NCBI GenBank assembly: GCA_036172245.1
Contig: JAYWIR010000002.1
Location: 4,278,001 to 4,342,000 of the forward strand
Length of the DNA: 64,000 bases
From: Raillietiella orientalis
Lineage: Eukaryota
Reading direction: 5' to 3'
How positions within the stretch are numbered: the stretch's first letter is position 1; each line of letters opens with the position of its first letter. This document shows positions 1 through 64,000 of the stretch, one piece after another. The position numbers were made by a program, and so were the translations under genes. Under the pieces are notes generated by a model, which worked only from the letters and a program-made list of their open reading frames with translations, did no database searches and was not told the origin of the DNA.

Positions 1-210
1 TCTATTTGCAGGCAGTGCTTCTTTCGGGAAGTTTCCTTCCGAGAAAATTTGCAAGCGTCCCTTCGGGGTTCTCTTCAGATGAGTAGGAAACAAGGAGCGA
101 TTCCCTTGTGGGTTGTCTCCAGAGAAGAAATTCGAAGAGTGGATCCTTTCCGGGTTCCCTTTGGAGAAGAAACAAAGGAGAGACCCCCTCCATGGATCCC
201 TCCGGAGAGA
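1..210 (+). mobile_element. Partial copy (body only) of the long tRNA-headed SINE-like repeat
   Basis: ttccgagaaaatttgcaagcgtcccttcggggttctcttcaga aligns by eye to ttcgagaaaattggaagcatcccttcggggagggcccttcaga at ~10301-10343 and to the matching parts of the 27.5 kb and 31.4 kb copies. The head would lie upstream of the window. Confidence 0.55.
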
Positions 211-1779
211 ATAAGGAAGAGATTCCACATGTTCTCTCTCTGTTGTACCCCCACCCTGTGTTTGCGTCCCCCTTTCCCGAACTTTTCCAGCTCCTACTTG
301 GGTACTCGATTGCACCTTCGTTCCCATGAGCCTCCTGTTTGTCAGGACATCTTGTTCAATCGTTTAACGCTCGGAGTCACAAGCATCTGCCCGTGAACGA
401 TTGTATGCTTCATGTGGGAAGTTGACTCGCACATTTCGCGACGTTTCCTGGGCCGCGTTTCCGGTAAGGAAATCTCAGGAATGCGAACCACGCGTTTCGT
501 CAGCTCTGGAGTTTCGTCCTTCAGGATCCCGCTCTCTGTGATTCGCGGGTCTGGATTCTCCGATGGAGAGCACCAGAGATGTGAGAGGAGGAAAAAAAGC
601 AGAATAAAAAGCAAGAACAAATCAAACCCCGTGAGAGCTGATGCTTCCGCTGGGACATCGTCTCAAGTTTCCCTCTGAACAGGAATCACCATGACGCCTC
701 GTGGACTTCGCGCCCTGCCACCGGAAGGAGTTCTTGAGTCCGCGGCCACACGAGTGGAAAGAGAGGCAGAAAGCTCAGCACAGCATGCTACTGATGTCTG
801 ATTTAATCAGGCTATCTGACACTTCCCTCTGTCCCTTGTCGAGTTTCCGATTAGCCGCAGATGACGTGGCGCGTAGGACGAATGGGTTCCGGGTTTCATC
901 ATGATGAAACCCGGGGTTTTCGTTGCTTCCCTGACCGCATCTTCTCGTCATCATAGCTGACATCACTCTTTTTTTTGATAGCTTGCATTTCTGGACACTG
1001 GGACGTTCTCTTACTGTCTGGATGGCGACTCGGAATCTGCGAGACACCGTACGTTGTGGCGCTCCCTCATCTGAGGGGAGTTTCACGGTTGCATCTTCTT
1101 GCCGATCGGCTGATCTTCCACGACTAACGCGACTTTGGCCAGATGGCCTTCACCAATGCAGACTTTACCCTCCTCCCCTTGTGGAATCAGACACGGAACC
1201 GAGGGCTGTCCCTCCTGAGTGCGTAATACTTCCTGCTCTAACGTTGCTACCAGAGCATGCAAGAGTCGGTAACACTTCTACTCGCACTGCCTCTCCTGCT
1301 GCGTTCTCATCGAGGGTGCTGCTTGCCCGTGAGAAGACGCGGAATGCTTTTTCCACTCGGGATGCCTTTTTGTCTTCATACAGATTCGATGGTCCGTTCC
1401 AGGGAGCATCCAGATAAATACGTGTTTTCTTGTCCTCGCCGCCACTCGGCTCTCGTAAGCTATCTCTTACTCGAGCACTGGGTCTGCAGTAGCTGAGACG
1501 GGAACACTGCCCCTCAGTCCGCCGCTACGACTGCGCAGGCGATCGAAATCGCCCGAGAGGCGCAGGGAGGGTCCCTCTTCTCCCATTCGAACCCCTCCCA
1601 TTTCCAGGCAGAAGCCGATTTTCTCCAGCGGTCCATTCCTCCGACTCGAAACGGGAGGATGCGGAGGACCAGGAGAACATGCTTTCGTCTTCTCCCGGAT
1701 AGGGAGGAAAGTAGCTGGCCTCTTGACGGTCATCCTGCATCCTGCAAACCAGGAAGAAATCCGCGAATTCTACTTCCAG

Positions 1780-4700
1780 GTCAAGGTCGTTCTCCTGAAT
1801 CCAATGAACGGGTACTACTCGGGGAAACCGTTGAGCCAAAAAGACATTGGGAGGCTCAAAGAGCAGTGCAGACGCATCCTCACGGACAAAGTTGTGTCCA
1901 CTGCCCACACCCTCAACATGCAAGTGGTCTTCCTGAGTGGATACACCAACCGAGGTATCTCTCCAGCCGCCTGCAAATTCCCTGCAGCACCGACGCGAGA
2001 TGCTCCCCGAGCCAAGCACCACCCACCCCGGACTCACTCAGTCTATTGGATGATCAAGGGCTCTTCCCGGACTCATCGATCCCGGCCTATCCTTTCCCTC
2101 CTCTCAGACCCCGGAATCTCCATCTCTTCTCTCTTCCTCCCCCCCCCCCAGAATGATTTGCATGATCGCATCTTGAAGAATCGCTAGACCACTCGCGAAA
2201 GAAAGGATTGGCTAAGCGGTTATGACTGCTCGCTTATAGGTGCAGTCGAGAGTCCGGAAACCAGTTTTTTGGTCAATGCCCTCGGCTTTTTTCTGCAACT
2301 GCATTCCTCAGAAGAGACCCGAAGGTGCTTTGACGATGCGCACACTTCCCGCAAGAAGCATCCGTTCGAGGTATCGTTCAGACTTCGTCTGGTGGCTGTG
2401 GATTTCGCTGATCCATCGCCAGCAGCCGCAGAAACGCCTAGGCGATCGGCAGGTGTCCTCTCATCACTTGACAGTGGCCCTAGCTCGAGCACTCGAGAGA
2501 GGCTTGAGGCGCCTCTTGGAGGCTCCCATTAGGGCTGCATGAGCTGAACATGCCTTCTCGTGTCCGTCCTCAAGGTCGGTCACAGCAGCAGTTCATTTAG
2601 GAACACATGAACCAACTGGGACTAAGCTTGCAAGAACCGCAAGCATCATCCATCCTTCTTAGGATGAACGTATCGGACTTAATCGGCGTGGACGGTCCTC
2701 GAGAATGATGCAAAAAGGCGTGCAGCTTCCCGGGAAACTCGCAGAACCCTCTAGTAGGTTTATCTCAGGTCTGCCAATGTTTAAACGCTTGGTTCTCGGA
2801 GAGGGAGCAGCCTAAAGAAAGAGGATGCTTTCCCGAGCGCGCTCTGCCTCAGAGCTCGGCTTGGCATTTCCGTGGCGAGGGTGCGTTCGATCCACATGGG
2901 GAGTCCCTTCGCATCATCTCATCGCGTGAGGCTGCTCCAGCTCTTTCCGCCGCCAGAGATTGCCGAGCTTATGATCGCCAAATGTTACGAGGAGCAAACC
3001 AAAACAAACAAAAAAAGGAACATGGACCCTCATTTCTCCTGCTTCTTCGCCTTTGTCTTTACCGAGGACGTGAGACCACTTGGCGCGCATACTCGCCAAG
3101 TTCGGAGTATGCGTAGCCTGCGTTACGCCGTCCCGGAAGCGAGCGGATTCCTCCGATGGCTGCGTCTGCGATCCAGCTCTTTCCGTCGAGTTGGGCGCGG
3201 GTGTGCGACGGTGGAGCTGTGGTGTCGGGAAGCAAAACGAACAGAAGATGGATGAGTGAGAGCTTCGTCCAGTGAGCTCTGATTAGAGGGCGTTTGTCTC
3301 CGCTGTTTGCTTTGCGTCTTCCCTTCGGCCTGCTGAACAGTCGCCTGCAGCAAATCTAGGGTTCGCCTATCCCATACGGACAGTTTCTTCGCAACCCCCT
3401 GGATCTCTTCCATGCACTAAATCGATGTTGGTTATCGAACCTTCTCCGAGCAAAGCATCCTTCTGCTGACGCCAAAGGTGTGAGCATGATCAGTGCTTCG
3501 AATTTACGAGTAGATCTCTTTCGGAAAGGGTCATCCAATACCAAATCAGCGGTGTCCCTTTTCAAGAACATATTCTATTCAAGGTGTTTTCGAGGTCGCA
3601 GAGGAGAGTCCATAGGTCGTGCGATACCCTCCTCCGAGAACTACGTCTTGCGCGTGGTTTTCTTTTTCTTTCCATTTACAAAATCTCTGCTAGCCCTCGT
3701 CGAGATTTGCTGCTGTTCAACTTTCATCGCGTGACCTAAACACGGCTTCTGAGGGAACTTACGTCTCGTTCCGCAAACCGAGAAACATCTGGTAGCTTTC
3801 TTGCTCTTGCACTTGCGTATGCGAGCTCAGGAGGAAGACTGTACAGCTGAATGACGTGGAGAAGAGTTTTCGGGTGGAATGGACGCACGCAGGAAGACTC
3901 AGGCAAGGTGGATTGTTGCAGGCATCTTGGGCACAGAGAACGCAACTGAATAGCGGGAAGATCGTAGTCAAGGGAGGAACTTTCATCCAAAGACCGTGGA
4001 GCAGCTGATGCAGTTTCCGAGAGATGAATCTTCACAAGCGTTTTTGATTCTTCCTCGGAGGAAAGGCGTACTGCCTGTCTGCTTCCCCCCTTTTACAACA
4101 TGTAGCCTGACATGCTGCCAACGGGATGAGTCTCGCGTCGCCAGCATTGACCGACCTGGTTTCGTGCTGCAAGCCGGATGAGCCATGTCAATTCCCACAG
4201 CAGCCTACTCCTGAGACAATAATCTTCTCGGGTTGCGATGGATCTGTATTTGTTGTCACCCTGAGAGGGGCTTTAAAGGATCATGCGGAAGTAGTGAAAC
4301 TGGAAGAACTGTTAAAGAGCTACGCTGAAGATGGCGTGGAAAGTCCCACTGAAGCACTCACTGATCCATCCTGCAAACCGATGACCTCAGGCTGACGCCT
4401 GGTCACATGGTCCTCACGCCGCTTTGGTTCATGGAACGGGTCGTTCGTGAGCAGCATCTGACGGTTGCCCAGTGACTGCTCTGGCGTTCTTCGCTATCCC
4501 GATCCACTGTTTGCGCTCGCCACAGATCTGGAGATTTGTCAATGGAACTTGCTCTGCAGCTGAGTTCCATTTGCGGAAACACACGGAGGTGTTCGAGAAA
4601 GATTTCGTTTTTCCCTGAGGACTCATTTCGTGACCCGAGATCAAACAGCGAACGCGGTGATTGTTTATGATTAATAGATGAACATTACTTATAGATGGTC

Positions 4701-7700
4701 ATTTCGCACGCATGGTTTCCCGGACCTGGTCCAGGTGTTCCCATTTCGTCCGAACGCGCTTTCCCGAGGCGCGCAGAATTCGATTCTCTTGTCAATCATC
4801 TCTGAGAGCCCTGTCAGCCATTTGTGGGGAGTCGAAAGGAGGTTCCCCAGGGACCCCTCCGTTCATGAATAATCTGCGAAGGAGCGAAGTATCCGAACCG
4901 GCTGTCTGCGTCAGGTGTTTGGGGCATGCTGATTCAGTGCGAGGCGAAGACAGCCAGTCGCCTACCTTCCTCTCCCGAAGCTGAGCTTGGCGGCTCAGGT
5001 TACGCGGCCGAGGCATCGAAGGTGCATGCACGGAAGACGCTCCTTCTCTCCTCTTCCGTCACTCGCTGTGGCCGCTGGCACTCCACGTCTCGGCTCAGAT
5101 GCCTCTTTTTCCTCCTCCTCCTCTACCATTATTCTGCCTCCTCGTCGTCCGGAACCGTGAAGAGCGTGCCGCAGCTGTTGTCAAGGTACCGAGTTGATTG
5201 CTCCATCTATCCCGTTTTCTCTTCATCTGTTCATCTTCTTACATCGTGAAAAAAGCAAAAAAAAAGGAAAGGGGAGGGGAGTTGCTGCCACTAACGCTGT
5301 CAGTCTGGTGCAGGTACAAAGAAACCGGTGGGCCAGGGAAGGAAAAGAATCTTCCCGAGGGAAATGAGCTCTCGAACGAACGGAGAGGACTTGCCGCCGC
5401 TGCTGCATGCGGGACCGATTTGGTTACAGCTGACCGGGAGCGGCCGACGCTCGGTGCACCCGTGGCAACACAGAGAGGGGTCTTCCTCGTTCGCTCCCTT
5501 CCCGCCGGAGCTCGTCGCCTTCCCTCCGGTGGATCACGCCTTTTCGAGGCTGTCCCGCACGTGCGGTTTCCGATTTTTCCCGATGTTGGCAAGCAGCTCC
5601 GCGGCGGCACCCAAGTTGACCTTGCTTTGTCTGGTGTTGATTCCCCTCCGCGAGCTGGGCAGGATTTCTTCCGAGAACCTGGCGTAGGGAAGGAGCGTTC
5701 CACACAGGGACTCCCCGACTGCATGCGGGAAGATTTTTTTTTTCCCCGAAAGGAGGCACTACCTGCCTCTAGCGGTTCCTATGAGAGTTTGGGTGGAGGA
5801 GGGGAGGGGGATGTTCCTGTCCTCTGCAATCGGTTGCACAGGTCGGATGGAGGTTCTTCCGGTTCCAGAGACCTACCTGCAAGAGCATGCTGCGCGGGTG
5901 AAAGAGAAGCTGAAGCCGATCATGGAGGACATCTCCAGGAGCGCCACACTGTCGGACAAGGACATGGAGTCCATCTACCAGAAGATCGTGGCGTCGCTGG
6001 TGCTGATGTCCGGGCTGGGAGCCCCCACGAACAAGAGGGTTCTCAAGGAAACCATCGGTAACTGTCTGCCTCCGGCATGCAGCAAGTCCGCAGGCGAGAG
6101 TGGGCGGTGGGGAGGTCTGCTGACCGCCGACGCGACCGATTCCCTTTCATAGCTCAACACTCCGGCTCTTCCGAGGGTCTTCTCCCCTTCCAAAGCCCCG
6201 GGGGGAACTCCAGTCAATTTGTGGGCAGGTGTCCTGCGCGCAGCTTCCGGATCTCGGTCGACTGGAGCCCGTCCGGACGAGGCCCGTGTCCGGAAGCGGT
6301 CGTCGTCGTGGGGGGAGGGGACACGGACTGGACTGGGCTCCGTGTCGTTCCTCCCTGGCCTCCATCCCTTTGACGGATCACTAGACAACACACACAAGCC
6401 TTCTCCTCCTCCTCCTCCTCCTTCCCCTCCCCCTTCCGCCCCTCGAGCTCCCTCAGGGCGCTTTTCGCGGTGGATGAGCACTCTCTCCATCCTGCAGGGA
6501 GGGAGGGGGGCTGACGCTTTCTTGAGATGTCGAACTGCTGCGATCACACCTTGAAGAGACTCCATTCTTCCTCGCGAGGCTTCCGGCTGAGAGACTTTCG
6601 TTTCTGGAACTCCGGGAGGAGGAGGGCAGAGGAGGAGGGCGATTTCCGTGACGACGATGGCTCGCTTCAACACGTCGCGCGGCTGGAGGAGCATCGGTGG
6701 AAGGAGGGTAGCAGCCAAGGAGCACTCCTTCCGATTGGGACCCCCGAGTCTCACCTTCGCCTCAACTGGAGCCAGCTGCGAGGAGGGGGAGGGAGAGAGG
6801 GGGGAAAGGGGCACTTTCTCCAGACCGTGTTCTCCAAGGCTACGGCTCAGTCTTCCGCTCTTCCAGTCTTATCAGGCTGGTCGTTTCCGGGTGGCTATCC
6901 TTGGGAGCGTGCTCTATCGCTCACGAAGACCAGCAAGCCTACCTTCCTCTCCTATTCCTGTGTCTCCTTTCCCTACCGGCGTGCGTGGTTTGGCGCGCCC
7001 AATCCTCTCCTAACGAGCGGGGTGGCGCGGAGGCACATGCCTGCTCTCGGGTGGCCCCCGAGTCTCGGGAGGGGGAATCAGGTCAACAAGGGAGGAAGAA
7101 GAGAGTTTGGATTCACCTCGATCGAGGCGAAGCTCGCGTCTTCGGGAGGTCGGGGTCCAGCAGGGGAGAGAGGCTTCTCTAGAAGACGTGGCTGCACCTC
7201 CTCTCGTCGGGGGGCTCCGCTGCTGCTGCCCAGCGGCATCCTCCCTTGCATCTCGGAGCTCCAACGATGAGGGGACGGTTCCCTCCTTTCCCGGAAGCGG
7301 TTCTGATCTTCCCTCCACGCTGGGTAATGATTTCGCGACGTCCCGGGGGGTTCCTCTACCGCTCCGGCCCCGCGGAAGGTTCCTGAGGCGTTCACCGCAG
7401 TCGTTCGCGGAGAAATGACGTCCTGAAGCCACGCTCCCTTCGGACAGGGACTCGCCCTCGACGAGGAGGCCACCAACGACTCGTCGTTGCGAATCCCCGG
7501 TCCAGCAGCCGGGTCGACGATGCGGGCGTCTCTTCCGAGTTTCGCGGGCGTTCGGCACCCGGCGTCTCGCTCTCGCGCGCGCCCGAGTTGGTGCATCCAG
7601 AATCCCGGGGACGCCTCCTCGAGGAGGCTGCTGCCGTTTGAAACTGGCGAGGAGGGAAGGGTCCGTGCCTATCCCATGACGCCAAGACCCTGTGGGGCCC

Positions 7701-10700
7701 CCCTGAGCGCACTGAGTCACCCGCAGCTCGCCTCCCCGAGGCGCTCGGCGGCTCTTCTGGCGCCCCTCGCTCCCCAAGAGTTCCGCCGTCGCGCGAGGGG
7801 GGGCTCGGGACTCGCTCCCCGCTCGCAATGAAACCGAGTCGGAGGATTGGGGTGTTTCCGTGCACGACGGGGTGACCAGCGGAATTTCGGGACGCCTCCC
7901 TCTGCGGGCGCTGCGACCCGCGCGGTCCAACCTATGGCCCTCCCCTGTCATTCCAGTCGCCCTGAGGAGCGTCCTATCCAAGATGGAAGTCCTCCAGTTC
8001 ATGAGACTGGACAACAGGGGGAAGATGCAGCAGATCTGCCGCCTGAACGAGCTCGTAATGGGCATCCGGCTATACAACAAGTTCGCAGCATCCCAGGTCT
8101 TGGGTCAGGACATTGAGAACCGTGAGCAACCCCTCCTCCAGCTCTCCCCCCCTTCTCGTGCTGCCTCCGTTCGTCATCCTCCTCCCTTCCTGCCCCCACC
8201 CCTTCCACTCAGGACGGCAGAGAGGACGCCCCAAAGATTTTGTCCCTGAAGAGTCTTTAGGATCTCTCCAGAGGGATAGAGCGGATCCCGCGGACACACG
8301 TGCCGCACGCGAGACTTGCGTGGGGGCGATGAGCCCAGGTTACCACCATCACGAGGCTGCCACGCCCTCTCCTTCCTCTGGAGGAGTCGGCTCTCATGGC
8401 GACTGTCCTGGCTTCCGGAAGAGGCTGCCCTTCTGTTCTGCCCGGGGCTGGCTGCTCCGGGTGTCCAAACCCGGAGACTCGGTGTTCGACTCCCCACATC
8501 CTCTCCCTTCCTGGCCGGCGCCAGGCGCTGCTGCTTTCTCCTCCTCTTCCCCCTTTTCTCGATCTATCCCGTCGAGCGATCTGGTCCTCCACGGGGATGG
8601 TCCTCCCGGAATGCATGCCGTTGACCGCTGTCCCCGAAGGGATTCCTCCGATGTCGCGGTGCGACATTCGCGATCGGCGCTCCCCTGGTCCTGTCACGAA
8701 CGAACCGTCTCCTTGGGAATAGGTAATCTTCTCTGCTCGATGCCTCTGCACACCGCATCCTCCCTGGAACGCTCCGTAGTCCGGGCAGACGAGGGAAGGG
8801 GTAGGAGGGAAGGGGAAGGAAGGGGAGGGAAGGCTAGGGTCCCCTTCGAAACCCCCTCCGGCTCCCAGTTCCAGAGATGCTGGATGAGGCACTCCCATCA
8901 ATGGCAGAGACGGTGGACCGCGAGCGGCGGAGGATCGCTGCGGTGAACGGGGTGCTGACCGCGACCCTGAGGCGATACCACTCCTTGGTCTCCCGCTTTC
9001 CTGGCGATCTTCCGACCGACGAGGACGGAGAGAGGCGCTTCCTGACGTCCCTTTACAACGGACTGCAGTTCGAGGACATCCTCAGGTGAGGGATGTGTCC
9101 TTTCTCGCGGGTTGACCGCCTGCTTCCTCCCCCCCCAGGATGCTCTCCCGGGACGTCTCCGCCATACGCGGCAACGTCCTTGTTGCCGTGGGTAAGCTGC
9201 ACGGCGCTCTGGACGAGCTGAGGTCCCTGATCGAAGGGAAGACCGCCGTTCCCACCGTCCAAGTCTACGTGAGTCCCGTCCAGAGGGAGGGGGCAGGGGC
9301 TTCCGGGCAGGGCGTGACGCTCGAGAGGGGCCGATCGGTCCTGTTGGGGTGGTAGTGAGGGGCTCCAAAGCGAAGGAGTCTCTCGCGAGGAAGAGGCCGT
9401 GACATCCGTGACGCCCGACGGACGGAATCAAGGAAGGGGGAAGGGGAGCACTCGGCACCCTCCTCCCTACCCTTTCCTCCCCTCCAGTTTCCGCAGCTGG
9501 TGAAGTCTCCGCTCCCGAAAAAGAAGGAGGCACTTCCCCGGCGCGGCGCGAGATGGCGCGACTGGCAGCCGCAGCTCCACCTCACCGGGACAGGGGCGGC
9601 GAGATGAAGGCCCCGCCTCCACGGCAACCAGGGAAAAGCGCGGGCTCCAGGTCGACTGTGCTCTTTAACCCGGCGACCCAGCTGTTGGCAGGATGGGGTG
9701 GCGGGAGGATGACCCCTTCCGGGGGACCGTCCCGAAGGGGATGGCGCCCTCCGCGGAGCTTCCTCGGCTTCTTCTCCGCAGCCGCTCTATTCCCAGGATG
9801 ATGGGGACGTCCAGCTGGGACCTTCGCTGGCTCACCCGGGACCTCTTGAGGCCGACGCGGGGCGCCTCCCGCTTTCTCGGCGTCGTGGACGCCGGGTACC
9901 TGTGGCAGCGGCGCCTGTGTGGGTCCAGGCGTCGTGGGTTCGAATTTCTCCCGGGGAAGGATCGACGCCAAATAAATGGGGGTGCGTCGTGGGTGGTTTC
10001 GAGTTTCCCCTGAAGGATGGCGCTGGCTGGCCTGCCCGGATGCGGAACCACTGGTATCCGAGAACCCCTGGATGCCCCAGTCGAGTGGCTTTCGGGATTG
10101 GAAGTCGACCTTCCGGGGTCCTTCTAGAACATCGAGGAGCCCTTCGGGGTTTTCCGCTCCCCGACTGCGAAAAGGGAGTCGTCCTTGCCCTCCACTCCCT
10201 CAAGGAAGGGAGCCCCCCACGTTCCGTGGAGCTGGTTGATACTCTCCTCGGGGGATGCCTCTCCAGAGAGACGGGAGTGTCCCTTCGGGGGAGAGGTCTT
10301 TTCGAGAAAATTGGAAGCATCCCTTCGGGGAGGGCCCTTCAGAAGAGTAATTGAGGAGCGGTTCCCTTGAGGGGCTCCTTCCGGAGAGGGAAATTCCAGG
10401 GAAGGCCCCCACAAACCGGGGGATCTCTCCGGAGAGAACGAGGAGGAGGGTTCCCTAAGGGAGACAACCAGGGCGAGGATTCCCTCTAGATTCCCCCCTC
10501 CCCCAAGAGCCAGAGGGGAGTGGGCCCCTCCCTTCGGAGCCTTTCCTCGATTAATCAGGGCGTCTCTGTGGGATCACCCTCTGGCTTAGCTGCACGCGCC
10601 CTCAGTTGGCAAGCACATAAGCCTCCTCCGGGAGCGCACGGCCTCGCGGGCGCGCGGGAGGGGCGAAGGTGGCGGCGCCTCCCCCTCGGAAGGGGGCACG

Positions 10701-13700
10701 CCGGACACGATGTCCTCTCGAGGAGCTCGGTTCCGGTGCCTGGTCGGAGGACCGTCCGTGGTCAGGGCGAACTGCCCCGCCCTGCGACCATCGTAGCGCC
10801 ATGGCCTTCTCGCGTGCGCTCGCTTCTTTCGCTCACAGCGTCCGGTGATTCCTCTACTCCTAGCGACGGGATTGCAGGAGGTGTCCGGCCGAATCTCCCG
10901 AAAACATCCTCAGGAACGCGCAGAGCTCCACTTCCCAGAGGACCCTCTCGCTCTGGAGCGAGATCTTCGAGCTTTGCCCACCTCCCGTCCTCAGCCGTCC
11001 AGGAGGAACTCGGGAACCCTGTTCCTCCTCCTCGGAGCTCCACGGCAACTGCGCGGGTTCGGGAGGAGGGAAAGGGAAGAAAGCACGCGCCTGCGAGGCA
11101 CGCGGGAGCGCACAGAGAGTCTTCCGGATATCCGCTGGGGACGATGGGAGAGGAGCCTCTCCCATCACGTGGCTTCCCTCTCCTCCCCACAAGAAGATGG
11201 GCCGGTCCAAGACCCTCCCAAACGACGACGGATCCCTCCTCTTTGCTGCTGTCCCTCTGGATGAAGGGCAGCTCGCCTTCCTCCCGCGTTGTCGGTCCAG
11301 GCGCGAGCGCCTACCAGCGAGACGGTGGGGACGCCACCCGAAGGAATCACAGGCAGGAAGGAGCTACGGCACTCCCCAAACCGGAGAAGCCAGCGGGGAG
11401 AGGGGGGGGAGACGGCGCCAGCGAACCGTCCGCGGTTGCGCTCCAGGCATCGGGAGGGACGAGAAACCTCCCCAGCCGGGAGGGGACGATTACCCTGAAG
11501 ATACCTTTCCAGCCTCTTTTCGCCACCGTCGCGGAAGCGTGGACCGGTTTGCAGCACGAGGCGATCCACTCCAGCATCCTCACGAGGATCTTCGACGCCG
11601 TCCGCTCGTACCAGGTACGGTGCAGCGCCCCTTCTCTCCTTCAGAGGGGCAACGGGAACCCGGTGGCGGCTCTTAGGAGGACGGCGGGCGCGCTGCCCAG
11701 ATGGGGACTGGCGCGGTGTGGCGCTTGCAGGAACAGCGACAGCGCGCATCCGGTGGTCCACAGGGGTCGCCTGGCCGCTGACGACTCGGACCACGCGGAA
11801 CATCGCTCCATCGCCAAGATCCCTTCTTCCGACAGTCCCAGACCGCAGATCGCAGGGCAGCATGCTTCCTCCCCCCTCCTCCCTTCCCCCATCCCGTGCC
11901 TCTCCGCGCCGAAGGAGTGCGCAGCGGAGACTGCACTGCCCCGGGGATAAAGAGAGCATGCCCGCTCCTTGTCGACCCAATGCCCGCGCCGCTGGCGCCG
12001 ACTCCTCCGCTCGGTCCGCGTCCCCGAGGTGCGCGCTGTCGCTGTTCCCCGCAGCGATTCTCTGATCGCGCAGCGGCCCGCCGCCGGCTGGACAGCAAAG
12101 TGGGTAGGGCCAAATCCCTGGAGACCCCTGCCCTCCGGCCTGCAGGAGGAAGCACGGGAGAACACCTCCTCCCTTCTTCCCATGTGCCGCCGCCGTCGTT
12201 GCCGGGCGACGAGCTACTCCCACTGGCAACGCCCGTTCCGGGGAGGGAAGGGAACTGGAACCATGGAGGAAGGGGGAGGGGAGCTTCTCCTCCATCCGGC
12301 TCTTTTTTCCTCTTTCGCGCTCGGGAACTCCAAGCTTCCCCCGGCAGTCCCAGCTCAGGGGCCTCTCCCGACGCAGTGCCTCGCCCAGGAGGGACTCACA
12401 GGGAGTACGTCCCCGACGGGAAGGTGAGGTGGCACCGATACCCCCCTTCCACCCTCCGGCTGGCTGCCCTCGCTGGGTTCGGCGGTCGAGCGGGGTGGGG
12501 TGCCCCTGACCGGGGAGAGGAAGGGGAGACGGAGCAGCTCTGATCACCCAGTAGCAGGAACTCTCGGTCTCCCAGGGGATCGGGCGGGAGGAGGGCAGAG
12601 CCGGCTCGCCTCTCCTCACATGGGAGCAGGGATGGCAGCGGGCGGGAAGGCGACGCACGTACATCCCGGCCGTCGCGCCGAGGGTGGGGAAGCGACGGGG
12701 CAGGAAGGGGAGGGTGAGCCACGGGTTCCTGCCCCCTTCCAGAGTGTCTGCCTCCCCCACTCCGGGCCTCCGCGCTGACCAGCGGGCGCGGGTCCCACCG
12801 TGCCCTCCCGCCTCTGGCGCACTCAGGCTCGCGACCGAGGGTGGGGACCCCAGATCGGAGTCGCGACTCTCCAATTCTGTCAGACCGCCGGAGTTCCCGG
12901 CCTTCCCGAGAGCTCCCTGCCGCATGACCCCTAGCGCAGCACCCCCAGACAGAGTGAGACGCCCGCCGTCCCTTTTCCGGGCCGATAGCGGCGGTATCTC
13001 GCCCGATGCAGACCGGGGCAGGGAATAACGGGAAAGGCTCAGGGAACACTGCCCGGGAGAAGGGGAAGAGTCGCTGGGACGCTGCCGCATGCGAGCGCCC
13101 CTCACGTCCACGCTGAGGCTGGAGGGTGTTCCAGCACCTCTGCTGCCCGGTACCCCAGTTCGACTTGTGTGAGGAGGACATCGGCGAAGAAGTCGGCGGG
13201 ATGGCGCTGGAGGAGGCCTGCAATGCGGAATGTCGGATCCTGCGCGAGGACCAGCTGAAGAACTTCTGGGACTTGCACGTGGAGGTAACGCCCTTCCCTG
13301 GTGCGTTTTTCGCTGAGGGTGGGGAGGAAGGGACACAAGAGTAGGGAGAGGCGGTCTCGCGGGGACGGCGGCGCTGCGCCTGCGCAAACGCAGACGCGCG
13401 GTTCCCCTTTCCAATAGAACGCCCACACCCACACTCACGGGAGAGCGCGCGCGCTCCCGCCAGGCGCATGCAGGACCTTTGATGAGACAGTGCGAAAAAG
13501 CGCTCTCCGAACGGGCTTGACGTAGGTCCCCTCTCCCCTCTCAGGACTTACACGAGATGTCGATAGCCGTCTGCTTACTGGTCGGCATTGTTGAATGGGC
13601 GGGCCACGTGGAACGGTTCGTTGTCTTCACGCTGTCGCTGTCGCCAGAGCACCGGAGGGACCCTTCCTTCCCTCAATTCCCGGGGGGTTGACGGGGGCAG

Positions 13701-14577
13701 GGACCGCACGTTCCCCCATCCTCATCCCTGTTCCGCCTGCAGTGGCGCTCTGTGATTCGTGACGCCCAAGCCGCGAGTGCCAAAATCACTTCCCTCCTCC
13801 CTCCATCTCTTACGTATCAGCCGCCAGTTTTCAGTTCGGCGGATTCTGCTGCTGGCATCTGCAGGCTGGCAAAGGGCTGCTGGTACGTGGACGGCCGAAT
13901 CTGGGTCTCCTGGAATACGAAGGACGCTACTACAGCGCATCTTCACCCAAGGTCCTCAGGATGCTCTGCCAGAATCCGCGAAGGTGAGCATGACCTTTCT
14001 CCTCAATTGACCCTTTTCCCCGGGACCTCCGCTGGCTCGCCTCTTCTTCTCCCCTCCCCCTGCCCCCAATTTTTCCAGGAAGTGGCGGGTGCCATAGACG
14101 CACCCCGGTATGACTTTCCAGTCTCCTCGAGCGCTGCCGAGCCGCCGCACTGTCTGCACCCGAGCTGTTCCACCTGCTTCATCTGGAGGAACACTTGAAG
14201 GGACCGCTCGAGAGAACGCGGATCATACCCCAGAAAGACGAGTGGCAGCAGACCGAGACTCACTCGGGGGGACTCGCAGCAGACCCTGGGTACCACTGGA
14301 ACGAGTGGGACCACCGGAGGGAAGCACTGAAACTGGTTGGACGGGCAGCGGGTCCCGACTGCGCCCTCAGCGCTTGCTGTTTACCCAGAGCGACGTGCTG
14401 CTGCGGACGTCCACGCATTCCACGCAGACGTACCGGAGCCACATGCGGAGGGACAATGAATGCCAGGTGTACCTGCCGAAGGAAGGTGCCACGCAGACCA
14501 AGGAGGACAGAGCCTCCGGAGCCTCCCCGCCCGAGCCGCTCCTGGAAATGTGGGCGGGAGACTCCGAGGTCGAGTAA
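1780..14577 (+). CDS. CFAP206: Cilia- and flagella-associated protein 206 (C6orf165 family), 5'-partial
   Basis: Hand-spliced exons 1780-1954, 5869-6057, 7957-8121, 8869-9085, 9139-9268, 11513-11614, 13135-13284, 13835-13983, 14122-14335, 14389-14577. All introns are GT-AG and phase-consistent, giving 1680 nt ending in TAA. Family motifs: VKVVLLNPMNG...TLNMQVVFLSGYTNR, SIYQKIVASLVLMSGLGAPT, LVMGIRLYNK, KTAVPTVQVYP, FGGFCCW...GLLVRGRPNLGLLEYEGRYY, YHWNEWDHRREALKL, THSTQT...HMRRDNECQVYLPK. The first coding exon was not found in the window. Confidence 0.9.
2900..4250 (-). mobile_element. Degenerate LINE (L1/Tx1-like) endonuclease-to-linker remnant in a CFAP206 intron
   Basis: Shares cgcaaaccgagaa with the 22.6 kb relic and gives a KWK..N-type and a W..(G)E-type linker trace on the minus strand. 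Many stops and frameshifts. Confidence 0.35.
6450..7100 (+). mobile_element. Degenerate LINE 3' (zinc-knuckle) remnant in a CFAP206 intron
   Basis: RWKEGSSQGALLPIGTPESHLRL...GHFLQTV parallels KWQESASLVLHGGIPCEARLHHW...ETLPYLLLDC of the 28.6 kb copy. Confidence 0.4.
7100..7900 (-). mobile_element. Possible degenerate LINE AP-endonuclease remnant
   Basis: GC-rich intronic block with GGVPGIL (cf. SxGVAIL) and VVGGLL (cf. GGDFN) traces in APE order. Weak. Confidence 0.3.
9890..10620 (+). mobile_element. Long tRNA-headed SINE-like element, copy in a CFAP206 intron
   Basis: B-box GGTTCGAATTT at 9937-9947, then family blocks aggatggcgctggctggcc and ggaagtcgaccttccggggtccttctagaacatcgaggagcccttcggg shared with three other copies. 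Confidence 0.7.
11640..12900 (-). mobile_element. Degenerate GC-rich LINE 3' remnant in a CFAP206 intron
   Basis: Minus-strand traces GGGPLRDQR...SAHLGDADRAEES (zinc-knuckle region) and terminal SPHLG, which resembles the WPHLG end of other copies. Confidence 0.35.
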
Positions 14578-16158
14578 TGCGACCTCGAGCGAGGTGACGG
14601 ACCTGAGTCGGGAGCACGCAGTCGCGCACAGCGACGACCAATGCAGAAATTCCGTTCGCGCCCAGGCTTTCTCTCCTCTGGGAAACTACCCGCTGCCTTT
14701 GGGAGCGGGGCTTCGGGTAGGGAAGGGGACCGTCCAAAGTTGAAAGCGGCGGTGAGACGACTCCACCGGCGCCAAGTACAGCCGATGAGGCTTCGAAGTA
14801 GAGCACCACTCTCTGCCATCCCTCTGATGTCGCCAACGAGCGCCGATGCGGCATTAGTGTCATCCCACTTCGAGAAGGGATGCATCAGGCCAAAAACTGT
14901 CCCTGGTCCTCTGAAGCGGGATGCGGCTGGAGACTCTGCTTGGATGTTGCGGAGGAATGAGTTTTTTTAAGAACGCCGCTATCGGACCCACGGCCTACGG
15001 ACGGGTGGCGCTAGAATTCCTGCACTACGACGCTGATTGGCGCGCAATGGAGGGTCAGAGAGCGCCAGCGGATTCCTCCTGCAGGTATGGGAGATCTCCG
15101 GCTCTCCCCTTCGGTTGCCGACCAGGGGGTTTGCTAATGTTGCCCGTCCCCGCTTGAAGGAGACAATCTACATCGGGTGCTACAGCTGAGGCCATCCATC
15201 AGCGTATGGTCTCACCCAATACAGATACATTGCGACATCGCGAGTAACCTTGGAGATTCCTGCGATCCACCCTTCCTTTCCAGAATACGTAGGTCCGCAG
15301 ACGTAGGCGACGTCCGTATTTTTGACAAAAAAACAAAAACAAAAAGGAAAATGAATGAAAAAAGAAAGACGAAAAAGTAATGCCACACTGTTAACTCTGT
15401 GGCGATTAGTGTGGCCACGTGGATCGCCTACTGCATCAGAAAGTTCGATGAATCACTACTATCTCGGTTCAGGTCTTCTCAATGAGCCACTTCTGGTCTG
15501 CGAGACCACAACCGATTCTCTCGATCAACTTTGGTGCCAATGATGGGAGAAGGAAGAGAGATAAGTAAACACAAGGAGCGAGAGATGAACATCGTTGGTC
15601 CTGACTGTCAGAGTCTGCGGATGGGGGTACGGGCGCAACAGCACGAAAAATGACGGCAGTTTGCTGTCTTCGACCCCCAACCCAATCCTCAGGAGATTCA
15701 TCACCAATGGGGAATATCGCCCAGCATAACCGGCGACAGGCGGATTGAGTTCTTCTTTGCCCCTGCTTCTGTTTTAGGCTGGGTGAACTATGCCGTCTGC
15801 CCCTTTTCCAACCTTTTTCCAACGATGCTCTCAAGGAATCATTGCATAGGGCATCTTTCACCGGGATGCAGCAACATGTTCATTCACCAGGATCCTCACT
15901 TTTTGCAATATCATACAACATGTGCTGGGATCAACCCAACTTCTGCATCAGTCATCATCCCTTTCCCCACATTGTCCGATGAATGGGATGTAGCCTTAAA
16001 CTTCCCTTCAGCCTTTTTTTTCCTTCCGCAACTGGAAATGTATTTGCAACCAAGTAGCTCCTACACATGAAGGCGGATTCCATTCCCAAATCTCTCCACT
16101 GGTTCTCAAGCCCAAACTTCCCCTTAAGCCACCAGGTGACTCCAAGAACCAGGGAGGC

Positions 16159-19100
16159 TCAGATGAAAAGATGGCTGGTTGACTTCTGTATCATGCTTGA
16201 GGATCTCCTGATATGGCTACTGTCAGGAGAACTCACACGCCCTGATCTACACACCCTGGAGAATGCCATGGAAACAGCCCTTGGGCCTACCTGTCATCAG
16301 AAGAAGGGGGGGTTTCAGAAACCACTGTTTTCTGATCATCAGGCAAGATGGTAATCAAGTCAGGACTGCAGCTGGTCGCCTACTAGCATAGCACCTTGCT
16401 TGTTGTCATTCCCCATACCTGCACACCACTGAAGAGTGTTCTTGTCTTATTCCTCATGGTAAACTGGGTGGATTCTTTCTGTTCTGCGGACAAGCAGAGA
16501 GTTTCGTCATTTTCGATGTCATCATCGTCAGATGCTTCCAGGAGCATTCTCAGGTGTTTCCGCCATTGGTCCAACGATCGCAGGGTCATTCTGTTTCTGA
16601 CAAGCTATCGGAACACAAGCTGATCTTGTGACTGGATTTCCCTTCATACCGAGCGCATGCGGCTGCTAAGGGTCAGTAGGTTACGCAGCACAGCTGCACT
16701 GCTTCCCAGGTATTGCAGCCCAGAAAGCAGCTGTAATAGTGAACGCACAAAGGGCCCTTCTGGCTGCATGCAAATCATGTCACTGAGAGAGAAAGCCAGA
16801 TCATGGTGGATAGCATTGCCTTCTTTATCAGGAGTATGTTCCTGTGTCAGGGCAATGACAAACCAGCCCACATTAGTGATACCAGACATGGAAAGGGGGG
16901 AGGTGGTTGGAGCTTCCATAATCACACGCAAGGTTGGGATCAGGGATTCACCCAACAGCTGCTGGTGGGAGTGGGCCAAGGAAGAATAAAGAGGAAAGAA
17001 CTTCCCCAAGATGTCCCGGATCTGAGGTTCTTCCTGAGTGAGAGGGTTGCACCACAAGAGGAGCAAATGTGATAGCAGCTGAATGGAGGCCACTCTGTCA
17101 TGCAAAAGTAGCTTGCAGAGCTGCTCCACAGCAGCAGCCTGCAGGTCAGCAGACTCATTGCCCAAGAAAGGAACCAAGATGTCCATTCCATCAGGCACCT
17201 CCACCTGGTTCAGCATCAGGTCACCAATAGCACGAATAGCCACAACTTGCACCTCTGCAACGTCCATATGGATAGCCTGAAAGCTCAGGGTTGAAAACAA
17301 GCTTTCTCTAAGAGAAAAAGAGGAAACCTGTTTGAACAGAGGCACATAGTGTTCTCCCAGATGAGAATTCAGCAAGCAGAAGATGCCCATAGCAGACAGT
17401 CCCCTCACACGGATGCTGAGGAATGGACTTTGAATGCATGGGAGGAGCAAGTCATCCACCAGGCTGAGCAATATGTCATCCACAGTGCTCACATCTTTGC
17501 TCTGAAGCATCTCCTGGACAATGTGGAGGCAACGAACCAGCATAGCTGGGTTCTCTGCTTCATCCACATCTTGGTGCTGGTGCTCTGCACCTTCAGGGTC
17601 AACAGATGGTGTCAGAGCCTCCTCAAGCTCTGATGACAGCAAGCGTATCTTCTCTTCTTTCTCTTGCAGCTCGTCTTTGATCCTCTGAGCCTGCACAAAG
17701 TCCTGCTCACGGATGAGCTCATCAAGATACTCACGGAGCTCATGCTTCTCAACTCTAAGTTTTGCGATCTGGAAGAAAAATCAAATACCCCCTGCAAAGC
17801 AGAAGACAACAAGAATCATTGATGCCCATTAACAGTTTGAATTGCAAGGTGGAGGAGAAGTACTTTCTGATTACCTGGAAATCAGAATGCTGGACACTGA
17901 AGAGAATAACAATTCGCTGAAGTTGAGGATGCTGGGCAGAATTACAAAATGCGGTATAGCAATGGGATCATGGGTTAAAATGTTCAAAGACTAAAGCTCA
18001 TAAGCAGTGAACTGCATCTCTGATGCAGAAGAAAAACAAGATGACACACAGACGAACCATGCTGATGAAATCGAAAGTTCATTCAAGGACTTCCAAAGAA
18101 GGGAAAGAAGGTTGCATGAAAGGACAGAAGAAATACAAAATGATCAGTAAATAAAAAACAGTGAAGTGAAATGTCAGTTACATTAACGAATGATAATGTA
18201 AACTGCATATAACCACAGCAACAGAAATAAAAACAAAAGTGAGGGAGAGAGGAATGGGCACCTCTGTCTGGCCTACCTGAAGCTTTTTCCGTCTGCATTC
18301 TTCCTTATCAAGAGTCTTTTGATTAGCAGTGGCACACAGAGGTTGTCGGAGCTCAGCAAGCAGCTCAAGGAAGTGCACAATACGTATGTGTGCATCATGC
18401 TGGATGAAGCCACTGATCTGAACCAGAGAAGGCACCAATTCATCCTCAACCTGAAGATCCAACAGCAATTGGTCAACAAGGAGAGCCAGCTTCTTCCTGA
18501 AAGGGAAGAAGTAATCACGAAAATACCAATGATAGTGGCATCTCCACCTGCCAAACTCATCTGCCAAGTCAAAGACCTCAGTGAAAAGCAACAGCTCCTG
18601 AAACAGGCGCATCTGCTCGCTGTTGGACTCCATTTCTTGCACCTTGTTAAGGTAATCACAGAACTGACTCAAAGAAGGCAGCAAGTGGTCTAAGGCAGAC
18701 TCATTCGCAGACTGAAGATGCAGACAAACCCTCCTCCAGAAAAATGCCTTTTCCAAGTTGATTTCCGTAATAGGAATTGTTCGACTTTCATCCAGCATAC
18801 TCTTCAATTGTTTTACCATCCCCTCCTCAGTATCCTGACTGGTAAGAGACATCATCATCACCAAATTAACTTTCAATCTCATAGCGCACTTGAAAAGCGC
18901 ATCCAATGCCATCTGTGGAACTTCTGCTCTGTTCTTGACATCCAAACGATGTATAAATTCTACATACTGGTAATCTACACTTTGAAACCACATAGGAAGA
19001 ACCACATCTTTGATGGTCTGCTTCACCATAGCAGCAGAATCCAAGAGTCCTTCGAAGATGAAGCGTTCTCTCTGGGCAATAGTAAAGGATTGAATGTGCA

Positions 19101-20873
19101 CCCTACGTCCCAAGTAGTTATAGGCCTCTTTCCGGACAAAGTTACGCACATCCCGAGTGCGAGCAATGATGTGAGGCAGTGTAGTTCTAAAACCTGAAAA
19201 CCCAAGAATGGTTTATTCCTAAGGAGTCATATGCTCACCTGCAATCACTTGGAGAATAGCCTTACGAACTGATGGACTAGGATCATTACTAAGATGAAAA
19301 ATGTATGCTTTGATCACAGGACACTCAGGATTCTCTGGGTCTTGAAGACGGCGAATCGCATGAACAGCCTGCACACGCACAGCTGGCATTTTGTCTTGCA
19401 TACGTTTCATCATGGAGGCAATCATTTCATCAAACAGGTTGGCATCAATCCTTGCATCATCCCCCATCTTCATCAGCAGCATGGATACTAACTGACATGC
19501 TCGAAAACGAGCTGCTCTGTTTTTGCAATGAATGATCTAATGGCATAATATTAAACAAATGAATCAATAATTCTAGAAGTTGGATGTTTCAACAGCTCAA
19601 AAGACAGCAAACTCCAACGAAAGAAAGACCAAAAACATAAAAAGGACCTTTTCTGAGAACTGCAAATTGTACCCTCATATGTTGCAATTGATCAGGAATT
19701 ATTAGAAAATTCTTTAAATGGCAAGCTTTGTACTCAATTAATAATTTTCTCATTATTTAACAAATAGTCCGTAATAAAAAACATTACATCAGTTTTCAAA
19801 AACATACATGCACTCTGATACAAAAATTTCATGGAAAAATCTTTGAAATCACCTCCATGATAAAATGGATGAATCGTAAGAGGAAAGGATCCATCTCTTC
19901 ATCAGATTCATCTTCTGACTCACTGTTGACACATTTCTTGAAAATTTGATTTTCTTGAAATGAAAGTGAAAAATTTGTGACGAAAGAAAGAATTCTATCT
20001 ATGCATGTGTGCTTTTGTGCACACACCAGAACAACTTTCAGAGCACTTTCAAATAGGATGAAGAATTTTTCTAGGCCTTCCTGAAAATCAAAACAGATTG
20101 ATAACTCATTCTTTAAAATCATATAAATGTTATAAACGTGGTTACCAACTATTTGAGACTACATATGTTTACATAGTTTTTCTTTGTAAAGTCACATATA
20201 CATCCAATATGCACAAACAAAAACATAAATCAAAAACTCGAAAAAAATAAATTAACCATCAAAGAAAATGTCCTGGACACAATAATGTTGAAAATATTGG
20301 TTGAAAACTTGAAGCATAAGGGAATCATGCAAACACTAAATCCTCAGAAAATACTTCAACTGCTTTTTTCACCAAATTCATGGACTTAAAACCATGCTTC
20401 ACAATTGAAAGTAAAATAAAAATACATTTATTCAGATGCATAGAGCTCTGTTGTATGTTTCATAAATTTCAGCTCTCTTTCACTTTTTTTGTGGAATAAA
20501 GCTATGTTTATGCGTGGAAACCTGGCTAAATTTTATTACTTCCCTCTTATCAAATAAAAATGCCCAGAGAGATCAAAAATACATTACCAATTAGAAAAAT
20601 TGCCATATTATGTATATTAAATCAATTACAGGCCTTCAAATTATAATACAAAACGGTACTAAGGAATGCATGCATGTAATTCGGCAGTTGTTTTGTAAGT
20701 TACTTAAGTTAAGTTAACGAAGAACTGAACTAAGACAAGTGCTTTCATTGAAGACTTACTGTTTCGAATATTTGCTGCAACCGTTTTACCAACTTATCAT
20801 GAGTTGCTGATGGGCGTTGGGAAGCCTCAAGTATGTTACACACTTCAAGCTGAACATCATTAGAATAACCCAT
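16159..20873 (-). CDS. NCAPG: Condensin I complex subunit G (CAP-G)
   Basis: Exons 20873-20760 (MGYSND...SQRPSATHDKLVKRL), 20080-19853, 19536-19239 (RFRACQLV...RMQDKMPAVRVQAVHAIRRLQDPENPECPVI...NDPSPSVRKAIL), 19193-18890 (TLPHIIARTRDVRNFVRK...TIAQRE), 18838-18548, 18496-18277, 17768-17328, 17276-16650 (AAVEQLCKLLL...LLLLWCNPLT), 16604-16419. These are phase-consistent and give 903 codons. The last low-complexity exons are uncertain (tentative stop 16159-16161; could extend toward ~15.4 kb). Confidence 0.92.
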
Positions 20874-20890
20874 CTTATGTCCTCTATTAT

Positions 20891-21730
20891 TTAATCAACT
20901 AACATATGCACATCACAATCGATAAGTGAATGAATGTCACAGATTGGGATTTTCCAAAACTGATATGAATTGAATAATTCTGGCACGTCAGAATCTCTTT
21001 CGTTTATTACATAATTGAAATTTGAATCTGGAATAGAAAACGCATCTCCTTGCACAAGATCATCTATGGCTTCACTTGATTCGATGTTGGGATGCAACGA
21101 CCAGTCTAAATATCCATCACTTACGGCAACCAGCCTTTGATTATTAAACTTGGGCTGCTTCAGGTTTCTTGAAACATCACATTCTATTGAAACAGATTTA
21201 CGTTTCATCCAATCAAAATAAAATTGTTTCACTACAAGGAAATGACTAATACAACCGCATGAACTTTTGGTTCAATGGCTTCAGTAAAACACAACTTTCA
21301 CATTCCAGCTTCCAGGACTCCAATTAGTTTGTCATGTGCTCAATAAAAGTTGCCTTTGTACATTCAAAGGGCTTTAGACTAAACGGGAACTCTAAAAAAC
21401 ATGAATGCTTGAGAAACAATGCCTAAAAGCTGTTGAAGTACTTTCAAAACACACAAGCCATATGATCATGCCGGGCCGAAACTTCAAACGCTCCTTTCGC
21501 GCATCCACCACCTTGTTGCCTTCGTTTCCCGCCACAGTGCGTTTGTTGCCCCTCCAAAAAAAATTCCACCTTTTAGCAAGAGGGAATTCCATCCCGTAAA
21601 TTTTGCTGCTCCTTCTGCTCGGACCACGCTCAAGAAATTTCTTAACCCCATTATGGAATTCGAAATTTCCCTCCCTGCTTGAAGTTCCAGCGTATCTATC
21701 ACCCTGCTTTCTGACGCTGACGCTTTGCAT
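20891..21730 (-). CDS. Small C9orf40/AF1q(MLLT11)-like protein with WRNPLP-type motif
   Basis: ORF 21208-20891 (105 aa, MKRK...KQPK...ELFNSYQFWKIPICDI) ends in a motif like the YNTFQYWRNPLP of C9orf40 and YSTFNFWRAPIASI of AF1q. An upstream ORF starts at ATG 21730 in good context (aaccATG) just after a GT-AG 5'UTR intron (21830-21743). It could be joined through the acceptor ttgtag at ~21232, but the donor is uncertain. Confidence 0.55.
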
Positions 21731-21999
21731 GGTTATTTTCTTCTAACAGTAAAATTTCGATTTATAGAAACTCGAATCGTTGTTGTGCTGCACCAGTCGC
21801 CTTCTTTCAAGCCTGTATTCCTCGTCTTACCCACTTTTGACATCAATCTTATTATTAGTTAGTATCTTATAATCTCTCGATCGGAAGGAAAATCAAGCGG
21901 CATCTATGGAAACAGCATTTCCATAAAGATACATTTTGTCTTGTGCGCCAGTGTAGCCAAAAGAACGAATATTTTTGAAAAAACTTCCACCGTTCTTGT

Positions 22000-22880
22000 G
22001 AGATCAGTCTAACAATAACGGTAAACGTTTAAGCATTAAACTATGCGCATGCCTTCGGACAACAGTCCCTGTTTCCCACATGTTTCCCACTAGGAGCGTG
22101 TCGGTGCGCTGGTGCCTCAGTTCCTCCAGCGCGCTCTGGAATCCTCTGTCGTTTGCAGTGTAGCTTGTCGGGCATTTCCGACATAACTTCCATATTTCTC
22201 GTTTATGCATTTTGCAGCAGGATTCCTCACTAACATTTCGAGGCTGTCTTTACGAGAGTTTTCGAGAGTTCAGCGATTCGCTTTTCTCAGGTATTCCTAC
22301 TTATCGTTATGGAGTATCTGAGGTCTTGTGTTTCGGCAGTATCTAAGCGTTTTCCAGCTGTGCTTACACTGCCTGAGATTAGCATTATGCTTGCTTTATT
22401 TCGGTTCTTGAGAAATGACTCCCAGTTCTTTTAGAACGAGGCTCTCAGTTTGCTTGAAGAACGGTTTTTTGTCTTTCCTTGTAGAAAGTTTAAGAGCCTC
22501 GTGTGACATCGTAGAATACTTTGCGTCCGGGATGTGTCCGGAAGGTCAGTTATGAGAATATCCAGTTCGACACAGCAGATGTGACGAAGCAAGGCTCTTT
22601 GTGAACTTCGCAAACCGAGAACCAGGTACAATCAAGCGGCAATTTCTCCCCTTTGCGGACGTGGAATGATGTCTCCGTGACCAGTGCCTTGGCCAGTGAT
22701 CGGGCAGGGAGTCGACTTATGCGTGAAATGTACAGTAGGCACAAATTCACTGTCATTCCCATCAATGCATGTAGCTAAGCAAGAATGCCAGAGGACACCA
22801 ACAGAACATATCCTGCTTTCCCACAAACTACAATACCTGGCAGCAGGAGACTGCAGGCACCTGGATCCGCATGACCTCTC
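22000..22880 (-). mobile_element. Degenerate LINE AP-endonuclease C-terminus and linker
   Basis: TETSFHVRKGEKLPLDCTWFS (cf. TF...SRLDYxWxS), followed by LEELRHQRTDTLLV..WETG (EN-RT linker). Interrupted by stops. Confidence 0.5.
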
Positions 22881-22899
22881 TTTGATTCGTCCTATCTAA

Positions 22900-23800
22900 C
22901 ACCTGGGAGCAGTCCACCTGGTGGAAGTGGGAAGGGATAAGAAGCCATTGCGAGCCATTGCGACTCCCCTAGACGCAGTGCTGTCTTCCCAGTGGGAGAG
23001 AAACGGCAGTCGCCAACCCGTAGGGCAAGTGATCCCTTGTTCCACAGCAGGAGTTGTGAAACAGGTGAACCAGAGGTACATGGGCCAGTTCAATGACGCG
23101 GTGACACTCGATTCCCGCAATAAAGGACCGCTCCATTGGGAGGAGTACCTGGACATTCCGCCATCGGTGATTGCGACCCCTCCCCCCATCCGGACAGCTC
23201 CGTTCTTCCCCTCAGATGGAAGCACGAAGAGGCTTTGCGTGCCTCTGGTTACACTGGAACGTCCCGTGCGACCAGTAGCGTCACTACTGCACAAGGGGGA
23301 GCGAACTGAGGAGGCTGCGGGGAGATGGAAACTTCCACGCACCTTGCCACTGGATGCGGTGGCCTTCGGAGCTCTTGACCACGCTTCACAGCCACTCCGC
23401 TTCGGCCCAAAGACACCACGGAAGAGTTGCTGCGGCAGAGCTTCACGCGGAACGGAGAGGTGGTCCTTGTCGCCTGCTTTCGCTATCGTCCCATCCTGCG
23501 CTGCGTCAGGAGGATCGCGACGTCCCGGGACAAGCAGGTGGCGCGTGAGGAATGAGGAAGGACTATATGTAGTCGTGAGGAAAGTGGCAAAATGGTTCTT
23601 GAAGGAGACTGGAATGAAGGAGGAAGCCCCCTGCATCGCACGCAGAAGACGCAACGGGTGCGGCCGGTGACCCCTCTCCCTTCCCCCGTTTTATTCATAA
23701 ATATACTGTCTCCTAGGCCTTCCCCCTCTCTTTCAGTGTAGCAGGCCGGTGAGTCGGTGGTTTTCTTCTTTTCCTTCCCCTTGAAGCTTCAGAACAGCGT
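22900..23800 (+). mobile_element. Degenerate LINE 3' fragment (zinc knuckle)
   Basis: HWEEYLDIPP matches WEELLGIPP at 28.5 kb. GCGEMETSTHLATGC is a decayed CxxC...ETxxHLxxxC zf-RVT motif. Confidence 0.55.
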
Positions 23801-23889
23801 GGCAGATTCCACCAATCCACGTTACCGGTTTATTTTTCATTGTTTGGAAAAGAAATGAGCCGTTTGCAACCTGGTGAGATGGCGACCGC

Positions 23890-24969
23890 TTAGGTTGCAT
23901 GGAAAGCTCCAATGTAATCACAGGGAACCGATTTCTGCCACCGTATTGGATGGACGAACCTCTTTCGGAACGTGGGGGGAACTGCGACGTCTCTTTCGCT
24001 GGGCATGCACACGGTGGCTGCCCAGCAGTCTACTCCTTTCGAGCAGCGACGGCAAGTAGCGTCGTCTTCTGCAAGCCGTCCTGCTAGGGGGTAGCTTGCC
24101 GTCGGCTCAGGGCCTGCGATGATGCAGGATACCTCCCCCCGAGCGGACGGACCGCTGTCCGGGAGCTCCCTCCAGTAGAACAGCCTTGCAGCGGCTCGGA
24201 CCTGCTTCCTTTGGTCCCTCTGGATTCTGTCCAGGGAAATCCTTCCCACGTTGCACCGCCTGGCGGGGCCAACCTCAGCAGGCCTGGCGTGGGATAATCT
24301 CGACCACGTGTCCGCAGGCCACGAGCCAAATTCTGAACCGGTAGCCAGGAGATCCGTGGGTGTCCATCCCAGGAGGTAGCGGCCTGGAGTTGCGGGGGAG
24401 ATCTGGTGGCTTCGAACCCTCGCGGTTTGAGCGGGAAGAAGTGAGTCAGTTCCTCGCGCGGCGACTCGAAGCAGGTCGCTTGGGCAGGGCGGCACCAGCG
24501 TTTCTCCCAGAGCTCCTCCATCGGTCGCCGGAAGTGAGGACGAGTCACCACTCTCTCCCAACAGTCTGAAAGCTTCAACTGGTGTCCTGGAAAACAAGGC
24601 CTTGATGCGACCGGTCAATCTCGGGTCCAGAAATCGTCCGGCACTCTGAAGGCCTTCTATGCATCTTTTTATTGTGGAAGAAGGGAGAGGGAAGGAGGAT
24701 GAGACACGTGCAGAAGAGGACGAAGGGAGGGAGGCAACAAAAGTGCCCCAGAGTGCGGTCCAGTCGGTCGAGGGCAATTTGCTGTTCGTGAACGGTTCCA
24801 GCGCCCTTCCTGCCTGTTGGAGGCAGTAGACAGCCCTACGGTTCTGGGTCGCAGTTCTTCGGCTACTTCGGTCGCCCCGTGGCTGAACTCCGCTCACCTC
24901 GAAGTCGCTCACCCCATAGCGGGTGACTTTAACGTCCGCCGGCCCGTCATGTGCTCGAGATGACCACAC
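23890..24969 (-). mobile_element. LINE AP-endonuclease relic (359-codon open frame)
   Basis: APE-like motifs in order: GVSDFEVSGV (SxNVxG), AVYCLQQ (DVxCLQE), GRFL, ADTWSRLSH (DxWRxxHP), SLDRIQ (SRIDRI). Several catalytic residues are lost. Confidence 0.6.
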
Positions 24970-25185
24970 AGAAGGGAGGTCACCGGGATGTCAGCCGCCT
25001 ACATAAGGACGGCTACAAGGTAGCCTCACCTGGAACAGGAAGTGAAGAAGGAGATCGCTGGCATCCAGCGCCGGTTTGAGGATAGCTAGGAGCAGTGGAC
25101 ACCGGTGACCCCTGTTCTCTGCCTCCCTTTACTTATTTTTTTTTTCTCTTATCCTCCATCCCTGTTCGCTCCATAGCCTCCCGGT

Positions 25186-26070
25186 GTTTTTTTTCTCTAC
25201 CCGTTTGGGTCGGGTCGTTTATTCTACAAAAGAACAAACTATTCGGGAACAGAGTTCCCAGACAAAGGGCAAGGAGGTTCGAGGAGAGGGCTCCCCGGCA
25301 CGCAGGTCGGTCACACAGAAAGTCCGGAACAGAAGGGAGGGAACTACAAATACATATACAAAAAAAATACAAAAAAAGATATGAGGAGGTTGGGATAGGA
25401 GTCTTTGGGTTCGGCCGTTCCTTCCTTTCAGAACCGGCGTTGGGTGCCGGGGATCTCCTTCCCCACTTCTTCCGTAAGATGAGGCCATCTGGCAGCCGTC
25501 CTCATGTTGACATCAGCAATCCTGGTGACCTCTCTAGGAACTGCCCGCGACTCCAACTGGCGGTGGACCGTGACGATGGCGTGGATGCAACAGATCGTTG
25601 CGATGACCGCAGCTAGCGAGAGGCTGTCACGCGTGAGGAAGCGGCGCATGACGTCACTGCGGTGTCCTCCTGGTGCACGAGCGCTGAAGGCAGCCTCCGC
25701 CACAGTCGTTGTAGGGCACCGCAGTCGAAGAGCAGGTGTGGGGCGACTCCACTGCTCCGTACCTTCTGCAGTTCGAGGAAACAACTCCCCTGAAAACCAG
25801 GTTCGAGAGCTGATTGCGATAGAAGCCCCAATGCATCAGCGGAAGCACGTCCTGTTTCCATTGAAGGGAGAACACAGAGGTGTCCACACACGAGGGAGGG
25901 ACCACAAGTTCTTCGAAGGGCACACTGAGCAGTTGGCTCCTCGGAGTCCCTTGGCGTAATGACGAGGAGTAGCGGCGTCCGCCATCTGGCTCGTCTTCCA
26001 GCCACCCATGGGTCGAGTTGTTCCCGCGATCGTACAGGCGACCTTCCACCTCACCAGTAGGCAATTGCCA
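25186..26070 (-). mobile_element. LINE 3' fragment with intact-looking 3' terminus
   Basis: WKQDVLPLMHWG...SSNCRRYGAVESPH (zf-RVT), TICCIHAIVT...RWPHL C-terminus, then T-rich 3'UTR, hairpin 25295-25310, AATAAA 25223-25218, hairpin and A tract. Confidence 0.65.
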
Positions 26071-26079
26071 TAACCCCTA

Positions 26080-26700
26080 GGGCACACAGCGCTGCGGAAA
26101 GGGGCAAGGGGGCGTGGCGGCCAGGCTATTCACTTGCCCTAGGCTTGGATCACATCTTCCACTGGACACAATAGGGAAAGGTACACGCAAAGAAGTTCGA
26201 TAAGCGGCACTTCCTGATGCCTTGCCCAGGACTTCAACGCCTCCTGCCTCCAGGCGTTTGAGTTCATTGGGCGGCAGGAGATCCACGGATGTGCTTCCAG
26301 AAGCGAGGCAAGATGCCTCAGTGGGAAGCGGAATCCTCTCATGGCGCACTGGGCATGCGGCAGCAACGAAAGCAGTCCTTCGCCGCCGGTGCAGCGTCGC
26401 AACAGCAGGCGCGAGGGCGCACACCACGGAGTCGTCCTTAACGGTGTTTTTTGTTTTGATCCTGGTCCACACGGAGAGAACTCGAAGATCCCTGCCCCAT
26501 CTTACCGGATTTAATTTATTTTTTTTCTTTTGTTGTTGTCCCCGCATCCCTCCCCCGTTCCGAACTTCTTGCCTGTCCCGGTCTGTGCTTCGGTGGACCC
26601 TCTTCTTGAATGTCGTTTGTCTTCGGTTGAGGACTGCGCTCCCGATTGGTTCGTCTTTTTTATAAAAGAAACGCCTCGGGAGTGACCGGGTGGAAAACTT
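26080..26700 (+). mobile_element. LINE 3' fragment
   Basis: T-rich 3'UTR, CCGGTCTGTGCTTCGG at 26578-26593 and terminal ataaaagaaacgcctcgggagtgaccgggtggaaaa, matching the family 3' end. Confidence 0.5.
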
Positions 26701-27491
26701 CCCATCCGTCTCCTGTCGCATGACAGACTTGTCGCGTGCGGTCGGCGAGCTGCGTGTAACCGTGCGTGCACGCGACCTGCTTCCCGGAGAGCCCGGGATG
26801 CAGGAGGCCATCGACCATCGGCCTTCCTCGACGAACACCTGCGCTGTCGGGTGGGCAGGGGAGGAAGAGAGGCGGTACTTCTCTCGGGACGTCCCAGGTT
26901 CGGGCTCGAGCTGCGGTCTCCGGGGAAGGGACCGCCCATCAGCGTGTGGAGGATGCCCAGAGGCCGCGAGCAACTTCTGAGGGGAATGAGCATTTCATGG
27001 CTTTGCTCTGTGGCTTCGCCATTCACAGACCTGAAGATTGGGGTCCTCTGAGGGTACTTTGGCAAGCGTCATCCTCCGGCCCTTTTTCCAGAGGATCCCG
27101 AAAGCGGTTGCGTGCGCAGCGACAGAGTCATCCTGCAGTCGCGCACCCTCCCACGACATAGGCCGAAAAGCAGACACTGGGCCGAACTCGAGGTCGGGTC
27201 CGAAAGCCAGGTCTGGAAGTCCCCGGGCGGGCTTGACTGCTGGACGATCGCGACCAAGAGCGCGCGGACCCTTCCAGTGTCCGGCGCTTTGTGAGCGACT
27301 TCCACACAACCTGCACGCGGAGGCACCAATGGAACGCGTCCTCTCTCAGCGCCCTCTGGAGAACCGCACCTTCGCCACTGGGGAGAGGGGAGCGGGTGCG
27401 CCTTGAGGAGCCATTCTTTCCCCCGCGGAGGAGCTCATCGCCGGCATCGGATCGCTCAAGAAGAGCTCGCCCGTTAGCAGCGAAGGAGAGC

Positions 27492-28203
27492 CATCCGGAT
27501 GGCAGCCGCCTTGACAAGGACGGCCCGCCTGGTCGCGGTCTCTCCGCGCGTTGCGGGTTCGAATCCCCACGTGGAAGAGCGATGGCGAGAACGGAGGGCG
27601 CGTCATGGGTTTCCAGTTCTCCCGCAAGATGACGCTGGTTGGCCTGTAGTCTTCGGGTACGGCAGAGGTGGAAGCCGTGTGCCTTCTCGATCGGCCGCGA
27701 TCGGAAGTTGACCCTCCGGGGGTCCTTTCAGGACATCAAGAAGCCCTTCGGGGCTCCCTTCCGTTTATGAAAATGGGGCCGTCTTCCCCTCGGGTGAGGG
27801 TATCCACCATCGCGTACCATGGAGCTGGTTGACAGCCTCATCTGGGAGCTGTCTCTCTGTAGTGTCGGAAACTCCCTTTAGAGTTCTCTTCAGAGGAGGA
27901 AACAGGGAGCAGTTCGCTTGTGAGTTCCCTCCGGAGATGAAACAAGAAGAGGCCTTCTCTCCGGGGGATCTTCTCAGAAAGAATAAGGGAGAGGTTCCTC
28001 TGAAAAGCGTGAGAGCAACGGACTACGTCCTCCAGAACCATTCCTGGATGCATAAGGTGGTCCCTACGAGTCATTCCCTATAACCTGAGGAGTTGCACGC
28101 ACCCCCGGATGGGGAGAACAGCTCCAAGAAGCTTTTTGAGCGTTCCTTCAAGGATGCGAACGGTTCTTCAACATTTGTCGAACCAATAAAAAAGAAAAAG
28201 CTG
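27492..28203 (+). mobile_element. Long tRNA-headed SINE-like element, best-preserved copy
   Basis: tRNA-like head with B-box GGTTCGAATCC at 27556-27566, family body blocks, and a 3' gaacggttcttca...tcgaaccaataaaaaag tail. Candidate 10-bp target-site duplication GAAGGAGAGC at 27482-27491 and 28204-28213. Confidence 0.75.
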
Positions 28204-28219
28204 GAAGGAGAGCAGCAAA

Positions 28220-29260
28220 ACGGAAGAACCCCAAAGGGTTTCCGTCATGTCTTCTCATGGGGGCAAGCGAGGAGGGGCACACTTGCCTGTAGCGAGACCT
28301 CAACGTTCTCATGTCGTTGGAGGAGATCGTCCGCAGTTCATAGAAGATGAGGTGCTCCTCGTCCACCCCCCTTGCCCCAGATCTGCTCCTACTAAGGGAC
28401 GCAAGGGACAACGCAATCCCGGCAAGGTGGGAAGTGACTTGCTGCATAGCAGCAAAGAGGAGACTTCTGGGGCGTGGACAACTCGGGAAGTGACGGACGC
28501 TGCAACCCGGGGTGTCCCACCCCACGAACTTGTTCTCTGGGAAGAGCTGCTCGGCATCCCTCCGGAGGAGGTGAAATGCCTCCAGCATGCTGGAACAGCG
28601 GCGTCCCCCCCTTCAAGTGGCAAGAATCGGCATCGCTAGTGTTGCATGGGGGAATCCCGTGCGAAGCGCGCCTCCACCACTGGACACGGCAAGGGAGAGC
28701 GTGGACTCTCAGTGTGACAGATCCGAAAAAAAGGAGACCCTCCCGTACCTGCTGTTGGACTGTTGCACCCTTCGACAGCATTGGGATCGCCTCGTGACGA
28801 TCCTAGGGATCCCGGCAGGCGGTTCCAGGGGTATTTTCAGACGCCTCTTTGTGCGCAGTGTCGCACTGCCGCCGACAGCAGCGTCCCTCGCAGTCCTCTG
28901 CTTTGTTCGCGGCACCACGGCGGCCTGAAGCTCCAGCAGAAGAAGTCCGAAACGGCAGGGACACCATTCACTGGGTGCACGGATCTTCCTGAATAGGATG
29001 AGGAGGACGTCGAACAGCGGACTGTGATCTCTTCATCGGTCCCTTTCCGCTCACCATGTACAATTTCCCCTCCCCTGTCTTGATTCTTTGTTTGTTTTGT
29101 TTTTGTTTTCCACTCTCCCGAGCTGCCAAAGCTGACCACGCCGGTCTGAGTGCCGGTCTTCAGTAGGCCCATTGCGCGTGGTTGAACCGACGGTCTTACC
29201 ACACCAATGTATTTTTATTGCTTTATGTAATAAAAATGTCCAGCACAACCGGATAATAAT
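28220..29260 (+). mobile_element. LINE (L1/Tx1-like) 3' fragment
   Basis: WEELLGIPP...KWQESASLVLHGGIPCEARLHHW...QCDRSEKKETLPYLLLDC (zf-RVT), 3'UTR hairpin CCGGTCTGAGTGCCGG 29141-29156, AATAAA 29229-29234. Confidence 0.7.
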
Positions 29261-29269
29261 CATTCCAGA

Positions 29270-30112
29270 TCGGAGCAGACTTGCCGGGCTGGAGTGTGGA
29301 GTCGAACCTGTTCCTCGATCGGACCTGCCGCGGTGGTACAAAAGAGAGTCACAGAGGAGTCCCGTAGGAAAAAGAATCGTTCCCGGAAGGCCTCGGGGAA
29401 TAAGATTCGCAGGCGGGCTGAGGAACCAGGCATTCGCGGCTCCTGTTGAAAGAGCACGTGATGGCGGCGAGCCGGCGATCGATTCGGAACAGTTGGTGTC
29501 GGCTTGACCCACGCGACCTTCTACGTTGGCCACCCATAGCATGTGCAGGGAACGGGAATCCCTCCCGCACCTGATTCTTGACTGTGTTGTCCTCCTGCCC
29601 CTTTAGGGACGTTTCGGGACGACCCTCGAGATCCCGGTTGGCAACCCTCCTAGAGACGTTTTTCGGCTCCTCTTCGTGCGGGACGCCCTGCAGCCAGCCG
29701 CAGCCGTAGCAGCGCTCAGCTGCATCCGCGGTATTGTGGCGTCCTGGAGTGGATCCGACGAAGTAGAAGATGCAAACGATAGGGACGTCATCGAGTATGC
29801 AGCTCGCTTCCTGCGAATAGCAACCCGATGGCCCCACCTGGGAAACAGGCAGAAGGACCTCGTTGGCATCCTGCAAAGGATGGACCCTCCACCAAGCGGA
29901 CAGTGATCCCTTCCCGACCTTCCAGAGAATTTTTTTTTTTTTTTTTATTTTTTTTTTTGTTTTCTCCCCATCCCCCTCCACTGCCGTAGAGAGTCAAGTC
30001 GGTCTGCGCACCGACGACCCGGCAGGTCCCTTGTTGTCTTGACCGCAGCGGGGCCTTATACTGCAATTGTTGTCTGTTTACAATAAACGCCCCGGCGTGA
30101 CCGGGTGACAAC
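29270..30112 (+). mobile_element. LINE (L1/Tx1-like) 3' fragment, tandem to the previous copy
   Basis: MCRERESLPHLILDC zinc knuckle, LSCIRGIVASW...ATRWPHLG C-terminus, poly-T 3'UTR, hairpin 29999-30014, AATAAA 30082-30087 plus terminal hairpin. Confidence 0.7.
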
Positions 30113-30199
30113 GTTGGGCCGAACACCCCGCATCGCGCCCTCGCAGCCGGCTTCGGCAGGCGGACAGACTTGGAGAGTAGGTTGTCCTTGCTTTCTGGA

Positions 30200-33100
30200 G
30201 GCCTCCCTGCAGCTGTTCCTTTCCTCTCCCCACAGCAGCCTTCTGCCTTTATAAAGAAAAAAAAGAGAACTCGAGTTCCATTCCCGCCTGAGTTGCCTGC
30301 GTTCGAATGGGGACCAGTTGCCTGAGGGTCTGCACCGGCCTCCTCCTTCTCCTCTTCCCTTCCTCGGCGTGTTTTTGGCACCTCCTTGCGTCTATCAACG
30401 CACTCCGCGTGTATTCTATTCCTGGATCTCCATGGGATGAAGGAATCAGCTGGACTGCAGGGGAGCGGGATATTTCCCGGGCCGTCTGCTCCAACCGCCG
30501 GCAGGCGAACGAGTTCCCGAAGAGAGTTTCCATGGAGGTCCGTCCCAGCAGAGATGGCCACGCTGTAAGTTGCCGGCGGCCACCGACCACCAAACCTCAA
30601 GGCTACCCGGCTTCCGATCGCGTCTGGCCCGCGTTTATCGCTCTCTAGCCGTCTCCATTAACGCTCGTCCGAGGTCCGAGTGGAAACCTCTCGATAGTCT
30701 GGTTAGACCTTGGCGACAGGAGCTCTCGACCCGGAAGGCCTTCCCAGCTCGAAAGCGAGGCCACAACGATAAGCACGTTTTGAGCGCGCAGATAACCGCT
30801 CGACCTTCTCCTCCCATGGAGGCGAACGGGTCGTCGTAGTGCGCGGGGGGGCTTTTCTTCACCGGCTTCGATCGGTTCTCTCTAGTCCAGAACTTCTTTA
30901 GGGAGATCTCACTTAGTGGAGCTGCTGGATTATTAAGCGGAACCATCCAGCGTTTGGACGTGTCTGAGCACATTACTGCTACCACGTTTCGCTCCAGCAG
31001 CGGACGGTACCCGCGCTGCAGGGCACACTGACCGATGTGTGCCCCCGAGCTTCGGCTGTCGAAAAACCCTCTTCCTCGCAAACGATGGAGGGAGTGTCTC
31101 CTTGGCATCCCCGGAACGCGCAGCCTGATTGAACCATGAAGCTCCCACCCGGAGGACTTTCTGTTTCCGGGTCACGTCTTTGGGTCGACTGACCGCGTGT
31201 CTCAGCGCCGCGGCAGATGTGATGAAGGGATCTGCCCATCAACCACGAGCCGATTCCGATGGTCACGCACGTGGATGGGGACGAGGGTTCGCAGGTGCTC
31301 TCCCTCAAACTGCCCTTTCTGGGTGTAGGGACTCAGCATGAGCACGAGATGGCGCTCCTGGACGTTTTTCTTCCAGACTTTTTTTTTTTCTCTCTTTTGG
31401 GTTTTCGTTTTTCTAGTTGGTCGAGTACTGAAGAACCGTTCTCGCCTGGGGGGCTCACGAAGCTCTTTGACGCCGTCCACGCCACCCCCGAGGGTGCGTG
31501 TAACCGCTCAAGTCATAGAGGGTGCACCGGTAGGGGACCATCCTATGGATCCAGGAAGGGTTCTGGAGTAAAGAGTCCTCTCACGCTTGGGAGGGAAGGA
31601 ACCTTGAAGGAAACCACCTCTTCCTCATTCTCTCCGGTGGGACTTCCCGGTTTGTGGGGCCGCTCCTCACTTCAAAGGATCCGCTCCTGGAATTTTCGTC
31701 ACCGGAGAGGAATCCCGAGGGAACTGATCTCCGTTACTCCCCTGAAAGATGAATCCCGAAGGAACGTTTCCCGATTTCTAGGAAAAGTCGCACCCCCAAA
31801 GGAGAGGTTCGCTTCGCTTCAGGCTCTGGAGAGGTATCGATTCGCCAGCTCCATGGTACTCGATGGAGGGTCACTCCCTCGGGAATAGGGGGGAAGGTTC
31901 CCTTTTCACAACCGGAGGGGAATCCCGAAGGGTTCCTTGATGTCCTGTAAGGACCTCGGAGGGTCAACTTCCGATCCCATCTGGTCGAGAAGGCATCCAT
32001 CTTCCACAGCTGCCGTACCCGAAGGCTACAGGTCAACCATCGTCATCTTGTGGGATAACTTGAAACTCCCATGGCGCAGCTCCCCATTCTGGGTGCCGTT
32101 CCTCAACGTGAGCATTCGAACCCGGAACTGATGGCACCGCGCGCGGAGACCGCGGTCACATGGCTGCTCAGAGCAGGCACAATGGTTCGAGAAGAGTAAG
32201 AGTGGCGACTCCCCTCTTTCGATGTCCACTTGCAGAGGCTGGGCATCGGAAGAAGAAGAGAAGAATCAGAAGATCGATTTTATCAGAGAGCACGGCAGAC
32301 GAAAATCTGTCCTCGCGACCCGAAACGAGCGCTACGGTTCCAGGTCGCGCTGGAATATGGACCGGATATTTGAGGCCCCCTCAACGGTTGTTTACTGGTT
32401 TCGGCTTTTCTTGCCGGTAATGCCGACGTCACTGGATGGCAGCAAAGCACAGGCACTCCCACAGCATGGCCTGCGCAATCGAGGGCCAAAATAGCATCGT
32501 GTACCGGATCCTCTATTTGCATGGGGACATTTCCTGAAGCAGCGCCAAGGGTACCTGAATCACTCCAGGAGCGCGGCAGCTGAGCCACTGACATGCTCCT
32601 CCTGTGCTCTGTCGGCTTCCAATACTTCTTGCCTGTCGGCTGCAGCTCCAGTCATTGAAGGGAGACTGCAGAAACGAAATCCTGCGCGTGCGTCTCCTTT
32701 TCTCACGCACGGACTGTGACACAAAGCAAAGTGGGGAGGGTCCTTCCGCGCGACTCGCAGACACTGCAAATTCCGAATGTCCGAAAAAGAGCAGTCGGTC
32801 CCTTGCTTGTGGTTCGTAGGTCGGGAAGCGCCCTCCCGTCTTGCCATCCCCCCAATCAGGTAGAAGGACGCTCCGAAACCTGGAGCTCGGAAAGTGGTGC
32901 TCATCAACGGCAGCAAGTCCAGGCCGAACCTGTCGGTATCGCGCGTTCTCACCTACCGGACGATCTTCAACAGCGCTGCAGTCGAAGTCCGAAATTACCT
33001 CAGGAGATCTCAGCTGAACGGAAGAGGAACCTTCCTGGAAGTCTGCGAGCACAACGAATGATGCGGAGTCGAGCACGTCCTTTGTCTCTTCCGTTCTGGA

Positions 33101-34500
33101 GGTCTGCCTGAGTCCCGGTGCCCAGCGTCCTCAAACGAGTACAAGGCGTACCCCCTCCGATTCAATCATCTCCTGCGTGGTAGCCAGACCCTGGTTGCAT
33201 GCAACAGCCATGCGGCTTCCGTAAGGATCCATAAGGATGTCGAGTCCTTCCCTTGAACCGCCAGAGCCTTGGACCTCGATTGCACTCAGCCTCAGGATGG
33301 AACGACGAGCAAAGAGGTCGACTGCTCATAAAGATTCACCGCGAGACAAAGCCGACGAAAGGTGACCCTCCGGGGTGCCTGGATCGCAGCCCAGTAAAAA
33401 CGCCTCTGAGCAGCCCACCGTGTTCTTTGCTGTGTGGTTTCGGAACGGGCAGCGAACCGTTCGCTTTCAGCCGGAGGCGGAGCAGGGGTAAACGCAGGGG
33501 TGCGCGTTCGACACGTTTTCCCCGCTTCGGTTCCTCCGAACGGGACGAGGAAAGAGGAGGGGGCGGCGGAGCACTCTTGGATGCGACCGTGTTCAGCGAG
33601 CTAGGATTTTTGGACTCCAAGTCAGGCCAGAGTTCCAAGTTCATCTTTGCTTGAAGAGCCAGAATCCTCCCAAGCCCTCACGTTCCCGCTGTTGCACTTT
33701 GTCCACTGTCAACCACTCCTCACTAAATCCACGGAGGGATGGCAGAAAGCGAGTGGAATTCCTTTTCATCGGCGCCGCCTTTCCGTCGGCAGATTGTCTC
33801 CATCTGCCTCAAGAGACACGCTCTCAGGACCTCTCTACCTTCCGCACACCCAGCGATCCGCATTGGTCCAGCCTTTCAAATCTGTCGAGGGCGATCGTTC
33901 GTCCGAAAGAATGACGGGAAAGGGTATCTTCTTCCTCCAGGAAAGCGGCTCCTGGCCTCATCAACGCCAGTTCTCCTCCGATAATCCCGAAACGAATGTG
34001 CTCGCGCGTGTGTCTTTGCTCCGTTACGAAACCTTGGAAATTCCTCTTGGAAAAGATACTCCACCTAATGCGCAAATCCACGATACCGGAAAGATAACAC
34101 ATGGTTTCGGGTAACAAGTGGAAATACTTCAAGTCTGGAACTTTGCCTGCCGTTTGAAGTACCACACCCCGGAATACCGGAAAAGTCCAGAGGGAAGAAT
34201 CGACCGGCAAAGAAGGCATCCCCTTGGCAGCCAAGGCTCGTGGAGGGCTCGGGGCAGAGAGGACCAACGTTATCAGCTTCTGGCTGTATAGGATTCCCGG
34301 AAATCTCCTCACGAGATGGTAGCATCCGGAGCTTTTGCGCGACGTTCACAACAGAAACCTGCCACTAGACGATTTCTCTCCACCTTTTCCCCTTCTTTGC
34401 AGAAGACCGGGAGCTCCGCTCATTAATTCCGAAAATGCTTGCAGCCAACGTCGGGACAGCGCGACCGTGTCCAGGCTTTCCATGCAGATCGCCGGTTGCC
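30200..34500 (-). mobile_element. Long degenerate L1/Tx1-like LINE (possible ORF1 remnant, EN and RT), interrupted by a SINE
   Basis: In 5'-3' order: possible ORF1 debris (34.5-33.4 kb), EN motifs LSAIEVQG, VISDFDC (GDFNC), ARDRLLF, then RT motifs RGCQGDTPS (GxRQGDPLS), VMCSD (YADD position) and thumb-region EISRSPAVQLIPSSHGDPGI. Confidence 0.65.
31378..32170 (-). mobile_element. Long tRNA-headed SINE-like element nested in the LINE
   Basis: Minus-strand B-box GGTTCGAATGC 32122-32112, family body blocks, the same gaacggttcttca...tcgaccaa 3' end, and an A-rich tail (T tract at ~31379-31389). Confidence 0.75.
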
Positions 34501-34711
34501 GTCGCGTACTTTCTTTCCATAAGATCGCATTAATTCTGGAAAATCCATTTCCAGCTGCTTTCTATCATGAAATGATGGTGCTGATAAGGTGTGATCAGTC
34601 CCTTCCAATTACTTATCGAAGCCAACAAGATAAAATGACGGCCAAGGAAGAAGGAAAGTCATTCGCCACAGAAATTTGGTTCTGGTGAAACGCTCTTTGC
34701 CTCCGGTTGCC

Positions 34712-37700
34712 ATGGAAGAAGCGGAATTCCGGAGAGCGGCATATCAGCTGATTGAGTACATTATCGACTACTTTGAAACCCTGAGGTCCAGGAGAGTGTT
34801 ACCGGAAGTGAAACCGGGATTCCTGGAAGCGAGGATCCCGGCAGATGCCCCTGAGGATGGAGAAGAATGGAAAAACATCTTTCCGGACGTGGAGAACGTC
34901 ATCATGCCAGGGGTAAGTGCGTTTCCCAGCCTGTACAAAAAACAGATGCCGAGGTGCATCTCCGGCGGGCTTGTCGTTTGGCGCTCGTCGGTGCAGAAGC
35001 GGGCATTTCCGGTTCCTGCTGGTCCAACTGAATCGCAACAGATCTTTTTTCCTTCTTTCCCCAAGAAAATGGGAGGAAAAAAAAAAACGGTCGCAAGAGG
35101 AACAGAGCATCAGATGCTGGCTGCGAAATTAGAAAAGGGAAGGGAAGAGGTAGAGAGAAAATGCATTCGATCCGTGACCTCCAGCAACCTCCGGTCGAGT
35201 GCCGTTTGCTCCTACGCTCGCGCACCTCGGTCTCGAATTCTGCTCACGCGCCCCAGTGTTGCCATCCGTTCCGCGTGTACGACACGCCGTCTGGTTTCAT
35301 CCCTATCCATGGAGCGGGAAGCAGACCCACTCTCCCCCGCATGAGAGGTCCAGCTCCCGCGTGCTCCTCATCTCTTTTTTTTTTTTTGTTTTTTTAGGTC
35401 ACGCACTGGAATTCGCCATATTTCTTCGCGTATTTTCCATCGGGTTCCTCGTATCCCGCGATCTTAGGAGAGCTCCTGTCTGCGGCGATTGGCTGTATCG
35501 GATTCTCGTGGGTAAACAGCCGCAGGCGGCTTGACCTCCAGTTTTTGACTGCTTTCCAAGATCGCGAGCCCTGCGTGCACCGAGCTCGAAATGAAGATGA
35601 TGGATTGGCTGGGGAGAGCCCTTGGACTGCCCTCCGAATTTCTTTTCGGAACCAATGGGAAGGGAGGAGGAATGATACAGGTGGGGCTGTCTCAGGTCGG
35701 CGAAGTCGCGAGATCACTCCAACCTATCTTCAAGGGCACCGCGAGCGAAGCCACGCTCGTCTCCTTGCTGGCTGCCAAGGCACGCAGCAGGCGCGCCGTC
35801 CAGAGCACGGACTCCAACCGAACCGCGGCCAGTGGACCACGAACGCTGTGCGCCTACACATCCAGTTGAGTGCGCCACATTTTCAGATGGAGCGCACTGC
35901 GCGCGTCCGCTAGCAACGGACCCAAGAACCTCCCTGCCGTCCGTTCTGCCGTCAGCGAATAACGAGAGTTGGGTCTTCTAGATCAGGCGCACTCGTCTGT
36001 GGAGAAGGCAGCCATGATCGGCGACGTGAAGATGAGAGCGCTGGAACCGGACGACAAGCTCTCTCTGAGAGGCGACACACTGGAGCAGGCCATAAAGAAC
36101 GACCTCCTTGAGGGGAACACCCCGTTTTACGTATGCGGCAGATATCATTGAAACAGAGCCACCCCCTGTCGTGCAGGTAGTGGCCACCCTTGGCACGACG
36201 AACACGTGTGCCTTCGATAATCTCTGGGAAATCGGGAACGTGTGTCGGAAATACGAGATCTGGCTGCACGTGGACGCGGCGTATGCCGGTAGGTAACGAC
36301 GGAGGAGAGAGAGGCACGCACGCGCGACGGTTTTCAAGGCACGGCATTCTTCTGCGAGGAGTACCGTCACTTGGCACGCGGGATCGATCTCGCAGATTCC
36401 TTCAACTTCAATCCTCACAAGCTGATGCCGGTGAACTTCGATTGCTCCGCCCTCTGGTAACCGCCCACACAGGGTGCGACTCACTGCCCAGTTTTCATAA
36501 CAGGTTCAAAGATTCCAGCTACATCGCCTCGGCCTTTTACGTCGATCCCGAGTACTTGAAACACAGGGAGCAAGGGAGAGCGCTGGACTACAGGGTAGGT
36601 GGATAACCTCCGTCTGGATCGACACGACCTCTCACTCTCCCTCCGTCTCGCCTGCAGCACTGGCAGATACCTCTGGGAAGCCGGTTCCGGGCGCTGAAGC
36701 TGTGGTTTGTCCTGAGGTCTTACGGGAAGAGGGGCATCCGTGAACACGTCCGCAAGCACGCGACTCTGGCCAAAAGGTTCGAGGACCTGGTGCGGGAGGA
36801 CTTCCGCTTCGAAGTCTCGTTCCCTGTGAATTTGGGACTGGTGTGCTTCAGACTCAAGGTTAGAAAAGGCGCAGCATCCGAAACCTGTTCCTCGACCGCA
36901 AGAGCTTCCGGGCCTGAAACGAACTTCGAAAGGACTCCCTCAGGATAGATGCGGGTCCGGGGAACCGAGACCTTCGTGGACTCTCGTTCCCGTCTCTCTG
37001 GCAACGCTAGTGCTCCTAGGAGTCCTGCGTGCTCGCCGCCGAGGGGCGATTCGAGTTCCGAGCGGCGCGGGATCGTCGGAGAGGAACTTTTGGGAAATCG
37101 CTTGGGAGGTTCAGGAGACGCGGGACAAAACTGGCGACTATCCCTCTATGCTGGCAGCCGCTCAGGTGACGTGGCCGGCGTCCCCCAGCAAGCGATACGG
37201 CTCTCGACGCGGTGGGCTGCTCGCCTCCGGAATAGCTGAATTCCGGCTTGGATACCTCAAAAATTCTTTGCCAAGCACCCTCGAGTCAGGTGTCAAAAGT
37301 GCGGCTCCGTGAATCCTTCCACCCACAGCCCCTCGTGACCTCCTCTCTTGCGTTTAGGTGAATTGCAATCTCTTGGCAGCGGCGGCACGGTTTTAGGACG
37401 CCACGCAGCCCTCACCTCTTTCCCACCTCCCTGCAGGCGTCTTTTGGGATGTTGGCGCCAAGTGCCTCCATTCTCGACATCAGCGGCTCCCTCAGCTCGT
37501 TTGACCCGCAGAAAGAATTCATTCTTCGCACCGAATATGCCTGTTCCAATCATACGAATAACAACCCTCACCTACGAATAACAACATCTAAGACACCTTC
37601 ATTCCTCCCGTTGTTCACTCTGACCATCGAACCTCTTCCAAAACTGTCTCACCCTTTTTTCCCCTACAAGGAGGGGAACGCAGTCAACGAGAAGCTGCTC

Positions 37701-37886
37701 CATGAAATCCAAGCCAGCGGGAAGATCTACCTGGTGCCTTCTCAAGTGAGAGACAGATATTTCCTGCGATTCTCCGTGTGCTCCCGTTACTGCACCGAGG
37801 CGGACATTGAATTCGCCTGGAAGGAGATCAGCAGTCAGGCAGACAAACTAAAGATCGCCGTCCGAGAACGCCTTACAGTAGAATGA
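34712..37886 (+). CDS. Ddc: Aromatic L-amino acid (DOPA) decarboxylase-like, PLP-dependent group II decarboxylase, 483 aa
   Basis: Ten exons: 34712-34912, 35398-35511, 35561-35680, 35735-35864, 35982-36130, 36177-36288, 36339-36456, 36504-36594, 36658-36858, 37671-37886, all GT-AG. Motifs: [52 protein letters not shown] (PLP lysine), DPEYLKH, DYRHWQIPLG. NPHK and PLG favour DDC over HDC/TDC, but paralog assignment needs a tree. Confidence 0.93.
36950..37500 (+). mobile_element. LINE endonuclease remnant in the last DDC intron
   Basis: SERNFWEI...TGDYPS (cf. ERxxFW...GDFN) and GCWRQ (cf. GxWRxN) traces in order. Confidence 0.4.
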
Positions 37887-37891
37887 ATAAA
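37886..37891 (+). terminator. Candidate polyadenylation signal of the DDC-like gene
   Basis: AATAAA overlaps the last base of the TGA stop (gaaTGAATAAAat). Confidence 0.5.
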
Positions 37892-37999
37892 ATACCATGT
37901 GGTTGCTAACTCATGTTGGCCAGCATCCGGGAGCGAGCTGCTTGCGGATGGAAGAACCTGAGACAATTCTGTAGGATGCGCGACGGTGGATTCGATATC

Positions 38000-40150
38000 G
38001 ACGCCGCCAACTGCTTCATTGGCCCGCCCTCCTCCTAGGCAGGCTTCCGGGAGAGATGAACAGCAACAGCATTTGTTTTGCTGGTGCCGGATCCATGCGC
38101 TCAGGGAAATTTTGAAACGCGCCTTCCGGATGCACGCTCTCTCCCCTTGCTCCGGAAGGAAAACGATTGTCTTAGCTCGTTCCTTCGGGTGTTAGATTCC
38201 GGAGACTCTTAAAGGGAGTCAGGCGAGAGGATTCTGATCAGTGTTGCCTCTGCTGATCGAGGAATTTTCAGAACGAGGCTCGAAGAGATCCGTGAGATGG
38301 AAAGGCAAACATCTCTATCGAAGGTATGGGGAAAACACACCTTCTTGAAAGTACATAAAGTTCGTATCAGAAGGTTGAGAAAATACAAGGGGAATATCCC
38401 CGATACAATTGGAGCACAAATAAGAACAGAGACTGTCCAAGCTTCCATGAAGATACGACTTCCCCGTGGATGGCACATTCCCTTGCCGAGCCAACTGCCA
38501 GCAAAGTAATGTATGCAAAATGTTTGAAGACAACGAAAGTAACGGAGGATTTATCGATCCTTCGTAATGCATGGGACAAAGAATACTTGCGAACTCTTGC
38601 ATTACTGCGAGATCTCCGAATCCAGACTAAGAGATTCTGCGGCTCCAGCAGTCCTTGCGAACGCAATTTCAGCGATAGCATTCGGTTTTGATCTCTTCAC
38701 AGGGATCGGAACTCCCGCGTTGTTGGGAAAAGAAAGACAAAACTGCTGAAAGTTTTCCTGGGATCCCATTCTATGTGCACTACTGCCCCTCGTCCTGCGG
38801 GTAAATTGTTCTGCCTGGCAATCATGGGAAACTTGTTTTTCGGTCTGAGCAGTCCACCTGCATGATCTCATTTGCTATCAGAAGTTCACCGGGACCATTA
38901 TCATGGCGATATCAAGTTGGAATTCTGAATGCATCTCAGGAGAAGATGCAAAGTGGCGATGCGAAGGCGCGCACTCGGAAGAACTCCATCACGGAACCGA
39001 AGATCATGTGTTTTCATCACAGTTTGAGAATGCATCTACCACATAGGAGAAGTAGCCGAAATCCCAGTGATCGAGATGGGTCGTCCAGGCAACAGCATTG
39101 CGTCGAGCAGAGAGCAGTGGCAGCTTCGAATCCGTAATGTCGGAGGATGAACCGATTCCCGTCGAAGGAAGCCAGTGCAGCGTGAATAGTGTTCTGCCCG
39201 TAAGCCTTGCACACCTGGCATCCCTGCTGGCTGAGTTCGCTTCTCACGCATACACGCGTGTGTCCGTGCTTGCATGGAATTCAATAAGGAAGTCGCTGCC
39301 TTGCAAGGAATCTTTATTCATCATGCAAGAACGAACTCCTGGCACAAAGGCAATATTTCGGGAGAGTATTCTCGAGCTTGAGAATTCCAGATTACTACGC
39401 CGGTGGAGACCATGTGGCTCGTTTATTGGCATGTGGCATATGTTGGCTTGTCCAGCCGAGAGTGCCCCTGTGATAATTGCCGCCTCATGGGGAAGTTGCG
39501 CAAGGTGTGGTTCTTTCCTTTAGACTTGCTGTTTGCAAACGAAGGAGATGACATTTCTGAAGATGGTCTGGAATCTGCTACGAATCTCTTTGAACCTGTT
39601 CCGACGAAAACTTTCCGTTTGTCCGATCCAGGCAGCAAAGTGGAATCGTTTGCCCAGATACTTTTTTTTTTTCTTTTTCCTGCAGATCTTCGGACACCGA
39701 ATAACGTTTACTGATTTGCTGCTGCATGGAGTGAATGCAGGGCTGGAAATCAAAGCCCATTTCCTGTGCAAACTGATTCCTGGATTTACGATAGCCAACC
39801 TCCTCCTCCATGGCAGACGAGTTGAAATGCTCCAGTAGGCTGACAAATCGATGTCTAAAGTTCGGACGAGGTGCATTTTCAGCGATTTCCAACAACCTCA
39901 TGAGCTACGCCCGGATTAGGAACAGGACGTGGACCCGAGTGTTGCTATTGGCACTTTATCCGTGATCAACACTGCATATTGAACTCAACACTTGCTAGGA
40001 CTATTGGCTATACGTTGTAGATCACCCGATGAATTTCCAGATAAAGGCAAACCTGGCAGACCGTCAGAGCATGACGAGATTGTGGATTAATACAACGAAG
40101 AACGTCTGGAGCAGCCTTTCCCAAACCGTGTTCCGCAGCAGTGTTCCGTG
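38000..40150 (-). mobile_element. Degenerate LINE reverse transcriptase to 3' region
   Basis: Ordered traces GLPGLPLSG (GxRQGCPLS), a decayed AYADD-like site near 39.91 kb, KYLGKRF, SKGKNHTL, RILSRNIAFVP. Confidence 0.55.
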
Positions 40151-40499
40151 AAAAATTATGAAAACTGAGGTATTTTAAATGCCAAGGTGAAATTCAGGCG
40201 CTCCTCACTTTGCGTGTCGACTTTTCTAATATTGTGTGCCTGACATCGAAAGGATTTGTAATCCAAAGACCCCAAAACATCGAAGCCATTAAGAAAGTGG
40301 TTTTTCTGCTTATTCGCCGGTTTATTTTACCATTTTCTTGTGTTTTGTTTTCCATAATTAAAACTTGAGAATAAGTGTTTGTTTTTGTTTTCTTAACTCT
40401 TATATTTACTTGCTCCATTTATTTATTATTAGTATCTGCCTACCCTATAAAATAAGCAAGGTGTTTCGTTGAAATTTCAGGATTTGTGAAGTGCTCCGT

Positions 40500-41472
40500 C
40501 AACGCTTGCGAAACGCTGGTCTAAAGTGTTGACCACGATCCACTTCAGTGGATCCACCGGTACTCTCATCAACTAAGTACATGAGCGTTGGATGCGTGGC
40601 TAATGCTGTAGCCACACAATTCAAGCCATTTTCAGTGAAATGAGCTGGATGAGCATCATACTGCTGCATGTGAACTAATCCCGGTCGCACAAGACAATGT
40701 TGTCTCAATGATATTGTGTTTATGTTCTCCCTCACTATCTATCAGAGTTCCAGTGACGTATTTATTGACAACTTGCGGTCCATATGCACGTGGATCTTGA
40801 AAAATCTTTAGCACTAGTAAATGTGCATCATGGAATCGATTCATGGACTCAGGATCACTTGAAACGACTCGGGGAGATCTTCGAGAAGACTTTCTGTAAC
40901 CTTTGGGATGAGGAGACTAACAGGAATGAGTGCGGAAGTGCGTACCGTCATTATAGTTTCCAGTAATCTCTTTAGGACAATCATGTGGGGATTTGCACCC
41001 GATGCCATCATGCTTTGCAAATAATGTTCCAGCTCAGTTATAATTTTGTCAAAGATCTGTGTCCGCTCTTCCACACCATACGCTTGATCAGATTTCTCTG
41101 ATGGTCAGGCGATGACAGCTTTGCTACTACCAACAGGGATAGACATCATTGGGAATGAAATGGTGTCCCTCTTAGTAGTTTGTAAAAAAGCCCATCTATG
41201 TCGCAAGCAAATTTTTCCTAAACAGCTGCTTGCTGTGAAGTCACACCGTCTACTTTTGTTCGAATCTGTTGTGGAATACGTTCAGCCGGTAAGTAAGAAC
41301 GGTTCGCGTCATTTTTCGCACTTCGTAGTCGTTAGACAAACGTTTAGTGTCCGTCTATTGATCTCTGGCACACTTTTTCCATGGCAGATTTCTGAATAAA
41401 ACAACAACACAGCTCTAAATTGTCTTGAGATACAACAGAAGATACTTGCTCCAGTTGAATGCGAGCAAGTAT
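40500..41472 (-). pseudogene. CNOT1: Decayed internal fragment of CCR4-NOT scaffold subunit NOT1 (DUF3819/post-MIF4G region)
   Basis: Frameshifted or stop-containing pieces QDNLELCCCFIQKSAMEK, ERIPQQIRTKVDGV...AV*EKFA, QIFDKIITELEHYL, HLLVLKIFQDPRAYG, LVHMQQYD...ENGLNCVA are colinear with the known CNOT1 sequence. The rest of the gene is not recognisable in the window. Confidence 0.85.
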
Positions 41473-42999
41473 CTGAAAGAAAGAGGCACGGATGCGTTGC
41501 AACAGACGGGTCCACCGAGTCCATCAGCGGTTTCGTTCCCAAAGCAAAATAAGGACTTGGAACACCTCAGGATGGTGGAAACTTGTTGCTAGCTGTATCA
41601 GAGGTTCTGGAAGTGCTTCTAAATCCTAAGTGCGCTCAGCGGCTGGTTCATTGCGATCTTCCGTTGCCCGGTGGCGATGTTACTGATTCCGAAGCGCCCT
41701 GTGGTTTCTGGAGCTGCTTGATAAAACTGCTTGATACTTACTCCAGAATCTTGAGTTCCGTATGCAGTGTGATCACGAAATCCCATCTCTACGAACTAGG
41801 TTGCAGGTCATGCGTAAAGTCAATCGACTCGTTCAAGTTGAATGATGCTAAGTAAAACTTTTGGGTCGGCAACTCACCTGCTCACTCTCTATTTACTTGA
41901 TTTAACTGAGGAATGTTGTCGACATGGTGAAGCAACTAGCCCTGAAAATGGATGGCGCTCAAGCGTCGAGCCTATACCCAACCGCCGGGACAGAGCCTTT
42001 CCGGCCTTCCGGGAGCGTTCCGGAGGATGGCAGGTTCCTCAGGTTCCGGCGAGGGTCGCGACGGTGTGCACAGAACGGTTTGGGCACGAACTTGCCTGGA
42101 GCCGCCAGATCTTGGTGGTGGTAGCAAATACTCCAGTGAGATCCTGGAGGTCTGATGTGGAGAAGGGTTCCATGCGAACAGCCTTTGAGCATGGTTCAGT
42201 CGATCCTAAGTCTCCTTTAAGGCTCCTTTGACGAGCTTCTCAAAACCTGACTGTGATAGAAAACTCTTCTTATAGTAGTTTTTTTCAGTTATTATTATCA
42301 TACAATTGTTAGTATATAATCAGATGTTCACGCTTCCAAACCTTCCACCTTGTATTTTTTCAGTGTTATGTGCTTAATTTATCATTTGTAAACGTGGATC
42401 AGGCAAACAAACTGAATCCTTGACCAAGACCGGAAAAGTTTACCAAGGGGAAGAAAAAAAAAAAAATACCAACTTATATCGGAGATGGATAGAGCCAAAA
42501 GCATTCAGAATGCAGTCAGTAAGTTTGAGGGCAAACTTAGGCCATACTGTATGCATTTCAAAATTACTGCTGGGAATTGCTGACAGGAAGATTATGACCA
42601 AACATAGAAGTCATCAACGACAAGATAGGGGGATTTTGATGCTTTCGTGAAAAGAACAGCAATGGAGTGCAATAACCTGTGTCGCATGCATGGAGATTTG
42701 TATCCTAACTTTTCTAAGAAGCAAACTCGAATGGTTGATTGATTTTGATCCAAAGATTGGTGTTTGAACCACTTGAAATTTCTTTACAGCACACTTACGC
42801 TCTCATCTCAGGAATCGAAAAACAGATGAAGCCTTTTACAGATCAGCAATCACTAATATAAAAACACGATATCAAGAGGAAAAATACTATACAATAAATT
42901 CCAAGCTACTAATTCCAAGACTAAATACTATGTAGCTTAAGCTTCAAAAGCTTTGATAACCAATGAGCACAGGACCGAATGAACCATATTGATGACCAG

Positions 43000-43935
43000 A
43001 AGAACGAAGTAAATAATATTTCGGAACGGTCACTACAGTACTTCTAAAGGAGGTACATTCTGGCTTCCATCATACGTGAAGATTTTGTTAGCGAGACCGC
43101 AGTCACTGACTAGCCTTACTAACGATTGCAGTCCTTGCCATGAGGCACACACGTAATGGTTAGCTGGACAAAGTAGATTTGGGAGCAGAAGTATGCACCA
43201 AACAAATGAAAGTGCTTCAGGCTGTGACTGGATACCGAACGAGAAAGCCTGTGTAGTGATTAACATGATGTGATGTGGATTTATGTCAAGCGGGTTTCCG
43301 GGTTTTGAAGTGAGTGCTACGAAACCAACGACAAGGAGATGTGATTCCACACTCGAGTGCGCCCGGGAGTTTCTTACTCTTACAGGGATCGATGGAGCCA
43401 ACAGAGCCACCGATTCCGATGATTGCACTGGAAAACACAAAACAAAGGGGGAGGCCGGCGAGGTCCGTCACGGGCGATGTGATCACAACGATCTGTTGCA
43501 TCCGCGCCATGGTGACAGCTCCGCCTGCGCTGCAGCCTCGTCCGCATCGAAGGGATGCCATCAGCATGGCAGCCCTTCGATGCGTGGCATGGCAGCATCA
43601 GCATGGCAGCCGCCTTGATGTGGATGGCTCTACAAGGTGCCCCCTCACGTGCCAGAATAAGTCGTTAGTGAGATCGCCACCGTACACAGCCGCTTTTAGG
43701 AAGAAAGGAACGATGAAAACCACAGACCCCTTGTCCCTACCCCCCTGTCTTTCTTCATTTATTTAACGTCCCCTTCCTGCTTTCCCTACTACCTTAGAAG
43801 CCGGCCTGGGTGCCGTTAGTCACCCCCAATGAGCTTTTCTTTTCTGGCACCTTTTGCATTCAAGGGACACCGCTAGCCTTAGTTGTGGGTTTATTTTTGA
43901 AATAAACCTCCCGGTGAGACCGGGTGCAAACACGA
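43000..43935 (+). mobile_element. LINE 3' fragment with conserved 3' terminus
   Basis: VITTICCIRAMVT matches TICCIHAIVT at 25.6 kb. Hairpin CCGGCCTGGGTGCCGT 43801-43816, AATAAA 43901-43906, then cccggt-gag-accggg. Confidence 0.65.
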
Positions 43936-45122
43936 AACCAGCGATGAAGATTCCACCACCATTGCAAAATGCTGCCATAAAAAACCCCAGAGGCATGCAA
44001 TTTGCCTGCTACTCTGAATATCAACTTGAATTTGAGAAACACGGCGTGATTGTTCTTGTTACTTATTTGGGTTGTGTACTTCCATTCCAAGATGGCTCTC
44101 AACACCTTCCTCGCATTCAGGAAAATCAAAACTTTACTATGGATTTACACATAAATGTTCCCGGATCTTTCTGTTGCCACCAGTTCAAGATCACCAATGT
44201 AGCAACAAAACTGCAAGAACTGCTCCCCCCCCTCCTTGTTGCAAATCCAGCAACAGGCACGGATCAAAAAACGAAGGGATTTTTCAATTCTTCAGTGTTT
44301 TACGTACAGTCCATGTGCATCGCTAACTAAAGTTTGCCAGCATCTGATAAAAAAAAAAAAACAAAAGTACCTGGAATGCTGCAGTTCGATAAGTCCGCAC
44401 ATTCTGCAAATAAAAACTTCGGGAAGGTATCCAATCTTCCGGTGAATGCTTGCGAATGTCGCTGTGCAAACTGCATTGATGTCTAATAAGCCCAATGAGA
44501 AGTTACGGAAAAGAAATCAATGCAACAAAATACCCTGACAGATTATGCTACTATCTGTCAATGATGTTAACCTTGATTGATCTCGTTCGTACTGATCATG
44601 GGATTCAGCGGATGTAAAACCCAACACTAATACAGGAGGCAACGCTTTCTCATTGAGGGTGCTGTTGTCTTTATAAAGGGGGAGGGGAGGGGAATTGGGG
44701 AAGGTACGGAATTTCGGCGATTTCCGTGAGCTCTGCATCTTCTATTTGGACACAAACGCACACAATCCATGACAAATTCACATGCTGAATGAATGAAATC
44801 AGGACATGACAAAAACATCTATTACTAGGTGCCCCCTGGCGTGGTGATTCCTGGATGCATAATAATTAAAGGGGCTGAATTAGATACACCTGGTAAATCT
44901 GACGAACTTCATAAATAACAAAACCATATGTTTATTTTAACCCTAATGGAAGTTACCAAGAATTACTATACTTTCAAGTGAATGAGATGGATCCTCGGAA
45001 AGACTAAAAATTTTCGATGCAAGTAATCAAGTGCATGAAAAGCAAACTTTTTTCAAACCGAAGCTTACTGCTAAAACTATACAATTGGCCTGTTAACCTA
45101 CAACATATTACATTTTGTGATT

Positions 45123-45824
45123 TCATGAAGTTTTGATGAATCTTATGTCACTTAAAGTTTTGAATACTGTATTAATAAGTCCTTGATTGTTTGCACCAGC
45201 ATTTTCCAATTTTAACTGATCACCATTCACTTGTGGTTTGCTTTCTGATAAAGGAAGCTGATTGTGTTTAACAGAAGAATGGGACAACTTTCGATAAAGT
45301 TCCTTAATACGAGCTGAATTTTCTTCACACTGGAACTGTAAATCTGCAAGACTACTTTTCAAATCACTAATTAGTTCTTCTCTAACTCTTTCCTTTTCTT
45401 TTTCTTTATGTGAACTCCTAAAATATTCAGCTGTAATAAGTGAAGCAGCACTTATAAAAATAAATCCCTCTCCAAGCATGTTTGCTCCTAACTCAATAGC
45501 CATGCTTTCATTCAATTTGGAAACCGTGGCAGTTTTTCCCATACCCAGAATCCACATTTTCACATTCACTTCACACCAATGATAAACTAAAAAAACAAAA
45601 AAGTGACATAAGACTCTGAATTTTTCAAACGCTTCAATATATCACATATGAATATTGGATGATTTTAATACACATGGATTACATTGTGCTGGAGGCATGC
45701 ATACATATGTCCTGAAAAAGTAACTGCTCTTTGCTCTTGTTTTGATTCTTTCTGCAATTGGCTTGCTGATTTGTCTCAACAACAAGAAGGCCAACTTTAC
45801 AACTGGAAAGGCAGCTACAACCAT
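45123..45824 (-). CDS. OPA3: Optic atrophy 3 protein homolog, 201 aa
   Basis: Exon 1 45824-45683 ([24 protein letters not shown]...[17 protein letters not shown]), GT-AG intron, exon 2 45586-45123 ([11 protein letters not shown]...[20 protein letters not shown]...EYFRS plus coiled coil). Minus-strand AATAAA at 44936-44931. Confidence 0.95.
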
Positions 45825-47449
45825 TTTTCATCTTTATACAATCATATTCAACTCTAAAAGTAGTACACTTTATTTTTTCCTGTCATCTTGAACCAACTGA
45901 TGAATTAATATTTTACAAGTGCTTCATGCCCACAACTAAACTTTCTTATGTTTTCAAGATATGCTATTTTTTTTTAATTTGAAATTTTCCCTCATGTTCA
46001 TATTAATCGGATATACGGCAGCAAGACATTGGATCTGCTTATGCTGCTTAATTAGCTTCATATAAACTGTTAAAAAGCGTGTACAAGCTATAAAAAACAA
46101 TTTGAATTTTTTTGCCATCCCCCAAACGCCCAAACGCAGTTAAAACATCCAAATGAACTGAAAACACTGCAAAATATTTCAAATACTGCAGTGAACGTCG
46201 AATGCAACTACTTTCTTAGCAACTGGGATGTAGATGACTACATCCCAACCTGACCGCACGTGATAAACATTTTAATACATAACCCAATCATTTTAAAGCA
46301 GTACGTAACTTACTACATTCGAATAGTAATTTCAAAAAATCTTTTATCCTATTGTTCTTAAATGAATGAATTTCCTTCAAAGCAATAAGCGCATATTAAT
46401 GTCCTATCCAAGCGCTAGCAAACTCCTTACGGTTTACATGCATACCAATCCCGCAAACTCCAAATGTTGCCTGACATGCACTTGTTTGCCAGAACCATTT
46501 TCCATTGTCTTGAGCGATACATATATATAAAAAAAAATCCTTCATCTTTGGACTATCGGACACACAAACTGAAATACATATTTCATTATTAATAGTTATT
46601 CGATCAAATACTGTGTGGCTAATTTTTAAATGGCAATTGGCAAACGAATAGAACAATAAAATATCTAACAGAATCTGGCGGGAAAGAAAAAAAAAAAAAC
46701 AAAAACAGAAATCTTTCTAAAATTCACTTTATTCCTAAAATTCTTTATTCCAATTTTTCTACAACAACCAAACTTTCTCCAAGAAATCGGAGTTGCAGTT
46801 AACTGGTGATTGCATGACTAGTATATCTGTGGTATCCAACAATCTACGAAACAAATCCCGCTTTTACTTTTCTTTCTTTTTGATCTTAAAAAGCTAGCAA
46901 AGTCTGCGGTTATAGCAAAAGAAAATAGAGTTGGTTTGAGAGTTGGCATTTGATTGCTCATTTGTTATTTTCGCTATATCTGTTAGCTCTGACATTTGTT
47001 CTAATACAAAATTACAACGCTTTTAGTTAAAGCCAGAAACATATTTTGAAATAGACACATGAGGTAACTAATCTCGCTTACTGTCGCATAGTTGATACGT
47101 CCCATCCACAGCCCGGGACCAGTCTCCCTAAAGAAACTGGAAAGGAACCGGAAGAAGTGGGCTCGAGTTACTGCTGCCCTCCTAGACGCAGCACTGCCCG
47201 TCCTACGGAAGAGAACTTATACTCTTGGCACCTCTGATCTTGTCCTTTCCTACAGCAGCACTGTACACTTCTTTACACGTAAAAGACTCCTCTATAAGGC
47301 TAGCATAAGGCGATTACTTGGTTAGTTTCGGACTAATTCCACACATAATTAATACATAACGCTTCTGTATCACTATTTCATTTGGTTGTGCATAGAGGTA
47401 TCACAACTAGAAACCAAACTTCTGAAAGGAATACCAGATAGTTCCAACG

Positions 47450-49850
47450 GGCCGATATGGTTTGAATCTGAATTTACACCTTGTGGAACAGCACTGAATT
47501 TTAGCTCTGCTTGCTACACTAGTCTTTATGAGTTAAGGACTTGAAACTTCATCGAGTCAACGTAAAGAACTCCAGCTTCATGTGCAAGCAAAGCTTGCAA
47601 GCAGTCAATTGAGATGGAAACTTGATGACTTGTACAGGGTCCCTGCTAAAACATTCAAACATCACGCTGACTATGCAACACTAATTTTCCATCCTATTCA
47701 GTTCTGCGTTGATACTATTGATGTGATTGTCCCTTGTGCGAAGCTGCTTTCATTCCAAACACAGCAAACGTATTTAAAGGGTTACTAAGTGAAGATTGCA
47801 TGTGGTCAAACGCCTATTAGTTGCTCGTGCATTTGGGAAGTGAATTTTTTATCACGAAATGCAAAGCAAAAAGAGGAGCGAAATGTACTGAAGACAAAGA
47901 TGAATGTGGAGAAGAAGCACTGCAGGCGTTGGACGGTCAGCTCAGATCGAAACCATCAACACGAACGGGAAGGCTTTTCTGGTGCACATTGAATTGGTCG
48001 CGCCTCTATGGCTTCTAAATTACTCCAAATGTATATCGTCAAAGTTTGGAAATACGTCCATTCATCCAATAAATGAAACATATGAAGGACGTTGGCAGGA
48101 ACACTCTAACGGAAATGAAAAATTCAGAAATGCAGGAAATTTTTTATTGTATTTACTTGGATTTATGGTTTTAATCGTAAGAAAAATGATCTAATTTCAT
48201 TGAAAACAGTAATCGAAGTAGGCTATGCGATTAGGAAACCTAATTTGTTGATCAATTATCATCAGTCGATGAAATGCTTTCTTTCAATAACTGATATGGA
48301 ATATAATAATTATAGTAACATCGAGAGATGGAAAACATGTGCTTTGACTCTTAGAATGTACTGAATGTCGAAACTATTAATACGTAATCACATTCCACAT
48401 ATTGTGAAGGACATTTAAACTGAATAACAAAACTGCAATTTGCTGAATTTGTTGAATAAACTCGACTGGCCATATATCCTATATAAGGAAAATGTTTCAT
48501 GAAAAGCTCCTGAGGTCTGCTTAAATCGTTCGTATCTGAAACAGAACAGTCAAACTTCAACGGAGGCTTTTCTGAATGCCAGTGGGAAATTCATTGACAA
48601 ATTTTATAATACGTGACTAATCTGAAGAGTCAGTGATACTGGAATCTGATGGATTCCTCAAGAAGCACCGGTCTTTTTTAAAATTCAGACTACTTGGGCG
48701 TCGAATCAGTCTTTAAATTCATGAATCTAATTTTAATTTTGATCTCCAGCATCGACTAGCAGACAAGATGCAGTTGAATCAAAAGTTGGGAAAACTCTAA
48801 AACCGAAGATCCAAGAACAGTGTCCCATTTTTCCTGCTGTCCTATTTTTCGTTTGTTTTCCAAAACTCAGAATTAGAAAAATGAGAACTGCTTAGAGCCC
48901 AGTGTAGTTCAACTTCTCCGTGGCACCCACAACTTCTTTGGTTACTGTAACTGGTCGGTAAACTTGTTTTGCCGTTAATGAGATGTCGAAGCTTCGAAAG
49001 CAGATACCCGTCTTGGGCAACTGCCTCGAGCTCGTCCGTTGAGGAACGAGGGCAAGTCCGATGGTCCACCACGATTGCAACGTGAACTTGAGAAAAGTTG
49101 TGCGATCACGGTGCTTCCACAAGGCCGCACAAACCGTTAGCAAGAACATGGAAGCATAGAGTTTAGGATCTCTTCGTTAGCTTCGAAACCAAGATGCCGA
49201 ACCAGGAAACCTTTGCTTCCGACTGGGTGGAGAAATCTGTCGGCAAACCGATCAAGACGAACAAGAAAGGCGGCAGCGGCATGGCGCCTCCAGAGTGGCC
49301 TAGAAGATGATCGGTTGCCTAGAAGGATCGTCGACTCTCCCCGGCAGTTACGCGATCACGGAAACGTAAATCTAGAAGGTCCTCTCGTCAGGAAGCGTTG
49401 TGCCTTCTGCCATGACCGGGAAGGTTACAGATACATCAAGCACGATTCTCCATAATGATGCGAAATTCGTGGTAACCCAAACGGCTGGAGATTTTCGAGT
49501 TTCTCTTCAGTGCATTCATAGAGTGACCTTTGGGTACGTGGAGATGTACAACGCAGCATACATCCATAATGGCAGTACAGAACTCTATCAAAATGCACGA
49601 AGGGATGAATATTTGGTCAAGCTGTCATATTCCTTTCTCCTGTTATCACTTGCAAAAGTTTTGAAACGGACGAAATTCTTCCCGCTGCGCTGGAAACAGG
49701 ATGTTCTGCTGCCTTCCCGCACTGGGGATTCCAGTGCAATCAGCGAAGACACCTCGTTTCCCGGGGGAACTGCCTCCCCTGAACTGTCTTAGGTCACGTC
49801 AGTCATAACTGGAGATTTCTTTATCTATATATCTTGTTGCAAGAGTCTAG
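47450..49850 (+). mobile_element. Highly degenerate LINE remnants (endonuclease and 3' region)
   Basis: KLDDLYRV...TIDVI and IWEVN traces (APE), and RWKQDVLL at ~49.7 kb matching QWKQDVLP of the 25.8 kb copy. Confidence 0.4.
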
Positions 49851-52299
49851 TTGCTTGCAAACACATCTATTAGTCGGCAGGAATCTCAGTGAATAGCAGT
49901 TAACCGTTTAGGAAATCAGGTATAGAAAGAGTGGTTCCAAATGTTATAATGTAATGATCTTTTGCAAGGAAAGTTCCAGAAATAACCCCATTCGTGAGTT
50001 GAAATTAATTTGGGATCTAATGATGTTTTCGTTGCCACTGAAAGCCAAGAATAATGGAATTATTCGGAGATGAAGTATTGCTATGTTGACGTTCTATCAG
50101 GATGGCTGTCATTTTTAGAACTTTATAGAAAAGTCCTCTATGAAGATGTGGGCACATCATACTAAGGATGGGTTTGGCTAAATGTGAACGATTTGTGCTT
50201 CTTTTTTATAATAGATTTCTATGGAGCTGGGGAAGCGATTTAAAAGAGTTCATGGAGTACATGGAGTTCATGTTATACCACATGCATTGTGAAGCAATCT
50301 TTACGTCAACTTTGTGATTCATGTAAATGAGATACAGCATACCAAGACTGACGTGATGCTCGCTAATGGTTTCATGAAGCAATGTTACGGCCATGGTTCC
50401 AAGAAGAGGAGACAACAGCTACTCATAGTCATTTGTTACATAAATCATTCGCTTTTACTTATAGGAATTCAAGATCTGTGGGTGATGTAACTATTTCTTG
50501 TTCCATAATTTTAGATGTCTTTTGCTAATGGAACAGAAGAATTCTTCCAGCCATTCCCTTTTTATCGGCAGCCGTCGGCACGCGGTAGCGTTTAAGGAGT
50601 GTGGCCTAATTTCGAAAGTGTTTGTCACGGCTATGAATGAAGTTTTTGCAGCGACTTCAGCGATGCAGTCAAGTGGCCAAGGCAGCTTCAAAAGAAAGTC
50701 AATAGTAATTGCATTATGTTTTTAATTTCATTGACTGTCACCGTTCGGTGTCTATGTACAAGAATCATATGCTGGAAACACTCACCATCTTATTCAATGT
50801 ACCGTACCGTAGTTATTTTGCATCCACGGAGGTGTGATACATTATGGAGACTGCATTCTTGCACGGCAATGCAAATGGCATTCTTCTGGATATCGTTCGA
50901 TGCATGAATTCCATCTCGCATATGGGGTTTCATGCTGGAGTCAACAGCGCAACTTCATCTTCCTAATGAGTCGGTATCATATCCCTCTCCACCGTACCTT
51001 GAATAGTTTTCATGTTCCTCATTATGAACACAGAACACCTGCCCTCAGAGAAAATTTGGGGGGGGGGGGGATGTACAATATTCCACAATAAATCGGTTTC
51101 TCTTTTCTGCTTTCCACTTGTAATGCAAAGACGTTATTTATTCTGCTGCTCCCATCTGACATCAGCTCCTTCCCGATGAGCGCATTGTATTTTTGCTTTC
51201 CCCTTCCTGATGCGGCAAAGACTACCAGAAAATAATTCTGACCTTTTGTGTGAAAAAGTTTCTTACGAAAAACACCATTTAACAATCCTCCGGCATTTCG
51301 CACTTTTTGATCTGCACAATTTGTTTTCCGTGTACAACCTTATCTTTCCATCTCATAAGCAAAATTCTTTGTGACGTTAAATCCGATCTTGTGCCAATGT
51401 TCCATGATTTTTTTTTTTTTTTGACTTTTCCGTTAACGAATTTCATGCCTAAGAGGATTTCGCTGCGCTCTTTTTCAACTGCATTTTTCACTTCAAGGCC
51501 ATCACATTCTTCGGTTCAGGCCGGCACGGCATCCGCCCTCATTCCGTCTCCAAGTGAAACCTTGTGGGCATCCCACGAAGAAGCCTTTCCATCTCAGTGA
51601 TCTTTTCCAGAGCGCGATCGAGTCGAGGAGACCCCATTACGATGGAGATTCGATGTTGCAAGCAGCAGCTCAAGAGAGGGATGGCTGTAGTCACTTGATT
51701 CGAAAAGTAAGCAGTTCTGGAGAGGGTCGTAAAAGCTGCAATTTATAGCGAGCGATGAACGCTCAATCGATGCTCATCTCGGCGCAGTGACGGGTACAGA
51801 CCAGAATCGGTATTTTCCCTGTGATAAGAGTTGGCTATCTCGTGCACGTGGATGCGGATGTGCAGCTCGAGACTGGGAAGGGCACAAGGAATGTTCAAGC
51901 ATTAAATTCTTTCATCGTCTCAGCCTTGGAACCAACAGCATTAGGAGTTAGCGTGGCAAACAGCAACCTATTCCTGGATCAGTACCACACGCTGCGGAAG
52001 AGACTTTACATCATTGCATGTGCTCTTGTCATTGTCCGTCTTCGTAACCGGGGGCCAAGTCTTATGCCACCCATGAAGCACGCAACGTCTACCACTTTCT
52101 ACCTACATTATCTAGTGGTTTTCACTCGTGCTGTCACCTTCACATCTCTCAGAGTGTGAAAGAATGATTCGCCTTTACGTCAGCGTTTTCACTGTTCTTT
52201 CTGCACACTCGTGATTTTGCATGAGAGATTACGGGGAGTGAGAACTTGTGAGTGTGGTGATGATGACAACTAAAGTGAAAGACTTTCTGACGTTATGGC

Positions 52300-55200
52300 A
52301 GCAGTGAGCGTGAGAGAGTCTGAGACTTGCCTTGGTGACACGGTTGTCTTTGGCAAATCATCTACGAACGTGTATCAAGAGAAATTTCCGTTTGAACAAG
52401 ATTCTAGGAAGGTGAGGGTATCCCTTCAAAAAGCAGCTGTAGGGATGCTCAACAGCTGCTGGAGTCAGTTCCTTGCAAGACCCTTGCATGACGAAGTAAA
52501 ATAAACCGAATATTTCGGGTTTTCCTCCATTTTGTAGACAGTGCTCAAAAGGTGACACTCCTGGGGAATGAACTTTGAGAAAGACTCATCGGCGTACTTT
52601 ATGTGCTTTCAATGACTCGATCTTTTCTAATTTCAAACTTCCCTGATCCATGGCCAAATTCTTAGTTGGTAGAAGGTTCCCAGAGAAACGCCGGAAACTT
52701 TACCTTTCCCCCTTCCCCCCCTTTTCACACCAAATATTCTCGTAAATAATTACCCCATGATTATCTCTGCCCTCTGATTTTGATAGGCATTTCCTTGGTC
52801 ACAGATGCAGCAACCTATGGACTGAAAGCACCTATCGGCTTGACCTTTTTTCTCCTTTTTGACAGACTAGCAAATGAATCTGTTTGCCAGTCCTCACATT
52901 AAACGCTGGCGCCAAGTCAAGGAAGAAATAGGCTCGTCCTCTTTTCAGACATCGCAGTTTGATTTCAAACGCGTGTTTTCAAGAATGCCGTGGTCAGCGG
53001 ATTGAAAAAGCCATCGACCTACCTGCTCTCTTTGGAACCCGTACCGATGAGGAGTGCTAGCTGCTAGCTCGCTGTTTCATTCCATGACCTGCCATCCCCG
53101 CGAAGTGAAAGGTACTGTAGCACATCCTGCGTACGAAAAGATGTGCGTATATACATTGGAAAGAGATATTGTCTGCCAAGACGTACCTAACCCTGGCAGC
53201 GGACGGAGTACACGTCGAGTCCTCTAGCGAGGCTGTCCGACAGTTACGCAGAAATCAATAGGGAAACTGAACTCTTTTCCGAAGATAGCAAAAAAACTAG
53301 CCGCAACGACAAATGATGTCTTTGCAACTGTTGCTTCACAGCTGAACACAGGATTGTTCCCCCCTCCCTCCCATCCCCACTCAATGTCCACTGCCTCAGC
53401 GTGTTAGGGAGATAACCTTCCTCCACATGAAAATCCAGCCGAAGGGACCATTGCGGGACAAAAAGTCACAGGACAAATGGTGACATGTTGTGAAGCTACC
53501 TTTGTCTTATGCTGATGAAAGTGGCTGCGTGGATGTTGGAGCATCAGCACGCATTTTCGCCTTCACAGCGTGCATTTATGTTCCGCCAGCCGAGAGCTGC
53601 ACATTTTTCAATTGCTGTGCACGTGAAACTTCGACGCGCACGCGGCGGACTTTCGCTCCTCTCGCGTGCGGACCGTTTCCTGCTGAAGGTGACCTGGGAG
53701 GCCATGCACGACCATCGGCATTGGAGCAAACAATCCGTCCCCTTTTTTGCTTTCTGGATATGCCGATCCTTGCCTAGGCATTCCAGCAAGATTTCAGCAA
53801 AACGGGAGAGCGTGTCCATGCCTGGAGTGAGGTTCTGCATTTGTCACGGGATGGGTGCATCTTCACCGTGCATTCTTTCTGCAGCGCACGGAAGGGATTG
53901 CCCTAGGGAGAGGAAGAAAAGGATAATGTGAGCTTTCACCCTATCCTTGACTATTCCTTTGAAAAATGAAGGAATGCGCCGCCTGACGAGTTTACCACTT
54001 ACGCAACGATCTCCCTCTAATAGTATAGGAATGCAATCAACCTCGTATTATGAATGATGATGAATTTATTCATGCAACTGTAGTTCACTACAACTGTAGT
54101 TCCACCCACCCCCTCCCTTTTTCCTCTTCCCTGTCGAATAAGTTAGTACACGGTATTGATTCGACACTCTTATGACAGTTACAGAAATACAACACGTGTA
54201 TGTTGACTTTGCATCGCGGATCGTAAATAGCGAGGAGGCATACAACGTGATGGGTCACAATGACCCATGAAGATCTTGGGAACCAAAGTTCTAATTGCCG
54301 CTTGCAAACAGCCTCTGTGTGCATTCGGAAAATATTGATTCCGTGTTGTCCTGAACGCAAGGATGCGGTCTGAATGTCCTATTCGGTGTAATCTCTGCGG
54401 ATGGACTCACAGGCATTCCAGTGGGGAAAATGATGAGGAAGAGTAGGATCAGGTGTCGGATGCTGCGGGAGTGACATGCTTTGCCAGTATATCGTTCAGC
54501 ATTTTTCCATACCTTTTCTTTTCTTTCCACGTTGCGTCTCTTGTGTGGATGCCGTTGACCTTTGAACGTGAAGAAGCAAAAAAAGAAAAAAGATAAACAG
54601 CGAGAAGAGTTCTTGCGTGCCGTTTAGTTATCGTCGTTCTCTGAAGGGTCCGCGTTGCTGCTTTCGTACCTGAAAACGAAGATCATAAAGCATTTCATTT
54701 CTTCGGTAGCTCGGGCAACGGCCTCGACGCAGTGGGCAGTGTCAGAAAGAAGGCACAAAAGGTAGCTAAGTAGGCGCACAGGGACTGCTTGCAGTTGCCG
54801 TTTCCGGTACGAAATTTGGAAACCGGAATGCGATTTGGTCGCTTCACGTGATTCTGCATCATTTCGTTTCGAGGGATGGAGAGATGAATTCGTAACCTCC
54901 GCCCTTCCAACGATGTGCGGGAAAGCCAACGGACCACTTACTATCTTGCAAACGTTTTAGGATATTCTACGAACATGGCAGAGATATTCTAACGAAGCAG
55001 GTGCGGTCTACCTTTACGCTCGTGTCCACGGAGACTGCTGGTTCCTATCCTGAGAAAGTAATCACCTTCGAATGAATCCATGAGGAGGAAACTCATCATT
55101 GGGCTTGCAACACAGGGCGTCGATCGCTACCAGGGAAATTCGTGTCTTGCATTGGTCAGCATCGCACTTCCAGCCACTTTTCATACAGCGGACGGCACAT

Positions 55201-55550
55201 GAGGTTCGCTGATTACCGTTGTCGTGCATGGAGATCTATTAGATGAGGCTCCATTACGAGCCACGCCCTTCAGAGACGACGACGACCGCATGTGCAAGAG
55301 ACGTGCGTCGTGGAAGGGAAGAAATTCTTCCTGCACGCACTAAACCACTGCACGGCCCACAGCGGCTCCGTCAGCAAGAGCTGGGATCTGCTTGTGCACA
55401 AGCTCAGAGGAACGAGGCCAGAGTACGGGGATGCGCTGCCATCCAGCCTGCCGGTCCCCAGAGTGAACTGCATTTTGACTGCTGGCACTGCAGGGCCAAG
55501 GGCGAGTTTCCGTAGCCGAAGTCGGAAGCGACCCAACGCTATCAGAAGAA
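52300..55550 (+). mobile_element. Degenerate L1/Tx1-like ORF2 (RT through zinc knuckle)
   Basis: Ordered traces NKPNISG (NKAPGxDG), QFDFKRVFSRMPW (DxxKAFDRVxW), QDCSP, SYADE (YADD), then HGDLL...RMCKR...LHALNHC...W (zf-RVT). Confidence 0.6.
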
Positions 55551-56249
55551 GCCGGAAGATGAAGGAAGTGCTATTTCTGGGGGCGCTGGGCTGGGCGGGG
55601 GAGCTCTCACCTCAGCATGTGCTCTGGTGACGGGATCTCTTGATGCGTTGGACCCAGCGAAGCGAAAGGGTGGCCCTCGAGACTGCGAGAGCCTGCAGAG
55701 GAGAGAGAGGTTGTGCGCGCGGGAGTGTCCAGAGCTCCTGGGGAGATCTACTGGAAACACCGAATGGTCCACCGCCAGTAAAATTCTACGCACGGGCACC
55801 TGGAACGGCCACGGGGGGAAGACGAAAACGGAGTGTAGAGTGAGGAAGGTTCTCCTCCCTGTTTTCTCAGCATTTTGCTGTACCACACACTGGGCATTTT
55901 CTCTTTTTGCGTACTTTTCGAGATGCACAGATAATAGGAGGAGGAAGGTCGGGAGAGTGGGGCCAGGAAATGTTGCCGACATCATACACCCACGCCTCTC
56001 CGTAGACTCGCCTCCTTCCTAGGGAATGCACTTCTGGAACAGCGGAGCCATAAAGATAATCTCTTTCGACTGAACAACAAGGCCACGTGGTTCAGTGCGG
56101 GTGTCCCAATCTTTGTCGGCAGAAACAGCAATCCGCCTAACAAAGAGAGGAAACGAGAACTGCCAGGGAAATTTGTCCATGACTCGAGACGCAGACTCGT
56201 CTTTTGCAGAGGTGTACATAAATCAGTGTGTTGCACAGGAAGTAGGCAG

Positions 56250-57760
56250 TGATGACTATCCCGGTCATTATACTAATCAGTGGCCGTCGTTCACGAATTC
56301 TTCAAAGAATTTGAAAGTGCTTTTCTTTTCCTCAATAGAAAAGTCGACCTTTCGTCGACCTCTGTAACGTGCCATCAGCACGAACGGAAGATGCGTCAGA
56401 CTATTCCCGCAGTTCAACGCTGCGAGCAATCCACGGAGGCATCCGACACGGCCTTGTAAGGGGTCGAGCTGCTGGAGGTCTGGCACGGAGGTTTTTCTGA
56501 AGACAGTGTTCCCATGTGTTTGTGGGATACTCTTGAAACTAAGAACAATGACGTAGAAAAGCGTCGAAAGGGGACGAATGCATGGCGGCAAAGAACGGTC
56601 TCAAAGAAACTTTCACTAGCTGTAGAAGAGGGGGGGAAAAAGGAAAAAACTGCGACCACCTTCGCGTGTAAAAAGCGGATCGATCAAAAATTTTGCCAAA
56701 GCGCTGCAGGAGAGGCGGCAGTCGAATCTCTGTAAGTGCAAGAATGTACCTGGACCTTTTTTTTGGAACTACGATGTACCAAAAACAGGAATTTTTCAGA
56801 ACCTCTGGAAAAAAAAAAACTTTTTTTTTTCCAGAGGTTTGCCTTCGAGTTTGGCAAGTTTTTGAAAAATTGGTGGTTTGGCAATCTTTTCAAGATTGTC
56901 AGCTGATTTCTAGGAACGAAACATCTGAAAGAGGGGTCTCTCGGGAAATTCCAGGGACAACTGGTTGGATGGAACGCCTGAGAAATGCTCAGAATTCAAC
57001 CCGTCCATTCCAAGTGGCTCTTATTTTTATTTTTACTCTTTTAGACTTTGGGAGCTGCAAAAGAGAAGCAAAGCGGAATGCTTCCAGCAGAACGCTCGAA
57101 AGGTGAGCAACTTCTCTAGGAGCAGGTGGAAAACCCAGCAAACCTGGAAGGCTCCCTTGGTTTCCCGTAGGGAGGAAGGAAAACGGGTGCTCAGGGATTG
57201 CTCTTCATAAAGCAGATTTGCAGTTGGGAATGGACGCACGAAAAGCAGCGCGTTATGAAGAAACAATTTTTTTTTTTTTTTTTTTACCTCGATGTACACG
57301 ACAGGAATACAGAAGCTTCCTTCTTTCGTTCGGCTGCTCCACGCTGCGTTAGTTTGCTTGCTGCATGGCAACCAATTTTCGGGAGGGGGCGTTACTCTTG
57401 AGACCTTCCCCATGCGACCTGCTTCCAGAAGGTGGCAGATAACAAAAAGCAAATATTTTCTCAGTGAACCGCGAATTTTTATTGGCTTCTGGCGTTGGGT
57501 CTTTGTGCAGCTTCCCATGCTCGGACGCCAGCCCTCACTCTAATCACCCGAAACCTTGCGGCCTTGCAGCTTCCGGCTTAGACGTCCGTCTGTTGTTGGG
57601 TGGTGCTTTCGGAGTGATCTTCCTCCGAGGTGCACCAGTTCCTTGGCGACGCGAAGAACGCGGCGCCCAAGCAAACGCTGAGTGAGACCGCAGATCCATG
57701 GCCACGTGGCGGCACGTGCAAGCCCGCGGCTCTTTGTTGACCGCCTCTCAGGTTTTTCTT
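56250..57760 (-). mobile_element. Degenerate LINE RT C-terminal half to 3' region
   Basis: STKSRGL...KELVHLG (NxxKS...KYLG), IRGSLRKYLL, TKEGSFCIP (GGLxIP), WQ...LHAKV, VGCLRGLLAA. Confidence 0.5.
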
Positions 57761-57809
57761 TTTTTATATATATATTAGCCACGCAGCGCAGTATGTAGAG
57801 CGGATCTCT

Positions 57810-59640
57810 TGTCTCCTTTCTTGCTTTGGAGACTGTAGCTTCTCGACTTTCCCCTTGAAGGCTACCTAGGGAAATCGTCACAGCTGACCACGAGCTCGGC
57901 ATCTAAGGACCTCCCCGTCTCCTCTGCTTCATCTTCGGTTTGACCTGGTTCCTGCGCTTCCGATGTCCCAGTCTGCTCCCGGGTGTTCCAAGTCCCCGTA
58001 TTGGTTCTCCGGCTCTCTTGTAAATCTCGTCTTCCGTATCTTTTCACGTGTTCCCCTTGTGCCCCGCACTCGAGAAGTGCTTCCGAGTTGAAGCACGAAG
58101 GGGGCAAACAGCAGCCTACGGCACGTGATCGGGATGAGACAAGCAGACAAGATGATGCGATAAGATGCTCTCGATTATCTCATTCAGGGTAAAACGGGAA
58201 CAACACGTGCACGCGGGTCAATCCGGCAACAGAAAGATTCGTTTCGCCCACCGGCGCTAGGACACTTTCTCCCCAGTGCGAGAGACGGGTACAAGGGCAT
58301 GACCCACGAAGCGGGCCAGACGGTATCTTCAGCAGCTCTTACGTAGTACAGCACGCTCAAGGGCTTCCCCTTCAGCCGCAGCTTCCTTCTGAGGTCAAAG
58401 TCCCAGAAATCCCGAAGGGTCGCAAAAAATAAACACACACGTTTATTATGCACATTTGTACAGAGGGCAAGCAATGTATATCACGAAAATAAAAAAAAAA
58501 TTAATATATGTGCTCATTATTTATATTGACATATCTATTTAAAACATATAGATTAATATACAATTTTATTTATTTTATTCCAACACATTTTTATGAATAC
58601 TTTTGGAGCATACGTATTGTTAAATTATAAATATGATATAATTTATGTTAACGTATTATGTAACGCATTATAAATATAACTTATAACCCGTTAACACATA
58701 CTTGTATATGTATTTATATTATATTATTAAGATGATGATGTATATAAATATATGTTTATTTTATATATGTTAATTTAATTAATAACATGTTCATAGACTA
58801 ATATCTTTCTTAAAGATTATAAAAAATAAATATGTGTGCCCATTGTCTATGTTAATATTTTAACATACTTCCCTTATGTATCATGAATATGCATAGTGAA
58901 GATTATAAAAAATAAGTGTACATGTTAAAATAATGTCACTTTCAATATGTACGTTAACAAGTATTAATGAATGTGTATGCTCAACTGAATTTACATATTA
59001 ATCGACGTACAAACGCACACGGTGAAACATTCATTTATTGGTAAGATCTTCAGGGATTTTGAACCAAACCCCTCAGAGGAAAATGGTACGGATGTACCAG
59101 CGATGCCAGCAGAGCGGCAGCAGCTCGTCTCGCTTCTCGGCCTTTTGGCTAAGATTAACAGATCTTTTGGCTAAGATTCGGAGGAAAAGCAGACAGATTG
59201 GACAGAGCCACATTGGCTAATTTGTAATACAAACTGTAACCCTAATGTAATAAAATCTGTTCCTATCAGCTCATTGGTTCAAAAGAACGCTCATTTTGTC
59301 ATTCAGCAATACGAACTCATCCCTCAAGAAATTTCCAGAAAGGGGGAAAAGCGCTTGCCATGGACCACAGCAGGTGAAGATTTCTCTCAACATATACACC
59401 TTGATCTACGTACAAATATACGTATCAATGACTTGGCTCACAGAGAGAGCCAATATGCGGACTTCGAACCCCAAGGAGCAGACTGGGACATCGGAAGCAC
59501 AGGAACCAGGTAGAACCGAGGATGAAGCAGAGAGGATGGCAAGTAGGTCCCTGGGTGCCGAGCTCGTAGTCATCTGTGACGAATTCCCTAGGTGACCTGC
59601 AGGGAAAGGTAGGAAGGGCAACGGAGAAAGCAAGGAGCTA
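57810..59640. repeat. Inverted pair of ~200-bp repeats (57810-58030 minus; 59440-59640 plus)
   Basis: Both arms read ggagcagactgggacatcggaagc-caggaaccagg...gatgaagcagag...gccgagctcgt...tgtgacga-ttccctagg in opposite orientations, clearly more alike than other repeats here. Confidence 0.8.
58470..59040. repeat. Extremely AT-rich low-complexity island with degenerate internal direct repeats
   Basis: Abrupt switch to A/T-dominated sequence. aagattataaaaaataa recurs at ~58813 and ~58899, and a related aaaattaatatatgtgctcatt lies at ~58497. Confidence 0.7.
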
Positions 59641-60059
59641 CAGCCAAATCCAGCTGGCGGTTGGTGCAGCAGGAAAGAGGACAAGAAATCTCCTCGACGT
59701 GAAGCGGATGCTTTCTCATTGGGTGGAGAGAGGGGGAGGGGGGGAGGAGTGGAACCTGTCAGCAAGCGTCCTTGAAATCGAAAGACTCGTTAGCGACTTG
59801 CAAACTGGAAGCAAACGATACCCCTCCCCACACACACGCACAAGCAGCACGAGGCCGTTTCTAAGGAAGACGCTCAGCTCTGCCGCGGCATCTCGGATAA
59901 GCAGATGTGAAGATCGGAAAAACCAGCTTGTCGAGACTGGGGAACCCGTGCTCAAAGATGCCACGAGTCCCCATGCAAAGAAGATATTCATCGCATGCGC
60001 CGCTCACCAACACAGTGCACGGACGTCTTTAAAGAAGCTGTCTTCTTACATTCTTGCAC

Positions 60060-60435
60060 TCAGGAGGGGCAGTCCCCGAGGGGGAGGGGGGTATCAATCA
60101 GCTCCATGGCACGCTATGAAGGGCCTTCCCCCGAGAGGGGAGGGCAGCCCCATTTTCACAAACGGGGGAGCGGAAACTCCGAAAGGCTCCTTGATGTCCT
60201 GGAAGGACCCCGGAGGACCAAATTGCAATCCCGGAGGCTAGTCAACGGGGCATCCAGTTTTTCAGCTTTCAACAGTGCCGCGCTCGATGCCAGCCGAGGC
60301 CAACCAGCGTCATCCTGCGGGAGGGAGAATCGAAATCCACGACGCACACATTTCTCGGCGTGGATCCTTCCCCGGGAGGGATTCGAAACCGCAACGTTCG
60401 GCGCCACGCGCGGAGACCGCAGCCACATGGGCATG
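60060..60435 (-). mobile_element. tRNA-headed SINE-like element, copy lacking the 3' half
   Basis: Minus-strand head tggctgcggtctccgcgcg...GTTTCGAATCC (60389-60379), then caggatgacgctggttggcc and ctccggggtccttccaggacatcaaggagcctttcgg. Confidence 0.7.
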
Positions 60436-60499
60436 AAGAAGCTGTCTTGGGGACATGACTGGTGCTCAGCGTGAACGTTCGAACACCAAGCTGTTTCTG

Positions 60500-61700
60500 A
60501 CTACTTGCCTCTGCAAACTCCTAACAGCTGCGAAGTTTTCCCGTGCCGTGGGACAAGCCTTTTTTGACGGCTAACAATCTCGAAGAGATGGTTTCCACGC
60601 AGCTTCCCCGAAACCTCTTCGGCACCAGAATTTTCACGGAGTAAGCACCATCTAGGAGATGGAGGATGCGAAGAGAGAGGGGAATACAACTGACAGTAGT
60701 AGAACAAGGGAGGATAAGGATGGAGGTCCAGATGAATTCCTTAAGGCGATCACTTATCACTATTATTATTGTTTTCAAAGATGGATACTTCTCGACTCTT
60801 CGCGTGAGTCTGCATCTGTTTGTGGGTGAGAGACGACAGGAAAAATTCCATCTTCTCCGCATCTCGCTCTCACCGTCAACACACCGGAGGACAGCCGTTT
60901 GCCCGTGTCTCTGGACCAGAGGTGCAGCCCCGCCGTTCTCATTGCACTGCTTTGGCCTGAATCGGTGACTCGAGTGCGCGAGGCGTTTACCAAGTAGAGT
61001 GGGGTTGGCATGTGGATCTGTGAAATGGGTGGAGGTGTTGCACAGAATCCGTAGGCAGGCGGTGATTAGGATCATGGTTCAGTCGTGGAGAAGGGTGAGG
61101 TGTCTCGTGGGGGGGGTACATGAGTGAGAGCAATTGAGCACTGGATATCGTATTTGAAGTCCCGTGCATTCATCCCTCCATACTGGAACGACCATGAGAG
61201 TTCTGAGAACCGAATGGATTGCAGACCAAGTCGCTCTATTGGATGTGACGTCCAAAATGGAATCTGTTTGTTGATGAGTACGTCTAAAATGATGAGTGAG
61301 GAGGAGGTCAAAGAGAGCTTAGGGATGATTGTATATTTCATGAGCTGAAGGGCATCGGAGAGTGGTCTGAATAGTGTCGTGGTGCACCTGTGAGTCCTAA
61401 GAACTGTTGAGAGAGGGAGGTCGTGTTCACTCCGGAGAGCGAGCTCGCACGAACTGGGAGTCGAGAGTGGAGTTGTTGAAAGACAGGCCAGTTGTTGACG
61501 GGTACCGGCGGATGAAGCCAGCGACGGGCTGTAAATGCAGCTCCTACGGGCAGCACAACCATCTGCAACGTAGTGTGTATCATGAAGTGAGATGCCGATG
61601 GATGGGTTAGCTGGGATGGTTCCAACAAATGGGGGGGGGAGGGGCGGCTTCAAGGAAGATCCCCGAATTCTGTTTGAAGCCCTCTTGAATGCTGTTGCTC
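60500..61700 (-). mobile_element. Degenerate LINE post-RT (thumb) region
   Basis: MKYTIIPKL...QIPFW...IERLGLQ...YGGMNARDF matches the L1/Tx1 ILPKL...FxW...RxxLxxP...GGLxxPDF layout. Confidence 0.55.
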
Positions 61701-62519
61701 ATCTGTTGGGTTTTCCACAGCTCGTGGGTCTTCCACTTCGTAAAGTATTTCGAAGTTCCGCACTTCGCCATCGTGAATTTTTGCCCCAGCGATGGTTTCG
61801 TCCACCCCCTCCCCCCTGCCCTTCCTTTCTGCAGGACGGAGAAGAAGAGTTCTTTTCCTGAGAGTGACACGCGAGCCACGCTTTTGAAAATCGGTTCGCT
61901 CGCTCTTCACCCCTAACCAACAGATACTTCTTTTCGCTAAGATTCCCGGTGTTCCCACTCATGTATCTACCAAAACGCTGCGCTGCCAGGGGAATTGGTG
62001 CGCTGTCGTGAGTTACGTATTGGAACGTTGACCTTTTCGAATCGTCCGTTAAAGAAGGAGCAGGCCGAACCGTGAGTGAGGGTTAGATGGTTCGGCTTTT
62101 CCTCCACGATTTCATTGACGATTCCAACAGCTGGGCGACGTTCCCTCAATGATTCAGCTTTCCCGGGGAAGGAAGGGAGGGGGGGGGGGAGCATTTGTCA
62201 GATATTTCCAATGGATGAACAAAATGCGCAGCGGGGCTTAGCACCACCGACTGGCAGAGTTCACGCTGGCCGTAAGCATCAAGGTCAAAGATTTTTTGGC
62301 TCATGCATCTTCACCCCTAAAAATTCGAATGCGCGTTTACGTCGCAGCAGCGTCGAGCTCGGCAGCGAGGGGCTCAGCAACTCCCTTAACATTTGCAAGG
62401 GTAAAAACTGAGATAAGTTTTTTCGTTGATGTGAAACTTCGAACTCGAGATAACTTCCGCATCAGCGCGTCCCGCTTGGTGAACCAATTTATTGCCGCTG
62501 CCACATTCCTTCCCGCGCT

Positions 62520-63400
62520 GAGAGAAACCATGACGCCAAATTGGGGTCTTAACGAGCGGACCTGAGTCTGAGGAATTCGACAAGTCGATCGTTTCGCTTG
62601 AAGATGAACAGGAGGCAGATCTGCGCCCTCCAGGAGCTGTAGCCACGGTAACGAACGTCCGCGTTTCGGCAAGGCCTGATGCTGTGGTTCACATCGCATT
62701 GACCCGGGATCGTTTTCGAATGCCCCAAACTGGACCTGGAGGAACGGAAAGACCTGTTGCGCTTCTTGAGTCTCCACCCTGCAGTGCTTTGGGTAGAACG
62801 AAATTTGATTTTTTGGAGCGGCCTCACGGCTCGAGGAAGAAACGCGCGGAAATATAAAATATTCCCAGTGATTGGGTTTGTCGTGTTTTCTGCGCAGATC
62901 TTTTTCCACAAGTTCCGCCACGAATATTTGTCCCCCCCTCCACACCTTCACGCAGAGGAGTCTCACTCCCGATGATCGCTATGAGATCACCAAGATATGC
63001 TGTGAGAATTTTCAGTCCTTTTTTGGGCGGAATGCTGCTCTCTCCAGCACAGTCAAGCTGATAATTGTCACGCCAATTGCCAAAGATTTTTTGTTCCTTT
63101 TCTCAAAGACGAGATGAGCTGCATGGTCTTTGACGCCGATAGGTGTCATTTCGGGACAGAAGGTGCCCGTTTCTCGCCTTTCGACGAGTTAAACCAACTC
63201 TCTTTTGTTTTATCCTGAGCCTCTTGACTCGCCCAACCTTTCAAAGTTATCCGTTAAGAAAGACGAAAAACCCAAGTAGGTAAGAGTTGGATTTTTCGTG
63301 TATGAAAAACTTTGAGTTAATGGAGCAGACCAGCATTGATGCTTCGTATCTTTCTCTCGTTCTTTCATCCGCCCGAGCTTCAAATTTGAACAACGTCGCT
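62520..63400 (+). mobile_element. Degenerate LINE AP-endonuclease remnant
   Basis: GLNERT (SLNVRG), RQICALQEL (DIxxLQE), SLHPAV..ERNLIFWSGL (YAP...ERxxFWxxL). Confidence 0.55.
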
Positions 63401-64000
63401 TCGTTCCCATGGTTGCAGCATGGTTGCGCCTCATGTGCCGGAAAATCGTACCTTGTTTTCATCGAAGGAAAGGGAACCCGTTGTTTCCCAGATCATCAAA
63501 TAGGCGCCTTTTCATTGTGGGAAAGCACCCACGATTCCATCATGTCGTGTGCTATAAATGTTTCCGGAAAAACCAAGCGTCGAAATTCGGGTCTTCCCCT
63601 ATTTCACGTCGGGCGGCAAAAAGAACCGAAGCTGCCAATTGAGCATCACTATGGTAGCGCAAAGCAAATCGTCTTTATAGCAACTGTGGTGTGGAAATTG
63701 AGCAGCTTCCTTAGCCTTTTGTGGCTTCCTGAAATGCTGACCCTTCTGAAATAATGAACCTGCGCTGCTGGTGACCTTTCTCCATCAATAAATTTGAAGA
63801 TGGGACACGCAGCGGTCCAGACAATTCGAAATCAGTCTTGATAGGAAACCAAGGAGCCCATTGAATACCACACAGTGGGACAGACAGATATTCTTAAATT
63901 TTATTGGAGTAGTAAGGAGGCACTGATTGGACAAGTAAATTCGGAGGTTTTCTGCGGAATTAAATTCTGTTTGCTTACTTTTCTTATCACAGATTTCGGT

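Follow-up and report, generated by a model that had tools for sequence, protein, structure and literature searches.

Is a short open reading frame that ends almost on the start codon of a condensin gene a gene in its own right and, if it is, do the two share one transcription unit? The sequence-only reading of this locus had proposed as much: a C9orf40/AF1q-like gene on the minus strand, carrying a WRNPLP motif and stopping 17 nt short of NCAPG, with the only promoter-like region lying upstream of both. Positions below are those of the window, the whole 64,000-nt stretch of DNA that was analysed. Read directly, the geometry proved exact (Table 1): the small ORF opens at ATG 21208, encodes 105 residues and closes with a TAA at 20893-20891, 17 nt before an NCAPG-type ATG at 20873 that is immediately preceded, as had been said, by an AG (20875-20874). 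Our tentative answer is that the small ORF is a genuine gene, transcribed from one promoter and in one primary transcript together with the condensin I gene NCAPG, a reading that we favour while granting that it may well prove wrong.

Table 1. Features of the region around the small ORF and the NCAPG-type gene, in window positions.
Feature	Position	Strand	Remarks
Speculative upstream mini-exon	21831..21843	-	ATG 21843 + 10 nt, donor TGG/GTAAGA (GT 21830-21829)
Candidate cell-cycle promoter module	21483..21532	-	two E2F consensus sites + CHR TTTGAA
Candidate 3' splice site AG	21232..21233	-	...CATTTCCTTGTAG/T, 23 nt upstream of small-ORF ATG
Small ORF	20891..21208	-	105 codons + TAA; read from sequence
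ATTAAA poly(A)-signal variant	20890..20895	-	overlaps small-ORF stop codon; candidate only
Spacer, small-ORF TAA to NCAPG ATG	20874..20890	-	17 nt, ATAATAGAGGACATAAG, AG at end
NCAPG-type exon 1	20760..20873	-	38 codons, donor ACA/GTAAGT
Intron 1	20081..20759	-	679 nt, acceptor ...TTTTCAG
NCAPG-type exon 2	19853..20080	-	76 codons, phase 0 at both ends
NCAPG-type exon 3	19239..19536	-	HEAT repeats (Pfam, tblastn)
Remaining mapped NCAPG coding sequence	16647..19193	-	includes Cnd3 domain (tblastn, Pfam)
CpG-depleted domain	15750..20550	.	CpG o/e 0.1-0.6

The condensin gene and its probable start codon

Judged by its similarity to known condensins, the gene downstream of the small ORF is clearly condensin subunit 3, and here the earlier assignment stands. 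Pfam places Cnd3 (PF12719) on 16647-17780 (E 6.6e-48; 163.8 bits, against a cut-off of 25.8) and HEAT on 19222-19536 (E 4.9e-08), and tblastn with the condensin subunit 3 of a mealybug matches 19509-18253 (E 1.4e-48) and 17774-16656 (5e-26). The gene is 27-29% identical to its only database match. A word search with NCAPG exon 4 returned one match, and a search with the N-terminus of the mealybug protein found only itself. In the remaining coding sequence at least one intron lies between 17780 and 18181, and stretches of about 51-57 nt look like in-frame introns; intron 3 is 45 nt long. Three metagenome loci that resemble exon 3 (35% over 49 residues) were dropped as not demonstrably NCAPG: they match the HEAT stretch only, their exon-2 match has an E of 0.67, and none matches the mealybug protein, the other exons or the small ORF.

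For exons 1 and 2 neither the mealybug subunit nor a phmmer search of PDB yielded a significant match (BLASTP of exon 1 against the mealybug protein, E 9), so the start codon rests on splice logic and on the beginning of exon 1, which presumably resembles other NCAPG N-termini. An N-terminus at ATG 20873 would fit the GTAAGT donor, the phase 0 to phase 0 junction of exons 1 and 2, and the in-frame stop 7 codons before the ATG, whose own context is strong (CATAAGATGG, with A at -3 and G at +4). A frameshift or read-through fusion of the small ORF with NCAPG was rejected, since the frames differ and that same stop closes the NCAPG frame ahead of its ATG.

Is the small ORF coding?

From stop to stop the frame spans 126 codons (20894-21271, minus strand), and self-comparison finds the region single-copy in the window. 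Its product, acidic and rich in Ser, Asp and Asn, would probably be a short, acidic, disordered protein. Foremost among the alternatives to a shared unit is that the frame is a chance or non-functional ORF, with 20.9-21.3 kb serving as the NCAPG promoter or 5' leader and containing at most a long inhibitory uORF; we consider this unlikely, if not strongly so. An open frame of this length has a probability of 3.8e-4 per frame at the local stop-triplet frequency of 0.0605. The window holds 16 stop-to-stop ORFs of at least 100 codons with GC below 0.45, 11 of the 16 unexplained. Those 11 others, in AT-poorer parts of the window, would suit a chance origin, as would a second ORF of 112 codons (21730-21394) that lies directly upstream and overlaps the E2F sites described below, and the weak context of the small-ORF ATG (GATTGGATGA). 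What chance explains badly is position: by our estimate, which counts one ORF against either of two mapped start codons, such a frame would end within 20 nt upstream of a mapped start on the same strand in only about 0.3-0.5% of cases.

Codon composition is frame-specific, too, and may favour coding. Frame 0 of the small ORF scores +0.087 bits per codon and the other five frames -0.22 to -0.76; this is 3.7 SD above open frames drawn from local non-coding triplets, none of 20,000 of which reach it (the null being triplet sampling), and 3.7 SD below coding-sampled frames. GC at the three codon positions is 0.47/0.30/0.31, a pattern of GC1 above GC2 and GC3 that resembles AT-rich known exons. Unannotated ORFs elsewhere score up to 0.165 in codon-usage log-odds, so the codon-usage test does not discriminate the small ORF from them. 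A further point against a plain 5'UTR is the small ORF's own ATG and the 8 more inside it before ATG 20873: a housekeeping mRNA with at least nine ATGs in its leader would be translated poorly, which makes such a leader unlikely.

A possible relative of C9orf40

PF15017 (WRNPLPNID) is the C9orf40 family, of which AF1q/MLLT11 is presumably a member. Queried with the whole small ORF, the ESM Atlas returned PF15017 clusters as its top three matches (0.86-0.88), and it did so again with residues 1-75, from which the C-terminal motif is missing (0.84-0.85); scores below 0.9 are "a lead only" by the tool's own marks. That one rare family heads both queries speaks against a chance ORF. The other Atlas measures speak for one: shared features number 162, fewer than the 170 that true family members typically have; recognition is 2196, short of the 2300 that 91% of known-family proteins reach; and the rule that 4 of the 10 best matches share a family grades the PF15017 call "probably wrong".

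The failure of sequence searches to find homologues also favours a chance ORF. Pfam hmmscan at E <= 10 matched PF15017 neither to the 105-aa ORF nor to the 126-codon frame, nor to any of three sub-stretches, a negative that covers no very weak match, HMMER's filters dropping most matches above about 0.1. With the small ORF as query, phmmer found no match at E <= 0.001 among 1,835,955,588 representatives, a word-index search found none, a PDB search gave noise only (E 0.73-1), and of 72 pattern matches in a metagenome scan tblastn confirmed none. The WRNPLP motif attributed to the protein is not there as a literal copy. Its best 9-mer against WRNPLPNID is WKIPICDIH, with an ungapped BLOSUM62 score of 20 (DWSLHPNIE scores 7), and 23 of the 97,015 six-frame 9-mers in the window score 20 or more, so that the resemblance is no better than chance and this, too, is what a non-functional frame would give.

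Of the claimed kinship there remains one lead, the neighbourhood in the Atlas, whose three nearest clusters are PF15017, and not the support of Pfam, phmmer, word search or PDB, all empty; the protein is possibly a very divergent C9orf40/AF1q relative. Like PF15017 proteins it is short, acidic and without a recognisable domain, and it bears motifs of the aromatic-Trp-basic-x-Pro-Ile type, the candidates being DWSLHPNIE (residues 35-43) and FWKIPICDIHS (residues 84-94); unlike them it has neither an HMM match nor a pairwise homologue, and the name motif is only partial. The family is recorded mainly from chordates, whereas this genome shows mosaic CpG depletion of the invertebrate type. In humans, expression of C9orf40 goes together with that of cell-cycle genes (PMC5217208), and its knock-down leads to senescence markers (PMC7333371); such a tie to proliferation would suit a partner of a condensin gene. 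A literature search for the family name WRNPLPNID returned no paper. In the available excerpts, work on C9orf40 and condensin contains no physical or genomic link between the two genes, that on MLLT11 and C9orf40 consists of expression-signature papers, and that on AF1q and intrinsic disorder offers nothing usable.

A candidate cell-cycle promoter upstream of both frames

Upstream of the small ORF lies a module that the sequence-only reading had not named: two E2F consensus sites, TTTCCCGC at 21525-21532 and TTTCGCGC at 21495-21502 as read on the plus strand, and, 6 nt past the proximal site, the canonical CHR TTTGAA, which occupies 21488-21483 and is read on the strand of the gene. From the module it is about 290-320 nt to the small ORF and 610-660 nt to the NCAPG ATG. 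The consensus TTTSSCGC occurs 10 times in the whole window (11.1 expected); the stretch 20874-22400 holds two sites only, 30 nt apart and adjoining the TTTGAA. The combination is locally rare: of 2000 dinucleotide shuffles of 20874-22400, 2% had at least two E2F sites, 0.2% had a pair no more than 40 nt apart, and 1.3% had an E2F site and a CHR no more than 20 nt from each other.

These motifs would fit a single cell-cycle promoter serving the small ORF and NCAPG together, and the absence of any E2F consensus between the module and NCAPG is consistent with one promoter for both frames. Nor is there a sense-strand TTTGAA in 21363-20873, where the sole CHR-like hexamer is on the plus strand (21021-21026). 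Human NCAPG is a DREAM-bound CHR gene with a G2/M peak (PMC4176359). As in the DREAM/E2F-CHR promoters that this paper describes, E2F sites here adjoin a TTTGAA upstream of NCAPG; unlike in those, another open frame stands between the candidate module and the NCAPG ATG.

The earlier claim that the only promoter-like region lies upstream of the small gene holds in so far as this is the sole E2F/CHR-type candidate within 1.5 kb; its other ground, CpG retention, falls away as non-specific. CpG o/e is 0.75-1.1 almost everywhere in the window, so retention is the default state and no mark of a promoter here. Depletion is confined to the NCAPG body (about 15.75-20.55 kb), which may be read as a germline-methylated gene body, and to an OPA3 exon. 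Over 20.55-22.6 kb, the small ORF included, o/e is 0.64-1.4 save for one 300-nt interval at 0.32, and with too few CpGs per 300 nt the profile places no start site. A scan for bacterial-type promoters and terminators, irrelevant to a eukaryote, gave 7 against 4.8 +/- 1.7 in shuffles.

Between the E2F module and the small-ORF ATG there are seven short uORF ATGs (21469-21260), which would tell against the shared-unit reading if transcription starts at the module. The upstream intron proposed earlier could run from a donor at 21830 to the acceptor at 21233-21232, whose pyrimidine fraction at -20..-4 is 0.71 (0.65 for the NCAPG intron 1 acceptor); ATG 21843 would then be in frame and add 12 codons.

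Possible routes from a shared transcript to two proteins

Were the unit shared, transcription would begin near the E2F-E2F-CHR module (about 21.5 kb), or somewhat up- or downstream of it, and run through the small ORF into NCAPG. Translation at the 5' end would yield the small protein; the most likely source of NCAPG would be RNAs of the same unit from which most of the small ORF is missing, whether through alternative processing or through an alternative start. Leaky scanning was rejected as the main route to NCAPG, the nine ATGs to be bypassed making it unlikely, and efficient reinitiation at the NCAPG ATG after 105 codons is unlikely as well; a 17-nt gap behind a 105-codon frame with 8 internal ATGs would call for alternative processing.

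The signals at the junction bear on a second alternative, that of two separate, overlapping units, which we think improbable. The small mRNA would end on a poly(A) site of its own, signalled by the ATTAAA at its stop codon or by an intronic AATAAA, and NCAPG would start from an internal promoter in the 3' coding part of the small gene, leaving it a very short 5'UTR. Two AATAAA hexamers do lie where they had been described in NCAPG intron 1 (20537-20532 and 20432-20427), and a third lies inside the small ORF (21008-21003). Cleavage occurs about 10-30 nt downstream of such a hexamer, and from the ATTAAA it would fall on the NCAPG ATG. The earlier statement that the junction leaves no room for a poly(A) site was therefore too strong, given that ATTAAA and the AATAAA within the small ORF. 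An internal start just upstream of 20873 would avoid every upstream ATG; a CCAAT is found on the gene's strand at 20947-20943, some 70 nt before the ATG; and CpG o/e of 0.64-0.80 over 20.55-21.3 kb is compatible with an unmethylated start site. Nothing marks such a start site, however. At 35% GC, chance will supply a CCAAT and A-rich hexamers (four poly(A) hexamers occur on the gene's strand in the AT-rich 20000-21300, where they are common), and the interval 21363-20873 has neither an E2F consensus nor a sense-strand TTTGAA, although human NCAPG is a DREAM/CHR gene.

More doubtful still is a spliced-leader operon of the Ciona or C. elegans SL1 type, in which the AG in front of ATG 20873 would be the point of cleavage of the pre-mRNA and of polyadenylation of the upstream mRNA, the NCAPG mRNA receiving its leader directly before the ATG. 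Gene-body CpG depletion, short introns and divergence are typical of ascidian genomes, and the locus has CpG depletion restricted to gene bodies, 45-57-nt introns and a divergent NCAPG, in addition to same-strand genes 17 nt apart, an AG abutting the ATG and Atlas matches to chordate families. Set against this, neither a spliced-leader RNA nor any other Rfam family nor a tRNA turned up when the window was scanned for them; the genes of the window are otherwise widely spaced, with about 13 kb to DDC; and its intergenic DNA is 55-65% GC, unlike that of tunicate genomes. The AG itself is preceded by 29% pyrimidines at -20..-4, against 0.65-0.71 at likely cis acceptors, and is therefore a poor site for cis- or trans-splicing.

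Comparison with known systems

A shared unit would have its nearest counterparts in two groups of animal genes. Cis-dicistronic genes with a long coding upstream ORF include SNURF-SNRPN, MIEF1, ASNSD1 (ASDURF), SLC35A4 and the dicistronic genes of Drosophila. Like them, the locus has an upstream frame in the range of about 70-105 codons, on the same strand, near a conserved main CDS and plausibly under one promoter; it differs from them in the 17-nt gap that follows a 105-codon frame with 8 internal ATGs.

The second group comprises the spliced-leader operons of Ciona intestinalis and, cited in the paper that describes these, a minor class of SL1-type operons in C. elegans; both have near-abutting genes on the same strand and an AG before the downstream cistron. 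In the Ciona operons, according to PMC1488885, the upstream mRNA is polyadenylated at the G of the trans-splice acceptor AG, leaving no intercistronic DNA, compared with 23-30 nt in Oikopleura and about 100 nt in C. elegans; of the 18 upstream cistrons shown, 16 have no AATAAA at 40 nt or less from the poly(A) site. "No intercistronic DNA" there refers to poly(A) site and acceptor, whereas here the stop and start codons themselves are 17 nt apart. The locus shares with these operons the little room for polyadenylation of the upstream gene and products that are unrelated or loosely related in function, and departs from them in an AG without a pyrimidine tract and in an ATTAAA variant overlapping the small-ORF stop.

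Implications

What the locus would mean depends on which of these readings is right. Should the ORF be a chance one, what is left is the neat E2F-E2F-CHR arrangement of an NCAPG promoter; should the species trans-splice, the small ORF and NCAPG would be one more ordinary operon. It may also be supposed that the uncharacterised C9orf40/AF1q family has in the small protein a divergent invertebrate member, which comes from the same E2F/DREAM-driven unit as NCAPG because it acts with condensin I; it might, for instance, be a disordered regulator with motifs, docking on the HEAT surface of CAP-G. We regard this as a very long shot; were it true, it would give the C9orf40/AF1q family its first functional assignment and condensin a new regulator.

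A shared unit, the reading we prefer, would add a case to the few animal genes that carry a long upstream frame and a conserved main frame on one transcript. If that unit is regulated by the cell cycle, expression of a core subunit for chromosome condensation would be naturally tied to that of a protein family of no known function. Human C9orf40 already tracks proliferation genes, and such a link, if true, would provide a concrete hypothesis for model systems.

The open frame upstream of NCAPG

The short minus-strand frame that precedes NCAPG, a condensin subunit 3-type gene, encodes 105 amino acids within 126 codons that are open from stop to stop (20894-21271). A spacer of 17 nt (20890-20874), ending in AG, separates its TAA from the NCAPG ATG at 20873. 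Re-reading confirmed this arrangement, and the coordinates reported in the sequence-only reading, including two AATAAA in NCAPG intron 1, were all correct.

Placement of the NCAPG start at ATG 20873 is supported by splice logic, by strong context (A at -3, G at +4), by a predicted N-terminus that we take to resemble other NCAPG N-termini, and by an in-frame stop seven codons upstream, such that the protein start cannot lie further upstream in exon 1. Pfam recognizes Cnd3 on ORF 16647-17780 (E 6.6e-48, 163.8 bits) and HEAT repeats on 19222-19536. The sole database relative found, mealybug condensin complex subunit 3 (27% identity), aligns by tblastn with 19509-18253 (E 1.4e-48) and 17774-16656 (E 5e-26), and was alone returned by a search for further NCAPG N-termini; exons 1 and 2, too short and too divergent, gave no match by BLASTP, tblastn or phmmer against PDB. 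The NCAPG exon ORFs at 16647-19212 (-) appear to contain intron-like, stop-free, in-frame stretches of ~51-57 nt, which tblastn shows as insertions relative to the mealybug protein; simple translation of these ORFs therefore adds residues.

Features of the NCAPG region and of the other recognizable genes in the window
Feature	Position	Strand	Evidence or remarks
Small ORF	ATG 21208 to TAA 20893-20891	-	sequence reading
E2F consensus pair	21495-21502 and 21525-21532		motif scan; 30 nt apart
Canonical CHR, TTTGAA	21488-21483	- (gene strand)	6 nt past proximal E2F site
NCAPG	20873 to 16647 (mapped coding parts)	-	Pfam Cnd3/HEAT
NCAPG exon 1	20873-20760	-	38 codons; donor ACA/GTAAGT
NCAPG intron 1	20759-20081	-	679 nt; T-rich tract and CAG at 3' end
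NCAPG exon 2	20080-19853	-	phase 0 continuation of exon 1
Aromatic-L-amino-acid decarboxylase-type gene	34713-37900	+	Pfam Pyridoxal_deC; three exon ORFs
OPA3 second exon	45126-45641	-	Pfam OPA3, E 8.3e-24; CpG-depleted AT-rich island

Base composition and a candidate promoter

Pfam recognizes three genes in the window; of the 81 ORFs scanned, out of 209 of at least 105 codons, 75 had no match. Long intergenic stretches are GC-rich (55-66%, against 29-50% in NCAPG and OPA3) and carry numerous long but spurious ORFs on either strand. Introns read directly measure 45, 47 and 53 nt, and tblastn gaps point to two more of about 51-57 nt; in the decarboxylase gene the first intron has 486 nt and the next two about 47 and 53 nt, at positions that presumably match those of vertebrate DDC. 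Upstream of the OPA3 exon, on the same strand, lies TTTCCCGC (46678-46685).

CpG observed/expected is about 0.75-1.1 nearly window-wide (intergenic ~0.9, decarboxylase gene ~1.0), falling to 0.1-0.6 over about 15.75-20.55 kb and to 0.23 over 45-46 kb, with 0.1-0.5 in NCAPG and OPA3 themselves; this looks like mosaic methylation of the invertebrate type, in the bodies of housekeeping genes alone. CpG retention upstream of the small ORF, previously read as a promoter mark, is thus the default state of the window and marks no promoter by itself. Moreover, the retained zone, from 22.6 to about 20.55 kb, takes in the small ORF together with NCAPG exon 1 and the first part of intron 1, so that CpG cannot locate the start site.

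New in the present analysis is an E2F-E2F-CHR module upstream of the small ORF, 275-324 nt from its ATG and 610-659 nt from that of NCAPG; no E2F consensus lies between the module and the NCAPG ATG. A scan of the window counts 10 copies of the E2F consensus TTTSSCGC (11.1 expected). Among 2000 dinucleotide shuffles of 20874-22400, 2% had at least two E2F sites, 0.2% had two such sites no more than 40 nt apart, and 1.3% had E2F and CHR within 20 nt of each other, while block shuffles of the whole window gave an E2F pair anywhere in about 10%, the test having been picked after the sites were seen. The module's location favours a putative single cell-cycle promoter ahead of both frames, though the test is post hoc. 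In humans, NCAPG appears in a list of DREAM-bound CHR genes that are expressed in G2/M, and DREAM is described as binding E2F or CHR sites, in flies and worms included (PMC4176359). Seven short uORF ATGs (21469-21260) lie between module and small ORF; they would precede the ORF if transcription began at the module, which calls for a real start closer to the ORF or for an intron that removes them. The only TATAAA on the gene strand in 20.8-22.3 kb is at 21761-21766 (-), ~230 nt upstream of the E2F pair.

Coding potential and possible kinship of the small ORF

Given a local stop-triplet frequency of 0.0605, the per-frame probability of 126 codons without a stop is 3.8e-4. From the density of unexplained ORFs of at least 100 codons with GC <0.45 (11 within the window), we estimate at about 0.3-0.5% the chance that one would end no more than 20 nt before a mapped same-strand start codon. 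The frame's codon-usage log-odds (+0.087/codon, against -0.22 to -0.76 in its five other frames) exceed those of all 20,000 open frames sampled from local non-coding triplets (mean -0.26, sd 0.094); since unannotated ORFs elsewhere reach 0.165 and coding-sampled frames score far higher (0.45 +/- 0.10), the test has no discriminating power here. The GC content of the three codon positions (0.47/0.30/0.31) is similar to that of AT-rich exons. We consider the small ORF probably a real coding gene. Immediately upstream is a second frame, of 112 codons (21730-21394, -), whose ATG has A at -3 and which extends across the E2F/CHR module; it has no Pfam match and is probably non-coding.

The small ORF had been likened to C9orf40/AF1q and called a WRNPLP-motif protein. 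The motif does not occur literally: the closest 9-mer of the ORF, WKIPICDIH, scores 20 against WRNPLPNID, a score that 23 of 97,015 six-frame 9-mers in the whole window equal or exceed. The proposed check with the Pfam WRNPLPNID model (PF15017) yielded no hit at E <= 10, either with the whole ORF or with stretches of it; phmmer against 1,835,955,588 representatives gave nothing at E <= 0.001, and word and PDB searches no relatives. The C-terminal motif is, we presume, closer to the C-terminal tail of AF1q/MLLT11 than to the PF15017 name motif. What stands of the likeness is its ESM Atlas neighbourhood, the sole positive result: PF15017 accounts for each of the three nearest clusters (wu:fa19b12 0.88, C9orf40 homolog 0.87, C9orf40 0.86), and the same trio ranks first for residues 1-75, with the C-terminal motif removed (0.85, 0.85, 0.84). 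These matches count as leads only, as all values are below the calibration marks (<0.9, a lead; at most 162 shared features, 170 being typical; recognition 2196, the mark being 2300), and only four of the ten best hits are PF15017. Kinship appears possible, at a shade less than evenly balanced.

Proposed expression of the two frames

Our tentative preference, given somewhat less than an even chance, is for one E2F/DREAM-type unit that would yield the small protein as well as NCAPG, the latter from RNAs with alternative processing or alternative starts. Of 22 sense ATGs in 21900-20873, the small ORF's own and eight more lie in 21208-20873; with nine intervening, the NCAPG ATG would be out of reach of scanning ribosomes on RNA containing the entire small ORF. 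A candidate donor, TGG/GTAAGA at 21830, could pair with an acceptor at 21233, by which ATG 21843 would read into the small ORF with 12 additional stop-free codons (phase arithmetic), and GCC/GTAAGT at 21124 (-), a phase 0 candidate donor after codon 28, could be joined in frame to NCAPG exon 2 to give an alternative N-terminus; for each of these joins, the prior probability of being in frame is roughly one in three. The shared-unit interpretation of the sequence-only reading is partly supported.

That the small ORF is a chance or merely inhibitory frame in the NCAPG leader would suit the failed homology searches, and is rather unlikely given the estimated rarity of its position. Separate overlapping transcripts, with NCAPG starting inside the 3' part of the small ORF and small-gene polyadenylation after ATTAAA, are distinctly unlikely. 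Room for a poly(A) signal had been denied, the ATTAAA that overlaps the small ORF stop codon (20895-20890) having been overlooked; this and an AATAAA inside the ORF (21008-21003) are both unremarkable at 35% GC, and the E2F sites lie upstream of both frames.

A spliced-leader operon resolved by trans-splicing is the closest published architecture: in Ciona operons, as described in PMC1488885, upstream poly(A) falls on the G of the trans-splice acceptor AG, leaving zero intercistronic DNA, which measures 23-30 nt in Oikopleura and about 100 nt in C. elegans. A tunicate-type operon would agree with the mosaic CpG pattern, the very short introns, the rapid evolution of NCAPG and the chordate neighbours in the Atlas, but with GC-rich, widely spaced intergenic DNA and a pyrimidine-poor acceptor before ATG 20873 (29% at -20 to -4, against 65% for NCAPG intron 1 and 71% for the AG at 21233-21232) we judge it improbable.

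Dicistronic pairs, overlapping pairs and spliced-leader operons are kinds already known. Human C9orf40 is reported to be co-expressed with cell-cycle genes (PMC5217208), and its knock-down to produce senescence markers (PMC7333371); beyond co-listing, we found no literature tie of C9orf40 or AF1q to condensin. If real, the arrangement would be of specific interest because it pairs a condensin subunit with an uncharacterized protein family.
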